From assembly GCF_028368995.1 (NCBI RefSeq), contig NZ_JAQNDL010000003.1, forward strand, positions 2,784,001 through 2,848,000: a DNA stretch of 64,000 nucleotides, given 5' to 3'. Origin of the DNA: Nannocystis bainbridge (GTDB lineage: Bacteria; Myxococcota_A; Polyangia; Nannocystales; Nannocystaceae). Made by a program: the position numbers and the translations under genes. The stretch's first letter is position 1. The number at the start of each line of letters is the position of its first letter. Shown in pieces: positions 1-64,000 of this stretch. Below the pieces are notes generated by a model. The model worked only from the letters and a program-made list of their open reading frames with translations, was not told where the DNA came from and ran no database searches.

Positions 1-2
1 CC

Positions 3-878
3 GCCGGCCTCGTCAACCTCGGCGACAAGTACTGGGAGGTCGCCGGCGCCCGCCCGTTCGCCGTCGAGTATTACATCTGGGCCCGCGCCTTCGACCCCGA
101 TCATCGGCGGGCCATCGAGCGCAGCGGCATGACCCCCGGCGCCTTCACCCTGTTTCAGGAGAAGGCCCGCAGCGGCAGCTGGTCGCTCGGCGAATTGCAG
201 GCCCTCGGACTCGTCAGCGCCCTCGCCGACGACGACGCCGAGCGCCGGCAGAAGCGCACCCTCGTCGCCCACCAGAGCGCCTCGCAGCTGTCGATCAGCC
301 AGCACCTCGACCTCGACGCCGGCCTCCGCGGCGCCGGCATCGAGCTGCCGCAGAAGCCCGCCGCCAAGCGCTCCGAGCCCGAGCCGCCGCCCGTCGAGCC
401 GCCGCCGCAGCCCGAGCCCGCACCTGTCCTCGAGGACAGCCCCGCCGAGATCGCCGACGCCCCACCCGTCGCCGACGTCGAGCGGCCGAAGAAGGCCACC
501 CTCAAGTCGAACCGCGACCCAGCCAAGGCCAAGCGGCTGGCCGACGACGGGGTCATCGCCCTCAAGGCCGGCCGGCGCAACGACGCCGAGAGCCTGTTCC
601 ACCAGGCCATCTTCTACGACAACCGCAACGCCCGCGCGCTGATGGGCCTGTCGGACATCTACTTCGACACCGGCGCCAAACAAAAGGCCGTGCAGTTCGC
701 CGAGCTCGCCGTCGAGGCCGCGCCGCAGTCGAAGTCGTACCACCTCAAGCTCGGCGACGCCTACTTCGTCGTCCTGCGCTACCGCGACGCCCTGACCCAT
801 TACGAAAAGGCGCGCGACCTCGGCGAGGACGGCGCTCAGGGCCGCATCGACAAGGTCAAGAAGCTGATCGCACCATGA
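3..878 (+). CDS. TPR-containing protein, 5'-truncated by the window edge (Pro-rich linker plus C-terminal TPRs; possibly the C-terminus of a Ser/Thr kinase)
   Basis: Frame is open from base 3 (AGLVNLGDKYWE...). PEPPPVEPPPQPEP linker. TPR-like helices (ARALMGLSDIYF, YHLKLGDAYF...ALTHYEKA). Stop overlaps the next ATG (ATGA). Confidence 0.75.
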   Translation, partial: AGLVNLGDKYWEVAGARPFAVEYYIWARAFDPDHRRAIERSGMTPGAFTLFQEKARSGSWSLGELQALGLVSALADDDAERRQKRTLVAHQSASQLSISQHLDLDAGLRGAGIELPQKPAAKRSEPEPPPVEPPPQPEPAPVLEDSPAEIADAPPVADVERPKKATLKSNRDPAKAKRLADDGVIALKAGRRNDAESLFHQAIFYDNRNARALMGLSDIYFDTGAKQKAVQFAELAVEAAPQSKSYHLKLGDAYFVVLRYRDALTHYEKARDLGEDGAQGRIDKVKKLIAP

Positions 879-2704
879 GCACCCCCGAGATCCTCGCCAC
901 CCAGGTCGACCTCTTCGGCCTCATGACGGTGCTCGGCGAGCACCTCTATTCGACCCCTTTCGTCGCCCTGCGCGAGCTGGTCCAGAACGCCCACGACTCG
1001 TGCGTGCGCCGCCGCCTCGAGGACCCCGCGCCGTTCACCCCCGAGATCCGCGTCACCTGCGATCCGGCCGCCGGCACCCTCTCCGTCAGCGACACCGGGG
1101 CCGGCCTCACGCGCGACGAGATCGTCCGCTACCTCGCCACCATCGGCGCCGGCTACACCCGCAAGCTGCGCGAGCAGCACGGCAGCGACGACCTGATCGG
1201 CCTGTTCGGCCTCGGCTTCCTCTCGGCCTTCGTCATCGCCACCCGCGTCGCCGTCACCACCTCCTCCTATCAATCGCCGGACACCACCCTCCTCTATCAA
1301 TCGCGCAGCGGCGAGCGCTTCAGCATCGAGCAGGCCCCCGCGCGGCAGGTCGGCACCACCGTCACCCTGCACCTCAAGGACAACTTCCGCGAGCTCGGCG
1401 ACGAATCGGCCCTGCGCGCCCGCCTGCTGCACTACTGCGCCCTCCTGCCGCTGCCCGTCTTCGTCGGCGACGACGAAGTCGCCGTCAACGCCCAGCCCGC
1501 CCCGTGGCGCGCCGGCGATGCGCACCCGGCCCGCGCCCGCGCCCTCCGCCTCGAATTCGCCCGCCGCCTCGAGCGCCGCTTCGAGCCGCTGTGCACCCTC
1601 GACGTCGGCCCGCGCGAGGGCACCGACGTCCGCGGCCTGTTGTGGATCCACGACGCCGCCACCTACGGCACCTCCGACAACCGCAACCTCCACGTCTACG
1701 TCCGCGGCATGCTGCTCGACGACGACGCGCGCGAGCTGTTGCCCCCATGGGCCGGCTTCGTCAGCGGCGCGATCGAGTCGGCCAAGCTGACCCCGACCGC
1801 CTCGCGCGAGGACCTCCAGCGCGACCCCGCCTATCGGGCCGTCGCCGCCGCGATCGCCGAGGCCCTCGTCGACGGCCTCAAGCACATCGCCGAGCACGAG
1901 CCCGAGGCCTGGCGCCGCGTCCTCCTCCGCCACAACGAGGCCCTGCTCGGCGCCGCCCTGTGCGACGACCGCTTGTTCGAATTGCTCGCCGACGAGCTCA
2001 CCGTCCCCACCAGCGAGGGTGACCTGCCCGTCGCCCTCGTCCAGCGGCGCGGCCAGGGCAAGCTGTACGCCAGCCTCAGCCCGCGCGGCGGCTTCGAGGA
2101 GGTCCTGTTCCGTGCTCTCCGCGTCCCCGTCGTCGTCGGCACCCGCTACGGCGCCCTCCCGTTCGCGCGTCGCCACGCCGAGCGCCGCGGCGGCGCCGTC
2201 ATCGAGCTCGGCACCGCCGCCGGCAACCGCCGCGTGTTCCCCCCGGCCGACCTCTCCGCCGACCAGCAAGCTTTCCTTTCGAACATGCTCACAAGGCCAG
2301 GTCAACGCCTGATCGCCGCCCGCTTCGCCCCCGCCGAGCTCCCGCTCGTGCTCGTGCCCGACCGCGAAGCCGAGCTCAAGCGCCGCGTCGAGAGCGACGA
2401 GGCCGCCGGCCGGATCGCCAGCGGCGCGCTCGGCCTCATGCGCATGTTCACCGCCAAGATCGACGCCAGCGTCGACGCCGACCTCTACGTCAACCTCGAC
2501 AACCCCGCGATCGCTCGCCTGCTCGAGCAGCGCGCCGGCATCGACGCCGGTCACCCCGGCGTCAAGCTCCTGCGCGCCCTCGTCGCCTTCGTCGCCGGCG
2601 CCAGCGAAGCCGCCGCCAACGAGGCCGACGGCCTCCACACCGCCCTCGCCGAGTACGGCCGCGCCGTCTGCGAGCTCCTCGACACCCCCCGCCCCGCACG
2701 CTAA
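875..2704 (+). CDS. HSP90/HtpG-like GHKL ATPase family protein
   Basis: GHKL motifs LRELVQNAHD, DTGAGL, IGLFGLGFLSAF, GTTV. Middle-domain motif LTPTASREDL. C-terminal LYVNLDNPAI. Confidence 0.9.
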   Translation: MSTPEILATQVDLFGLMTVLGEHLYSTPFVALRELVQNAHDSCVRRRLEDPAPFTPEIRVTCDPAAGTLSVSDTGAGLTRDEIVRYLATIGAGYTRKLREQHGSDDLIGLFGLGFLSAFVIATRVAVTTSSYQSPDTTLLYQSRSGERFSIEQAPARQVGTTVTLHLKDNFRELGDESALRARLLHYCALLPLPVFVGDDEVAVNAQPAPWRAGDAHPARARALRLEFARRLERRFEPLCTLDVGPREGTDVRGLLWIHDAATYGTSDNRNLHVYVRGMLLDDDARELLPPWAGFVSGAIESAKLTPTASREDLQRDPAYRAVAAAIAEALVDGLKHIAEHEPEAWRRVLLRHNEALLGAALCDDRLFELLADELTVPTSEGDLPVALVQRRGQGKLYASLSPRGGFEEVLFRALRVPVVVGTRYGALPFARRHAERRGGAVIELGTAAGNRRVFPPADLSADQQAFLSNMLTRPGQRLIAARFAPAELPLVLVPDREAELKRRVESDEAAGRIASGALGLMRMFTAKIDASVDADLYVNLDNPAIARLLEQRAGIDAGHPGVKLLRALVAFVAGASEAAANEADGLHTALAEYGRAVCELLDTPRPAR

Positions 2705-2719
2705 CCTGCGCAGCGGACG

Positions 2720-3394
2720 ATGCAGCCGCATCCGCAACAATCGCCGCGCAGCAGCGACGCCTGGACCGCGGACGACGCCAAGCCGAAGCGGCAGCCCAAG
2801 CCGGCGCCCACCAAGAAAAAGTCGTCCGCCAAGCAGACCGCCGCGAAGAAGACGACCCGCGGCAAGAAGCCGGCCTCGAGCAAGAAGAAGAAGTCGGCCG
2901 CCAAGCGATCGAGCAAGCCGACCGCGACCCAATCCCGCGGCGCCAAACAGCCCCAGGCGCCCCTCCCCGGGCAACTCTCGAGCAAGCCGGCCACCGAGCC
3001 CCGTCGCCCCCGCGAGGCGACCCAAGTCGCCGCTCTCGAGCACAAGCTCGGCGAGCTCGAACGCCAACTCGCCGAGCTCGAGCCGCTGCGTCGGCACCTG
3101 GAGAACCTCGAGCACCAGCTCGCCGAGCTCTCGACCCGCGTCGCCGAAATGTCCGCGGCTCGTGCCGAGCCGTCGCTCGGCGGTGGCGAAGAGATCCAAG
3201 AAGAAGACCCGTATCTCCGCTGGCTGGGGCATCCCTCCATCGAGCAGTACATCGGCCAGCACGTCGCGCTCCACGCCACGCGCGGCGTCGTCGCTCATGC
3301 CGACTCGGTCGCCGCCGTCGTCGAGTCGGTGCGCGCCCAGGGCATCCCTCTCGACGACGTGTGCCTTGCGACCGTCCCGGCGCTACCTTTTTAG
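2720..3394 (+). CDS. Lys-rich/coiled-coil protein with C-terminal DUF5678-like domain (start uncertain)
   Basis: Basic low-complexity N-terminus, heptad region LEHKLGELERQLAEL, C-terminal QYIGQHVALHATRGVVAHADS resembling DUF5678. Confidence 0.6.
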   Translation: MQPHPQQSPRSSDAWTADDAKPKRQPKPAPTKKKSSAKQTAAKKTTRGKKPASSKKKKSAAKRSSKPTATQSRGAKQPQAPLPGQLSSKPATEPRRPREATQVAALEHKLGELERQLAELEPLRRHLENLEHQLAELSTRVAEMSAARAEPSLGGGEEIQEEDPYLRWLGHPSIEQYIGQHVALHATRGVVAHADSVAAVVESVRAQGIPLDDVCLATVPALPF

Positions 3395-3404
3395 TTCTGC
3401 GCTC

Positions 3405-5993
3405 ATGGATCCCCGCCACGGTACCGCCCACCGGTTCACGACCCGTTCCTACGGCGGCTTCGGCCGCATCGCGCAGCCGCTGATCCGGGTCCGCTTGCGC
3501 CGGGACGCCTCTCGCGGCTGGTCCAGCGCCATCGAGGCGCTCGTCGATACTGGCGCCACCATCACGCTCGTGAGCAGCGACTTCCTCGCTGCCGTCCCCG
3601 ATCTCGGGCCGGCCATTTTCGGCCCCGAGTTGGCGTGGCAGACCGCCGTTCACGAGCGCGAGAGCTGCCGCGCCATCTCACTCGACCTGCAGCTCGGCCA
3701 CGAGCGCGACCACCCGTCGCTCGTGCTCGAGCGGGCTCACGTGTACGTCACCTCGAGCCGGCTCGTCGCCCCGATCCTGCTCGGCCAGCGCGGTGTGCTC
3801 GAGCGGGTCGGTCTCGTCCGGCGGATCCCCTCCGCCACTGTCGACGACCATCACGACCGCGTCGACGCCCTCGCTCCCGAGGCGCTCGCCCTCGCCAAGG
3901 CCGCGGGTCTCCCGTGGGTCGAGGTCTTCGTGCGTCACTGGCACCTGCAGAGCCGCGTCCTGCACCGCTGCCAGGGCGACATGGCCCTCCGCGAGGCTGT
4001 CGCCCTCGTCGACTACGCCCACGGCGAGGCTGCCCGCGGCTGTCCTCAGGCCGTGTGCACCGTGCAGGACCTCGCCGCCTGTTACTCCCAGGTCGACGGC
4101 CCCGGGTGGGCACGCGAGCGGGCCGACGTCTCGCGCGAGACCCTCGGTCGCATCGACCCCACCTGGCCCTGCTTCACCTGCATCAGCTGTGAGCACGCTG
4201 CCGCCTTGCGCGAGCAGGGCGACCCCCAAGCCGCCCTCGATTTCCTCGAAGCCCAGCAGAAGCAGCTCGTCGCTGTCGGCCAGGGGCGCGAGCGGACCTC
4301 GCTCCTGCCCGAGCGGATCTCCGACCTCATCTTGCTCGGCCGCATCGAAGAAGCCCTCGCCGTCTGCCAGGACGCCATCGCCAACGGTCGGCGCGACGAG
4401 GGACAGCGGCGGGCCCGGCAGATCGACCTCACGCGGATCTACGCCCGCCTCGGCCGCCGCGACGACGCCATCCGCCACCTGCCTGCCCTCGAGGACATCC
4501 TCCCCACCCCCAGCCATTACGAGCCCTACACCGACGCCCTCGTGCACCTGGTGAAGCTCGACGCCTGGCCCAACGACCTCGCCCTCGGTCGGCTGCTCCA
4601 GCGGTTTGTCGCCCGTCTCCGGCTCAACGGCTCCAACCGCCTCCCGTTCGACATCGCCGCCGCCGCCGCCCTCCTCGCCATCGAGCGCGGCAGTCCGGCC
4701 GTCGCCGCCCTCCACCTCGCCGCCATGGAGCGGTTCGCCGCTCGCCTCAACCGCCCTGCCGGCGCCCCCGAGCGCGTCGCCGCCCTTCGCCTGTCTCTCG
4801 AGACAGCCCTCGCCCAGCCGCGCCCTGACGGCTCCGGCGACACCGACGACCCCGAGCAGCTCCTGCGCCGCTGCCTCGACGCCGGCCCCGCGCCTGACCT
4901 CGAGCGAGCCCGGCATCACGCCCTGCTCTTGCTCGACCTCGGCTTCGCGCTCGAGGCCGCCGACCTGCTCGAGCGCCACGTCGACGCTCACCCTGACGAC
5001 GACGACGCCGTCGACCTCCTCGAGGCCGCCTATCGCCACGCCGAGGACGACGACCGTCACCGCGCCCTCGGCGAGCGCCTGCTCGCCAGCGACGACCCTG
5101 CCAGGCAGCGCCGCGGCCGGTGGGTCGCCGCGCGCCGGCACACCCGCGCGCGCGACTGGGACGCCGCCAATCGCCTGCTCGAGCGCCTCGCCGCCGACCC
5201 GGCCGACGCCCTCGCCGCTCGCCTCGCCCACGCCCGCAACGCCTACCAGCAGCGCGACTGGCCCACCCTCTTGCGGCTCCTCGACGAGGCCCTGCAGCTC
5301 CAGCCCGACCTCTCGCCCGGCGCCCACGACTGGGACCGCATGGTCGCCGCCACCCTGCTCGGCGCCTGGGATCGCGTGCGTCACAGCGCTGCTCGCCTCG
5401 ACATGCCGATCGACGGCGAGGGTCCCATCGACCAGCGCTGGGAGCTGTGCCGGATCCGCGTCGAACACCCCAGCGGCAAGCGGCAGGACCTTTTCGCCGC
5501 CCGCACCGGCCCCGTGACCGCGCGGATCCTCCAGGTCTCCCGCATCGACCAGCCGCAGCGCCTCTACGACCGCATCGTCTTCGACGCCGCCCCGGTCGGC
5601 GAGCAGGAGGGCGACGACCGCCCCGTCTACGTCTACGCCGAGGTCGAACCGCTGCAGCGCGCCGACTACCGCGCCTTCGCCATCGACGGCGCTCACCCTG
5701 GCGAGCCCGTGCTCACCGAGCTGCGGCAGGTCGTACAGGCCCACCGCGGCAGCTTGCAGGTCCAGAGCGGCGACGCTTACCGCCTCACCTCGCCCGCTGG
5801 CGACGAGCGGCCCGGCCTCTACGCCTTCACCGCCTTTGGCCCCGACACCGACCTCCGGATCGTCTCCGACGAGCTCGCCGCGGTCGTCGGTGCCCTCGAC
5901 GACCCGCTCGTATGGCCCGAGCTCGCCGCCGCTGCCGGGGACGAGACCCGCGCCGGACAGCACCGCGAGCTCGCCCGCGCCTGGGCGCTCTGA
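3405..5993 (+). CDS. Retropepsin-like aspartyl protease domain fused to HSP90-associated TPR protein
   Basis: ATG at 3405. ALVDTGATITLV and PILLGQ are retropepsin motifs. These are followed by PWVEVFVRHW, CPQAVCTVQDLAACY, RIDPTWPCFTCISCE and TPR helices. Confidence 0.8.
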   Translation: MDPRHGTAHRFTTRSYGGFGRIAQPLIRVRLRRDASRGWSSAIEALVDTGATITLVSSDFLAAVPDLGPAIFGPELAWQTAVHERESCRAISLDLQLGHERDHPSLVLERAHVYVTSSRLVAPILLGQRGVLERVGLVRRIPSATVDDHHDRVDALAPEALALAKAAGLPWVEVFVRHWHLQSRVLHRCQGDMALREAVALVDYAHGEAARGCPQAVCTVQDLAACYSQVDGPGWARERADVSRETLGRIDPTWPCFTCISCEHAAALREQGDPQAALDFLEAQQKQLVAVGQGRERTSLLPERISDLILLGRIEEALAVCQDAIANGRRDEGQRRARQIDLTRIYARLGRRDDAIRHLPALEDILPTPSHYEPYTDALVHLVKLDAWPNDLALGRLLQRFVARLRLNGSNRLPFDIAAAAALLAIERGSPAVAALHLAAMERFAARLNRPAGAPERVAALRLSLETALAQPRPDGSGDTDDPEQLLRRCLDAGPAPDLERARHHALLLLDLGFALEAADLLERHVDAHPDDDDAVDLLEAAYRHAEDDDRHRALGERLLASDDPARQRRGRWVAARRHTRARDWDAANRLLERLAADPADALAARLAHARNAYQQRDWPTLLRLLDEALQLQPDLSPGAHDWDRMVAATLLGAWDRVRHSAARLDMPIDGEGPIDQRWELCRIRVEHPSGKRQDLFAARTGPVTARILQVSRIDQPQRLYDRIVFDAAPVGEQEGDDRPVYVYAEVEPLQRADYRAFAIDGAHPGEPVLTELRQVVQAHRGSLQVQSGDAYRLTSPAGDERPGLYAFTAFGPDTDLRIVSDELAAVVGALDDPLVWPELAAAAGDETRAGQHRELARAWAL

Positions 5994-6288
5994 GCCGCGC
6001 CCTCGCGCGATCCTCTCGCGCGCTTCGCCCCGACACGCCACTTCTCGGCGCGAGCGTGCACACCGGCCAATGCTGCGACTCGTCGCGCGATCTCGCCGCG
6101 CGCGGATACGAGTCCTCATGCCATCGCCGTCGCCGTCCTGCGACGCCGATATGACGAATCTGCGGCCGCTGCCCGCTCGTCCCGCGCGAACCGTTGCGCG
6201 TCACCGCGAGCAGACCTCGGAGGATCTCGCCGGCGCCCGCGGGCCCTGGGCTATCATCCCTCCCTTCTCTCGCTCGATCGGTAGACTC

Positions 6289-8742
6289 ATGGCCCGCGCC
6301 TCACGAACTCGCCTCTCGCTCCTCTCCTCGTCCGTCCTGCTCGCGGCTGCCTGCGGCGACGATTCGCGCCTCGACACCGAGGGCGGCGCCGCCGGCACCC
6401 AGGGCACCCTGCCCATCACCATCGGTCCCACCGAGGCCACGGCGGGCAGCGACGGCACCGTCACCGGCGGCCCCACCGAGGGCGGCACTGGCACCGCCTC
6501 TGCCACCGCCACCGGCACCGACACGAGCGTGCCGACCAGCGGCACCGACAGCACTGCCAGCGACACCGGCAACACGACCTCCGGGACATGTTCCGAAGAC
6601 CAGCTGTGCAGCGGCGTCTGCTGCGGCGACGGCCAGCTGTGCGACAACGGCCAGTGCGTCGCCGACTGCGGCGGCCCGCCCCCTTGCGGCCAGGCCAAGG
6701 AGTGCTGCGGCGACGGCCAGCTGTGTTACCTCGGCGCCTGCGTCACCCCAGGGTCCGCCTGCAGCGACCAGGCCTGCGTCACCAAGCCGACCCAGGACAC
6801 CTGCGACGACGGCTTCATCTGCGACCCCAACCTCGGCCTTTGTCTGCCCAGCCAGGCCGACCCGACCTGCCAGTACATCCCGCCGGCCAACGTCTTCAAG
6901 CCGACCCCGCTGTTCACCTGGGGTCGTCGCAAGGTCATCGCGTGCAACGCCGACGTCGACTGTCAGGTCGCCGAGGTCTGCACCGACAAGGTGTGCACGC
7001 CGACCTGGAATCACCTGATCCCCCAGGACGACGACATGCCCAATCACTACCAGAGCTCGTCGATCCCGATCGTCGTCGACCTCAACGACGATTGCGTGCC
7101 CGAGGTCATCTTCAACACGTACACCGGCACCAATATCACCGCCGACGGCGTCCTGCGGGCCATCCGCGGCGACACCGGCGCCAAGCTGTGGACGGTCACC
7201 GACCCGATGTACCGCACCAACAGCACCTCCAACATCGCCGCCGGCGACATCGACATGGACGGCCGGGCCGAGATCGTCGCCAGCGGCGCCGGCAAGTACC
7301 TGGTCGCCATCGACAGCGACGGCACCCCGCTGTGGCGCTCCGAAAATTTCGCCGGCACCAACTCGAGCGGCTCGGTGGCGATCGCCAACATGGACAACGA
7401 CGGCCCGCCCGAGATCCTGTTCGGCCGCGCGATCTTCAGCAACACCGGCAAGCTGCTCTACGAGGGCCCCGGCAACCAGGGCCAGGGTATGAACGGCCAG
7501 GGCCCGATCTCCTGCGTCGCCGACCTCGACGGCGACAGCCGGCCCGAGCTCATCGGCGGGCGCACCGCCTACAAGACCACCGGCACCGTCGCCGGCGACG
7601 ACTTCGCCGGCAGCGTGCTGTGGACCTCCAACGTCGCCACCGACGGCTTCTGCGGCGTCGCCGACTTCGACGCCGACGGCAAGCCCGAGGTCGTGCTCGT
7701 CACCATGGGCACCCTCCGCGTCCTCAACGGCCAGACCGGCGTGCAGATCGCCACTGCCAACATTCCCCAGCAGGGCACCGGCGGCCCGCCCAACATCGCC
7801 GACTTCGACGGCGACGGCGTGCGCGACATCGGCGTCGCCGGGTCCGCGCGTTACACCGTGTTCCAGTTCAACGGCATGGCCCTCAGCCAGCTGTGGACCG
7901 CCGCCACCGAGGACGACAGCTCGCAGGTCACGGGCTCCTCCGTGTTCGACTTCGACGGCGACGGCCGGGCCGAGGTCGTCTACAACGACGAGGCTTACAT
8001 CCGCATCTACCCCGGCGTCGAGCCCGACTGCGCCATGAACCCGCCCGGCCCCGGCTGCAACAAGAACATGACCGACGCCGAGGTCCTGTTCCGCGACCGC
8101 AACTCCTCGCGCACGCGCACCGAGTACCCCGTGATCGCCGACGTCAACGGCGACTTCAAGGCCGACATCGTGTTCGCCACCAACAACGACAGCCAGGCCT
8201 CGATCGTCACCGACGCCGGCATCGAGGTCTTCAAGGATTCGCTCGACAACTGGGTCTCCACTCGCCCGGTGTGGAACCAGCACTCCTATCATATCACCAA
8301 TGTCGGCCTCGTCGGCGAGATCCCCACCGTCGAGGACAACAACTGGAGCTCCTTCAACAGCTACCGCAACAACGTCCAGGGCGCCGCCGACTTCTGCGCC
8401 CCCGACCTCGTCCCTTACGACCTGACCTTCGACGCCCAGGTCTGCGCCACCGGCCTCAAGCTCTCGGTGTGGGTCGCCAACCAGGGCTGCCTCGGCGTCG
8501 GTCCCGGCGTCAACGTCGCCTTCTACGAGGAGACCCTCGGCCTGCTCGGCGTCGTCAAGACCCAGGGCCCGCTGGTCGCCGGCGCCGCCGAGCAGGTCAC
8601 GATCGAGTACCCCGGCATCTTCGACTCCGTCAGCGTGTGGGCCGCCGCCGACGACGACGGCATGGGCAACGGCGTCCTCAACGAATGCGTCGAGGACAAC
8701 AACAGCTCGCCCATGGACAAGGTCTGCATCCCGCCGGGCTGA
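6289..8742 (+). CDS. FG-GAP/VCBS repeat lipoprotein with Cys-rich region and C-terminal CARDB-like domain
   Basis: Lipobox LLAAAC, Thr/Gly linker, multiple DxDxDG repeats (GDIDMDG, ADLDGDS, ADFDGDG), WNQHSYHITN, C-terminal ECVEDNN. Confidence 0.85.
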   Translation: MARASRTRLSLLSSSVLLAAACGDDSRLDTEGGAAGTQGTLPITIGPTEATAGSDGTVTGGPTEGGTGTASATATGTDTSVPTSGTDSTASDTGNTTSGTCSEDQLCSGVCCGDGQLCDNGQCVADCGGPPPCGQAKECCGDGQLCYLGACVTPGSACSDQACVTKPTQDTCDDGFICDPNLGLCLPSQADPTCQYIPPANVFKPTPLFTWGRRKVIACNADVDCQVAEVCTDKVCTPTWNHLIPQDDDMPNHYQSSSIPIVVDLNDDCVPEVIFNTYTGTNITADGVLRAIRGDTGAKLWTVTDPMYRTNSTSNIAAGDIDMDGRAEIVASGAGKYLVAIDSDGTPLWRSENFAGTNSSGSVAIANMDNDGPPEILFGRAIFSNTGKLLYEGPGNQGQGMNGQGPISCVADLDGDSRPELIGGRTAYKTTGTVAGDDFAGSVLWTSNVATDGFCGVADFDADGKPEVVLVTMGTLRVLNGQTGVQIATANIPQQGTGGPPNIADFDGDGVRDIGVAGSARYTVFQFNGMALSQLWTAATEDDSSQVTGSSVFDFDGDGRAEVVYNDEAYIRIYPGVEPDCAMNPPGPGCNKNMTDAEVLFRDRNSSRTRTEYPVIADVNGDFKADIVFATNNDSQASIVTDAGIEVFKDSLDNWVSTRPVWNQHSYHITNVGLVGEIPTVEDNNWSSFNSYRNNVQGAADFCAPDLVPYDLTFDAQVCATGLKLSVWVANQGCLGVGPGVNVAFYEETLGLLGVVKTQGPLVAGAAEQVTIEYPGIFDSVSVWAAADDDGMGNGVLNECVEDNNSSPMDKVCIPPG

Positions 8743-8821
8743 CCGATCCGCGCAAGTAGCCTCGGCGCCGACAGCGGCGCGATGCTGGCGACCCTCGACA
8801 CGACCACGGAGGCGACGCCGA

Positions 8822-10168
8822 TCAGGGCGGATCCGACACGCTCGGGTGCCGGGCCGCCGCCAGGGCCGCGCGGCAAGCCGCCAGCGCCCCGTCGCGCGCG
8901 TCGAACATGGCGAAGCGCTCGCGCGGCTGGACCGCGCCGACGATCAGCGTCGCGGCCATCACCTTGACCGGGTCGCCGCCGGCAAGCAGGGCGACGAAGA
9001 CCAGGTGGGGGTCGGCGAACAGCTGGACGATGTGGCGCCGGATCTCGGGGCCCGGCATGTTGGCCTCGTCGAGCTCGACGAGCAGGGTGTACGGCGCGCC
9101 GTCGCTGGTCAGGCGCGTCATCTCGGCGCGCATCACCTGGACGCTGAATTCGCTCGGCAGCGGGATCTCGTGGTAGCGGATCACCCCGGGCTCGAGCAGC
9201 GCGATCCGGGCGCGGATCGCCCCCACGTCGGCGATCCCGCGCGGGGCGGCGCCCGGGTCGAGCGCGCGCAGCAGGTCGGCCATGCTCGCGTGCCGTCGCC
9301 CGGGCTCGGGGTCGAGGCCGCGGACGATCGCCGCCTGCAGCCAGCCCGGCACATCGCTGTCCTCCGGGACAGGTCCGACGTCGCGCCCGCGGATCGCCCG
9401 CAGACGCGCCTGCAGGTCGCGCGACGGGAACGGCGGGGCGGCGTACAGCGCCTCGTACAGCGCGACGCAGAGCGCGAACTGATCCGCCGCCGGGCCGCCC
9501 GGGTCGCCGGCGAACAGCTCCGGGGCCATGTAGCCGGGGGTCCCGGCCAGCCCGCCCCCCGACGCCTCGCCGACCCGCCGCGCCAGGCCGAAGTCGGCCA
9601 CTCGCACCCCGCCGTCGCGCCCGATCAGCACGTTCTGCGGCTTGAAGTCGCGGTGGCACAGCCCGATCGCGTGCGCGGCCGCCAGCCCGCGCCCGGCCGC
9701 GAGGAACGTCTCGACGATCGCCGGCCACGGCCGCCGCGTGCCCGCGAGCCACTGCGCGAGCGTCTCGCCGTCGACGTGCTCCATCACCACGAACAGCCCG
9801 CCGCGGCCGTCCGGCAGGGTGTAGGTGCCGACATCGTGGACCGTGAGGACGTTCGGGTGCGACAGCCGGGCCATCGCCTGCGCCTCTCGCAGCAGCAGCT
9901 CCGGCGCGGCGGCCTCGCGGTCCTGGCGCATCAACTTGATCGCTACCCCACGCTCGAGCCGAGGATCGTGGGCGAGGTAGACCGCCCCGAACCCGCCGAC
10001 GCCGAGCAGCCGCTGCAGCTGGTAGTGCCCGAGCATCACCGGCCCGGCGGCGCCGAACATCCGCTCCTCGACGTGGCGCAGCAGCAGCGCCGCCTCGACC
10101 GGATCACCGTCGCCGAGGCCCGTCAGGGCGAGCCCTGTCGTCGTCGTCCCGGCGGTGGTCGGACCCAT
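8822..10168 (-). CDS. Ser/Thr protein kinase with C-terminal STAS/SEC14-like alpha/beta domain
   Basis: LGVGGFGAV, VAIK, HRDFKPQN, DFGLA, GTPGYMAPE, DQFALC. No obvious transmembrane segment. Start taken at MGPTTAG. Confidence 0.9.
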   Translation of the reverse strand: MGPTTAGTTTTGLALTGLGDGDPVEAALLLRHVEERMFGAAGPVMLGHYQLQRLLGVGGFGAVYLAHDPRLERGVAIKLMRQDREAAAPELLLREAQAMARLSHPNVLTVHDVGTYTLPDGRGGLFVVMEHVDGETLAQWLAGTRRPWPAIVETFLAAGRGLAAAHAIGLCHRDFKPQNVLIGRDGGVRVADFGLARRVGEASGGGLAGTPGYMAPELFAGDPGGPAADQFALCVALYEALYAAPPFPSRDLQARLRAIRGRDVGPVPEDSDVPGWLQAAIVRGLDPEPGRRHASMADLLRALDPGAAPRGIADVGAIRARIALLEPGVIRYHEIPLPSEFSVQVMRAEMTRLTSDGAPYTLLVELDEANMPGPEIRRHIVQLFADPHLVFVALLAGGDPVKVMAATLIVGAVQPRERFAMFDARDGALAACRAALAAARHPSVSDPP

Positions 10169-10247
10169 CGCGCCCAGCGTATCAATCTCCGGCGGCGCGG
10201 CCGACCCCGGCGCGCCGTAGAGATCGCGGTTTGCTAACCTCCGGCCC

Positions 10248-10865
10248 GTGACCGACGACGCCGACCTACTGGCCCGCTGGCGCGCGGGAGATCCCGCCGC
10301 CGGCAGCGCGCTCGTCCGCCGCCACGTGGCGACGCTCGCCCGCTTCTTCCGCGGCAAGGCGGTCGACGTCGCCGACGTGGTCCAGCAGACCTTGACCGCC
10401 TGCGTCCAGGCCAAGGGCCGCGTCCCCGACGGGCTCGAGTTCCGCGCCTACCTCCTCGGCATCGCGCGGAACGTGCTGCTGCACGATCTCCGGCGCCGCG
10501 GACGCAAGCCCGAGCCCCACGGCCTCGACGACCTCCCCCTCGCCGCCCCCAGCGCGCTCTCGCCGAGCCGCGCCGTGGCCGCCCGCGAGGAGCGGCGCCT
10601 GCTCCTACGCGCCCTGCGTCGGCTGCCCTACGACCTGCAGTGGCTGATCGAGCTCCACTACTGGGAGGGGCTGCGCCAGGACGACGTCGCCGCCGTGCTC
10701 GAGGTCCCGCCTGGCACGATCAAGAGTCGGCTGTCGCGGGCAAAGAAGCTGCTGCGCGCCGAGATCGAGGCGCTCGCGGCCGATCCCGCGCTGCGGGCCT
10801 CGACCGTCGACGACCTCGACCGCTGGGCCCGCGAGCTCGCCGCGCTCCGCGACGACGAGCCCTGA
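10248..10865 (+). CDS. ECF RNA polymerase sigma factor
   Basis: Region 2 (DVVQQT, FRAYLLGIARN) and region 4 (LHYWEGL...VAAVLEVPPGTIKSRLSRAK). C-terminal extension TVDDLDRWAREL. Confidence 0.9.
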   Translation: MTDDADLLARWRAGDPAAGSALVRRHVATLARFFRGKAVDVADVVQQTLTACVQAKGRVPDGLEFRAYLLGIARNVLLHDLRRRGRKPEPHGLDDLPLAAPSALSPSRAVAAREERRLLLRALRRLPYDLQWLIELHYWEGLRQDDVAAVLEVPPGTIKSRLSRAKKLLRAEIEALAADPALRASTVDDLDRWARELAALRDDEP

Positions 10866-10878
10866 GCGCGCCGCGACC

Positions 10879-11595
10879 TCAGGTCGCGCGGCCGAACACG
10901 AAGAGGTCGGTCGGGACCAGCGCCGTGTGCCCGCCGGGCAACGTCAACGTGGTGTGGATCGAGCCCTTGCCCTGGGCGATCGGCGTCAGCCCGGCGAGCG
11001 CGAACAGGCGCGTCAGGTCTCCGCGCTGCAGGGCGGCCGGGCGGATCCCGTGCCGCAGCACCTGCTGCAGCCCGGGCGGCGGCCCGCCGAATTCGGCGAA
11101 CAGATACTCGAAGTAGGCGTCCGCGGCCGGCGACAGCTCGCACACCAGGGCGCGCCCGCGGTGGCCGAGCAGCGCCCGCAGCCCGGCCACCGCCTGCACG
11201 CGCGCGGCCTCGTCCAGTTGGTGAAAGACGGCCCGCACGTACACGTTTGCGTCGCCGATCCGGCGCTGCAGGGCGGCCGCGGCGGCGGGGTCGAGCAGGT
11301 CGAGGACGACGAACTCGAGCCCGGGTAGAGGCTCGCCGGCGAGCGCGATCGCCAGCCCCGCTGCGGACACATCGGCCCCCACGACGCGAGAGAATTGCCG
11401 CGCCAGCGCCCGGGTCTGGGTCCCGTGGCCGCAGCCGAGATCGACGATCGGCAAGGTCCGATCGAGGTGGGCGCCGAACCGGCGCAGGTCGTCCTCGACC
11501 CCGACCTCCGGGCGGCTGTCCCAAAAGACCTGCCCCGTCGCGTCGGTGTCGCTCCAGTAGTCGTCCCACAGCTTGGCGTAGTCCGCGGCGCTCAT
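10879..11595 (-). CDS. Class I SAM-dependent methyltransferase
   Basis: IVDLGCGHGTQT motif I, VVGADVS. ATG at MSAADYAK with AGGAG upstream. Confidence 0.85.
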   Translation of the reverse strand: MSAADYAKLWDDYWSDTDATGQVFWDSRPEVGVEDDLRRFGAHLDRTLPIVDLGCGHGTQTRALARQFSRVVGADVSAAGLAIALAGEPLPGLEFVVLDLLDPAAAAALQRRIGDANVYVRAVFHQLDEAARVQAVAGLRALLGHRGRALVCELSPAADAYFEYLFAEFGGPPPGLQQVLRHGIRPAALQRGDLTRLFALAGLTPIAQGKGSIHTTLTLPGGHTALVPTDLFVFGRAT

Positions 11596-11633
11596 CGGCT
11601 CTCCTCCTGCCCGCACGTGGCGGGCCTCGCTGC

Positions 11634-11708
11634 AATTCCCGCCGCCGCCAGAAGGTTCACGCGAACCCCCAGAAAATTTCCGTGAACCAAACGGCGCGCG
11701 CGGGAATT
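11634..11708. promoter_or_regulatory. Pair of divergent ECF-type promoters, CGTGAACC-N13-GGGAATT on both strands
   Basis: Plus copy 11681-11708 points at the 11743 gene. Minus copy 11661-11634 points at the methyltransferase. Boxes and spacing are identical, spacers differ. Confidence 0.7.
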
Positions 11709-11742
11709 CCTCGATCGACCCACCTTCAAGGAGTCCGATCCG

Positions 11743-12159
11743 ATGTTGAAGCTCGAAGCGCGCGAGTACGGCCCCGACAGCACCCCCGCCGAGATCGAGG
11801 CGATCCAGGCCCGCCTCTGCCTGATGCTCCCCCGCGTGGTCATGTACCGCGAGGCGCCCGTCCCCAGCCCGTTCCAGATCGGCGTGTTCGGCGAGAAGCT
11901 GCGGCGCATCACCGCCGACCTCGCCGCCTACGACATGATCATGGACCTCTCCGAGGCCAAGCCGCCGGGGGGCCGCTGCCGTGAGGCGCTGCGCGAGCTG
12001 TTCGCCGCTGAGCACAAGCTCCAGCGGGTGGCCGTGTTCACCGGCGGCAACTTCATCATCAACAGCGTCGCCAAGCTCCTGCTCAAGAACTGCGGGGTCC
12101 GCAACCTGACGATGTGCAAGGACGAGGCGGAGGCGCTGTCGACGATCGGCGCGCGATGA
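11743..12159 (+). CDS. Stand-alone STAS/SEC14-like domain protein, paralog of the C-terminal domain of the kinase at 8822-10168
   Basis: AAGGAG Shine-Dalgarno. Aligns by eye with the kinase C-terminus ([25 protein letters not shown] vs AIRARIALLEPGVIRYHEIPLPSEF). Confidence 0.8.
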
Positions 12160-12274
12160 CCGCGGACCTGTCGCCCGCCGCAGGCCCAGGCCCAGCGGCG
12201 GGCTCGTCGGCCCGCCGAGTTTCTTGTCCCACACGCGACCTGCCTACAAGGAGGCACTCCCCGGAGCTGCCCCA

Positions 12275-12493
12275 ATGCCAGAGCTGACCGCCTCCGAGGA
12301 CAAGGTCGCTTTCTCGCTCGACAACCGCCAGGTCTTCTTCCTGTTTTTCGGCCTGTCGGTGGTCGGATGCTTCGTCTTCGCGCTCGGCGTGATGGTCGGG
12401 CGCCGCAACGAGGCCGGCCTGGCCGACGCCCAGTCGGTCGCCCGTAACGACGCCCGCGCGGTGCTCGCCGAACCCGAGCCGCTGCTCGCCTGA
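12275..12493 (+). CDS. Small membrane protein resembling the N-terminal anchor of myxobacterial SPOR-domain proteins (possibly truncated)
   Basis: [32 protein letters not shown] single transmembrane segment. No SPOR domain follows. Confidence 0.5.
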
Positions 12494-12709
12494 TCGCGTG
12501 CTTCTGGGCGATGCGCGCTCGACCTCGTGCGTCCCACAGCGTGGTTGCAGACAGGTTCGCACCCCTGAAACACACGTATCATCAAGCAGCATTCACGCCC
12601 GCGCCGAGGGGCTCCCGAATGGTCATAGGGGCCATCGCTAACCCCGACGGCCGCGTCGGACCGAAGACCATCGCGGCGCTCGACGCCCGCGACCCCCGGG
12701 CCGCAGACA

Positions 12710-13432
12710 TCACTCGTCCGAGGGCAACGTCCGCTCCCCCGCCAACGCCACGAGCGCCGCGAAGACCCGCCGTTGCTGCGCCTCGTGGTTCTCGCTGCGG
12801 CCTCGCCACCGCGCCCGCCCGCCGACCCATCCCGCGATCGCGCCGGTCGAAGTCAGCGCCCCCAACAGCAGGAGCAGCAGCGCCTTGATCACCACCCCCT
12901 TCAGCAGCACGACCGCGAACACCCCGGCGAAGAAACCGGCGAGGCCGCCGAGGAACGCGCTCGCCACCGTCACGCTCGCGTCCATGCGTTCTTCAAGGCG
13001 CAGGGTCGTGCGGCCCGCGTGCTCGACCACCGTGAAGTGCATCCAGCGCGCCGGGTTGGCCGTCGTCGACCAGATCCGCGCCCCGGCCTCGTGCTTCAGC
13101 TGCCCCGGGTCGCCGACCGAGCGCCGCAGCACCTCGATCATCTGCGACAGCGTCGCCTCGTCGACGCTGCCGTCGACGACCTCCTCGAACATCAGCTCCG
13201 TCTTGCCTCCCGCCCACCACACCGGCCGGTTGCGGTCGCCCTGGATCGCCAGCTCCCCGGCCGCGCGCGCGACCAGTGCCTTCGAGATCCCCAGCTCCTG
13301 CACGACCTCCTCGATCTCCCCCTGACTCATCGACCGCGCGTCGGTCTTCTCGCCCTCGCGCGCGTGCAGCTCCGCGACGCGCTTGAGGATCTGGCCGACC
13401 TCGCGGTCGTCGTAGCGGCGGTCCCCGGACAT
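12710..13432 (-). CDS. Hypothetical membrane protein (two C-terminal transmembrane helices)
   Basis: RRYDDREVGQILKRVAEL...EIEEVVQELGIS N-terminus, hydrophobic C-terminus, GC3-rich codons. Confidence 0.75.
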   Translation of the reverse strand: MSGDRRYDDREVGQILKRVAELHAREGEKTDARSMSQGEIEEVVQELGISKALVARAAGELAIQGDRNRPVWWAGGKTELMFEEVVDGSVDEATLSQMIEVLRRSVGDPGQLKHEAGARIWSTTANPARWMHFTVVEHAGRTTLRLEERMDASVTVASAFLGGLAGFFAGVFAVVLLKGVVIKALLLLLLGALTSTGAIAGWVGGRARWRGRSENHEAQQRRVFAALVALAGERTLPSDE

Positions 13433-13615
13433 GCCAGAACCCTAGCATCCGCCCACCAGCGTTGCGCATGCAACCACGCGGCGATCTCGGCGCGACGGCC
13501 TGGCGAGCGCGATCGAGAGCGGCGATCGGGCCGGACCTTTGGCAGCGCGAGCTCGAGGCCTGGCCCTGGGGCCATCGTTCCGCCCTCCCGGCGTCGGACA
13601 GATTGCGCGCGGCGA

Positions 13616-14506
13616 TCAGCGCCGCGCCGGGCCGCGCACATCGACGCTCGCGCCGACGGCCGTCAGCGCCCGCGCGAGCACCCACACCTCGGTCCAGCTC
13701 AGGCCGTCCTTGAGCATCACGTCGGTCGACTCGGCCAGTTCCTTGGCCTCCTGGAGCCCGAGCGTGGTGGCCTGGCGGATGATCCTGATGACGGGGATCC
13801 TGAATCCCCCGTTGGACCGCAACACCACCCCGTAGCCGCGCTTCGGCTCGGGCAACCCTGGCTCGCTGCTCACCTCGCCGGGCGGCACCGGCTTCGACGA
13901 GCTGCTCGCTGCGCCGGGCGGCACCGGCTTCGGCGAGCTGCTCGCCGCACTCGGCGGCACCGGCGTCGGCGGGTTGCCTCCCGCGCCCCACGTCACCGCC
14001 GCCGACTCGCCGCTCACCGCCCGCTCGGGCGGCGCGCTGCTCTCGTGGGCGCGAACCTCGACAGTCGCCCCGGCCTCGAGCAACTCGTCGCGCAGCGCCT
14101 CCGCCTCCTCTTGAACGATCTGCCGGCGCACCAGGCACGGCGCGTCGTCGACCAGCTCGACCGCCTCGCGCAGTCCGAAGCCCATCATCCGCTTCAGCGC
14201 GCGCACCACGTGGATCTTGCTGGCGCCCTGTGCTTGCAAGTACACGTCGAAGAACGCGGGGCCATGGGCCCGCAGCTCGACGGTCGCGCCTGCGGCGACC
14301 AGCGCGACGCGCAGCGCCTCGGCCAGGGCGGGCGCAAGTCGAGTACCCATCGCGCTCGGCGTGCGCGCCACCAGCTCCGCCGCCGCCGCCGCCTCGAGGG
14401 CCATCCTCGCTCGCAGCGTCTCGATGACTGCCGCCGGGTTCGACCCCACAGCTTGCAGGATCACGTCCTGCAAGACCCCTTCGCCCGACTGGTCTCCGAC
14501 CGTCAT
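13616..14506 (-). CDS. Protein with repeated ribosomal L7/L12 C-terminal-like domains
   Basis: KIHVVRALKRMMGFGLREAVELVDDAP...LLEAGATVEV and RIPVIRIIRQATTLGLQEAKELAE...GASVDV, plus a degenerate N-terminal copy. Confidence 0.75.
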   Translation of the reverse strand: MTVGDQSGEGVLQDVILQAVGSNPAAVIETLRARMALEAAAAAELVARTPSAMGTRLAPALAEALRVALVAAGATVELRAHGPAFFDVYLQAQGASKIHVVRALKRMMGFGLREAVELVDDAPCLVRRQIVQEEAEALRDELLEAGATVEVRAHESSAPPERAVSGESAAVTWGAGGNPPTPVPPSAASSSPKPVPPGAASSSSKPVPPGEVSSEPGLPEPKRGYGVVLRSNGGFRIPVIRIIRQATTLGLQEAKELAESTDVMLKDGLSWTEVWVLARALTAVGASVDVRGPARR

Positions 14507-15005
14507 CCCTCGACGATACTCGAATCACCGCCAGCCCCGAACGGGCAACCTATAAGCACTCGCAGCGGCGATCCTCCTCGGCTGCATCCCGACCCTCGCC
14601 CACGACGCTCCCTGTCGACCTGTCCCCGCGGCCAGGCAGCCCCCGACCTCCGCCTCTTCCACCCATCGCGGCTCCAGCAATCCGCACCTGATCTTTGCCA
14701 GCTCACCCCTACGGTCGCCGCAATACCAATGGACCGTAAGGCAGCGACACCTCGGTCAATCCTTCCATCACCCCGCGCGCACGCGGTCGCGCCGCCGAAG
14801 GCGCGACGATCAGCACGCGACCGTCGTCGGTTCGCGCGAGGATCTGCGGGCCCCTGCCGCCTCCATCACCCGCGCCCCACGTTGTCATGACCATCGAGCT
14901 CCGGAACCATCGTCAGTCATGAAACAAGCCAATTCATGGGACAGACCCTTCAGCCCGTCGCCAGCCTCCCGCTCACATGCAAAAACAGCACCTCGCCCCG
15001 ATTCG

Positions 15006-16016
15006 CTACCCTGCTTCGCCGCGCCGGCGCCAGCCTTGCGGCGTCTCGCCGGTCCAGCGCTTGAACGCGCGGAAGAACGGCGCCGGCTCGGCGTACCCGA
15101 GCAGCACTGCCACCTCCGACGCGCTCAGCGAGCGGTCCGCCAGCAGATGCACCGCCCGCGCGTGCCTCGCCTCCTCGACCAGCCCCGCGAAGTTGGTCTG
15201 CTCGTCGAGCAGTCGCCGGTGCAGCGTCCGCTCCGACACCCCCAGGCGCTTCGCCACCGCCTGCAGCCGCGGCTCGCCCTCCGCCAGCGCCGCCCCGATC
15301 TCCCGCCGCACCCGATCGGCCCATGAAGCGTCCGCCGGCAGTTGGGCCAGCATCGACTCCGTGCGGCGGGCCAGGTAGCCGAACAGCTGCGGATCGGCGC
15401 GCGGCAGCGGCACCTCCAAAATTTCCGCCGCGAACCCGATCTGCAGCAGCGGCGCGTCCCAGGCCACCGGGCAGGCGAAATGCGCCTCGACCTCGCGCGG
15501 CTCCGCCGGTCGTGACAGCGGCAACGCCACGAACGCCGCCCGCGTGCCCGCCCCCGCGATCCCGCCCATCATCGTCACGATCGACGCCGCCTGCGCCAGC
15601 ACCGGCTCGCGCAGCTGAGCGAACGCCGGCACCATCGCCCGCACGAACACCACGTAATCACCGGCCGCGTCGCGTCGGCGCTCGAGCTGCGGCACCAGGC
15701 CCGGGTACAGCACCGCGCCGACCCGCTGCTGCCACGCCAGCGCGTCGCCGACCGTCGCCTCGTGCTGCATCGCGTAGCCGATCACGCCCAGCCCGGCGAT
15801 CCCGAGCCGCGCCCCGATCTGCAGCCCGTCGCCGCGGCGCGACAGGATCTCCCACATCTTCAGGTGCGGCCCCAGAGGCACCCGCGCGTCCGGGTCCGTC
15901 AGCGCTGACGGATCGATCCCCGCCTCGCGCACGATCGCCGCCGCGTCCGCCCCCAGCCGCTCCGCCGCCGCCAGCACCTGGACCGTCATCGCCGCCAGCA
16001 CCGAGGGGCCCGTCAT
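15006..16016 (-). CDS. AraC-family transcriptional regulator (Arabinose_bd_2-like N-domain)
   Basis: VAKRLGVSERTLHRRL and SEVAVLLGYAEPAPFFRAFKRWTGETP. Divergent from the monooxygenase. Confidence 0.9.
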   Translation of the reverse strand: MTGPSVLAAMTVQVLAAAERLGADAAAIVREAGIDPSALTDPDARVPLGPHLKMWEILSRRGDGLQIGARLGIAGLGVIGYAMQHEATVGDALAWQQRVGAVLYPGLVPQLERRRDAAGDYVVFVRAMVPAFAQLREPVLAQAASIVTMMGGIAGAGTRAAFVALPLSRPAEPREVEAHFACPVAWDAPLLQIGFAAEILEVPLPRADPQLFGYLARRTESMLAQLPADASWADRVRREIGAALAEGEPRLQAVAKRLGVSERTLHRRLLDEQTNFAGLVEEARHARAVHLLADRSLSASEVAVLLGYAEPAPFFRAFKRWTGETPQGWRRRGEAG

Positions 16017-16107
16017 CGCCGCGGATCTTCGACGATGGCCGGCAAAGCCACAAGCTTGGCGGCCGCGGTCAAGGCGGCCCGCGCCCGCGCGCCGCATCCT
16101 CCTCGCC

Positions 16108-17265
16108 ATGAACCTCTCGCAGCTCCACGTCCTCGTCGTCGGTGGTGCCACCGGCGGCGCCGCCACGGCCCTCCTCCTCGCGCGCGCCGGAGCCCGCGTC
16201 ACCCTGCTCGAGAAGGTCGCCCAGCCGCGCGCCGTCGGGGCCGGCATCGCCCTCGCCGAGAACGGCCTCGCCGTGCTCGAATCGATCGGCCTCGGCCCGG
16301 CGATCGCCGCCAGCGGTCGCGCCGTCGACGCGCCCGCGGTCGTCGACGCGCGCGGCCGCATGATGCTCGCCCCGCCGCGCCCGGCCCCGCGCGTCCGCAT
16401 GCTCCGGCGCAGCGCCCTGCAGGGCCTGCTGCTCGACGCCCTCGCCGCCGAGCCGCGCGTCGAGCGGCAGTTCGGCGCCGAGGTGATCGGCGCCGAGCGG
16501 GACGGTCGCGTGCTCGCGCGCATCGACGGCCGCACCGTCGAGCACCGCGCCGACCTGGTCGTCGGCGCCGACGGGGTCCATTCGCGGATCCGCAGCGCCG
16601 GCCGGTTCGGCGCCCGGGTCCGCCCGCCCGGCATCCCGTACCTGCGCGCGCTCGTCGAGGTCGACGCCGCCCAGGGCGTCGAGGCCTGGACCGGCGCGGG
16701 CATCTTCGGCAGCTTCGCGGTCGACGGCGGCACCTATTTCTTCGCCTCCGCCGGCACCCGCGCCTGCCGTCGCGCCGTCGCCGAGCGCGACCTCGACGGC
16801 CTGCGCCAGGTGTGGGCCCGCGCCTATCCGGCCTCGGTCCCCCTGCTCGCCGCGGTAAGGCGATTCGACGACCTCATCTTCAACCGCGTCACCCGCGTCG
16901 ACTGCCAGCAATGGGTCGACGACCGCCTCGTCCTGCTCGGCGACGCCGCCCACGCCATGGCGCCCAACCTCGGCCAGGGGGCCAACAGCGCCCTCGTCGA
17001 CGCCGCCGTCCTGCTCGACGAGCTGCGCCGCGCGGGCACCCTCGCCGCTGGCCTCGACGCCTACCAACAGCGCCGCCGCCCCGCCGTGCACAAGGTCGCC
17101 CGCGCCGCCGCCGGCCTCGGCGCCCTCGCCGAGCTCACCAACCCCGTCGCCCGCTGGCTGCGCGACCGCCTGCTGCTCCCCGTGGCAACCCGCCTCGGCG
17201 GCGACGCCACCCCGGTCGTCATGCAGGAGCTCCCCGCCACCCTGCTGGCGATCGGCCGCGCCTGA
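16108..17265 (+). CDS. FAD-dependent monooxygenase (UbiH/salicylate hydroxylase family)
   Basis: VLVVGGATGG, VGADGVHSRIR, LLGDAAHAMAPNLGQGANSALVDA. Confidence 0.9.
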   Translation: MNLSQLHVLVVGGATGGAATALLLARAGARVTLLEKVAQPRAVGAGIALAENGLAVLESIGLGPAIAASGRAVDAPAVVDARGRMMLAPPRPAPRVRMLRRSALQGLLLDALAAEPRVERQFGAEVIGAERDGRVLARIDGRTVEHRADLVVGADGVHSRIRSAGRFGARVRPPGIPYLRALVEVDAAQGVEAWTGAGIFGSFAVDGGTYFFASAGTRACRRAVAERDLDGLRQVWARAYPASVPLLAAVRRFDDLIFNRVTRVDCQQWVDDRLVLLGDAAHAMAPNLGQGANSALVDAAVLLDELRRAGTLAAGLDAYQQRRRPAVHKVARAAAGLGALAELTNPVARWLRDRLLLPVATRLGGDATPVVMQELPATLLAIGRA

Positions 17266-17283
17266 CCGCCGAGTCGCAAAACA

Positions 17284-17367
17284 TGTCCTCGAAGACATTC
17301 CCTATCGAACATGTCCTCGATGGCATGCTCTTACCGACATGACCTTTCGAGCATGCCCGTTCGTACA
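17284..17367. repeat. Tandem array of six 14-bp quasi-palindromes (TGTCCnnnnGGACA family)
   Basis: tgtcctcgaagaca/ttccctatcgaaca/tgtcctcgatggca/tgctcttaccgaca/tgacctttcgagca/tgcccgttcgtaca. Exact 14-bp period, between convergent genes. Confidence 0.85.
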
Positions 17368-17479
17368 GGCATACCCGGGCGGGCCCACGGCGGGTACCAG
17401 TCGACTTGAGCCGAGGTCCGGCGCAGGCGAACCTCGTCACGCTCGCTCGCATCCGCATCGGGTCGCCTCAAACAGGCTG

Positions 17480-18337
17480 TCACCCGCCGCGCGGCCCCGC
17501 CTGCTTCACCGCCTTCGCCCAGCCTCTCGGCGCCGGCGGCTGCCCGCGCAGATACGCCTCCCACGTGCTCGTGTCGTCGAAGCGGTAGCCCGCCCACAGG
17601 CTCCACGCGTCCGTGTAGCTGACCTCCCCGTCGTACTGCCCGCGCAGCGCCGCCGGCTCCTCCCCGCGCGACCACGGGGCCGGCAGTAGCCCGTGGGCCG
17701 CCAGCAGCACGGCCGCCTGCGCGTACGTCTCGCCTTCCAGCGTCTCCGCCTTCCCGTCGCGCACCGCCTCGAGCACCGCCTCCCAGCTCGTCGGCGCCGG
17801 CCCCACCGCCGCCAGCCACTCCGTCAACGTCCCCTCGGCGCGCCGCCTCGCGCACCAGCGCGCCCAAAAATCGTACTTACGCGCCCCGTAGCGGAACTCC
17901 GTCGCCGGCAGGCGTTCCCCGCGGCCCGCCCACGGCGCCGGCGGCATCGACCCGTGCAGCCGCTCCCACGCCACGATCGCCACATCGTCCGCGATCACCC
18001 CCGCCGCCTCGAGCTCTGCCCGCAGCGACCCGTCGTCGTCGCGCGGCCGCAGCTCCGGCGCATACGTCGACACCGCCGAGCGCGTCCATGTGCGAGGCGC
18101 CGGCGCGTGCCTTTTTAAATACGCCAACCGCCAACCGCGATCGCTCGGCGCCCGCGCCAACCACTCGTGCCATATCTCCGCCCAGCTCTCCCCGTAGCCC
18201 ATCCGCCAGCCGATGCTGCTATGCGGGATCTCGGGCCAACGGGCCCACGGCGGCGCCACATCGCCCTGCGCATCGCTGGCCTCCGCGATCGCCCGGGTCA
18301 GGAATGCCTCTTGATCGAAGCTCACCCGGGCGAGCAT
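17480..18337 (-). CDS. Hypothetical Trp-rich protein
   Basis: PPWARWPEIPHSSIGWRMGYGE motif, GC3 bias. Start is ATG 18337 or GTG 18325. Confidence 0.7.
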   Translation of the reverse strand: MLARVSFDQEAFLTRAIAEASDAQGDVAPPWARWPEIPHSSIGWRMGYGESWAEIWHEWLARAPSDRGWRLAYLKRHAPAPRTWTRSAVSTYAPELRPRDDDGSLRAELEAAGVIADDVAIVAWERLHGSMPPAPWAGRGERLPATEFRYGARKYDFWARWCARRRAEGTLTEWLAAVGPAPTSWEAVLEAVRDGKAETLEGETYAQAAVLLAAHGLLPAPWSRGEEPAALRGQYDGEVSYTDAWSLWAGYRFDDTSTWEAYLRGQPPAPRGWAKAVKQAGPRGG

Positions 18338-18513
18338 ACGACCTCGGCCGCGAGCCGTCCGCGCATCTCGCTCGCACGTGCGATTCCCGGGTCGGAGCGC
18401 GCCGGACGAGCGAGCTTTGCGCGGGGCCCTGCGCCACAATTCGGGCCAGCCTGCGCCGGTCGCCGCCTGAGCCTGGTCAGGTCCGCGCCGCTTCGGTGTT
18501 ATGCCTCGCCATC

Positions 18514-19539
18514 ATGGAATACCGACGACTCGGAGCATCCGGTCTCAAGGTCCCCGTGCTGAGCTTCGGCACTGGCACCTTCGGCGGCGTGGGCAAGCTG
18601 TTCAGCGCCTGGGGCGACACCGACGTGTCGGCCGCGCGGCGGCTCGTCGACATCTGCCTCGACGCTGGCGTCACCCTGTTCGACAGCGCCGACGTCTATT
18701 CGGCCGGCGCCGCCGAGTCGATCCTCGGCCAGGCGATCAAGGGTCGGCGCGACCGCCTGCTGATCTCGACCAAGGCCACCTTTCGCAGCGGTGAGGGTCC
18801 CAACGACGTCGGCAGCTCGCGCTTCCACCTGATCCAGAGCGTCGAGGCCGCGCTCAAGCGGCTCGGCACCGACCGCATCGACCTGTTCCAGCTCCACGGC
18901 TTCGACGCCGTCACCCCCGTCGAGGAGGTGCTCTCGACCCTCGACGACCTCGTGCGGGCCGGCAAGCTGCGCTACGTCGGTTGCAGCAATTTCTCCGGCT
19001 GGCACCTGATGAAGTCGCTGGCGGTCGCCGACCGCTACGGCTATCCGCGCTACGTCGCCCACCAGGCCTATTATTCGCTGATCGGCCGTGAATACGAGCA
19101 CGAGCTCATGCCGCTCGGCCTCGATCAGGGCGTCGGCGCGGTCGTGTGGAGCCCGCTCGGCTGGGGTCGGCTCACCGGCAAGATCCAGCGCGGCAAGCCG
19201 CTGCCGAAGGACAGCCGCCTGCACGGTTCTGCCGAGTTCGGACCCCCGGTCAGCGACGACCATCTCTTCCGCGTGCTCGACGCCGTCGAGGAGATCGCCC
19301 GCGAGACCGGCAAGACGGTGCCGCAGGTGGCAATCAATTGGTTGCTGCAGCGGCCGACCGTCGCCACCGTCGTGCTCGGCGCCCGCACCGAGGAGCAGCT
19401 CGAGCAGAACCTCGGCGCGATCGGCTGGAATCTCTCGCCGGAGCAGGTTGCCCGGCTCGACGCCGCCAGCGACCAGACGCCCGCTTACCCCTACTGGCAC
19501 CAGCGCGGCTTCGTCGAGCGCAACCCTCCGCCGGTCTAG
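18514..19539 (+). CDS. Aldo/keto reductase
   Basis: MEYRRLGASGLKV, FDSADVYSAG, LISTKA, DLFQLH, GKLRYVGCSN, VWSPLGWG. Confidence 0.95.
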   Translation: MEYRRLGASGLKVPVLSFGTGTFGGVGKLFSAWGDTDVSAARRLVDICLDAGVTLFDSADVYSAGAAESILGQAIKGRRDRLLISTKATFRSGEGPNDVGSSRFHLIQSVEAALKRLGTDRIDLFQLHGFDAVTPVEEVLSTLDDLVRAGKLRYVGCSNFSGWHLMKSLAVADRYGYPRYVAHQAYYSLIGREYEHELMPLGLDQGVGAVVWSPLGWGRLTGKIQRGKPLPKDSRLHGSAEFGPPVSDDHLFRVLDAVEEIARETGKTVPQVAINWLLQRPTVATVVLGARTEEQLEQNLGAIGWNLSPEQVARLDAASDQTPAYPYWHQRGFVERNPPPV

Positions 19540-19604
19540 CGCGCCGGCGCCCCGGGGCAAACATGCCCCGCGACCGGGCGGGGCGGACGTGCGAGCATCC
19601 CCGC

Positions 19605-20051
19605 ATGCAAGAGTGGCTCTACCGCGCGAGCAATGCCAAGGCCGACGCCGCCAAGACCCAGACCATCGTCGACGACTTCGGCTTCATCTGCCGCAGCGCC
19701 TACGCTGACGTGGCCAACGCGCAGATGATCGCCAACGTCGCCAAGGTCGACTTCGGCGACATCATCCACCTCTACTTCATCGACGGCGAGGGCGGCGGCC
19801 GCTCGCTCGGCGCCTACCGCGTCGTCGGTCCCCACAAGCACCCGCGCGGCGCCCTGTTCGGCGCCGCCGTCCCCAAGACCAAGCTGCGCACCGTCGCCGA
19901 CGACGAGCTGCGCGACGTCCTGCGGCCGGACTACGCCGTCGACCCGCGCATCGGCGAGTTCTGCGGCTGGCCCGTCATCCGCGACGAGCAGCCCTCGCCG
20001 AGCTACGTCAAGGACCTGTTCTCCGGCCGCAACACCCTCGTCCCGCGCTGA
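19605..20051 (+). CDS. Hypothetical protein (possible EVE/PUA-like fold)
   Basis: Strong GC3 bias. KVDFGDIIHLYF...LGAYRVV pattern. Confidence 0.7.
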   Translation: MQEWLYRASNAKADAAKTQTIVDDFGFICRSAYADVANAQMIANVAKVDFGDIIHLYFIDGEGGGRSLGAYRVVGPHKHPRGALFGAAVPKTKLRTVADDELRDVLRPDYAVDPRIGEFCGWPVIRDEQPSPSYVKDLFSGRNTLVPR

Positions 20052-20105
20052 CGGCAGACCTTCGGCTCGAATCCCCCGGCCGCGCGGCGCTCCGCCGCGC
20101 GCTTC

Positions 20106-20549
20106 TCACATGTCCGTAGCGACATGCCCGACGGGACATGTCGCAACGGACACATCATCTCTCCGTCCCCGCGCCTGCAAGTCCGCCAGCACCTTCCCCG
20201 CCCACCTCATGAACGCCTGCCCTCGCGCCGCCGTCGGGTCGACCTTCGCCTCCACGCGCAGCCACGCCGCGTCGGTCCGCAGCGAAAAACTCAGCCCTGT
20301 CCCGTCGCTGCTCGGCATCGTCGCCGCGAACGCCTTCGCCCCGCGCTCCGCCTGCGCGGCCGCCTCGGGCGATCCGAAGCGCAGGCCCACGTGGAGCGGC
20401 ATCACCTGCGGGCTGCCGGAGGCGCCCATCGTCGTCGCCAGCGTGAAGCCCGTGCTGCTGGGCGCTGTCGTGGCCACCGTCCCGTAGTCGCGCAGCCCGG
20501 CGCCCCACGCCCCCAGCGACCGGTCGACCGCGGCCACCATCTTCACCAT
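20106..20549 (-). CDS. Hypothetical protein (3' end runs through the repeat array)
   Basis: ORF with plausible codon usage, no recognised motif. Confidence 0.4.
   Translation of the reverse strand: MVKMVAAVDRSLGAWGAGLRDYGTVATTAPSSTGFTLATTMGASGSPQVMPLHVGLRFGSPEAAAQAERGAKAFAATMPSSDGTGLSFSLRTDAAWLRVEAKVDPTAARGQAFMRWAGKVLADLQARGRRDDVSVATCPVGHVATDM
20111..20152. repeat. Three-unit 14-bp TGTCCnnnnGGACA array
   Basis: tgtccgtagcgaca/tgcccgacgggaca/tgtcgcaacggaca. Confidence 0.8.
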
Positions 20550-20742
20550 CTCGGGGCTCGGCGGTCCGCTCGCGCCCCGGCCGCCGCCTCGCTGACCCTG
20601 GCGGCGCGCCGACGTACCACGCCGCTGCGGCGCGTTATCGCGCCGCGTGCGTCCTGCCGCATCGATGAGGCGCCGGTGAACACGAGTTCACCGCCTTCGC
20701 CTCGATCTGTCGGCCGGTTCGTGTCGCTAACAGGACCCGCTT

Positions 20743-21225
20743 ATGCCTGCGCCGAAGCTTTTGCTCGTCGTCCCGCCCGCGACCGTCCTCGCCCACGCAG
20801 CCGCTCGATTTCCCGCCGATCCCGCCGCTCGTCTTCGTTTTCGCGCCGACGCCGACCAGCCCGATTGCTTCTACATCGAAGTCCACTCCGGCGCCTCGCC
20901 GCGCGCCTATCGAGTGTGTGTCTCGCCTGCTCCTGGCGGCTCGCAGCTCGAGTTTCCGCCCGACCTCGGTGACGCTGCCAGCGCCGTCACCGCCGTCTTC
21001 GTCGTCGGCCTCGTCGCTGCCACCTGGCACAGCCTCGGCTTCCTCTCCTTGCTGCTCGCTCTCCCCTCCGCCGTGCTCCTGCGCGTCGCCGCCGAATCGG
21101 CCGCCAGCCGGGCCGAGCAGAGCGAGGTCTTCGCCGCCCTCGTCACCGCCTTCGAGCCCCTGCGCGGCCCTGGCTTCCCGTACCGCGCCGTCCGCGACAC
21201 CCGCCCCCTGCGCAGCGGCGCCTGA
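20743..21225 (+). CDS. Hypothetical membrane protein
   Basis: Two hydrophobic segments, C-terminal GFPYR. Confidence 0.5.
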   Translation: MPAPKLLLVVPPATVLAHAAARFPADPAARLRFRADADQPDCFYIEVHSGASPRAYRVCVSPAPGGSQLEFPPDLGDAASAVTAVFVVGLVAATWHSLGFLSLLLALPSAVLLRVAAESAASRAEQSEVFAALVTAFEPLRGPGFPYRAVRDTRPLRSGA

Positions 21226-21492
21226 CCTCGCTGGATCCGCGCCGGGGCGGCGGCGCTCGTATCGCCTCCTGCCAGCATTCGATCCGCGTGATTTTTTCAC
21301 AGCTCATCCGCGCCTTCGCACATCGCGGGCCCGGACCCACAGCACGTCTATTTTCCTCGATGCGAGTCATCCGGCGGACGACCTCGAGCGGCGCGCATCG
21401 GCCCATCACACCTCGATGTCCCCTGACGCGAATCATCACACCGCGGCCGGCTCGACCGCGACTCCCCGCAATCACCACACCGCCGCCTCCGC

Positions 21493-22137
21493 TCATTCGC
21501 CTGCCACCCCCGACACCGCCACGAACTCGCGCTCGCTGTCGGAGTACGCCAGCTTCTTCGCCCACGTCGTCGGCAGCTCGCCCACCGCTGCGCGCGCGAT
21601 CGACCGGGCCGTCACCACGAAACCGGCCCGCGCGTACGCCTGCACCAGCGCAGTCGCCCGGCCTTCGCCGCCCAGCCCTGGCAGCGCCTGGACCGCCAGC
21701 GGATCGCCGGGTCCGTAGCCGAACACCACCTGCACGGCCGCTCCTGGCTTGCACAGCCCGCGCAGCCGCGAGAGCCCGTCCGCCTCCGGCAGCGCCACCG
21801 CCCGCAGCAGCGAGCCCCACGGCAGCAGCACCGTCAGCGCGTCCGCCAGCCCGGCCAGCTCGCCCGGCGCCCGCTCCAGCGGCAGCACCCCGAACAGCGC
21901 GTTCGTCAGCCCGCCGCGGGCCGGCTTGGCCGCCGCCCGGCGCGACGGCTCGCGCAGCCCCTCCGCGCTCGCGTCGATCCCGATCACCAGCGTCGACGGC
22001 TCGCAGCGCGCGCGGCGGAGCGCGAACGCCCCATCACCTGTCCCGAAGTCCAGGTGCACCGCGCGGTGACGGGCCGCCAGCTCGGCCAGTCATCAACGGT
22101 CGACCCAGTGTTCTTTTTTGCCTTCGACCCGGTGCAT
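21493..22137 (-). CDS. kamB: 16S rRNA (adenine(1408)-N1)-methyltransferase, KamB/NpmA/Kmr family; in-frame TGA-TGA at codons 15-16 (22095-22090); uninterrupted ORF from GTG 22059
   Basis: LDFGTGDG, IGIDA, AAAKPARGGLTN, LLPWGSLLRAV, CKPGA and TTWAKKL are family motifs. The upstream in-frame MHRVEGKK matches the family N-terminus. Confidence 0.85.
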
Positions 22138-22223
22138 CGTCGCCCCAACCGCCTCGCCTCGCGCCCTATTCCGGGCCCTTCGACCCCGCGAGTTCGGCCC
22201 ACCGGCCACGCGGTGTGTCCCCG

Positions 22224-22940
22224 CTACGACGACTCGTTGCCCGTCGACCCGAGCCGCAGCCCGCGGCACGCCAGCACCAGCTTCGCTCGCTGCGAGCCCT
22301 CCGCGCTGGCTTCCACGCGTTCGACGTCGATCCCCGCGATCTTGAATTCCACCCGCGCCAGCACGGGTCCGGACTCGGCGGCCAGGTACTCGAGCGCGCC
22401 CTCGCGATCGACCAGCGACTCCGCCGCCTCCCAGTCCGCCTCGCCCTCGATCGCCAGCTTGACCCGCTGCAGCCCGCGGCGGCCCAGCGTGATCGTCAGC
22501 GCATCGATCTCGGCCACCGGTTGCGGCGCGGGTCCGTGCAGGTGCACCCGGCAGCCTGCGATCGTCGGCGGCTCGCCGCGCGCCTCGGCCCTCGCCGCGC
22601 CGCCCTGCATCTCCGCCTTCTTCGCCTCGACCTCGATCCACAGCGCGCCCACGCCCTCGGCGTCGACCGACGGCAGACCTAGCTCGACCACTCGCGCCCC
22701 GGCGAGCGCCAGCCGCTCGACCTCGCGCCCCTCCTCGTCGAACGCCACGATCGCCGCGTCGCGCCGCTCGTCGTAGAGGCTGCCCTCGACCCACTCCCAG
22801 AACAGCGGCTCCGGCTCGATCAGCAGCGCTCCGTGCCGCTCGCGGAGCCACGGGTTCACGTCGAAGAAACCGTCGCCCGGCGCCCGCACCCAGCCTGCGT
22901 GCAGCGTCTCGTCGAGCTCCAGCGCGTATCGCTTCGCCAT
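22224..22940 (-). CDS. Divergent phage/contractile-injection-system tail tube (gp19-like) protein
   Basis: LFWEWVEGSLYDERRDAAIVAFDEEGREVERLALAGARVVELGLPSVDA resembles the gp19/Afp1-5 core. A second degenerate copy follows (EGALEYLA). Confidence 0.55.
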   Translation of the reverse strand: MAKRYALELDETLHAGWVRAPGDGFFDVNPWLRERHGALLIEPEPLFWEWVEGSLYDERRDAAIVAFDEEGREVERLALAGARVVELGLPSVDAEGVGALWIEVEAKKAEMQGGAARAEARGEPPTIAGCRVHLHGPAPQPVAEIDALTITLGRRGLQRVKLAIEGEADWEAAESLVDREGALEYLAAESGPVLARVEFKIAGIDVERVEASAEGSQRAKLVLACRGLRLGSTGNESS

Positions 22941-23073
22941 CCGCCCCGCCTCTCGTGGCCAGGGTACCACGCTCTGCCGCGGGCGAGCGCGCGCCCGCGT
23001 GCTCCATTCCGCGCTGTGACGGCGGACCGGGCCGCCGGCTAGTGCCATTCGCGCCCGGACTTCCACTTCCGCA

Positions 23074-23101
23074 TGTCCCGAGCGACATGTCCGAACAAAC
23101 C
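23074..23101. repeat. Two-unit 14-bp TGTCCnnnnGGACA array
   Basis: tgtcccgagcgaca/tgtccgaacaaacc, directly after the stop of the 23104 gene. Confidence 0.65.
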
Positions 23102-23103
23102 CA

Positions 23104-23310
23104 TCAACCGCGACGCGGCTTCTTCTCGATCACCCGGAACGTCACCCGCACCTTGCCCGGCCCGAGCGAGCGGCGCGCGTCCATGGCCAGGATCTGCCCC
23201 TGTTCGGCCTCGTGGGCGGCCCGAAACGCCGTAATTTGCGCGTCGAACTCGGCGTCGCTGGTGAACGCGAAGTCGTGGTTCAGGGTGATCTTCTCCGGCT
23301 TCTTCGGCAC
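23104..23310 (-). CDS. Small hypothetical protein
   Basis: GTG start with GAGG upstream, GC3 bias (PKKPEKITLNHDF...). Confidence 0.6.
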   Translation of the reverse strand: MPKKPEKITLNHDFAFTSDAEFDAQITAFRAAHEAEQGQILAMDARRSLGPGKVRVTFRVIEKKPRRG

Positions 23311-23609
23311 CCGTCGTCCTCGCGGCGAACGTAGCCGCCGGCGTAAAACCGCGCAAGCACCTTGCCCGCGATCACGCGCTGCCGAGAATCGGGCCGCTGC
23401 GGCGTACACCGGGGCTGCGGTCATGACAATGCATTTCTCACGGTGTTATCAATCGCCTCGCGGGCGGTCGCTGCGCGATCGTCCGGCGAATGAACGAATG
23501 TCCGGACTGGCGCCGCGGCGGACCGTCTGCGCCGGGCGATCCCGCCGGCCTCGGCCGCGATGCTGCAGCGCACAGCCTGCCGGTCCGCATGCCCGTCAAG
23601 GATCGGAGC

Positions 23610-25294
<1,685 letters not shown>

Positions 25295-25298
<4 letters not shown>

Positions 25299-26662
25299 TC
25301 ATGCGACCCTCCACCCTCAATCGTCGTACCTTCCTCCGCGGCGCCGGCGGGGCCTGCCTCGCGCTGCCGCTGCTCGACATCATGCACGGCTGCGACAGCC
25401 CGACCGCCGGCGTGCTCCCGCAGCAGTTCCGCGGCAAGGGCGGGCCCAAGCGGTTCGTCGTGTTCTGGACCCCGAACGGCACCATCATGAAGGACTGGCG
25501 GCCGAGCGGCAGCGCCGACGCGTACACCTTCGGGCGGATCCTCCAGCCGCTCGAGCCGCACAAGCAGGACGTGCTGGTCCTCGACGGTGTCGACGAGCTC
25601 TCCGCCTACAAGGGCCCCGGCGACGCCCACCAGAAGGGCACCGGCCAGGGCCTCACCGGCACCGAATTGCAGGAGGGTGATTTCGCCGGCGCCGACGGCC
25701 TCTCGGCCGGCTGGGCCGACGGCATCTCCGTCGATCAAGCGATCGCCGACGCCATCGGCAACGACACCAAATTCCGCTCGCTCGAGTTCGGCGTCCACGT
25801 CTACGGCGCCAACGTCGGCTCGCGGATCTCCTACCGCGGCCCCGCCCAGCCGATCCCGCCCGAGAACGACCCCACCGCCGCCTTCGACCGCATCTTCGGC
25901 GACCTCGAGAGCGACCCGGCCGCCCAGGCGCGCAAGATCGCCGAGCGCAAGATCGTCCTCGACGCCGTCGCCGACGACTACCAGCGCCTGATCAAGAAGG
26001 TCGGCGCCGCCGACAAGATCAAGCTCGACGCCCACCTCGCCGCCGTGCGCGACATCGAGATGCGGCTCGAGACCGGCAGCACGATCGGCGGCGCCTGCCA
26101 GCCGCCGGTGCTCGGCGACATCGCGGACCCGAGCAAGGTCGGCAACATCCCCGCCACCGGCAAGCTGCAGATGGACCTGCTGGCGATGGCGCTCGCCTGT
26201 GACTTGACCCGCGTCGCCTCGCTCATGTGGATGAACAGCGCCACTGCCAAGCCGTTCCCGTGGCTCGACATCCCCGAGGGTCACCACGAGCTGGCGCACC
26301 GCGGCGACGGCGACGCCGACGCCCAGGAGAAGCTGACCCTGATCAACATCTGGTACTGCCAGCAGTTCGCCTACCTGATCGAGCGGCTCAAGGCGATCCC
26401 CGAGGGCGACGGCACCGTCCTCGACAACACCCTGCTGATTTGGGTCAACGAGCACCAGAAGGGCAACGACCACGACCGCCACGAGATCCCGTACGTCCTC
26501 GCGGGCAAGGCCGCTGGCGCCATGAAGCCCGGGCGCTGGCTGCAGGTCGAGGGCGACGTCCCGCACAACAACTTGCTCGTCGGCTGCATGAACGCCATGG
26601 GCCTCGAGGCCACCACCTTCGGCAACCCGAAGTATTGCAATGGCGCGCTCGGCCTCGCGTGA
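25295..26662 (+). CDS. DUF1552 (HXXSHH) domain protein, Tat signal
   Basis: NRRTFLRG...LALPLL, SVDQ, LACDLTRV, GHHELAH, VLDNT. Confidence 0.9.
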
Positions 26663-26671
26663 GCACCTCCG

Positions 26672-26699
26672 GCGGTGGCGGTAGAGCCTCCGCCACCGC
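26672..26699 (+). terminator. GC-rich hairpin after the DUF1552 gene
   Basis: gcggtggcgg-N8-ccgccaccgc perfect 10-bp stem. No U tract. Confidence 0.45.
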
Positions 26700-27064
26700 G
26701 CGCGGGCGGACCGCCCGGGCGCGGCGGCTCTGTCCGCCATCCTGGTGCGCCCGCGGTCCTCACCTGCGCACGCGAATCGGGCCTCTCGCGCGCAGATCGC
26801 CGGCGCGCGAGACACGGGCCCCCCTGCGTGCTACCGTGGTCCGTCTTGTTCACGAACTGCGACGGACTGCGGCGAAGAAGCCCCGAATCGTCGCATGTTC
26901 GACAAATTCACGGTCTGCTCGCCGCACCGGCGCCGCCTGACGGCCCTGGCCGGGCTCGACCGCAGGGTTCGCGCGGACGGGCCGGTCGTGAGCGACCGCC
27001 GGCGCGCGGCCTGGGCCGAGCTCGTCCCTGCCCGGCACACCGCCCGCGCGGGCAGGCCTGAGCG

Positions 27065-27505
27065 ATGCAGATCAACGGACTCTCACTCCCTGGCGCATTG
27101 ACCCGGGCGATCGGCGAGCGGCGGTGGCGCCGTCCCGCGGTCGAAGCCCTGCGCCGCGTCTTCCGCGAGAGCCCGGTCCGGGTCCAGCTCTACGACCTCG
27201 AGGCCATGCAGGCCGCCAACCAGCGGTGGTTGGCCGAGAAGGATCCCGCCTACCTGGGTCACTCGGACGACAAGAAGCCGCCGGGCAACATCGACCCCGC
27301 GACCTCGCTGCTGCTCGGGCATCTCGGCCCCCACATGCCGTTCGCGCTCGACTATCGCGTCTCCGGCGAACGGCCCCGGGTCCTGTACCTCCACTCCGGC
27401 GGCGACCAGTGGATCACCGTCGCCGGCGACATCGAACAACTGCTGGCCCGCCTGCAGCTCGACAGGCCGCCGACCGACGACGACGAGACCCCGCGCGTGC
27501 GCTAG
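27065..27505 (+). CDS. SMI1/KNR4 (SUKH)-like protein
   Basis: PFALDYRVSGERPRVLYL...WITVAGDIEQLL. Confidence 0.7.
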   Translation: MQINGLSLPGALTRAIGERRWRRPAVEALRRVFRESPVRVQLYDLEAMQAANQRWLAEKDPAYLGHSDDKKPPGNIDPATSLLLGHLGPHMPFALDYRVSGERPRVLYLHSGGDQWITVAGDIEQLLARLQLDRPPTDDDETPRVR

Positions 27506-27797
27506 CGCGGCGGCCCGCCCGCGGTCCCCTCGCGCACGCTCCCGAGGACCTGGCCGCGTTGCCATCGCCGCGGTCCCGTGCTATCTCCTCGCAGTCATTC
27601 GTTTCTGGCGCACTTGCACGCTCGGGCCTTTGGTCGACTTCGCGTCGCCCGATTGTCATGGGGTTCATTTCCGGCGACGTTGATGGAGCAGCACCAGACC
27701 TTGCTGCGATCTTCGTTCGAGCGCAGGCTCATCGACCGAAAATTTCCCAACACCGGCGCCTCGCGCCGAGAGCCCGATCCAAAGACGAATCACGACA

Positions 27798-28181
27798 ATG
27801 GGTAACCGACTCTTCGTAGGCAACCTCTCCTTCCAGATCACCGACAGCGACCTCCAGCAGGCGTTTCAGCCGTACGGCGCGGTCAAAGAGGTCAAGCTGA
27901 TGACCGACCGCGAGACCGGGCGCTCGCGCGGCTTCGCGTTCGTGGAGATGACGAGCGACGCTGACGCCAAGCGCGCCATCGAGGCGCTTCACGGCGCGTC
28001 CCTCGACGGCCGCCCGCTGCGGGTGTCCGAGGCGGAAGACCGTCGCTCGGGCGGCGGCGGCGGCGGCGGTGGCTACGGCGGTGGTGGCGGCGGCGGCGGT
28101 TACGGCGGCGGCGGCGGTGGCGGCGGTTACGGCGGCGGCGGCGGTGGTCGCAAGCCGAACCGTGGCGGCGACCGCTACTAG
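27798..28181 (+). CDS. RRM RNA-binding protein with Gly-rich GGGGY tail
   Basis: RNP2 LFVGNL, RNP1 RGFAFVEM. Confidence 0.95.
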   Translation: MGNRLFVGNLSFQITDSDLQQAFQPYGAVKEVKLMTDRETGRSRGFAFVEMTSDADAKRAIEALHGASLDGRPLRVSEAEDRRSGGGGGGGGYGGGGGGGGYGGGGGGGGYGGGGGGRKPNRGGDRY

Positions 28182-28190
28182 GCATCGAGT

Positions 28191-28215
28191 CGCTGCGCCC
28201 GTCAGGGGCGCAGCG
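28191..28215 (+). terminator. Hairpin after the RRM gene
   Basis: cgctgcgccc-gtcag-gggcgcagcg perfect 10-bp stem. Confidence 0.5.
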
Positions 28216-28319
28216 TGATCGTTTCGCCGTGCGAGCCCTGGCGACCTGATCGAGGTCTCCCTGGTTCGCCGGCGTGGCAGCGTCCATGACGCTGACCGAG
28301 CGCCGGCGCCTCGCGGACC

Positions 28320-29501
28320 TCAGTCGTCCGCGGAGCGCGTGAGCGTCGGTCCAGCGCCGGCCACGACATCGATCGCCGGGTCGACGCCGAACAGCGTCGC
28401 GTGGTGGATCCACCACACCCAGCACAGCATGCCGAACGGCAGGTACCCGAAGTACCCCAGCAGCGGCATCTCGTACACGTGCAGCACGTTCACGTACGGC
28501 ACGTCGTACTTCCAGAAGTTGGGGTTCTGCGGCGTGCCGTAATAGTTCCACATCTCGCCGACCAGGTAGTTGAGCGCGCACGCCAGCCCGATCAGCACCA
28601 CCGGCGCCCAGTTGCCGCGGCGGATCGCCGAGAAGGGCGTCCACCCGCCCGCCAGCGACACCGACGTCGAAAGCACGACGAGCGGGCTGAGCCACAGCAG
28701 CGGGAACAGCGGCGCCGGCCACAGCACCAGCGCCGCCAGCGAGCCGACGCCGACCCATGACAGGCGTCGCACCGTCGCGCGCGACAGCTCGACCCGCGGC
28801 CCGCGCTCGAACCGGGCCCGCAGCGGCGCGATCGTCGTCAGCAATTGATAGACCACGAAGATCGACGGCAGCACCGTCGTGAACGCCAGGCCGAACCACA
28901 GCAGATAGCCGGCCTGCGAGAAGATCGCGTCGTTGGGGTAGTACCAGTTCGAGCGCGTGAAGTAATTGAGGTACTCGAAGAAGTACCAGCACACGCACGA
29001 GGTCGCGGCGATCGCCAGCACCGCGCCCGGCCGGCGCGACACCAGTGAGGCCCCGCCGGTGCGGCGATAGACCACGCCGTCGAGCGCGAGGATGAAGCCC
29101 CACCACAGCGGCACGAAGCTGAACGGCACCAGCGGCGCGGCCGCCTGCGGCAGCTCGCCCCACATCAGCGCCCACGAGGCCATCGCCAGCAGCGCCCCCG
29201 GCACGCACCACGGCGGCAGCCGGACCGGACGCACGCGCGGCCCCTCGCTCGGCGCCGGCGGGGCGAAGCCGAACCGCTGCGGCGCCGCCAGGAACGAGAG
29301 GATGCCCAGCGCCAGCGCCACGCCGAGGCCGAACACCAGCCCGCTGAAGCCCGGCACGTCGGGGCTCTTAGGCGGCGGGAACGTGCCCCAGGTATCCGGC
29401 ATGTCGCCGTGGACCAGCAGGCGGGTGGCGAGCGGCGTCGCCACCAGGGCGAGCAGACCGAGGACGAGCGGCAGCTTGCGGACCTTCGCGGACAGCGTCA
29501 C
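28320..29501 (-). CDS. Conserved multi-pass membrane protein of unknown function
   Basis: Many transmembrane helices. WYFFEYLN...NWYY, EMWNYY...WKYDVPYV...EMPLLGYFGYLPF. Confidence 0.8.
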   Translation of the reverse strand: MTLSAKVRKLPLVLGLLALVATPLATRLLVHGDMPDTWGTFPPPKSPDVPGFSGLVFGLGVALALGILSFLAAPQRFGFAPPAPSEGPRVRPVRLPPWCVPGALLAMASWALMWGELPQAAAPLVPFSFVPLWWGFILALDGVVYRRTGGASLVSRRPGAVLAIAATSCVCWYFFEYLNYFTRSNWYYPNDAIFSQAGYLLWFGLAFTTVLPSIFVVYQLLTTIAPLRARFERGPRVELSRATVRRLSWVGVGSLAALVLWPAPLFPLLWLSPLVVLSTSVSLAGGWTPFSAIRRGNWAPVVLIGLACALNYLVGEMWNYYGTPQNPNFWKYDVPYVNVLHVYEMPLLGYFGYLPFGMLCWVWWIHHATLFGVDPAIDVVAGAGPTLTRSADD

Positions 29502-29584
29502 CCGCGACCCATACCACGCCCCTCGCCGCCCCGCGACCGCGCGCGAACGCACCGCGCGCAGGCGCGAGCGAACACAGTCAACAA

Positions 29585-29626
29585 TGACCCGAAGGACATG
29601 CCCTTTCGAGCATGTACTTTCGAGCA
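29585..29626. repeat. Three-unit 14-bp TGTCCnnnnGGACA array
   Basis: tgacccgaaggaca/tgccctttcgagca/tgtactttcgagca, 10 bp past the stop of the lamin-tail gene. Confidence 0.8.
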
Positions 29627-29636
29627 TATCAGCGCC

Positions 29637-30989
29637 CTACTTCGAGTTGGCGGCGCCGAACGTCGGCTTGCAGCCCGACGACCAGCTGCCTGCCGGCCCG
29701 TCGGCGATCCGGCAGAACGACAGCGCGGCCTGGTCGGCGCCGTAGGACACCTGCGACACGGGCGTGAGGTCGGGCTTCAGCAGCGTCACCGTGTCGCCGT
29801 TGGAGCTGAGGCCGAAAGGGTGCTGGCCGGCCAGATCGCCCTTGGCGACCACCATGAACTGCCCCGGCATCAGCTTCGCCCCGGCGGCGAACACCAGCTT
29901 CTCGAGGTCGTCGACGGGGTCGTAGGTCGCGTCGAACGCCTGGTCGGTGAGGATCCACCCCGCCATGTCGAGCGGGTCGGCCCCGGCGTTGAACAGCTCG
30001 ATCTCGTCGTTGGTCGACTCGAGCTCGTTGATCGCCGCCGCCAGGTCCGACATGCACATCGAGGTGTCGAGGATGCACTGCGGCGTGCAGGCCATCGCCC
30101 CGCCGGTGAAGCCCCGGTCGGCGCACTTGGCCGCCCCGACGTCGAGGCCGTCGCAGGGCTCGCCGCCCTCGCGCACCCCGTTGCCGCAGATCGTCAGCGC
30201 CTCGGTGTTGGCCGCCCCGAGGGTCTGCTCGCAGTGACCCCACGAACCTGTCCCATCGGGCAGGCGGCACCACGACACCATCGCCGTCACCCCCTCGACC
30301 GTCAGCGCGTCGATGACCGCGTCGTCGCCGTCGACCAGCGTCAGCGTCTCCTCGCTGCTCGAGCTGATCCCGAACGGCAGGTCGCCCTCGCCCGACATCA
30401 CGTCGAGCTCGACCAGCACCATCCGCTCGCCGGGCATCAGCGTCGTCCCCGCGGGGAACACGTAGGTCTTGTCGGCCGGCATCGTCGAATCGTCCGACAG
30501 CCGCCAGCCGGACAGGTCGGCCGGCGCCCCGCCGGCGTTCAGCAGCTCGATCGCGTCGCCCTTGCCGGCGTACGGCCCCGACTCCGCCCCCTTCGAGGTC
30601 AGCTCGTTGAGCGCCACCAGCCACTCGGCCGGCTCGCCCACGCAGTTCGAGACGTCGAGCGACAGGCAGTCGGGCGCGCACGCCAGCGGCCCCGAGAAGC
30701 CCGGGTCGACGTCGGCGCACGACATCCCGCCGAGCTCCGCCCCGTCGCACAGCTCGTCGCCCCCGACGATCCCGTCGCCGCACGCCGGCGCGCCCGGCCC
30801 CTCCGAGGTCACCGAAGGCCCGTCGCCGCTGCTGCTGCTGCCGTCCGGCCGGTCGCCGCCGCTGCTGCCGTCGTCCGGCGAATCATCGGTGGCGGAAGCA
30901 TTGTTCATACCGCCGCTCGGGTTGCAGCCGACCAGCGCCGGCCCCGCGATGCACAATAGTGACAGAGACACCCCTACGATTCGCCGCAT
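29637..30989 (-). CDS. Lipoprotein with two lamin-tail domains and Cys-rich repeats
   Basis: Lipobox LVGC. LNEL/INEL...IELxNAG...DLSGWRLSD/DMAGWILTD, PFGISS/PFGLSS, TLGAAN/TFGAAN twice. CGDG/CGNG repeats. Confidence 0.85.
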   Translation of the reverse strand: MRRIVGVSLSLLCIAGPALVGCNPSGGMNNASATDDSPDDGSSGGDRPDGSSSSGDGPSVTSEGPGAPACGDGIVGGDELCDGAELGGMSCADVDPGFSGPLACAPDCLSLDVSNCVGEPAEWLVALNELTSKGAESGPYAGKGDAIELLNAGGAPADLSGWRLSDDSTMPADKTYVFPAGTTLMPGERMVLVELDVMSGEGDLPFGISSSSEETLTLVDGDDAVIDALTVEGVTAMVSWCRLPDGTGSWGHCEQTLGAANTEALTICGNGVREGGEPCDGLDVGAAKCADRGFTGGAMACTPQCILDTSMCMSDLAAAINELESTNDEIELFNAGADPLDMAGWILTDQAFDATYDPVDDLEKLVFAAGAKLMPGQFMVVAKGDLAGQHPFGLSSNGDTVTLLKPDLTPVSQVSYGADQAALSFCRIADGPAGSWSSGCKPTFGAANSK

Positions 30990-31039
30990 GACTCACCCGT
31001 TGTTTTTTGCTGAGATTGGGGACGTGAGACTGATTCGCT

Positions 31040-32377
31040 TCAGCGCGACAGCGGCGCCCCGACCGCTGCCTCCAATTCGATGAGCGCGTCCCGGCGCTCG
31101 AAGCGGGCCGCCAGGTGCAGCCGCCGCGCGGCGACCCGACGCGCCTCGACCTCGAGGACCTCGACCACGTCGAGCGTGCCCGCCACCAGCGCCGCGTCGG
31201 CCTGGCCCGCCGCCGCGTCAACCTGCGGCAGCAGGTCTTGCTCGATCTCGAGGACCCGCGCGTCGGCCCGCTGCGCCCGCGCGATCGCCTCCGCGACCTC
31301 GCCGGCGATCGCCGCGACCTCCGCCCGCTCCTCGACCTGTCGCTGGCGGATCGTCGCCTTGGCCGCCTTGATCTTGCCGCGGTTCAAGCTGAACAAAGGG
31401 ACATCCACCGCGAACCCGACCCCGAACGACGACGGCGTCGCCGGCCCCGGGCCGAAGAAATAGTTGACCTGCGCCCAGCTGATCCACGGCGCCGCCGCCA
31501 CGCGCGCCAGCGAGATCGCCGAGCGCGCCTGACCGACCCGCGTCTGCGCCGCCCGCAGCTCCGGGCGCGACCGCAGCGCCTGCTCCGTCAGCGCCGTCGG
31601 GTCGAGCACCATGTCGGCGATGTCGAGCTGGGCCCGATCGACGCGGACGCGAAACGCCGGCCCCGGCCCGACCACGCGCGCCAGTTCGGCCTCGGTGCGG
31701 GCCAGCTCGCCGCGCAGCTTGCGGACCTCGTCGGTCGCCTCGGCGCGGGCCACCTCGGCCATCGCCAGCGCGACATCGGTCGCCACCGCGCGGGCCACCC
31801 GGGCCTGCAGTTGGCGCCTCCGCTCCTCGCACAGCGCCACCGCCTGCGCGACCTCCTCGAGGTCGGCGGTCAGCCACGCCAGGCGCGCGAACAGCCGCTG
31901 CACCCGCGCCCGCAGCTGCCTGCGCGCCGCCGTGGCCGCGTCCTGCGCCCCGGCGGCCGCGTGGCGGGCCCCTTCGACGCGGGCGCGCACGCTGCCGGGG
32001 CGGGGGATCGGTGCACGCAATCCGAGGTTGAAGCCGAGCCGCCCGGGCGCCGAGTCATCGACGCCGACGTTCGACACCCGCACGCTCGGGTTCTCGATCT
32101 GCCGGGCCGCGAATACCTCCGTCGCCGCCACCTCGGCCCGCGCCTCGACCACCGCCAATTCAGGGTTGTTGGCCAGCGCCAGCGCGTAGGCCTGCTCGAG
32201 CGTCAACGCGTCGCCGGCCGCGAGCGTCGCCGCCGTCGTGCCGGGCAAGCTCCCGCGCGGCGGACCGACCTGCATCTCGCGCCAGGTCGCGATCGCCCGC
32301 TCGGGCGAGACCGCCGGCGCGCTCGCGCAGCCGACTGCCGCCATTGCCGCGACCAGCGCCCAGCGCCCGCGAATCAT
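31040..32377 (-). CDS. TolC-family outer membrane efflux lipoprotein
   Basis: Lipobox AVGC, LTLEQAYALALANNPEL, ALRSRPEL, VPLFSLNRGKI. Confidence 0.85.
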   Translation of the reverse strand: MIRGRWALVAAMAAVGCASAPAVSPERAIATWREMQVGPPRGSLPGTTAATLAAGDALTLEQAYALALANNPELAVVEARAEVAATEVFAARQIENPSVRVSNVGVDDSAPGRLGFNLGLRAPIPRPGSVRARVEGARHAAAGAQDAATAARRQLRARVQRLFARLAWLTADLEEVAQAVALCEERRRQLQARVARAVATDVALAMAEVARAEATDEVRKLRGELARTEAELARVVGPGPAFRVRVDRAQLDIADMVLDPTALTEQALRSRPELRAAQTRVGQARSAISLARVAAAPWISWAQVNYFFGPGPATPSSFGVGFAVDVPLFSLNRGKIKAAKATIRQRQVEERAEVAAIAGEVAEAIARAQRADARVLEIEQDLLPQVDAAAGQADAALVAGTLDVVEVLEVEARRVAARRLHLAARFERRDALIELEAAVGAPLSR

Positions 32378-33570
32378 GGCACCTCCGGCGCCGCGGCGCG
32401 GCTCGGCAAGCTCGCCTCGACCAGCGGCGCCGCCAACACCTGCTCGGTCACCGGCTCCGGCGCGACCGGCTCCGCCGCGCACGGCGACGGCTGGCCCAGA
32501 AAGCTGACCGTGAACGCCTGCCCCGGCAGCAGCGGCGCCGCCTCGTCGAGCGCGACCGTGACCTCGCGACCCCACTCCGGCACCCCCGGGTTCCGGCGGC
32601 AGCGGGCCGGCAGCTCCCCGATCTGCGGCCCCAGCCCCGTCACGTGGGCGCCGACCGCCGGCCCGCCGGTCCCCCGCGCGCGCACCAGCGCCGCCTCGCC
32701 CACGCGCACCCGCCCGGCCTGCGCCTCGCGCAGGCACACCACCACCTCGTCGTCCTCGCCCGGCCCGCGGCCCATGATCGTCAGCACCGGCGCGTCCGGG
32801 CCCGCGACCTCGCCGGCGCGCACCACGATCTCCGTCACCCGGCCGTCGGCCGGCGCGCGCAGCACCGTCTGCTCGCGCCGCACTGCCAACAATTGCTCGC
32901 GCCCCGCCAGCACCGCCAGTTCGGCGCGGACCGGACGCAGCGCCAATTCCGTCGCGTCGGTCGGCAGCGCCGCGCGCCGGGCCCGGGCCACCGCCGCCTG
33001 GCGCACCAACTCGGGCACCAGCGAATCGGCCGCCTCGACCTCCTGTCGCAGCGCCGCGCGCTTGACCCCGAGCGCGTCGAGGTCGCGGCGATCGGCCATC
33101 CGCTCCTTCACCAGCCCGGCCAGCGCATCGAACTGGACGCTGACCGCCCGCAGCTCGGCCGCGCGGACCTCGCGATTGCCACGAGCTGTCCGCACGGCCA
33201 GCTCGGCCGCCGCCACCGAATCCTCGATCTCGCGCGCCTTGTCGTCCTGCTGCAGCGCCGACTCGCTGCGGACCGCCCCGAGCGACGCCTCCAGCCGCGC
33301 GCGCTCGGCCGCCAGGATCGCCTGCTCCGCCGCGAGCTCCGCCGTGTCGAGCACCGCCACCACCTGCCCCGCGCGGACCGGCTCGCCTGGCTTCACCTCG
33401 ACCGTGCGCACCCGGCCGGGCGACGTCGCCTGCACCGCGTATTCGACCCCGAGCGCGAACCCGACGGCCTGGCCCTCCGCGCGCACGTCGAGCCACAGCC
33501 CGCCGGCGCCGGCCATCGTCCCGGCCCAGACCACCCACGGGAGGATGCGAGTCCTGATATACCCAGACAT
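32374..33570 (-). CDS. HlyD-family membrane fusion protein
   Basis: GRVRTVEVKPGEPVRAGQVVAVLD, long coiled coil, LRAPADGRV. Confidence 0.85.
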   Translation of the reverse strand: MSGYIRTRILPWVVWAGTMAGAGGLWLDVRAEGQAVGFALGVEYAVQATSPGRVRTVEVKPGEPVRAGQVVAVLDTAELAAEQAILAAERARLEASLGAVRSESALQQDDKAREIEDSVAAAELAVRTARGNREVRAAELRAVSVQFDALAGLVKERMADRRDLDALGVKRAALRQEVEAADSLVPELVRQAAVARARRAALPTDATELALRPVRAELAVLAGREQLLAVRREQTVLRAPADGRVTEIVVRAGEVAGPDAPVLTIMGRGPGEDDEVVVCLREAQAGRVRVGEAALVRARGTGGPAVGAHVTGLGPQIGELPARCRRNPGVPEWGREVTVALDEAAPLLPGQAFTVSFLGQPSPCAAEPVAPEPVTEQVLAAPLVEASLPSRAAAPEVP

Positions 33571-33572
33571 GG

Positions 33573-34256
33573 CTAGATCTCCACTGTCGGCTCTTGCAGC
33601 AGCAATGAGACGTCCTGGACCCCCGGCAGCTCCTCGAGCGCGCGCACGAGCGCCGTCCGATGCCGCGGATCGCCGAGCCGCACCTGATAGGCGTGCTCCA
33701 TCGCCTCGCCCTGGGCCACTTCGCGCAATGTCACGAGCGCGAGGAAGCGGCTGTGCAGGCGCAGCAATTTCATCACCGGCGCCTCGTCGGCCCCGATCGG
33801 CAGCTGGAACCGCAGGAGCCCGTCGAAGCGGCGCTGGCTGCCGAACTCCGACAGCGTCAGCAGCCACACCGCCAGGCAGAACAGCGCCGTCCCGCAGAAC
33901 GCCGCCGCGTGGGCCCCGAGCCCGGCGGCGATGCCGGTGCCGAGGCCCGCGAACACGAAGATCATGTCGCGAGGGTCGCGCAGCGCCGTGCGAAAGCGGA
34001 CGATCGCCAGCCCGCCGGCGATCCCGAGCCCCGCGGCGATGCTGTTGCCGATCGCCAGCATCAGCATGCAGGCGATGATGCTGCCGAGCACGATCGCGTG
34101 GACCAGCCCTTGCGAATACGACATCCCGCGGAATGTCCACACGTACACCGCCCCGAGCGTCTGCGTCAGCCCGAAGGCCAGCAGCAGCGCCAGGGCCGCG
34201 CTCTTGAGCGCGAACGGCTCGGCGTCGCCGGCCGTCAGCAGGTCGAACGGGTTCAT
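33573..34256 (-). CDS. DUF4956 membrane protein
   Basis: GNSIAAGLGIAGGLAIVRFRTALRDPRD...GIAAG, ACT-like C-terminus. Confidence 0.9.
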   Translation of the reverse strand: MNPFDLLTAGDAEPFALKSAALALLLAFGLTQTLGAVYVWTFRGMSYSQGLVHAIVLGSIIACMLMLAIGNSIAAGLGIAGGLAIVRFRTALRDPRDMIFVFAGLGTGIAAGLGAHAAAFCGTALFCLAVWLLTLSEFGSQRRFDGLLRFQLPIGADEAPVMKLLRLHSRFLALVTLREVAQGEAMEHAYQVRLGDPRHRTALVRALEELPGVQDVSLLLQEPTVEI

Positions 34257-35047
34257 CGCCAGCCTCCTGCGAATCGGTAGGTCCGCGCGTCGGAGGCCCC
34301 GTAGAACGCCTTGATCGAGGTCCCGTACTTCGAGAACGAGCGCCGCGTCAGGTCGAGCCGCTCGACGATGTTGTGCAGCCACAGCGGCACCTGCGTCGTG
34401 AACTTGAGCTCGAGCACCGTCAGCGACTCGGGCGACCGCTGCGTCGCCCCGTCGTCGAGCGCCCGCCAGTTGTGGGCCGGCGCCGTGAACGTCCACTTGT
34501 CCATCACCTGCGCACGGATGCGCGTATCCATCGTCACCCGCACGTAGTCGTCGACGCGGCTGAAGTACGGCTCGCGGTCGTAGCGGACCAGCGTGAACGG
34601 CCGCAGGTGCAGCGTCCGCTGCAGCGCCAGGAACCGCTCGACCGCCGCGAGGTCTTTGCTGCCCACCTCTGCGGGGATCGGCGCCGCCGGGTCGGCCAGC
34701 AGCGCCGCCCAGGCCGCGCGCGACACCCGGCCGCGCGTCTTGGTGATGACATCGTTGATGCGCCGCTTGACCTCGAGGAACACCGGGCTCCCGGGCGCCT
34801 CGGCGTAGCCGCGCACCCGCACCTTGATCCGGTCGACCTGCTCGTGCTCGTTGGCCCAATAGAGGCCCATGAGCGGCGAATCGAGGTACAGGCTCTCGAT
34901 CGTGTAGCGCCCGCCGGGGCTGCGGGCCGCGTACGGGTCGATGTCACAGAACGGCCGGATCGCCGCGCGCAGCCGCGCCGCGGTCGCGCCGTCGATCAAG
35001 TACTTATATTCGCGCCTCTCGATCACGTTTGCCGTCACCACAGACAT
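34253..35047 (-). CDS. VTC (polyphosphate polymerase, CYTH/TTM) domain protein
   Basis: RREYKY, IESLYLDS, KVRVRGY, FLEVKRR, VRYDREPY, RVTMD, VLELKF, FSKY. Confidence 0.9.
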   Translation of the reverse strand: MSVVTANVIERREYKYLIDGATAARLRAAIRPFCDIDPYAARSPGGRYTIESLYLDSPLMGLYWANEHEQVDRIKVRVRGYAEAPGSPVFLEVKRRINDVITKTRGRVSRAAWAALLADPAAPIPAEVGSKDLAAVERFLALQRTLHLRPFTLVRYDREPYFSRVDDYVRVTMDTRIRAQVMDKWTFTAPAHNWRALDDGATQRSPESLTVLELKFTTQVPLWLHNIVERLDLTRRSFSKYGTSIKAFYGASDARTYRFAGGWR

Positions 35048-35629
35048 GACTGTCACCCTTCGTCGTCGCCGCGCCCCACGGCGCGCCATTGTGATGAATC
35101 GCCGCAGCGATCGTTCGGGCCGGGGACGCCCGCCAATTCACATCCGTCCATCCTAGGACCGCTTGTGCACCGAGACCGTGCGCTCGAGCATCGGCGGTCC
35201 CGATCGGGCCGCACACCGGGCCGGCGACGCGCTTCACGGCGTCGGCCGCGGCCCAGTCCCTCGCACGCGCAGCGCCCGCCCCGTCCCCCCCTCGCGGACC
35301 CCGACGCCTCCGTGGCCGAAATCTCGGCCCTGGCGCGCTCCCGCGCCCCGGCCCGCGCGATCACGCCAACCGCCAAACCTCCGCAGGGACGGCTCCAGCG
35401 GCTCCCCCGCCGGCTTCCGCCCGCCGCCGCCCCGTGACGCGGACCACCCCGCCCGCGCCCGCCCCCCCGTGACCGGCTCGACACCCACACGCCGGCCTCG
35501 TGGCGCCCTGCGGACAATGGTTCCACGCTTGCCTCGTCGTTCGCGCGGCCTCGACTCCGGTCCGGCGATCCGTAGATCCGTGACGCGCCGCCCTTGAATC
35601 CCTGGCCGCGCTGTTCACATTCCTCGAGC

Positions 35630-37015
<1,386 letters not shown>

Positions 37016-37018
37016 TCG

Positions 37019-38152
37019 TCACCGCTCTTGCCAGTCGATCGGCACCGGCTCGAACCACCCCGGCGGATAGCCGTAGTCCTCGCCGCACTCGTCGATCACC
37101 CCGAACGAGCGCGCGCCTGCTCCCGTCACCTCGTACGTCGAGCCGACCAGCAGGCTCGCGCTGCCGGCTTCGAGCTCCGCCGCCCAGCGCGGCGTCGCCG
37201 ACACCACGTGCGGCATGAACACCTCGCTGTTGCGGACGCAGCGGGCGCGTAGCCGCTCGAGCGCCGGCAGGCGCAGCACCTCGCGCAGCTCGGCCAGGCG
37301 GGCCGCCGCGATCGCTCGCCAGTCGGCGTAGCCGAGCATCTCGAGCACGCAGGCCGCGAACACCCGCGGGCGATTGAGCGGCAGCAGCGCGTCACAGTCG
37401 TCCTCGCCGCGGAACCCGGCCGACGGGCAGCGCTCGACCCAGCGGTCGGCGATCCGGTACACCGGCCGCACGCTGGTCCCGCCGAGCAGGATGTGCACCT
37501 CCGGCCGCAGCTCCGCCAGCCGCTCCAGCAGCTCGTCCTCGGTGCCCGCGCGCAGCTCCTCGGCCAGCGGCCCGGGCGCATCGAGCAGCAGCTCGCGGAT
37601 GTCCGATCGGACATGGTCGAAAGCGCAGACCAGCCCGCGGCTCCCGGCCTGCAGCGACCACGTCCCGCGCCGCGTCGTCGCCCGCCAGAACACCGCGCGG
37701 CTGCGGCGATGATCGCCCGCGGCCGCGGCCGTCAGCGCGCGCCGCAGGTGTCGCAGCCGGCGCGCCCGCGGCGGACCGGCGCCGATCGTCGGCTCGAACA
37801 GCACCAGCTGGCGCACCAGGTCCGGCCGGCGCAGGGCCGCGTGGATCGCCGCCGCGCAGCTCCCGGCCCACGCCACCACCTCCGCCGCCTCGCCCATGCT
37901 CTCGATCACCGCGATCAGATCGTCGCCGTGGCTCGCCCACCACCGCTGCGGCGCCGGCGTGCCGCGGCTGTCGCCCCAGCCGCGGCGGTCGTACGTCACC
38001 GCGCGCAGGTGCGGCGCCAGGTGATCGGCCGCGGCCGCCAGGCCTCGCCGCGTCATCCCGGTCGGGTGCACGAGCACCACCGGCTCGCCTTGCCCGCGCG
38101 ATTCGCCGACCAGCACGACACCGTCGGGTCGCTTGAGGGACCACGAGCGCAC
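37019..38152 (-). CDS. Alpha/beta hydrolase fold protein with degenerate nucleophile elbow and C-terminal extension
   Basis: PVVLVHP, TYDRRGWGDS, LVLFEP. AWAGS occupies the GxSxG position. Confidence 0.7.
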   Translation of the reverse strand: MRSWSLKRPDGVVLVGESRGQGEPVVLVHPTGMTRRGLAAAADHLAPHLRAVTYDRRGWGDSRGTPAPQRWWASHGDDLIAVIESMGEAAEVVAWAGSCAAAIHAALRRPDLVRQLVLFEPTIGAGPPRARRLRHLRRALTAAAAGDHRRSRAVFWRATTRRGTWSLQAGSRGLVCAFDHVRSDIRELLLDAPGPLAEELRAGTEDELLERLAELRPEVHILLGGTSVRPVYRIADRWVERCPSAGFRGEDDCDALLPLNRPRVFAACVLEMLGYADWRAIAAARLAELREVLRLPALERLRARCVRNSEVFMPHVVSATPRWAAELEAGSASLLVGSTYEVTGAGARSFGVIDECGEDYGYPPGWFEPVPIDWQER

Positions 38153-38227
38153 GCACCATGGTCGCACGAGTCGGGCCCCCCGTCAGCCCCCGATCGGTGG
38201 CGCGAGTCCCACTGCTACCATCCACGC

Positions 38228-39772
38228 ATGAACTCGCTCGCGCGTCCCTGCACCTCCGCCCTCGCGCTCGCGCTCGTGAGCGCGTGTCCCGGCGACCCCG
38301 CGACCACCAGCGACAGCGCGACCTCGTCGAGCTCGAGCGACGCGACCACCGACGCGACCACCGACGCGAACACCGTGACGGGCCCGGCCACGACCTCCGG
38401 CGACGCGACCGCCACCGAGCCCACCACCACCGAGCCCACCAGCGCGAGCACCACCTCGGACACCACCACCAGCGGCCCCGAGGAGGCCGCCCTGTGGCTC
38501 GTGCCGCTCGTCAGCCCCGGGGGCGCTGCCGCGCACAGCGTCGCCATCGCCGGTGACGGCGCCGTCATCGTCGGCGGCGTGTTCGCCGGCACGCTCGAGC
38601 TCGGCGATACGAGCCTCGTCAGCGCCGGTGGCCTCGACCTGTTCGTCGCTCGCTGGACCGCCGGCGGCCAGCTCGTGTGGGCCCGGCGCTTCGGCGGCCC
38701 CGACGACGAGCACGAGGCCTCGGTCAGCGTCGGCAGCGACGGCCGCGTCCTGCTGGTCGGCGAGTTCCGCAGCGCCCTCGAGCTGCCCGGCCTCGACCCC
38801 CTCGTCAGCCTCGGCCTCAGCGACATCCTCGTGCTGCAGCTCGCCGCCGACGGCGCCCCCGAGTGGTCGCGCGGTTTCGGCGGCCTCGGCGTCGAGCTCG
38901 AGCCGCGCGCCGTCTTCGACGACGCCGGCGACATCGTGCTCTCGGCCGCCTTCGAGTCGCTCATCGACCTCGGCGGCGGCCCGCTCGCCGCCGCCGACGC
39001 GCGAGACCTCCTGCTCGCCAAGTTCGACGCCACCGGCGCGCACCTGTGGTCGAAGAGCTTCGGCAACCTCGCCGACGCCAGCGCTCACGACCTCGCCGTC
39101 GGCCCCGCCGGCGACATCGCCGTCGCCGGCTGGTTCGCCAACTCGATCGACCTCGGCGGCGGCCCCTTCGCCGACGGCGGCGCCTACCTGGCCGTGTTCG
39201 CCGGCGACACCGGCGAGCACCGCTGGTCGCAGCAGCTCGCCAGCGGCAACTCGGCCGGCTGCGGCGTGCGCTTCGCCGGCGACGGCGGCGTCGCGCTGTC
39301 CGGGTGGTTTCAGGGCGCGATCGATTTCGGCAGCGGCCCCGCGCTCGCCACCGACGAGCACGCCGATCACTTCGCAGCGCGCTGGTCGGCCGACGGCGAC
39401 CTCACCTGGGCCGGCACCCACGGCGGGCCCAACGTCGACACCGGCTGCGGCCTCGCGCCTGGCCCCGACGGCGGCTGGATCCTCGGCGGCACCTTCAACC
39501 AGCAGATCGAGTTCGGCGGCGAGCTCCTGACCAAAAAGACAGCCCCGTGCGCCTTCCTGGCCAGCCTCGACGACGGCGGCGATCACCGCTGGTCGCTGCC
39601 GCTGTGCGCCGCGGCCGGCGGCAGCGTCGACCGGCTCGCCACCTATCCCGAAGGCCATGTGGTGCTCCTGGGCAGCTTCGCCGGCCCCGTCGAGCTGTTC
39701 GGCCAGTCCGTGGACGCCCCCCACCCCTACGGCCTCGTCGCCCACGTCCCGGCCCACCTGCTCGGGCGCTGA
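38228..39772 (+). CDS. Lipoprotein with beta-propeller (SBBP-like) repeats
   Basis: Lipobox VSAC, Thr linker, repeated G.F...IDLGGG...D.F/L.A.....G...WS..FG. Confidence 0.8.
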   Translation: MNSLARPCTSALALALVSACPGDPATTSDSATSSSSSDATTDATTDANTVTGPATTSGDATATEPTTTEPTSASTTSDTTTSGPEEAALWLVPLVSPGGAAAHSVAIAGDGAVIVGGVFAGTLELGDTSLVSAGGLDLFVARWTAGGQLVWARRFGGPDDEHEASVSVGSDGRVLLVGEFRSALELPGLDPLVSLGLSDILVLQLAADGAPEWSRGFGGLGVELEPRAVFDDAGDIVLSAAFESLIDLGGGPLAAADARDLLLAKFDATGAHLWSKSFGNLADASAHDLAVGPAGDIAVAGWFANSIDLGGGPFADGGAYLAVFAGDTGEHRWSQQLASGNSAGCGVRFAGDGGVALSGWFQGAIDFGSGPALATDEHADHFAARWSADGDLTWAGTHGGPNVDTGCGLAPGPDGGWILGGTFNQQIEFGGELLTKKTAPCAFLASLDDGGDHRWSLPLCAAAGGSVDRLATYPEGHVVLLGSFAGPVELFGQSVDAPHPYGLVAHVPAHLLGR

Positions 39773-39777
39773 GCGCT

Positions 39778-39834
39778 CGCGACCGCGGCCGCCCCGGAGC
39801 ACCGGAGCGGCCGCGTCGCGCGTCCTCATTTTTT
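39778..39834 (+). terminator. Long hairpin plus T6 between convergent genes
   Basis: cgcgaccgcggccgc...gcggccgcgtcgcg imperfect stem, tttttt at 39829-39834. Confidence 0.5.
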
Positions 39835-39840
39835 GAAGAA

Positions 39841-41169
39841 TCAGTCGAGGAACCAGAAGTACAGGTACGCGTGGGCGACCGCGATGCTGCCGAGCATCAA
39901 GGGGAACGCCAGCTTGGCGTACGTCAGGAACTTGAACTGAACGCCCTCGCGCTCGGCCAGCCCGGCCACCGTCAGGTTGGCGCTCGCGCCGACCAGGGTG
40001 CCGTTGCCGCCGAGGCACGCGCCGAGCGACAGGGCCCACCACAGCGGCATCACGCCCTCGGTGCCGCCCATCGCCGGCGTCATGCTCTTGATCAGTGGGA
40101 TCATCGTGGCGACGAACGGGATGTTGTCGATGATCGCCGACAGCACCGCCGACGCCCACAGGATCACCACCGCCGTGACGTTGCGGTCGCCGCCGGTGAC
40201 GTCGACCAGGCCGTGGGCCATGTGGTCGAGCAGCCCGGCGTGCTCGACGCCGGCGACCACCATGAACAGGCCGACGAAGAAGAAGATCGTGACCCACTCG
40301 ACCTCGCCGAAGATGTCCTGCACGCGGTGCGACTGGTCGGCGCCGGGGTGCTTGCGGACGTAGAGGAACATCAGCACCGCCGCGCCGAACATCGCCACCG
40401 TGCCCGGCTCGATGCCGGTCTGGCGCGACGTGATGAAGCCCGCCAGCACCGCCGAGAGCACGCCGAGCGAGCTGACCAGCAGGCCCGGGTCCGTGATCGC
40501 CTCGGCCGGCTGCAGCGCCATGATCTTGCGCTGCGCCTCCGGGTTGGCGCGCAGCTTCTTGCCCCAAATGGCGTGCAGCGCCAGCACCTGCAGCGCGATC
40601 AGCACCCCGACCACCGGCGCCAGGTTGCGCACGAAATCGTTGAACGACAGCGCCACCGCCGAGCCGATGAGGATGTTCGGCGGGTCGCCGATGAGCGTCG
40701 CCGTGCCGCCGATGTTCGACGCGAAGATCTCGGCGAACAGGAACGGGTAGGCCGGCACGTCGAGCTCGCGCGCCACCAGCAGCGTGACCGGCGTGATGAG
40801 CAGCACCGTCGTCACGTTGTCGAGCAGCGCCGACAGCACCGCCGTCACCAGCGTCAGCATGATGAGCAGCTTCCACGGCACCCCGCCGGCCTTGCGCGCC
40901 GACCAGAACGCGATGGACTGGAAGACGCCGCTCTTCCGCGTGATGTTGACGAGGAGCATCATCCCCGTCAAAAGCGCGATGGTGTTGAAGTCGACGCCGT
41001 GGATCGCCTGCTCTTGCGTGAGCACGCCGAGGCTGATCATCAGACCGGCGCCGAGCAGCGCCACCACGGCGCGATTGATCTTCTCCGACATGATCGCGGC
41101 ATACGTGAGGACGAGCAGCGCGGTGGACAGCCAGAGGGGATCGAGGCCGAAAATCACGTGTTCGGGCAT
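39841..41169 (-). CDS. ArsB/NhaD (ion transporter superfamily) permease
   Basis: SALLDNVTT, SNIGGTATLIGDPPNILIG, SAIIDNIPF, LGGNGTLVGASAN. Confidence 0.92.
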   Translation of the reverse strand: MPEHVIFGLDPLWLSTALLVLTYAAIMSEKINRAVVALLGAGLMISLGVLTQEQAIHGVDFNTIALLTGMMLLVNITRKSGVFQSIAFWSARKAGGVPWKLLIMLTLVTAVLSALLDNVTTVLLITPVTLLVARELDVPAYPFLFAEIFASNIGGTATLIGDPPNILIGSAVALSFNDFVRNLAPVVGVLIALQVLALHAIWGKKLRANPEAQRKIMALQPAEAITDPGLLVSSLGVLSAVLAGFITSRQTGIEPGTVAMFGAAVLMFLYVRKHPGADQSHRVQDIFGEVEWVTIFFFVGLFMVVAGVEHAGLLDHMAHGLVDVTGGDRNVTAVVILWASAVLSAIIDNIPFVATMIPLIKSMTPAMGGTEGVMPLWWALSLGACLGGNGTLVGASANLTVAGLAEREGVQFKFLTYAKLAFPLMLGSIAVAHAYLYFWFLD

Positions 41170-41702
41170 GACAAAGATGTCTCGTGGGTCATGATGCAAG
41201 AGCCAGCTCACGCCGAGCCCTGCCGTCGCCGCGGGGCTTAGCCCAAGCGAATCGCGCTTGCTATCGCCCGAATCGTGAGTCTACGCGGCGCGCCCTGCGA
41301 AGCGCATGCAATCAGTGCACAGCGAGCTCGACCGCGATCGCAAGGGCCAGGACTGCATCCACCCGCCAATGGGCCCCGCGCCGGCGACGAACCCCACGAT
41401 CGATAGGCCGCGGCGGGTCCTATCAAGGCAGGGCACCCGGCTCGCTGTCCCTGCCCACGCGGCCCGGCGCCGGCCGCGGTCAGCAGTTCGCGCGCCAGGT
41501 CATCTGTCCGCGGGCCGGCGTCGTCGCGCCAATCACCGACGGCGCTGGCTCCGGCGCCCCGGCGATCGTCGAATCATCGGTGATGGCGAGATAAACTCGA
41601 ATTCATCGGCCTTCGCGCAGGCGGGCTTGTGTGATCATCCGCGCGAGTGAGGGTATTTCAAAAAACCCCGGCGCCGACCGGCGACTGCACGCCCTCCGGG
41701 CC

Positions 41703-42242
41703 TCAGCCCTTCACCATCGCCGCCAGCTGCAGCACCGTCCGCCAGTTGCGGGCCGTCACCGGCGAGCCGACCAGTCGATCGATCACCGCCGGCGACAGCT
41801 TCGTGCGCCCGGCCCCCTGCGGATAGTGGAACCACAGCACGTCCCCCGCCGCCACCACCCGCTCACCCGCCGTCGCCCGCTCGAGCAGCTCCGCCGCCGC
41901 GTCCGGCCGCGGCGGTCGCTTCGGCACCCCCAGCAGCACCAGGTTCGCCTCCGCCTCCGCGGCCGCCCGCAGCGGGTTGCCGGCCGCGAGCTGCTCCCAC
42001 TGGTCCGCCGTCCGCACCATCACGTCGATCTGCAGCCCGAACACCCGCGTGAGGCCCTGCTCGAGCGCCGCCTCGTGCTCCGCCGTCGACCCGTTCGCCG
42101 TGAACACCACGTTGCCGCTCTGGATGTACGTCTGCACCGCGGTCAGGCCGAGCTCGCCGCAGAGCGCGCGCAGGTCGGCCATCGGTACCTTGCGAGTGCC
42201 GCCGACGTTGATGCCGCGGAGGAGCGCGATGAAGCGGGTCAT
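41703..42242 (-). CDS. DUF1697 family protein
   Basis: IALLRGINVGG...TYIQSGNVVF...TARNWRTV. Confidence 0.92.
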   Translation of the reverse strand: MTRFIALLRGINVGGTRKVPMADLRALCGELGLTAVQTYIQSGNVVFTANGSTAEHEAALEQGLTRVFGLQIDVMVRTADQWEQLAAGNPLRAAAEAEANLVLLGVPKRPPRPDAAAELLERATAGERVVAAGDVLWFHYPQGAGRTKLSPAVIDRLVGSPVTARNWRTVLQLAAMVKG

Positions 42243-42320
42243 GCTGCGCAGGATGGTGCGCGCGCGCGCGGCCGCCTGACAAGCCCCGCCATGGGCGCGC
42301 CCGCGGTACCATCGCGTCCG

Positions 42321-42875
42321 ATGTCCAGCGACACCTTTTACGTCGAGATCCACCCCGTCTCGGACGACACCGTGGAGCTCCGGTGCACCACCGGCACCGC
42401 CGGCGGCACCAACGACTACGCGCTGACGCGATCGTTCGTGCTGTCGGTCCTGGTCGACGGCATGCCGTACCCTGGCACCGACCCGACGCCGCTGCACCGG
42501 GCCATGCAGGCCGTCAGCGGCCCGGTCCCGCCGGTGTGGGAAAAGAGCTTCCACCGCGAGCACATCGACAAGTTCATCGTCTCGGCCGAGCTCGTCGAGC
42601 GCCGCGGCATCATCGCCGACGAGCACGCCTGGCAGGAGGGCCGCGACATGGGCGGCCCCGGGTCCGAGGCGCTGTTCCCCTCGCACAGTTTCGTCCTCCG
42701 CGCCCGCGTCACCGACCCCCGCTTCCTCGAGGGCATCCAGTACGGCGCGCCCTTCGGCACCACCGCCTTCGACGCCTGGTGGGACGACCCGACCCGCCCG
42801 AGCTACGCCGAGATGGCCGCCATCGAGGCCAGAGCCTCGCGCTGGCACCCGAAGCCTGACGGCGACCTCGCTTGA
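42321..42875 (+). CDS. Hypothetical protein
   Basis: GC3-biased ORF from MSSDTFY. Confidence 0.7.
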   Translation: MSSDTFYVEIHPVSDDTVELRCTTGTAGGTNDYALTRSFVLSVLVDGMPYPGTDPTPLHRAMQAVSGPVPPVWEKSFHREHIDKFIVSAELVERRGIIADEHAWQEGRDMGGPGSEALFPSHSFVLRARVTDPRFLEGIQYGAPFGTTAFDAWWDDPTRPSYAEMAAIEARASRWHPKPDGDLA

Positions 42876-42904
42876 GTCACCCCGCTCCCCCGGCCGAGAC
42901 AACC

Positions 42905-42918
42905 TGTCCCTTCAGACA
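42905..42918. repeat. Single 14-bp TGTCCnnnnGGACA-family unit
   Basis: tgtcccttcagaca, 30 bp after the stop at 42875. Confidence 0.45.
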
Positions 42919-43022
42919 GCTCGAACTCCGGCCTCCCCGACCTGTCCTCTTCGCCACCTCGTGAGTGAGCCCGGCGGCTGCCTGCAGACACCCGCCGCGA
43001 TCGCGGGTAGAACTGCCCCGCC

Positions 43023-43985
43023 CTGCCCACCGGCGACATCCTCCCGCTCCTGATCACCCTGTTCGGGCTCGTCGTCGTCGGCCAGCTGTTGCGGCTCACG
43101 GGGGCCCTGCCGGCCGGCGCCCCGGACGTGCTCGCGCGCGTCATCCTGACCGTCACGATGCCGGCGCTGATCGTCGTCATCCTCGCCGACGCTCGCTTCG
43201 AGCCGGCTCTGGTGCCGGCGGTGTTCGCCTGCACCGTCGCCCTGTTCAGCGCCTGCGCTCTCGGCGTCCTGCTCCTGCGGTTTCGCGGCGCCTCGCGCCC
43301 CGCCCAGGGCGCCGCCGGCATCACCGCGGCCTTCGCCAACACCGCCTTCCTCGGCGTCCCCTTCGTCCTCGCCGTGTTCCCTGGCTCGCGCGGGGCCGCC
43401 ACCGCCGCGGTGATCATCGACACCGTCGACACCACCATCCTCCTGCTCACCTTCGGCGTCGCCTTCGCCGGCGCCATGGCGCGCCCGCGCGGCCCGGTCA
43501 CCACGCCGCTGCGGCCCCGGCTCCTGCGCGCCGGCGGCTCGCTGCTGCGCCAGCCGATGATCGTCGCCGTGCTCGTCGGCCTCGCGCTGGCTCTCGGCGG
43601 CCTCGCCATCCCGCCTGCCCTGGCCAAACCGCTCGCCCAGGTCGGCCAGACCACCGCAGTCCTCGCCTTCCTCACCATCGGCCTCGGCCTCGACCTCCGC
43701 TCCCTGCGCGGCCAGACCGTCCCGCTCGCCGGCATCGCGGTCATCAAGCTGCTCATCGCTCCGGCCCTCGCCTGCCTCGTCCTGCTCGCCCTCGACGTCC
43801 GCGGCGACGTCGCCCGCACCGCCGTCCTGCAGGCCGCCATGCCGACCGCCGTGGTCTCGGCGATCATCGCCACCAACGCCGGCTGCGACGGCCAGCTCGC
43901 CGCCGCCGCCGCCGTCGTCACCACCTTGCTGTCGCTCGCCACCCTCCCGCTCGTGCTCGCCGGCCTGCAGGCGATCGGTCTGTAG
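43023..43985 (+). CDS. AEC (auxin efflux carrier/malate permease) family transporter; start uncertain (CTG 43023 or TTG 43089)
   Basis: FANTAFLGVP, KLLIAP, LQAAMPTA, TTLLSLATLP. Confidence 0.85.
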   Translation: MPTGDILPLLITLFGLVVVGQLLRLTGALPAGAPDVLARVILTVTMPALIVVILADARFEPALVPAVFACTVALFSACALGVLLLRFRGASRPAQGAAGITAAFANTAFLGVPFVLAVFPGSRGAATAAVIIDTVDTTILLLTFGVAFAGAMARPRGPVTTPLRPRLLRAGGSLLRQPMIVAVLVGLALALGGLAIPPALAKPLAQVGQTTAVLAFLTIGLGLDLRSLRGQTVPLAGIAVIKLLIAPALACLVLLALDVRGDVARTAVLQAAMPTAVVSAIIATNAGCDGQLAAAAAVVTTLLSLATLPLVLAGLQAIGL

Positions 43986-44003
43986 CGGCGCGGACGATCC
44001 ACA

Positions 44004-44070
44004 TGTCCCATGAGACATGCTCGTCACATGTCTCGAACGACATGTCTCATAAAGCATGTCCGATCGCGCA
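44004..44070. repeat. Five-unit 14-bp TGTCCnnnnGGACA array with one 11-bp unit
   Basis: tgtcccatgagaca/tgctcgtcaca/tgtctcgaacgaca/tgtctcataaagca/tgtccgatcgcgca, between convergent genes. Confidence 0.85.
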
Positions 44071-44087
44071 TCATGCCGGACCGAAAG

Positions 44088-44660
44088 TCATCGCCCCGCC
44101 TCGGCCCGCTCCACGAGCCGCAGCTCGAGCGCCAGCATCTGTTCGCGCCCGCGCAGTTCGGCTTGCTCGATCGCGTGCAGCAGCACCACCACCGCCGCCG
44201 TCACCAGCAGCGCCAGCGACACCCCCAGCATCGTCAGCGCCTGCGGCCCCGGCGAGGCAGCAGCCAGCGCCCCCACCATCCCGACCGTGACCAGCGTGAA
44301 GCCGAAGGCCATGCGCGCCGCCGCCCCGCGATCGCGGCGGCGGTGCACCGCTCCGCGTCGCAGCACCCCAGCCGCCCACAGCGACCAGCTGGCCCCGAAG
44401 GCCGCGCACAGCATCAGCACCGCCCGGGTCAGCGGCGGCAGCGTGTCCGGCTCGCTCACCACCAGACTCGCGCACACCCCCGCGCCCACCAGCCCTGCCG
44501 TCGCCACCAGCGCGTGCAGCAGCCGCTGCGGCAGCGTCAACGGCCGCACCAGCAGCGCCTCCATCTGCCGGCGATGCTGCTCGCGCAGGGCCGCCGACGT
44601 GTGCGTCTGCTCGAGCGCGAGCAGCTCGTCCGAGAACCTCTTCGATTGATCTCCCATCAT
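44088..44660 (-). CDS. Four-transmembrane protein, putative anti-sigma factor
   Basis: Directly downstream of an ECF gene. AAGGAG Shine-Dalgarno. Four hydrophobic helices. Confidence 0.7.
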   Translation of the reverse strand: MMGDQSKRFSDELLALEQTHTSAALREQHRRQMEALLVRPLTLPQRLLHALVATAGLVGAGVCASLVVSEPDTLPPLTRAVLMLCAAFGASWSLWAAGVLRRGAVHRRRDRGAAARMAFGFTLVTVGMVGALAAASPGPQALTMLGVSLALLVTAAVVVLLHAIEQAELRGREQMLALELRLVERAEAGR

Positions 44661-44703
44661 CGATCTCCTTCCATCTCCCCAAAGCAATGAAATTGTCCCG
44701 TTC

Positions 44704-45249
44704 TCATGATTCGCCTGTCAGCACCGCGCGCAGCGCTCGTCGGGCCTTGAACAGCCGGGATTTCACCGTGCCCGGCGGGATCGCCAGCACCTCGGCGATC
44801 TCCGCGATCGAGAGGTCATCCAAAAAGCACAGCGTCAGCACCTCGCGGTCGACCGGCGGCAGGCGGGCCAGCCCGGCGTAGACCTGCTCGGCGTCCGCCC
44901 AGCGCTCCAGCGGATCGTCCTCGTCGACCGGCTCCGGTGCGTCGGTCGCGGTGCGCTCGCGTTCGGCGTAGCGGCCGCGCAGGTGGCTCATCAGCGTATT
45001 GCGGGCGATCGCGTACAGCCACTGCGGCAGGCGCCCTGGCTCGCGCAGGCGATCGATCCGCGAGAGCACGGCCACCCACACCTCCTGCATCACCTGCCAC
45101 GCCGCCTCCTCCTCGGCCAGCATGCGGCGGACGTAGAAGAACAGGCGCGGCTCCCACACGCGCACCAGCTCGGCCAGCGCAGCGGGCTCGCCTCGCCGGC
45201 AGCGGAGCGCCAGCAGTTCATGACGGATACGGTCGTTCTCGCGGCTCAT
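44704..45249 (-). CDS. ECF RNA polymerase sigma factor
   Basis: QEVWV, WLYAIARN, LSIAEIAEVLAIPPGTVKSRLFKAR. Confidence 0.92.
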   Translation of the reverse strand: MSRENDRIRHELLALRCRRGEPAALAELVRVWEPRLFFYVRRMLAEEEAAWQVMQEVWVAVLSRIDRLREPGRLPQWLYAIARNTLMSHLRGRYAERERTATDAPEPVDEDDPLERWADAEQVYAGLARLPPVDREVLTLCFLDDLSIAEIAEVLAIPPGTVKSRLFKARRALRAVLTGES

Positions 45250-45267
45250 CGGTGCTCGTCCCGGTAC

Positions 45268-45294
45268 AGTCGCCGACCCCGGGCCCCCGGTTCA
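45268..45294 (-). promoter_or_regulatory. Candidate autoregulatory ECF promoter TGAACC-N16-CGACT
   Basis: Canonical ECF -35 AAC box and 16-nt spacer, 18 nt upstream of the ECF ATG. Confidence 0.55.
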
Positions 45295-46046
45295 CGCCCG
45301 GGTGAAAATTTCTCACAGGGCCTCGTTGCGGGCCCCTGGCGCCGGTATTTCCCGGGCAGGGGACCCCGCGCAGCACGCGTGCCCCCGGGCGACGTCCCCG
45401 GTTCGAGGGATGCGTCCGCCTCGACCTCGCTACCCGCGGCCGCGAGGGTCCGGTCGGCTCCGAGCTCGTCCCGACCTGGCCCTTCAGACATCTATACATT
45501 CACCCAGCGGCGCGCCGGTCGCCGCGCGGCGGGTGCGACGAATGTCCCACCGGCGGTCACTCGCGGCCCGCCCTCACCCCGTGTATGACCACTACCCTCA
45601 ATGACCATACCGTCGAATCACGACAGCCCGGCGAACGCTCCTGCCCGTGCGCGGCGGGCTCCGGGGCCGCCGCGGGCGCGCCGCTTGTCCAATGAATCCA
45701 GCCAGTTCCCCCGCCACGCCGCGCGGCGGCCCGGACGCGGCCCGCGGCGCGGCGTCCGGTCCTCGCGGCGCGGCGGGCGATGCACGCCAATCACTATGTC
45801 TATTGTGTAGCGCGTTACATCCTGGCGGACCGCGGCGGGAATTCGCGGCTGCGCGGGCTCGTCCGGCGATCGGTCGGCACCCATGATTTCACCGGTCTAT
45901 TCGCGTCTCGGCCGCGCGGCGACGGCCCCGCGCGGCCGCTTCCGGCCATACGTCGCCATTGCTCGCCTGCGCGACGCCATCATCCTTCGAATCGGAGCGG
46001 CCGCGGGGCTCCACCCGCCGTCCTCCGCAAGAAAGGATTTGCTACC

Positions 46047-46646
46047 ATGTCTCGCAACATTCTCATGTTGGCCCCTGCGCTCGCGTTCGCTCTGCCGTTC
46101 GTCACCTCCCAGCCGACGATGGCGCGTCCCCTGGCCACCCCGGCCCCCGAGACGCTGTGGGGCGGCCACGACGACGATGATGACGACGACGACCACGGGG
46201 GCGACGACGTGATCGGCCTGCTGGTCTGCTTCGAGGCGCAGATCGTGCTCGGGGAGGAGAACCGCGCCCTCTCGTGCGACCTCGTCGAGGGCCCGCAGTG
46301 CCTCTCCAACTGCACCGCCGAGGCGGTCGCCCCGCTGTGCGCCTCGGAGATCGCCACCCGCGCCCGCGGCGGTGACTTCGCCTCCTGTCAGGAGGAGCGC
46401 CTGGCCGCCTGCCGCAGTCAATGCGAGACCGGCGGCGCCGCCTTCTGCCACGAGGGCGCGGCCCTCGAGGCCCGCGACGGCAAGCACGACGACGACGACG
46501 ACGACAACGACGACAACAACCACAAGGACGACGACGACGATGACGACGACATCCAGTCGAACATCGACATCCACGAGGAGGACGGCCTGATCTTCATCGA
46601 CATCGAGATCTGCCTCGACCTCATGATCGACCCCGACCGGCTCTGA
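46047..46646 (+). CDS. Secreted Cys-rich protein with two poly-Asp tracts
   Basis: AAAGGA Shine-Dalgarno, signal peptide, HDDDDDDDDH and HDDDDDDNDDNNHKDDDDDDDD flanking a Cys-rich core. Confidence 0.75.
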   Translation: MSRNILMLAPALAFALPFVTSQPTMARPLATPAPETLWGGHDDDDDDDDHGGDDVIGLLVCFEAQIVLGEENRALSCDLVEGPQCLSNCTAEAVAPLCASEIATRARGGDFASCQEERLAACRSQCETGGAAFCHEGAALEARDGKHDDDDDDNDDNNHKDDDDDDDDIQSNIDIHEEDGLIFIDIEICLDLMIDPDRL

Positions 46647-46706
46647 TCGGCGCAGCGCCCAGCGCCTGGCCGCGATCGGCGCTTCGCCGGTCGCGGCCCC
46701 TTCGCG

Positions 46707-47810
46707 TCACAGGCCCTGCACGAACTCCCAGATCCGCTGGCCGCCGAACAGCGGCCAGCCGTGGGTGGTGTCGTCGTAACCACCCTCGCTGTGCTCGCAC
46801 CACACCACCGGCGCGCCGGGATCGCAGCCCTGGTACGCCGCGCAAGCGTGGCTCTCGGGCTCGGCCTCGACCGCGGCGTGGACCTCGGCGATCGTCGGCA
46901 CCGTGTCCTCACCGCAGCCGTCGCGCTCGCGCCAGAAATCGCGCGCCTGCTCGCCGTTGTCGAACGGTACGTGCACGTCGGCGATCCCGTGGATCACCAG
47001 CGCCGCGACCTTGTCGACGCAGCCGTCCTTCTCGGGCAAGTAGCCAGCCACCGGCGCTATCGCCAGCAGCCGGTCGCCGAACCGACAGCCGAGGATGTTG
47101 ACAAAATGCGCGCCCGAGCTGGTGCCGGCGGCGAACACCCGCGCCTCGTCGACACAATACTCGCCGACCATGCGATCGAGCACCGCCGTGAAGAACTCGG
47201 CGTTGATCTCGCGCTCGCCGTCGCCTTCCCAGCCGGTCCCGCCGAGCGACGTCATGTAGATCAGGATCGCGTGCTCCTGCATCGCCGCCTGAAACCCGGC
47301 GCAATCACCGTCCTGACAATTGGGCCCGGTGCGGTTGCGACCGTGGAAGGCGAAGCCGAGCGGATACGGCGTATTGGGATCGTAGTTGGGAGGCAGCGAC
47401 ACGATGTACTGCCCCGATTGACCCTGCACCGAGATCTTGTGCGCCCCGCTCGACGGATTCATCGCACCACAGCCCGCGCTGCCGACCGGCTCGATGGGGC
47501 CCGTCGTCGTGCTCGGATCGGTGGTCGTCGTGCTCGCTTCGGTCGTCGGCTCCCCGGTCGTCGGCTCCCCGGTCGTCGGCGCGCCGGTCGTGCCCGCGTC
47601 CGTGCTCGTCGAGGCCGCGGCGGTCGTCCCGCCGGTGGTCGTGCTGGCCTCGCCGGTGGGCCCGCCGGTGCTCGTCGACGCGTCCGTCGTGCCCGTCGTG
47701 GTCGCCACGCCCGTCGCGTCGGTGTCACCGCCGCCGCCGCCCGAGCAGCCGCCGATCGCCCCGACCGCCAGCCACCCCACCCACCACAGATCGCGCAATC
47801 CGAGGATCAT
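46707..47810 (-). CDS. Lipoprotein esterase, LpqC/PHB depolymerase/feruloyl esterase-like
   Basis: Lipobox IGGC, GSAGCG, FAFHG, GTSSG nucleophile, IHGIAD, HGWP. Confidence 0.85.
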   Translation of the reverse strand: MILGLRDLWWVGWLAVGAIGGCSGGGGGDTDATGVATTTGTTDASTSTGGPTGEASTTTGGTTAAASTSTDAGTTGAPTTGEPTTGEPTTEASTTTTDPSTTTGPIEPVGSAGCGAMNPSSGAHKISVQGQSGQYIVSLPPNYDPNTPYPLGFAFHGRNRTGPNCQDGDCAGFQAAMQEHAILIYMTSLGGTGWEGDGEREINAEFFTAVLDRMVGEYCVDEARVFAAGTSSGAHFVNILGCRFGDRLLAIAPVAGYLPEKDGCVDKVAALVIHGIADVHVPFDNGEQARDFWRERDGCGEDTVPTIAEVHAAVEAEPESHACAAYQGCDPGAPVVWCEHSEGGYDDTTHGWPLFGGQRIWEFVQGL

Positions 47811-47904
47811 GGGCCACGCTACCAAATCCGCGGCGGTCCGGCGAATCGACGCGGCGCGTTCTCGATCGGTCGACACCCTGCGGCGAATCGGCGACCCTCG
47901 GCGC

Positions 47905-48735
47905 ATGCGCGATCCTCGAGAGGTCTCACGCTCGGACGCCGCGGCGATGGGGGCAGAGGCCCTGAAGGTCTGTCACGCCGGTCGATACACCGCGCCCTCG
48001 GGCCGGGTCGTCGCGCTGGATGATCCGATCGCCCGCGCGATCGCCGGGACCACCGACATCCCGCCCGACCTCGACCTCGACCTCGCGCCGGGCGGCGACC
48101 GGCCCGTGCGCTTCGAGGTCGTCAATGTCAGCACTCTGGTCGCCGCGCGCCGGCTCCACGACGCCGGCCGCGACGTCGTCGCCCTCAACTTCGCCTCCGC
48201 GCGCCGCCCGGGCGGCGGCTTCCTGTCGGGCGCGCGGGCCCAGGAGGAGTCGCTGTGCCGCGCCTCCGCGCTCTTCGTATGTCTCGAAGGCCAGGCGATG
48301 TACCGCCACCACGACGGCTGGCAGGACGCGATGCACGGCGACCGTATGGTCCATTCGCCGGCGGTCCCGGTGTTTCGCGGCGACCACGGCCCGCTGCTCG
48401 AGCAGCCGTGGCCCTGCGGCTTCATCACCGCCGCCGCGCCCAACCGCAACGCCCTGCGCCGCCACGCCCCCGAGCGCGAGCCGGAGCTGCCGCGAGTGTT
48501 CGCCGCCCGCATCGCCCGCGTGCTCGCGGTCGCCGCCCGCGCCGGCCACGACGCCGTGGTCCTCGGCGCCTGGGGCTGCGGCGCGTTCGGCTGCGACCCC
48601 GAGCTCGTCGCCGAGCAGTTCCACGCCGCCCTGTCCGGCCCGTTCCGCGGCACCTTCGCGCACGTCGTGTTCGCCGTCCTCGACACCAGCCCCGAGCGCC
48701 GCACCATCGCCCCGTTCGAGCGCCGGTTTACATGA
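47905..48735 (+). CDS. TIGR02452 family protein (bacterial PARG-like macrodomain)
   Basis: LNFASARRPGGGFLSGARAQEESLCRAS, LGAWGCGAFG. Confidence 0.9.
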   Translation: MRDPREVSRSDAAAMGAEALKVCHAGRYTAPSGRVVALDDPIARAIAGTTDIPPDLDLDLAPGGDRPVRFEVVNVSTLVAARRLHDAGRDVVALNFASARRPGGGFLSGARAQEESLCRASALFVCLEGQAMYRHHDGWQDAMHGDRMVHSPAVPVFRGDHGPLLEQPWPCGFITAAAPNRNALRRHAPEREPELPRVFAARIARVLAVAARAGHDAVVLGAWGCGAFGCDPELVAEQFHAALSGPFRGTFAHVVFAVLDTSPERRTIAPFERRFT

Positions 48736-48774
48736 CCGATAGGACATGTCTACATGAACATGTCCTATCGTTCA
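48733..48774. repeat. Three-unit 14-bp TGTCCnnnnGGACA array filling the gap between convergent stops
   Basis: tgaccgataggaca/tgtctacatgaaca/tgtcctatcgttca. The first TGA is the stop codon of the TIGR02452 gene. Confidence 0.85.
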
Positions 48775-48776
48775 TC

Positions 48777-49409
48777 TCATGATCTTCTGGCCCCGATCCT
48801 GAATCGCAGCACCATCAGCGCCAGCGGCATGTAGCGCCCGAGCACCAGCGCGTTCGGCGGCCCCATGTAGAGCAGCGACATCCCGGTGGCCAGCAGCGCC
48901 TCGCGCACGGGCGGGTTGGCCTTCAGCTTGGCCTCGGTCGCGCGCGCGATCAGCACCCCGTGCTCGACCGAATTGACCGCGATCTCCTCGCCGCGCCAGC
49001 GGAACGTCCGGCGCCCGCCGGTGCCGAAGCGCCGCCTCTCCGCCGTGTCCGCCGCCACCGCCGCCCGGGCCGGCGAGTCCTCCTCCAGCTTCAAGCATTG
49101 ATGAAAGCAGCTCACGCTGCAGCACGCGAGCCCGTCGAGCACGAACGGCGCCGGCCATTCGCTGGACAGCGGCGACATGGAGATCATGTGATTGACCGGC
49201 CGCCGCTGCGCGGCCCGCCACGCCTCGTACGCGCGCGCGTCCAGCTTCAGCGCGTGGGCCTCGTGCCGGGCCGCGTGCGCGTCCGCGACCGTCGCTCGCC
49301 GGCCCAGGTAGAGCAGCCCCTCGAGCTCCGGATCGTCGGGGTCGATCGCCCGACAGACATCCTCGACGCCGCGACCCCTCAGCAGCTCTCGCAGCGGTGG
49401 CGCGCCCAT
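48777..49409 (-). CDS. NADAR/YbiA-like domain protein (divergent)
   Basis: SPLSSEWPAPFVLDG...SVSCFHQCLK, EAKLKANPPVREALLATG. Confidence 0.65.
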   Translation of the reverse strand: MGAPPLRELLRGRGVEDVCRAIDPDDPELEGLLYLGRRATVADAHAARHEAHALKLDARAYEAWRAAQRRPVNHMISMSPLSSEWPAPFVLDGLACCSVSCFHQCLKLEEDSPARAAVAADTAERRRFGTGGRRTFRWRGEEIAVNSVEHGVLIARATEAKLKANPPVREALLATGMSLLYMGPPNALVLGRYMPLALMVLRFRIGARRS

Positions 49410-49464
49410 CGGTCGACTATACGCCGCGTCGTGGGGCCCCGTGATTTCCTGTTACCCTCGGTTC

Positions 49465-50745
49465 ATGCGTGTCCGCGCCGCCTGTCGCCGCTCGTGCCTC
49501 ACCGGCGCGCTCGTGCTCCTCGCGTGCAGCGCGAGCCCACCGCCCGCGAGCGACCCGCCGCCCGTGCGCGCCGGGGTCCCGGCCGCGCCCGAACCTGCGC
49601 CGCCCGAATCAGCCGAATCTCCGCCCGCGCCCGCGAACAACCCTGCGGCGATCGCCGGCCCGCTCGACTACGCCGTGATCGACGGCGGCGTGCTCGTCGT
49701 GTGGTCGCGCCACGACGGCGACGCCAGCGAGATCGTCGCCCAGCGCCTGGACCCGCGCGGCCAGCCGCTCGCGCCGCCCCGGCACGTCCTGCGCAGCGAG
49801 GGCGAGATCGTCGACCTCGAGCTCAGCCACGCCCGGGGTCACGCGTGGATCGCCTACGTCGCCGAGCTCGACGCCGAGACGGCGAGCGGGCTGCTCGGCG
49901 TCATCGGGCTCGCGGGCGACCTCACCGTCTCACGCACGCACGTCCTCGATCGCTTCACCGCCGTGGCCCTGTCCGCCTGGGGTGGTTCGCGCGTGCGGGT
50001 GCAGGCGCAGGGGCCCGAAGCCGCCGTGGTCGCCTCGATCGGCGACCCGGTCATCTGCCGCGATCGCGTGCTCCGGCGCGACCGTCCGTGCCCCGGCTAT
50101 CACCTGTTCGGCGTGCGCGGCGACGGCTTCGATCGCGTCGCCAGCGTCGGCGTCGACGGCGGTCAGGCCGACATGGGCCGCCTCGTCGATGTCGGCGCCG
50201 GCGTCCTCCTCGACGTCTGGGCCTGGCACGGCGGCCCCACCCACGCCGACCTCTACCTGCCACGTGGCGCCACCGCGGCGCGTAAGCCGAAGTTCCGCCG
50301 CGTCGCCTGCCGTCCCCCGTTCCGCCGCGATTTCGACGGCGAGGCGCTGGTCTCGTGGTGCGCCAGCGATGACCTCGAAGCAGACTGCCAGGGCGACCCC
50401 CAGGGCTGCGCCCAGATCCACCTCGTCACCCTCGCCGACCGCGTCCTTACCCCGCGCACGGGCCAGCCCGGCGTCCCGATCACCGGCCAGGCGCTCCGCT
50501 GCAGCGGCGGTCGGCCCGTCCTCGACCTCACCTGGCAGGGCGGCTCGCGGCGGTTCGACCCGCAGGCCCCCGGCGCCGACCTCGACCTCCGGCTCGAGCT
50601 CGGCGTGTGGACCGGCGAGCTCGGCCTGCAGATCGCCGAGGACGGCCAGCTCACCCGCCTCCGCTGCGGCCCTGACGATCGCCTCGCGCGCGACCCCGAG
50701 CCCGCCGCTCCGCTCGACCTCGGCGCTGTCGCGACACCGCCGTGA
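49465..50745 (+). CDS. Hypothetical lipoprotein
   Basis: Lipobox LLAC, Pro-rich linker. Confidence 0.7.
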   Translation: MRVRAACRRSCLTGALVLLACSASPPPASDPPPVRAGVPAAPEPAPPESAESPPAPANNPAAIAGPLDYAVIDGGVLVVWSRHDGDASEIVAQRLDPRGQPLAPPRHVLRSEGEIVDLELSHARGHAWIAYVAELDAETASGLLGVIGLAGDLTVSRTHVLDRFTAVALSAWGGSRVRVQAQGPEAAVVASIGDPVICRDRVLRRDRPCPGYHLFGVRGDGFDRVASVGVDGGQADMGRLVDVGAGVLLDVWAWHGGPTHADLYLPRGATAARKPKFRRVACRPPFRRDFDGEALVSWCASDDLEADCQGDPQGCAQIHLVTLADRVLTPRTGQPGVPITGQALRCSGGRPVLDLTWQGGSRRFDPQAPGADLDLRLELGVWTGELGLQIAEDGQLTRLRCGPDDRLARDPEPAAPLDLGAVATPP

Positions 50746-50746
50746 A

Positions 50747-64000: not shown

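Follow-up and report, generated by a model that had tools for sequence, protein, structure and literature searches.

Introduction

REP, BIME and REPIN elements of enterobacteria and pseudomonads are imperfect palindromes of ca. 20-40 bp (unit ca. 35 bp) with a conserved GTAG/CGTC-type tetranucleotide tag at one foot and are mobilised by RAYT transposases. The sites of chromosome-organising proteins (the NBS of Noc, SBS of SlmA, matS of MatP, ram of RacA and parS of ParB) occur in tens of mostly isolated copies with a regional bias. TRIT of Mycobacterium tuberculosis is a lineage-specific terminator motif. The cyanobacterial highly iterated palindrome HIP1, GCGATCGC, is 15- to 300-fold over-represented according to the section cited here (Xu, Lawrence and Durand 2018, PMC5861425), and its function is described in the cited sections as only starting to be resolved after about thirty years (PMC5861425; Elhai 2015, PMC4390886). 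The DNA uptake sequences (DUS and USS) of Neisseriaceae and Pasteurellaceae, in the cited part of Treangen et al. 2008 (PMC2397512), are genus-level words with thousands of copies in genes and spacers, the spacer copies often taking the form of transcript-end hairpins. GGGNATC heptamer repeats are presented in the cited part of Rehm et al. 2015 (PMC4692102) as intergenic hairpins of Xanthomonas and Nostoc.

Here we describe a palindromic DNA word of Nannocystis whose closest analogues are HIP1, REP/BIME and DUS pairs and which is a member of none of them. Like HIP1, as far as the sections cited above describe it, the word is a short, lineage-confined palindrome that lies one to two orders of magnitude above codon-aware expectation, and its copies may likewise be conserved both inside ORFs and between them. 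It differs in being an interrupted 5-4-5 palindrome with extended flanks, whereas HIP1 is an 8-mer, and in that we found no cognate orphan methyltransferase tracking it (the one D12-class enzyme is found in 69 of 73 genomes of the order). We know of no description of HIP1 as phase-locked tandem arrays at gene 3′ ends. The likeness to REP/BIME lies in thousands of palindromic copies, often clustered, that stand behind stop codons, prefer convergent spacers and can form transcript hairpins; however, the Nannocystis unit is 14 bp long and symmetric, with TG/CA at both feet and no GTAG-type tag, and its units abut with zero spacer and in exact phase. With DUS the word shares thousands of copies in genes and spacers and spacer copies able to form end hairpins, but DUS and USS, as described in the section cited above, are asymmetric, a hairpin requiring an inverted pair, whereas the Nannocystis word is itself palindromic and builds multi-unit arrays. 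Chromosome-organising sites, which dimers recognise, are also palindromes (12-16 bp) scattered along the chromosome; unlike them, the Nannocystis word is present in thousands of copies and in tandem arrays. Heptamer repeats and TRIT also bring short phased units or a conserved hairpin motif to gene ends, between convergent genes, but differ in unit sequence and architecture, and to our knowledge no intragenic enrichment has been reported for either.

A sequence-only reading of the DNA studied here did not recognise these arrays as a described element, and neither did the present analysis. Rfam gave no match in the window at gathering scores and none at E values up to 1 on positions 17200-17450, and a literature search found no description of Nannocystis palindrome arrays. 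Among the matches listed, the decamer GGACATGTCC was met in the literature solely as a half-site of p53 or in contexts that have no bearing on these arrays.

Results

Palindrome arrays in the 64-kb window

The window, i.e., the whole stretch of 64,000 nucleotides that was analysed, is part of an 11-Mb genome. The repeated module, TGYCC-N4-GGRCA, has a length of 14 bp, and on the outer side its half-site continues as AC(A/C)TGTCC; the single-site form of the word is ACCTGTCC-N4-GGACAGGT, and CATG is the seam where two modules abut. The nine sites that had been listed in the window as arrays or units at gene 3′ ends, given here without strand, are the following.

17284-17367: six-unit array of head-to-tail 14-mers, five CATG seams and one CATT
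20111-20152: three-unit array, ca. 60 nt past the stop codon at 20051, in which the first unit is nearly the reverse complement of the third
23074-23101: two-unit array directly past the stop of minus-strand ORF 23104-23310
29585-29626: three-unit array past the stop of minus-strand gene 29637-30956; the first unit begins with TGA
42905-42918: single degenerate unit of the isolated type with a left ACC flank and no CATG seam; not an array
44004-44070: a short phased chain at 44002-44019 and another at 44027-44058, their registers differing by 11 bp; together they take up the convergent spacer 43986-44087
48733-48774: three-unit array whose first and third units are nearly each other's reverse complements; unit 1 would contain the end of ORF 48020-48742
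50747-50788: degenerate three-unit array with seams AATG, CATA and CATG, filling the convergent spacer 50746-50802
55700-55713: a single perfect unit with a CATG seam on either side; the convergent spacer is 55670-55799

The array at 17284-17367 is composed of six units, just as had been proposed, and fills the left part of a convergent spacer between genes ending at 17265 (plus strand) and 17480 (minus strand). The predicted RNA fold of the region 17266-17380 is -32.3 kcal/mol (z -2.1) for the plus strand and -56.3 kcal/mol (z -6.3) for the minus strand. When arrays were defined strictly, by at least two exact CATG at 14/28-bp phase, they were located at positions 17282-17355, 20109-20140, 23072-23089, 29597-29614, 44002-44019 together with 44027-44058, 48731-48762 and 55698-55715; seven of the nine sites are thus arrays in this strict sense, while 50747-50788 and 42905-42918 are not. 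The former of these two had been read as three units and is a degenerate array with one exact CATG, and the supposed single five-unit array at 44004-44070 resolves into the two chains listed above. All nine sites do lie in spacers just past a stop codon according to our rough gene calls, made with a caller of our own (7932 genes, 82% coding). Six of them had been considered convergent; by the gene calls four are, with a fifth if ORF 48020-48742 is a gene. Among RNA data, the stretch was present in no run from an isolate, and metatranscriptome contigs (one run, 0.06 share) covered the window only at 46009-46808, a segment with no array inside.

Abundance and phasing in the genome

A search of the window with TGTCCNNNNGGACA, allowing at most one mismatch, gave 21 matches, compared to 1.53 ± 1.01 in dinucleotide shuffles, none of 100 of which reached 21. 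The excess over chance extends to the genome, where 3736 pairs of CATG are found at lag 14 and ca. 70-300 at neighbouring spacings. Pairs were also counted at lags 28 (2073), 42 (1584), 56 (742) and 70 (350), and off-phase pairs are at background for lags 13 (72), 15 (262) and 16 (79). The spacing of arrays is rigid, with no one-base slip. The 14-bp phase is therefore not confined to the window: 2074 phased chains are present in the genome. A pattern of four seams has 869 matches, and the same pattern read backwards has none. The sequence GACATGTC is the commonest intergenic 8-mer, with 1615 copies and 12 times its density in coding DNA.

Anatomy of the module

Array edges coincide with a complete unit (T 0.52, G 0.72, n, C 0.58, C 0.59, nnnn, G 0.73, G 0.76, A 0.61) and no CA precedes the outermost unit; it is for this reason that the module is taken to be the 14-mer, in which a 7-mer alternates with its inverse. 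Of 1036 interior seams that had no role in detection, 905 read CATG (95-97% per base). Conservation is 48-76% at the inner positions of the arms, and the 4-bp centre is unconstrained and A/T-enriched. Oriented variants of the seam are symmetric (CATT 16 vs AATG 13; CAGG 13 vs CCTG 12).

Compensatory covariation was not found either within units or across seams in 2803 units. The frequency of Watson-Crick pairs in these units was 0.44 for pair 3/12 (expected 0.424), 0.584 for pair 4/11 (expected 0.558) and 0.577 for pair 5/10 (expected 0.576). Flanks of isolated copies (n = 1590) show no positive covariation except for the -1/+1 pair in spacers, which we interpret as two kinds of flank mixed together. 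Each half-site degenerates independently of the other. The absence of covariation excludes RNA pairing only in part, since each arm of an array has every other arm as a possible partner. Between units, the centres show only marginal complementarity (3.7% vs 1.7% at separation 2).

The proposal that the motif and its phase are under selection, rather than being a product of recent slippage, is supported by conservation of the seam and core, though some growth of arrays by unit duplication is visible: 4.8-10.8% of unit pairs within an array share at least eight of ten positions, compared to 1.8% of background pairs. A minisatellite or VNTR was rejected as an explanation, both because there are 2074 loci, not few, and because so small a share of within-array pairs agree at that number of variable positions.

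Position of arrays relative to genes

Out of 703 arrays of at least three units, convergent spacers hold 413, tandem spacers 220 and divergent ones 15, the remaining 55 being within called genes. A chain is present in 596 of 1019 convergent spacers of 50-400 bp (58%). Arrays start ca. 24 nt past the stop codon, and in tandem spacers they lie 23-25 nt past the stop and 197-229 nt ahead of the next start. Among arrays starting 0-13 nt past the stop, 66 of 231 do so at distance 9, with the TGA being the first three bases of the unit. Arrays were found behind 5 of 102 tRNA genes, which is the chance level, and behind none of the three rRNA operons, all of which end in a textbook hairpin followed by a T run. 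This lack of an array excess at tRNA and rRNA 3′ ends runs against the expectation of a pure DNA-site model. The few arrays in divergent spacers were also considered as possible neighbours of an autoregulated reader gene; this was rejected, as most of the 15 cases are long spacers that probably hide uncalled genes.

This distribution would suit purely RNA-level elements, that is, stem-loop modules of the 3′-UTR, the DNA word having no reader. We consider such an element rather unlikely, and the same holds for the functions it would have, namely to end transcription both ways or to block 3′-to-5′ exonucleases, on protein-coding messages only. The start of arrays at or just past stop codons, the preferred phase that places TGA in the unit, the near absence from divergent spacers and the presence behind protein genes and not behind tRNA or rRNA genes all agree with it. 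Since T runs are found at only ca. 7-10% of protein-gene 3′ ends, another end signal is needed there. The predicted folds of 12 arrays range from -22 to -49 kcal/mol, with the minus-strand z value of the 17284-17367 array being the -6.3 given above, and the fold strength of arrays equals that of convergent spacers devoid of them (best 50-nt fold of -26.9 kcal/mol with arrays and -27.35 without; -25.0 in divergent spacers). In unidirectional spacers, the sense-strand G+T content is 0.538 in the arms (CI 0.526-0.550) vs 0.492 in the centre, and the sense RNA of arrays folds 2.9 kcal/mol better (CI 2.0-3.8); 300 control 3′ regions show no such bias. The G+T excess points to some RNA-level selection, but strand-biased mutation could also produce it, and the effect of the replication strand on arm composition (0.617 vs 0.460) is larger than that of transcription, so we have downgraded the excess as proof of RNA pairing. 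Besides the missing covariation, the conservation profile is the reverse of what selection for stem stability would give, since it peaks at the outermost U-A/G-C pairs and is lower at the inner G-C pairs; the loop length is invariant, and there is no U tract. A canonical intrinsic terminator, in which a U tract directly follows a G+C-rich hairpin, was rejected: among 1082 3′ ends with an array, only 115 show a T run, and T is not favoured over A in the sense strand of the centre.

An array-bound putative protein that halts RNA polymerase arriving from either side would also suit the two-fold symmetry of multi-unit arrays and their depletion from divergent spacers. Arrays are on the whole longer in convergent than in tandem spacers, and the ca. 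200 nt left ahead of the next gene in tandem spacers would give room for a promoter. However, many arrays start on the stop codon or within a few bases of it, where, judging from the polymerase footprint, a block would stall polymerase before the stop is transcribed, and most chains (1371 of 2074) have only one or two units. A transcription roadblock, as it had been put forward, is therefore highly improbable, and the copies inside genes described below make it more so.

Isolated copies inside genes

The sequence-only reading had dealt with gene ends and did not mention that the 14-mer is over-represented within genes. Further copies in the window, again listed without strand, are isolated from the arrays.

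425-438: isolated perfect 14-mer with an ACC flank, within a conserved gene
4484: isolated 14-mer copy in a gene, from the TGTCCNNNNGGACA search with at most one mismatch
9358-9371: isolated perfect 14-mer within minus-strand gene 8822-10168
30249-30262: isolated one-mismatch 14-mer with ACC/GG flanks, within gene 29637-30956
37600-37627: perfect 14-mer plus one abutting degenerate unit, within minus-strand gene 37019-38116
62223-62236: isolated perfect 14-mer in a spacer, 28 nt ahead of the start at 62264

In 6521 genes, the exact 14-mer is present 674 times, compared to 19.2 ± 3.7 after synonymous shuffling (ca. 36-fold), and in the interiors of 4703 genes 475 times, compared to 13.0 ± 5.4, the copies being spread evenly across gene deciles. 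Both excesses surpass 15-fold over codon-aware expectation, the threshold of a HIP1-type word. Four control palindromes of the same composition are not enriched in genes. About a third of the perfect copies are intragenic. The arrays are mostly placed outside genes in the manner of REP elements, yet 559 of 1987 perfect copies stand isolated in gene interiors. Altogether, some 560-680 isolated copies lie within genes, although some of them, above all the 31 three-seam chains in gene interiors, may be gene mis-calls.

Intragenic copies in the window were compared to related genomes, and four of six were recovered with conserved arms, the centre varying at three of these in this small sample. At 425-438, arms are kept in four of five relatives and the centre is variable; 30249-30262 is identical in four of five; at 37600-37627, arms are kept in four relatives with three different centres. 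No orthologous segment for 9358-9371 was present in the DNA of the relatives that was compared. An end signal would be harmful inside genes, and the intragenic excess thus argues against an element acting at the RNA level only; hundreds of isolated intragenic copies are equally hard to reconcile with a roadblock.

Taxonomic range and conservation

Arrays are abundant only in six large Nannocystis genomes. The four-seam pattern, with its 869 matches here, has 409-527 in other species, 1-13 in five small genomes of the genus and 22 in one genome of another genus. The word is carried by all ten other genomes of the genus (G001-G010) and by G053; a few phased chains are present in G061, G062 and G067, and a few isolated extended copies in G036, G037, G013, G051 and G055. 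The rest of the family, among the genomes compared, does not carry it. Analogous phased arrays of another motif were not found in five sister genera, a sample of 41-80 kb each and hence of low power, which contained one 7-bp tandem repeat. Mesorhizobium matches to a two-unit pattern were rejected as copies of an unrelated 44-bp perfect palindrome.

Arrays stand at the same stop codon in up to five relatives without alignable units, in species whose flanking genes are 85-90% identical. In the spacer matching 17284-17367, phased arrays are present in four related genomes, and an array directly follows the stop orthologous to that of 44004-44070 in five of five relatives, its units being unalignable. 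Arrays occupy the place of 48733-48774 in two relatives, three clean units that of 50747-50788 in one, and two units that of 55700-55713 in one; at the place of 23074-23101, a single CATG-seamed unit is kept. Where arrays could be aligned (44 units), the identity is ca. 0.80-0.84 for the core, 0.36-0.48 for the centre and 0.46 for other spacer DNA, with the reservation that the alignment may favour the core. Arrays that are retained at orthologous stops with the core kept and the rest randomised require continuing constraint.

Constraint of this kind speaks against a selfish or drive-maintained repeat, i.e., a word kept without host function that survives where it is harmless. Its maintenance could come from an unrecognised transposase acting on mini-hairpins in the manner of REP/RAYT, from biased repair, or from a DUS/USS-like uptake or recombination drive; we regard both the general proposal and these candidates as unlikely on present evidence. 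In its favour, the word is restricted to the genus and patchy, its copy number differs ca. two-fold between species, and unit duplication is visible. Copies are rarer behind genes of low codon score (8% in the lowest fifth vs 26-27% in the top two fifths), which fits long residence. In substrates of single-strand transposases, a short palindrome of variable sequence has a conserved tetranucleotide at its foot, and the conserved seam of the Nannocystis word may be seen as reminiscent of this arrangement. DUS, too, occur in genes and as inverted terminator pairs, as stated in the cited section of PMC2397512. On the other hand, neither insertion footprints nor target duplications were seen, and a Y1/RAYT gene, which had been put forward as something to look for with the motif on its flanks, is lacking: PF01797 has no match in 11 genomes of the genus, though the search did detect it in 20 genomes elsewhere in the order and in 6 of the 14 controls, and mobilisation by RAYT was rejected. 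The suggestion of a REP/BIME-like element therefore holds for position (3′ ends, convergent bias) and fails for membership, given the absence of RAYT, the 14-bp unit and the many intragenic copies.

Discussion

The explanation that we prefer, tentatively and at somewhat less than an even chance, is that of a genus-specific highly iterated palindrome that is read as double-stranded DNA by a putative two-fold symmetric factor and has been duplicated into arrays of overlapping sites at 3′ ends, where it probably also provides end hairpins. Single copies of the 14-mer word would be maintained in genes and spacers, and in spacers directly behind the stop codons of protein genes units would multiply by duplication. 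Abutting units would supply each other with outer flanks (ACA|TGT), which would explain why the CATG seam is the best conserved part and why spacing shows no one-base slip. Arrays would gather at 3′ ends, foremost between convergent genes, because, as we propose, they are selected against in promoters. Once transcribed, an array would give each message a long imperfect hairpin, and for this reason arrays are probably also two-way transcript-end elements, like REP/BIME and DUS pairs.

The platform for a dimeric protein envisaged earlier is in line with this explanation. It is favoured statistically, if indirectly, by independent half-sites, rigid spacing and the 36-fold intragenic excess, all of them sequence-derived, and we infer that the reader may be a protein that structures the nucleoid or chromosome, a receptor for DNA uptake or a modifying enzyme. 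Two specific candidates were considered. The sequence A|TGTCC-N4-GGACA|T fits ATGT-N8-ACAT, which we take to be the consensus of PadR operators; PF03551 has no matches in this genome, the richest in arrays, and none in one other large genome of the genus. As for a CATG-linked Dam-like methyltransferase, the sole D12 enzyme (PF02086) is found in the 69 of 73 genomes of the order mentioned above, does not track the arrays and is uninformative.

One can also imagine a putative dimeric protein that binds AC(A/C)TGTCC-N4-GGACA(G/T)GT and coats or insulates the ends of transcription units, the intragenic sites anchoring the nucleoid. We find this quite doubtful. Dimers on an array would be 14 bp apart and, since 14 bp is four thirds of a helical turn, every third dimer would be in phase, producing a helical coat of up to about six putative dimers; coated arrays would mark the ends of more than 1000 transcription units. 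Such a boundary-element system, if true, would be of a bacterial type without a known counterpart.

If the preferred reading, that of a word read by a putative symmetric factor, holds, Nannocystis offers, after HIP1 and independently of it, another instance of an extremely abundant palindromic word. Compared to what is known of HIP1, the word offers additional handles: the hosts are culturable, and the architecture of two half-sites is suited to pull-down of a reader. With arrays in more than half of mid-sized convergent spacers, strong signals would be expected in ChIP, methylome or 3′-end experiments. The arrays likely cause annotation errors, since they contain ATG in all six frames, and in metagenomes the presence of the word is diagnostic for the genus. 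Finally, the arrays bear on the question of how messages end in very G+C-rich bacteria, where few protein genes have T runs and rRNA operons have textbook terminators.

Phased Arrays in the Window and across the Genome

Head-to-tail 14-bp units with conserved arms and variable centres had been described in the sequence-only reading, and six abutting 14-mers (TGYCC-N4-GGRCA) were confirmed at the site concerned:

17284–17367, six-unit array; the 14-mers abut, with arms TG(Y)CC and GG(R)CA and unrelated 4-bp centres

The seams between the units of this array read CATG five times and CATT once. At no more than one mismatch, TGTCCNNNNGGACA has 21 matches in the window, against 1.53 ± 1.01 in 100 dinucleotide shuffles, none of which reached this number. 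Nine array sites had been claimed. By a strict rule (at least two exact CATG in 14- or 28-bp phase) arrays are present at seven of them; 50747 is a degenerate array and 42905 a lone unit. The site at 44004, taken for one five-unit array, does contain phased units, but these form two chains whose phases differ by 11 bp. Two other repeats in the window, a tandem repeat of 43–46 bp period and ~3.5 copies at 60877–61026 and a 95-bp (GGC)n/27-bp repeat at 28050–28144, are unrelated to the 14-mer.

The 14-bp phasing holds outside the window. In the whole genome (G000; 11.05 Mb, five contigs, G+C 71.5%), CATG pairs number 3736, 2073, 1584, 742 and 350 at lags 14, 28, 42, 56 and 70, and 72, 79 and 83 at the off-phase lags 13, 16 and 17; the counts at lags 12 and 15 (294 and 262) are those usual for lags divisible by three. 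Lags 6–9 and 14k ± 6–8 show a smaller excess, because some units have CATG as their 4-bp centre, as in this example:

44002–44019, half-period site (CATG centre)

The genome carries 2074 chained arrays spanning one (1003), two (368), three (279), four (241), five (133), six (37) or more than six (13) units, the longest having 19. The most intergenic-enriched 8-mers all derive from the 14-mer motif, and GACATGTC is the top 8-mer of intergenic DNA, with 1615 copies and 12 times its coding density.

Anatomy of the Unit

To avoid bias, seam conservation was read from the seam lying midway between two that are 28 bp apart, the chains being defined by the latter alone. This middle seam reads CATG 905 times out of 1036, each base being 95–97% conserved; arm positions are conserved at 48–76%, and the 4-bp centre is unconstrained, yet A/T-rich relative to the genome. 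Past their terminal exact CATG, arrays continue for one complete unit and then stop; the module is therefore the 14-mer, CATG being the seam between two modules. Oriented seam variants are symmetric.

No covariation of paired positions was found within units: observed and expected Watson–Crick frequencies are 0.44 and 0.424 (pair 3/12), 0.584 and 0.558 (4/11), and 0.577 and 0.576 (5/10). Across the CATG seam there was none or a negative association. Units of the same array share at least 8 of 10 positions in direct orientation in 4.8–10.8% of pairs, against a background of 1.8%, while inverted resemblance at separations 1–4 is hardly raised (1.3–3.7% vs 1.7%). It follows that arrays grow by unit duplication and later diverge.

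The Word inside Genes and as Isolated Copies

New relative to the first reading is the over-representation of the 14-mer inside genes. Exact copies in 6521 genes number 674, against 19.2 ± 3.7 expected when synonymous codons are shuffled within each gene, and four control palindromes of matched composition lack such enrichment. The interiors of 4703 high-scoring genes hold 475 copies against 13.0 ± 5.4, evenly across gene deciles. Intragenic copies are flanked by gACC before the unit and GGTc after it. Four of the six intragenic copies of the window were located in relatives with conserved arms; their centres vary at 425, 4484 and 37600 and are identical at 30249.

Altogether, the genome holds 1987 perfect copies, 581 arrayed and 1406 isolated. 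Of the latter, 559 lie in gene interiors, 781 in spacers (254 convergent, 437 tandem, 90 divergent) and 66 either in genes that score low or no more than 30 nt from a gene end. In isolated copies, flank positions do not covary, the one exception being the mixed pair −1/+1 of spacer copies. Isolated (ACC) and arrayed (ACA) copies have the outer consensus AC at −3/−2 in common. Arrayed units therefore supply the flanks of their neighbours, which would explain why the seam reads CATG and why no spacer separates the units.

The extended form of the isolated word, ACCTGTCC-N4-GGACAGGT, was detected in 15 of 73 genomes (control, 0): nine of 11 Nannocystis, four of another genus of the order (that of G053) and two of a third. 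It is commonest (19 and 15 copies) in two small, array-poor Nannocystis genomes. From this range and abundance, we conclude that the word predates its amplification into arrays. At 42940–42970 of the window, ahead of the gene that starts at 43089, the half-word ACCTGTCC and a T/C-rich stretch after it are conserved in two or more relatives; this half-word could be a single site close to a promoter.

On four counts a DNA site made of two half-sites is a closer fit than a stem-loop under selection: each half-site degenerates independently of the other, conservation is highest at the outermost bases, neither the spacing within units nor that between them slips by even one base, and conserved intragenic copies are in 36-fold excess.

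Arrays at Gene Ends and RNA Folding

Genes were called with a home-made codon-usage caller (7932 genes, 82% coding), the calls being rough. Enrichment at convergent junctions is borne out genome-wide: arrays of at least three units number 413 in convergent, 220 in tandem and 15 in divergent spacers, with 55 inside called genes, against 1437, 4284 and 1460 spacers of the three kinds. Most of the 15 divergent arrays are in long spacers, where the caller has probably missed genes. A chain is present in 596 of 1019 convergent spacers of 50–400 bp and within 120 nt past 1520 of 5317 gene 3′ ends having at least 60 bp downstream. In tandem spacers the median array lies 23–25 nt past the upstream stop and 197–229 nt ahead of the next start. 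The distance from stop to first CATG is itself phased, being exactly 9 nt in 66 of 231 arrays that start 0–13 nt past the stop, so that the unit opens with TGA. This peak has echoes at −5 and 23.

Genes of typical codon usage are followed by arrays more often: 26–27% in the top two fifths, 8% in the lowest. Of the 102 tRNA genes, only five are followed by a chain within 150 bp, which is about chance level, and all three rRNA operons end, without an array, in a textbook terminator:

G000 C1:4463070–4463105, intrinsic terminator behind 5S genes; also at C1:2062846 and C5:64878

These terminators, a G+C-rich hairpin followed by a T run, are identical in the three operons; thus, canonical termination operates in this 72% G+C genome. 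A T run is found at only about 7–10% of protein-gene 3′ ends. Since arrays hug stop codons and avoid promoters and stable-RNA genes, they matter, or are tolerated, specifically at message ends. That they act there as a protein roadblock we regard as very improbable.

Twelve arrays gave predicted RNA folds of −22 to −49 kcal/mol, usually forming a single long hairpin by pairing between units. The hairpin potential of arrays at message ends equals that of array-less spacers: best local folds match those of array-less convergent spacers and are stronger than those of divergent spacers. In unidirectional spacers, the sense RNA of arrays is stabler than the antisense, and the G+T fraction, balanced for replication strand, is 0.538 (CI 0.526–0.550) in arms vs 0.492 in centres. 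An element acting at message ends through RNA alone would accommodate both observations; however, the replication-strand effect on arms is larger (0.617 vs 0.460), and strand-biased mutation under mutation–selection balance could produce both effects, so the sense-strand asymmetry is weak evidence for an RNA role. We consider the RNA-only explanation unlikely. Replication-strand asymmetry in the arms (G 1058 vs C 660) is far above that of the unconstrained centres. GC skew in 100-kb bins is strong on all contigs (about ±0.07–0.10), switching sign near C3:1.5 Mb and C1:4.4 Mb; gene-strand bias is weak.

Taxonomic Range and Persistence

Record titles assign contigs bearing the two-unit pattern to the genus Nannocystis. 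The four-seam pattern occurs 869 times in G000, 409–527 times in five other large Nannocystis genomes and 1–13 times in five smaller ones; outside the genus, four genomes have 22, 10, 2 and 1, and the remaining 58 of the order have none. Its backwards control gave 0 in every genome. Five sister genera, sampled at 41–80 kb each, showed no analogous phased family. Mesorhizobium records matching the two-unit pattern (L017, L021, L025, L043, L048) contain a 44-bp perfect palindrome that encloses two TGTCC-N4-GGACA units with flanking C and G runs and recurs across many species at unrelated loci; it is a separate REP-like family.

Cross-species tests were based on one region of 64–80 kb, syntenic in five relatives (flanking-gene identity 85–93%). 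The same stop codons carry arrays there, for example past 43985 in all five and past 17265 in four; the units of orthologous arrays are unalignable, with seam and phase kept. In the few alignable arrays (44 units with reciprocal pairs pooled), the identity of the four seam bases is 0.80–0.84, though the alignment may favour them, against 0.36–0.48 for centres and 0.46 for the rest of the spacer DNA.

Two loci differ in gene content. At 43986–44087 all five relatives have an extra minus-strand gene (~1.3 kb) between the genes that are convergent here, and in one of them both resulting spacers bear their own array. The gene at 42321–42875 stops at 42875 without the repetitive AAGAAG/GCC-rich tract, of species-variable length, into which three relatives extend its ortholog; judging by codons, we read this tract as a putative lysine/alanine/proline-rich tail of the histone-H1-like kind.

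Relation to Known Elements and Proposed Function

Rfam returned no match for the window at gathering scores or, at E up to 1, for 17200–17450, and no description of the element was found in the literature searched. According to PMC5861425, HIP1 is over-represented and conserved in and between ORFs; the 14-mer shares the over-representation and probably also the conservation. REP/BIME elements resemble the arrays in placement. DUS, according to PMC2397512, join genic copies with terminator-forming pairs in spacers, a combination that the 14-mer resembles. The 14-mer element fails a defining test of REP/BIME and is probably a member of neither of the other two. A REP/BIME-like origin through a RAYT gene was not upheld, RAYT being absent from the 11 Nannocystis genomes searched. 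PadR was rejected as the protein reading the 14-mer, since it is absent from G000; a D12 methyltransferase, as a word-linked enzyme, is an uninformative candidate, since it is present order-wide. A selfish or drive-maintained repeat is, in our judgement, an improbable explanation.

Our tentative proposal, to which we give slightly less than an even chance, is a genus-specific, highly iterated palindrome that a putative dimeric protein would read, and that would have been amplified into arrays of overlapping sites which may additionally act as transcript-end hairpins.
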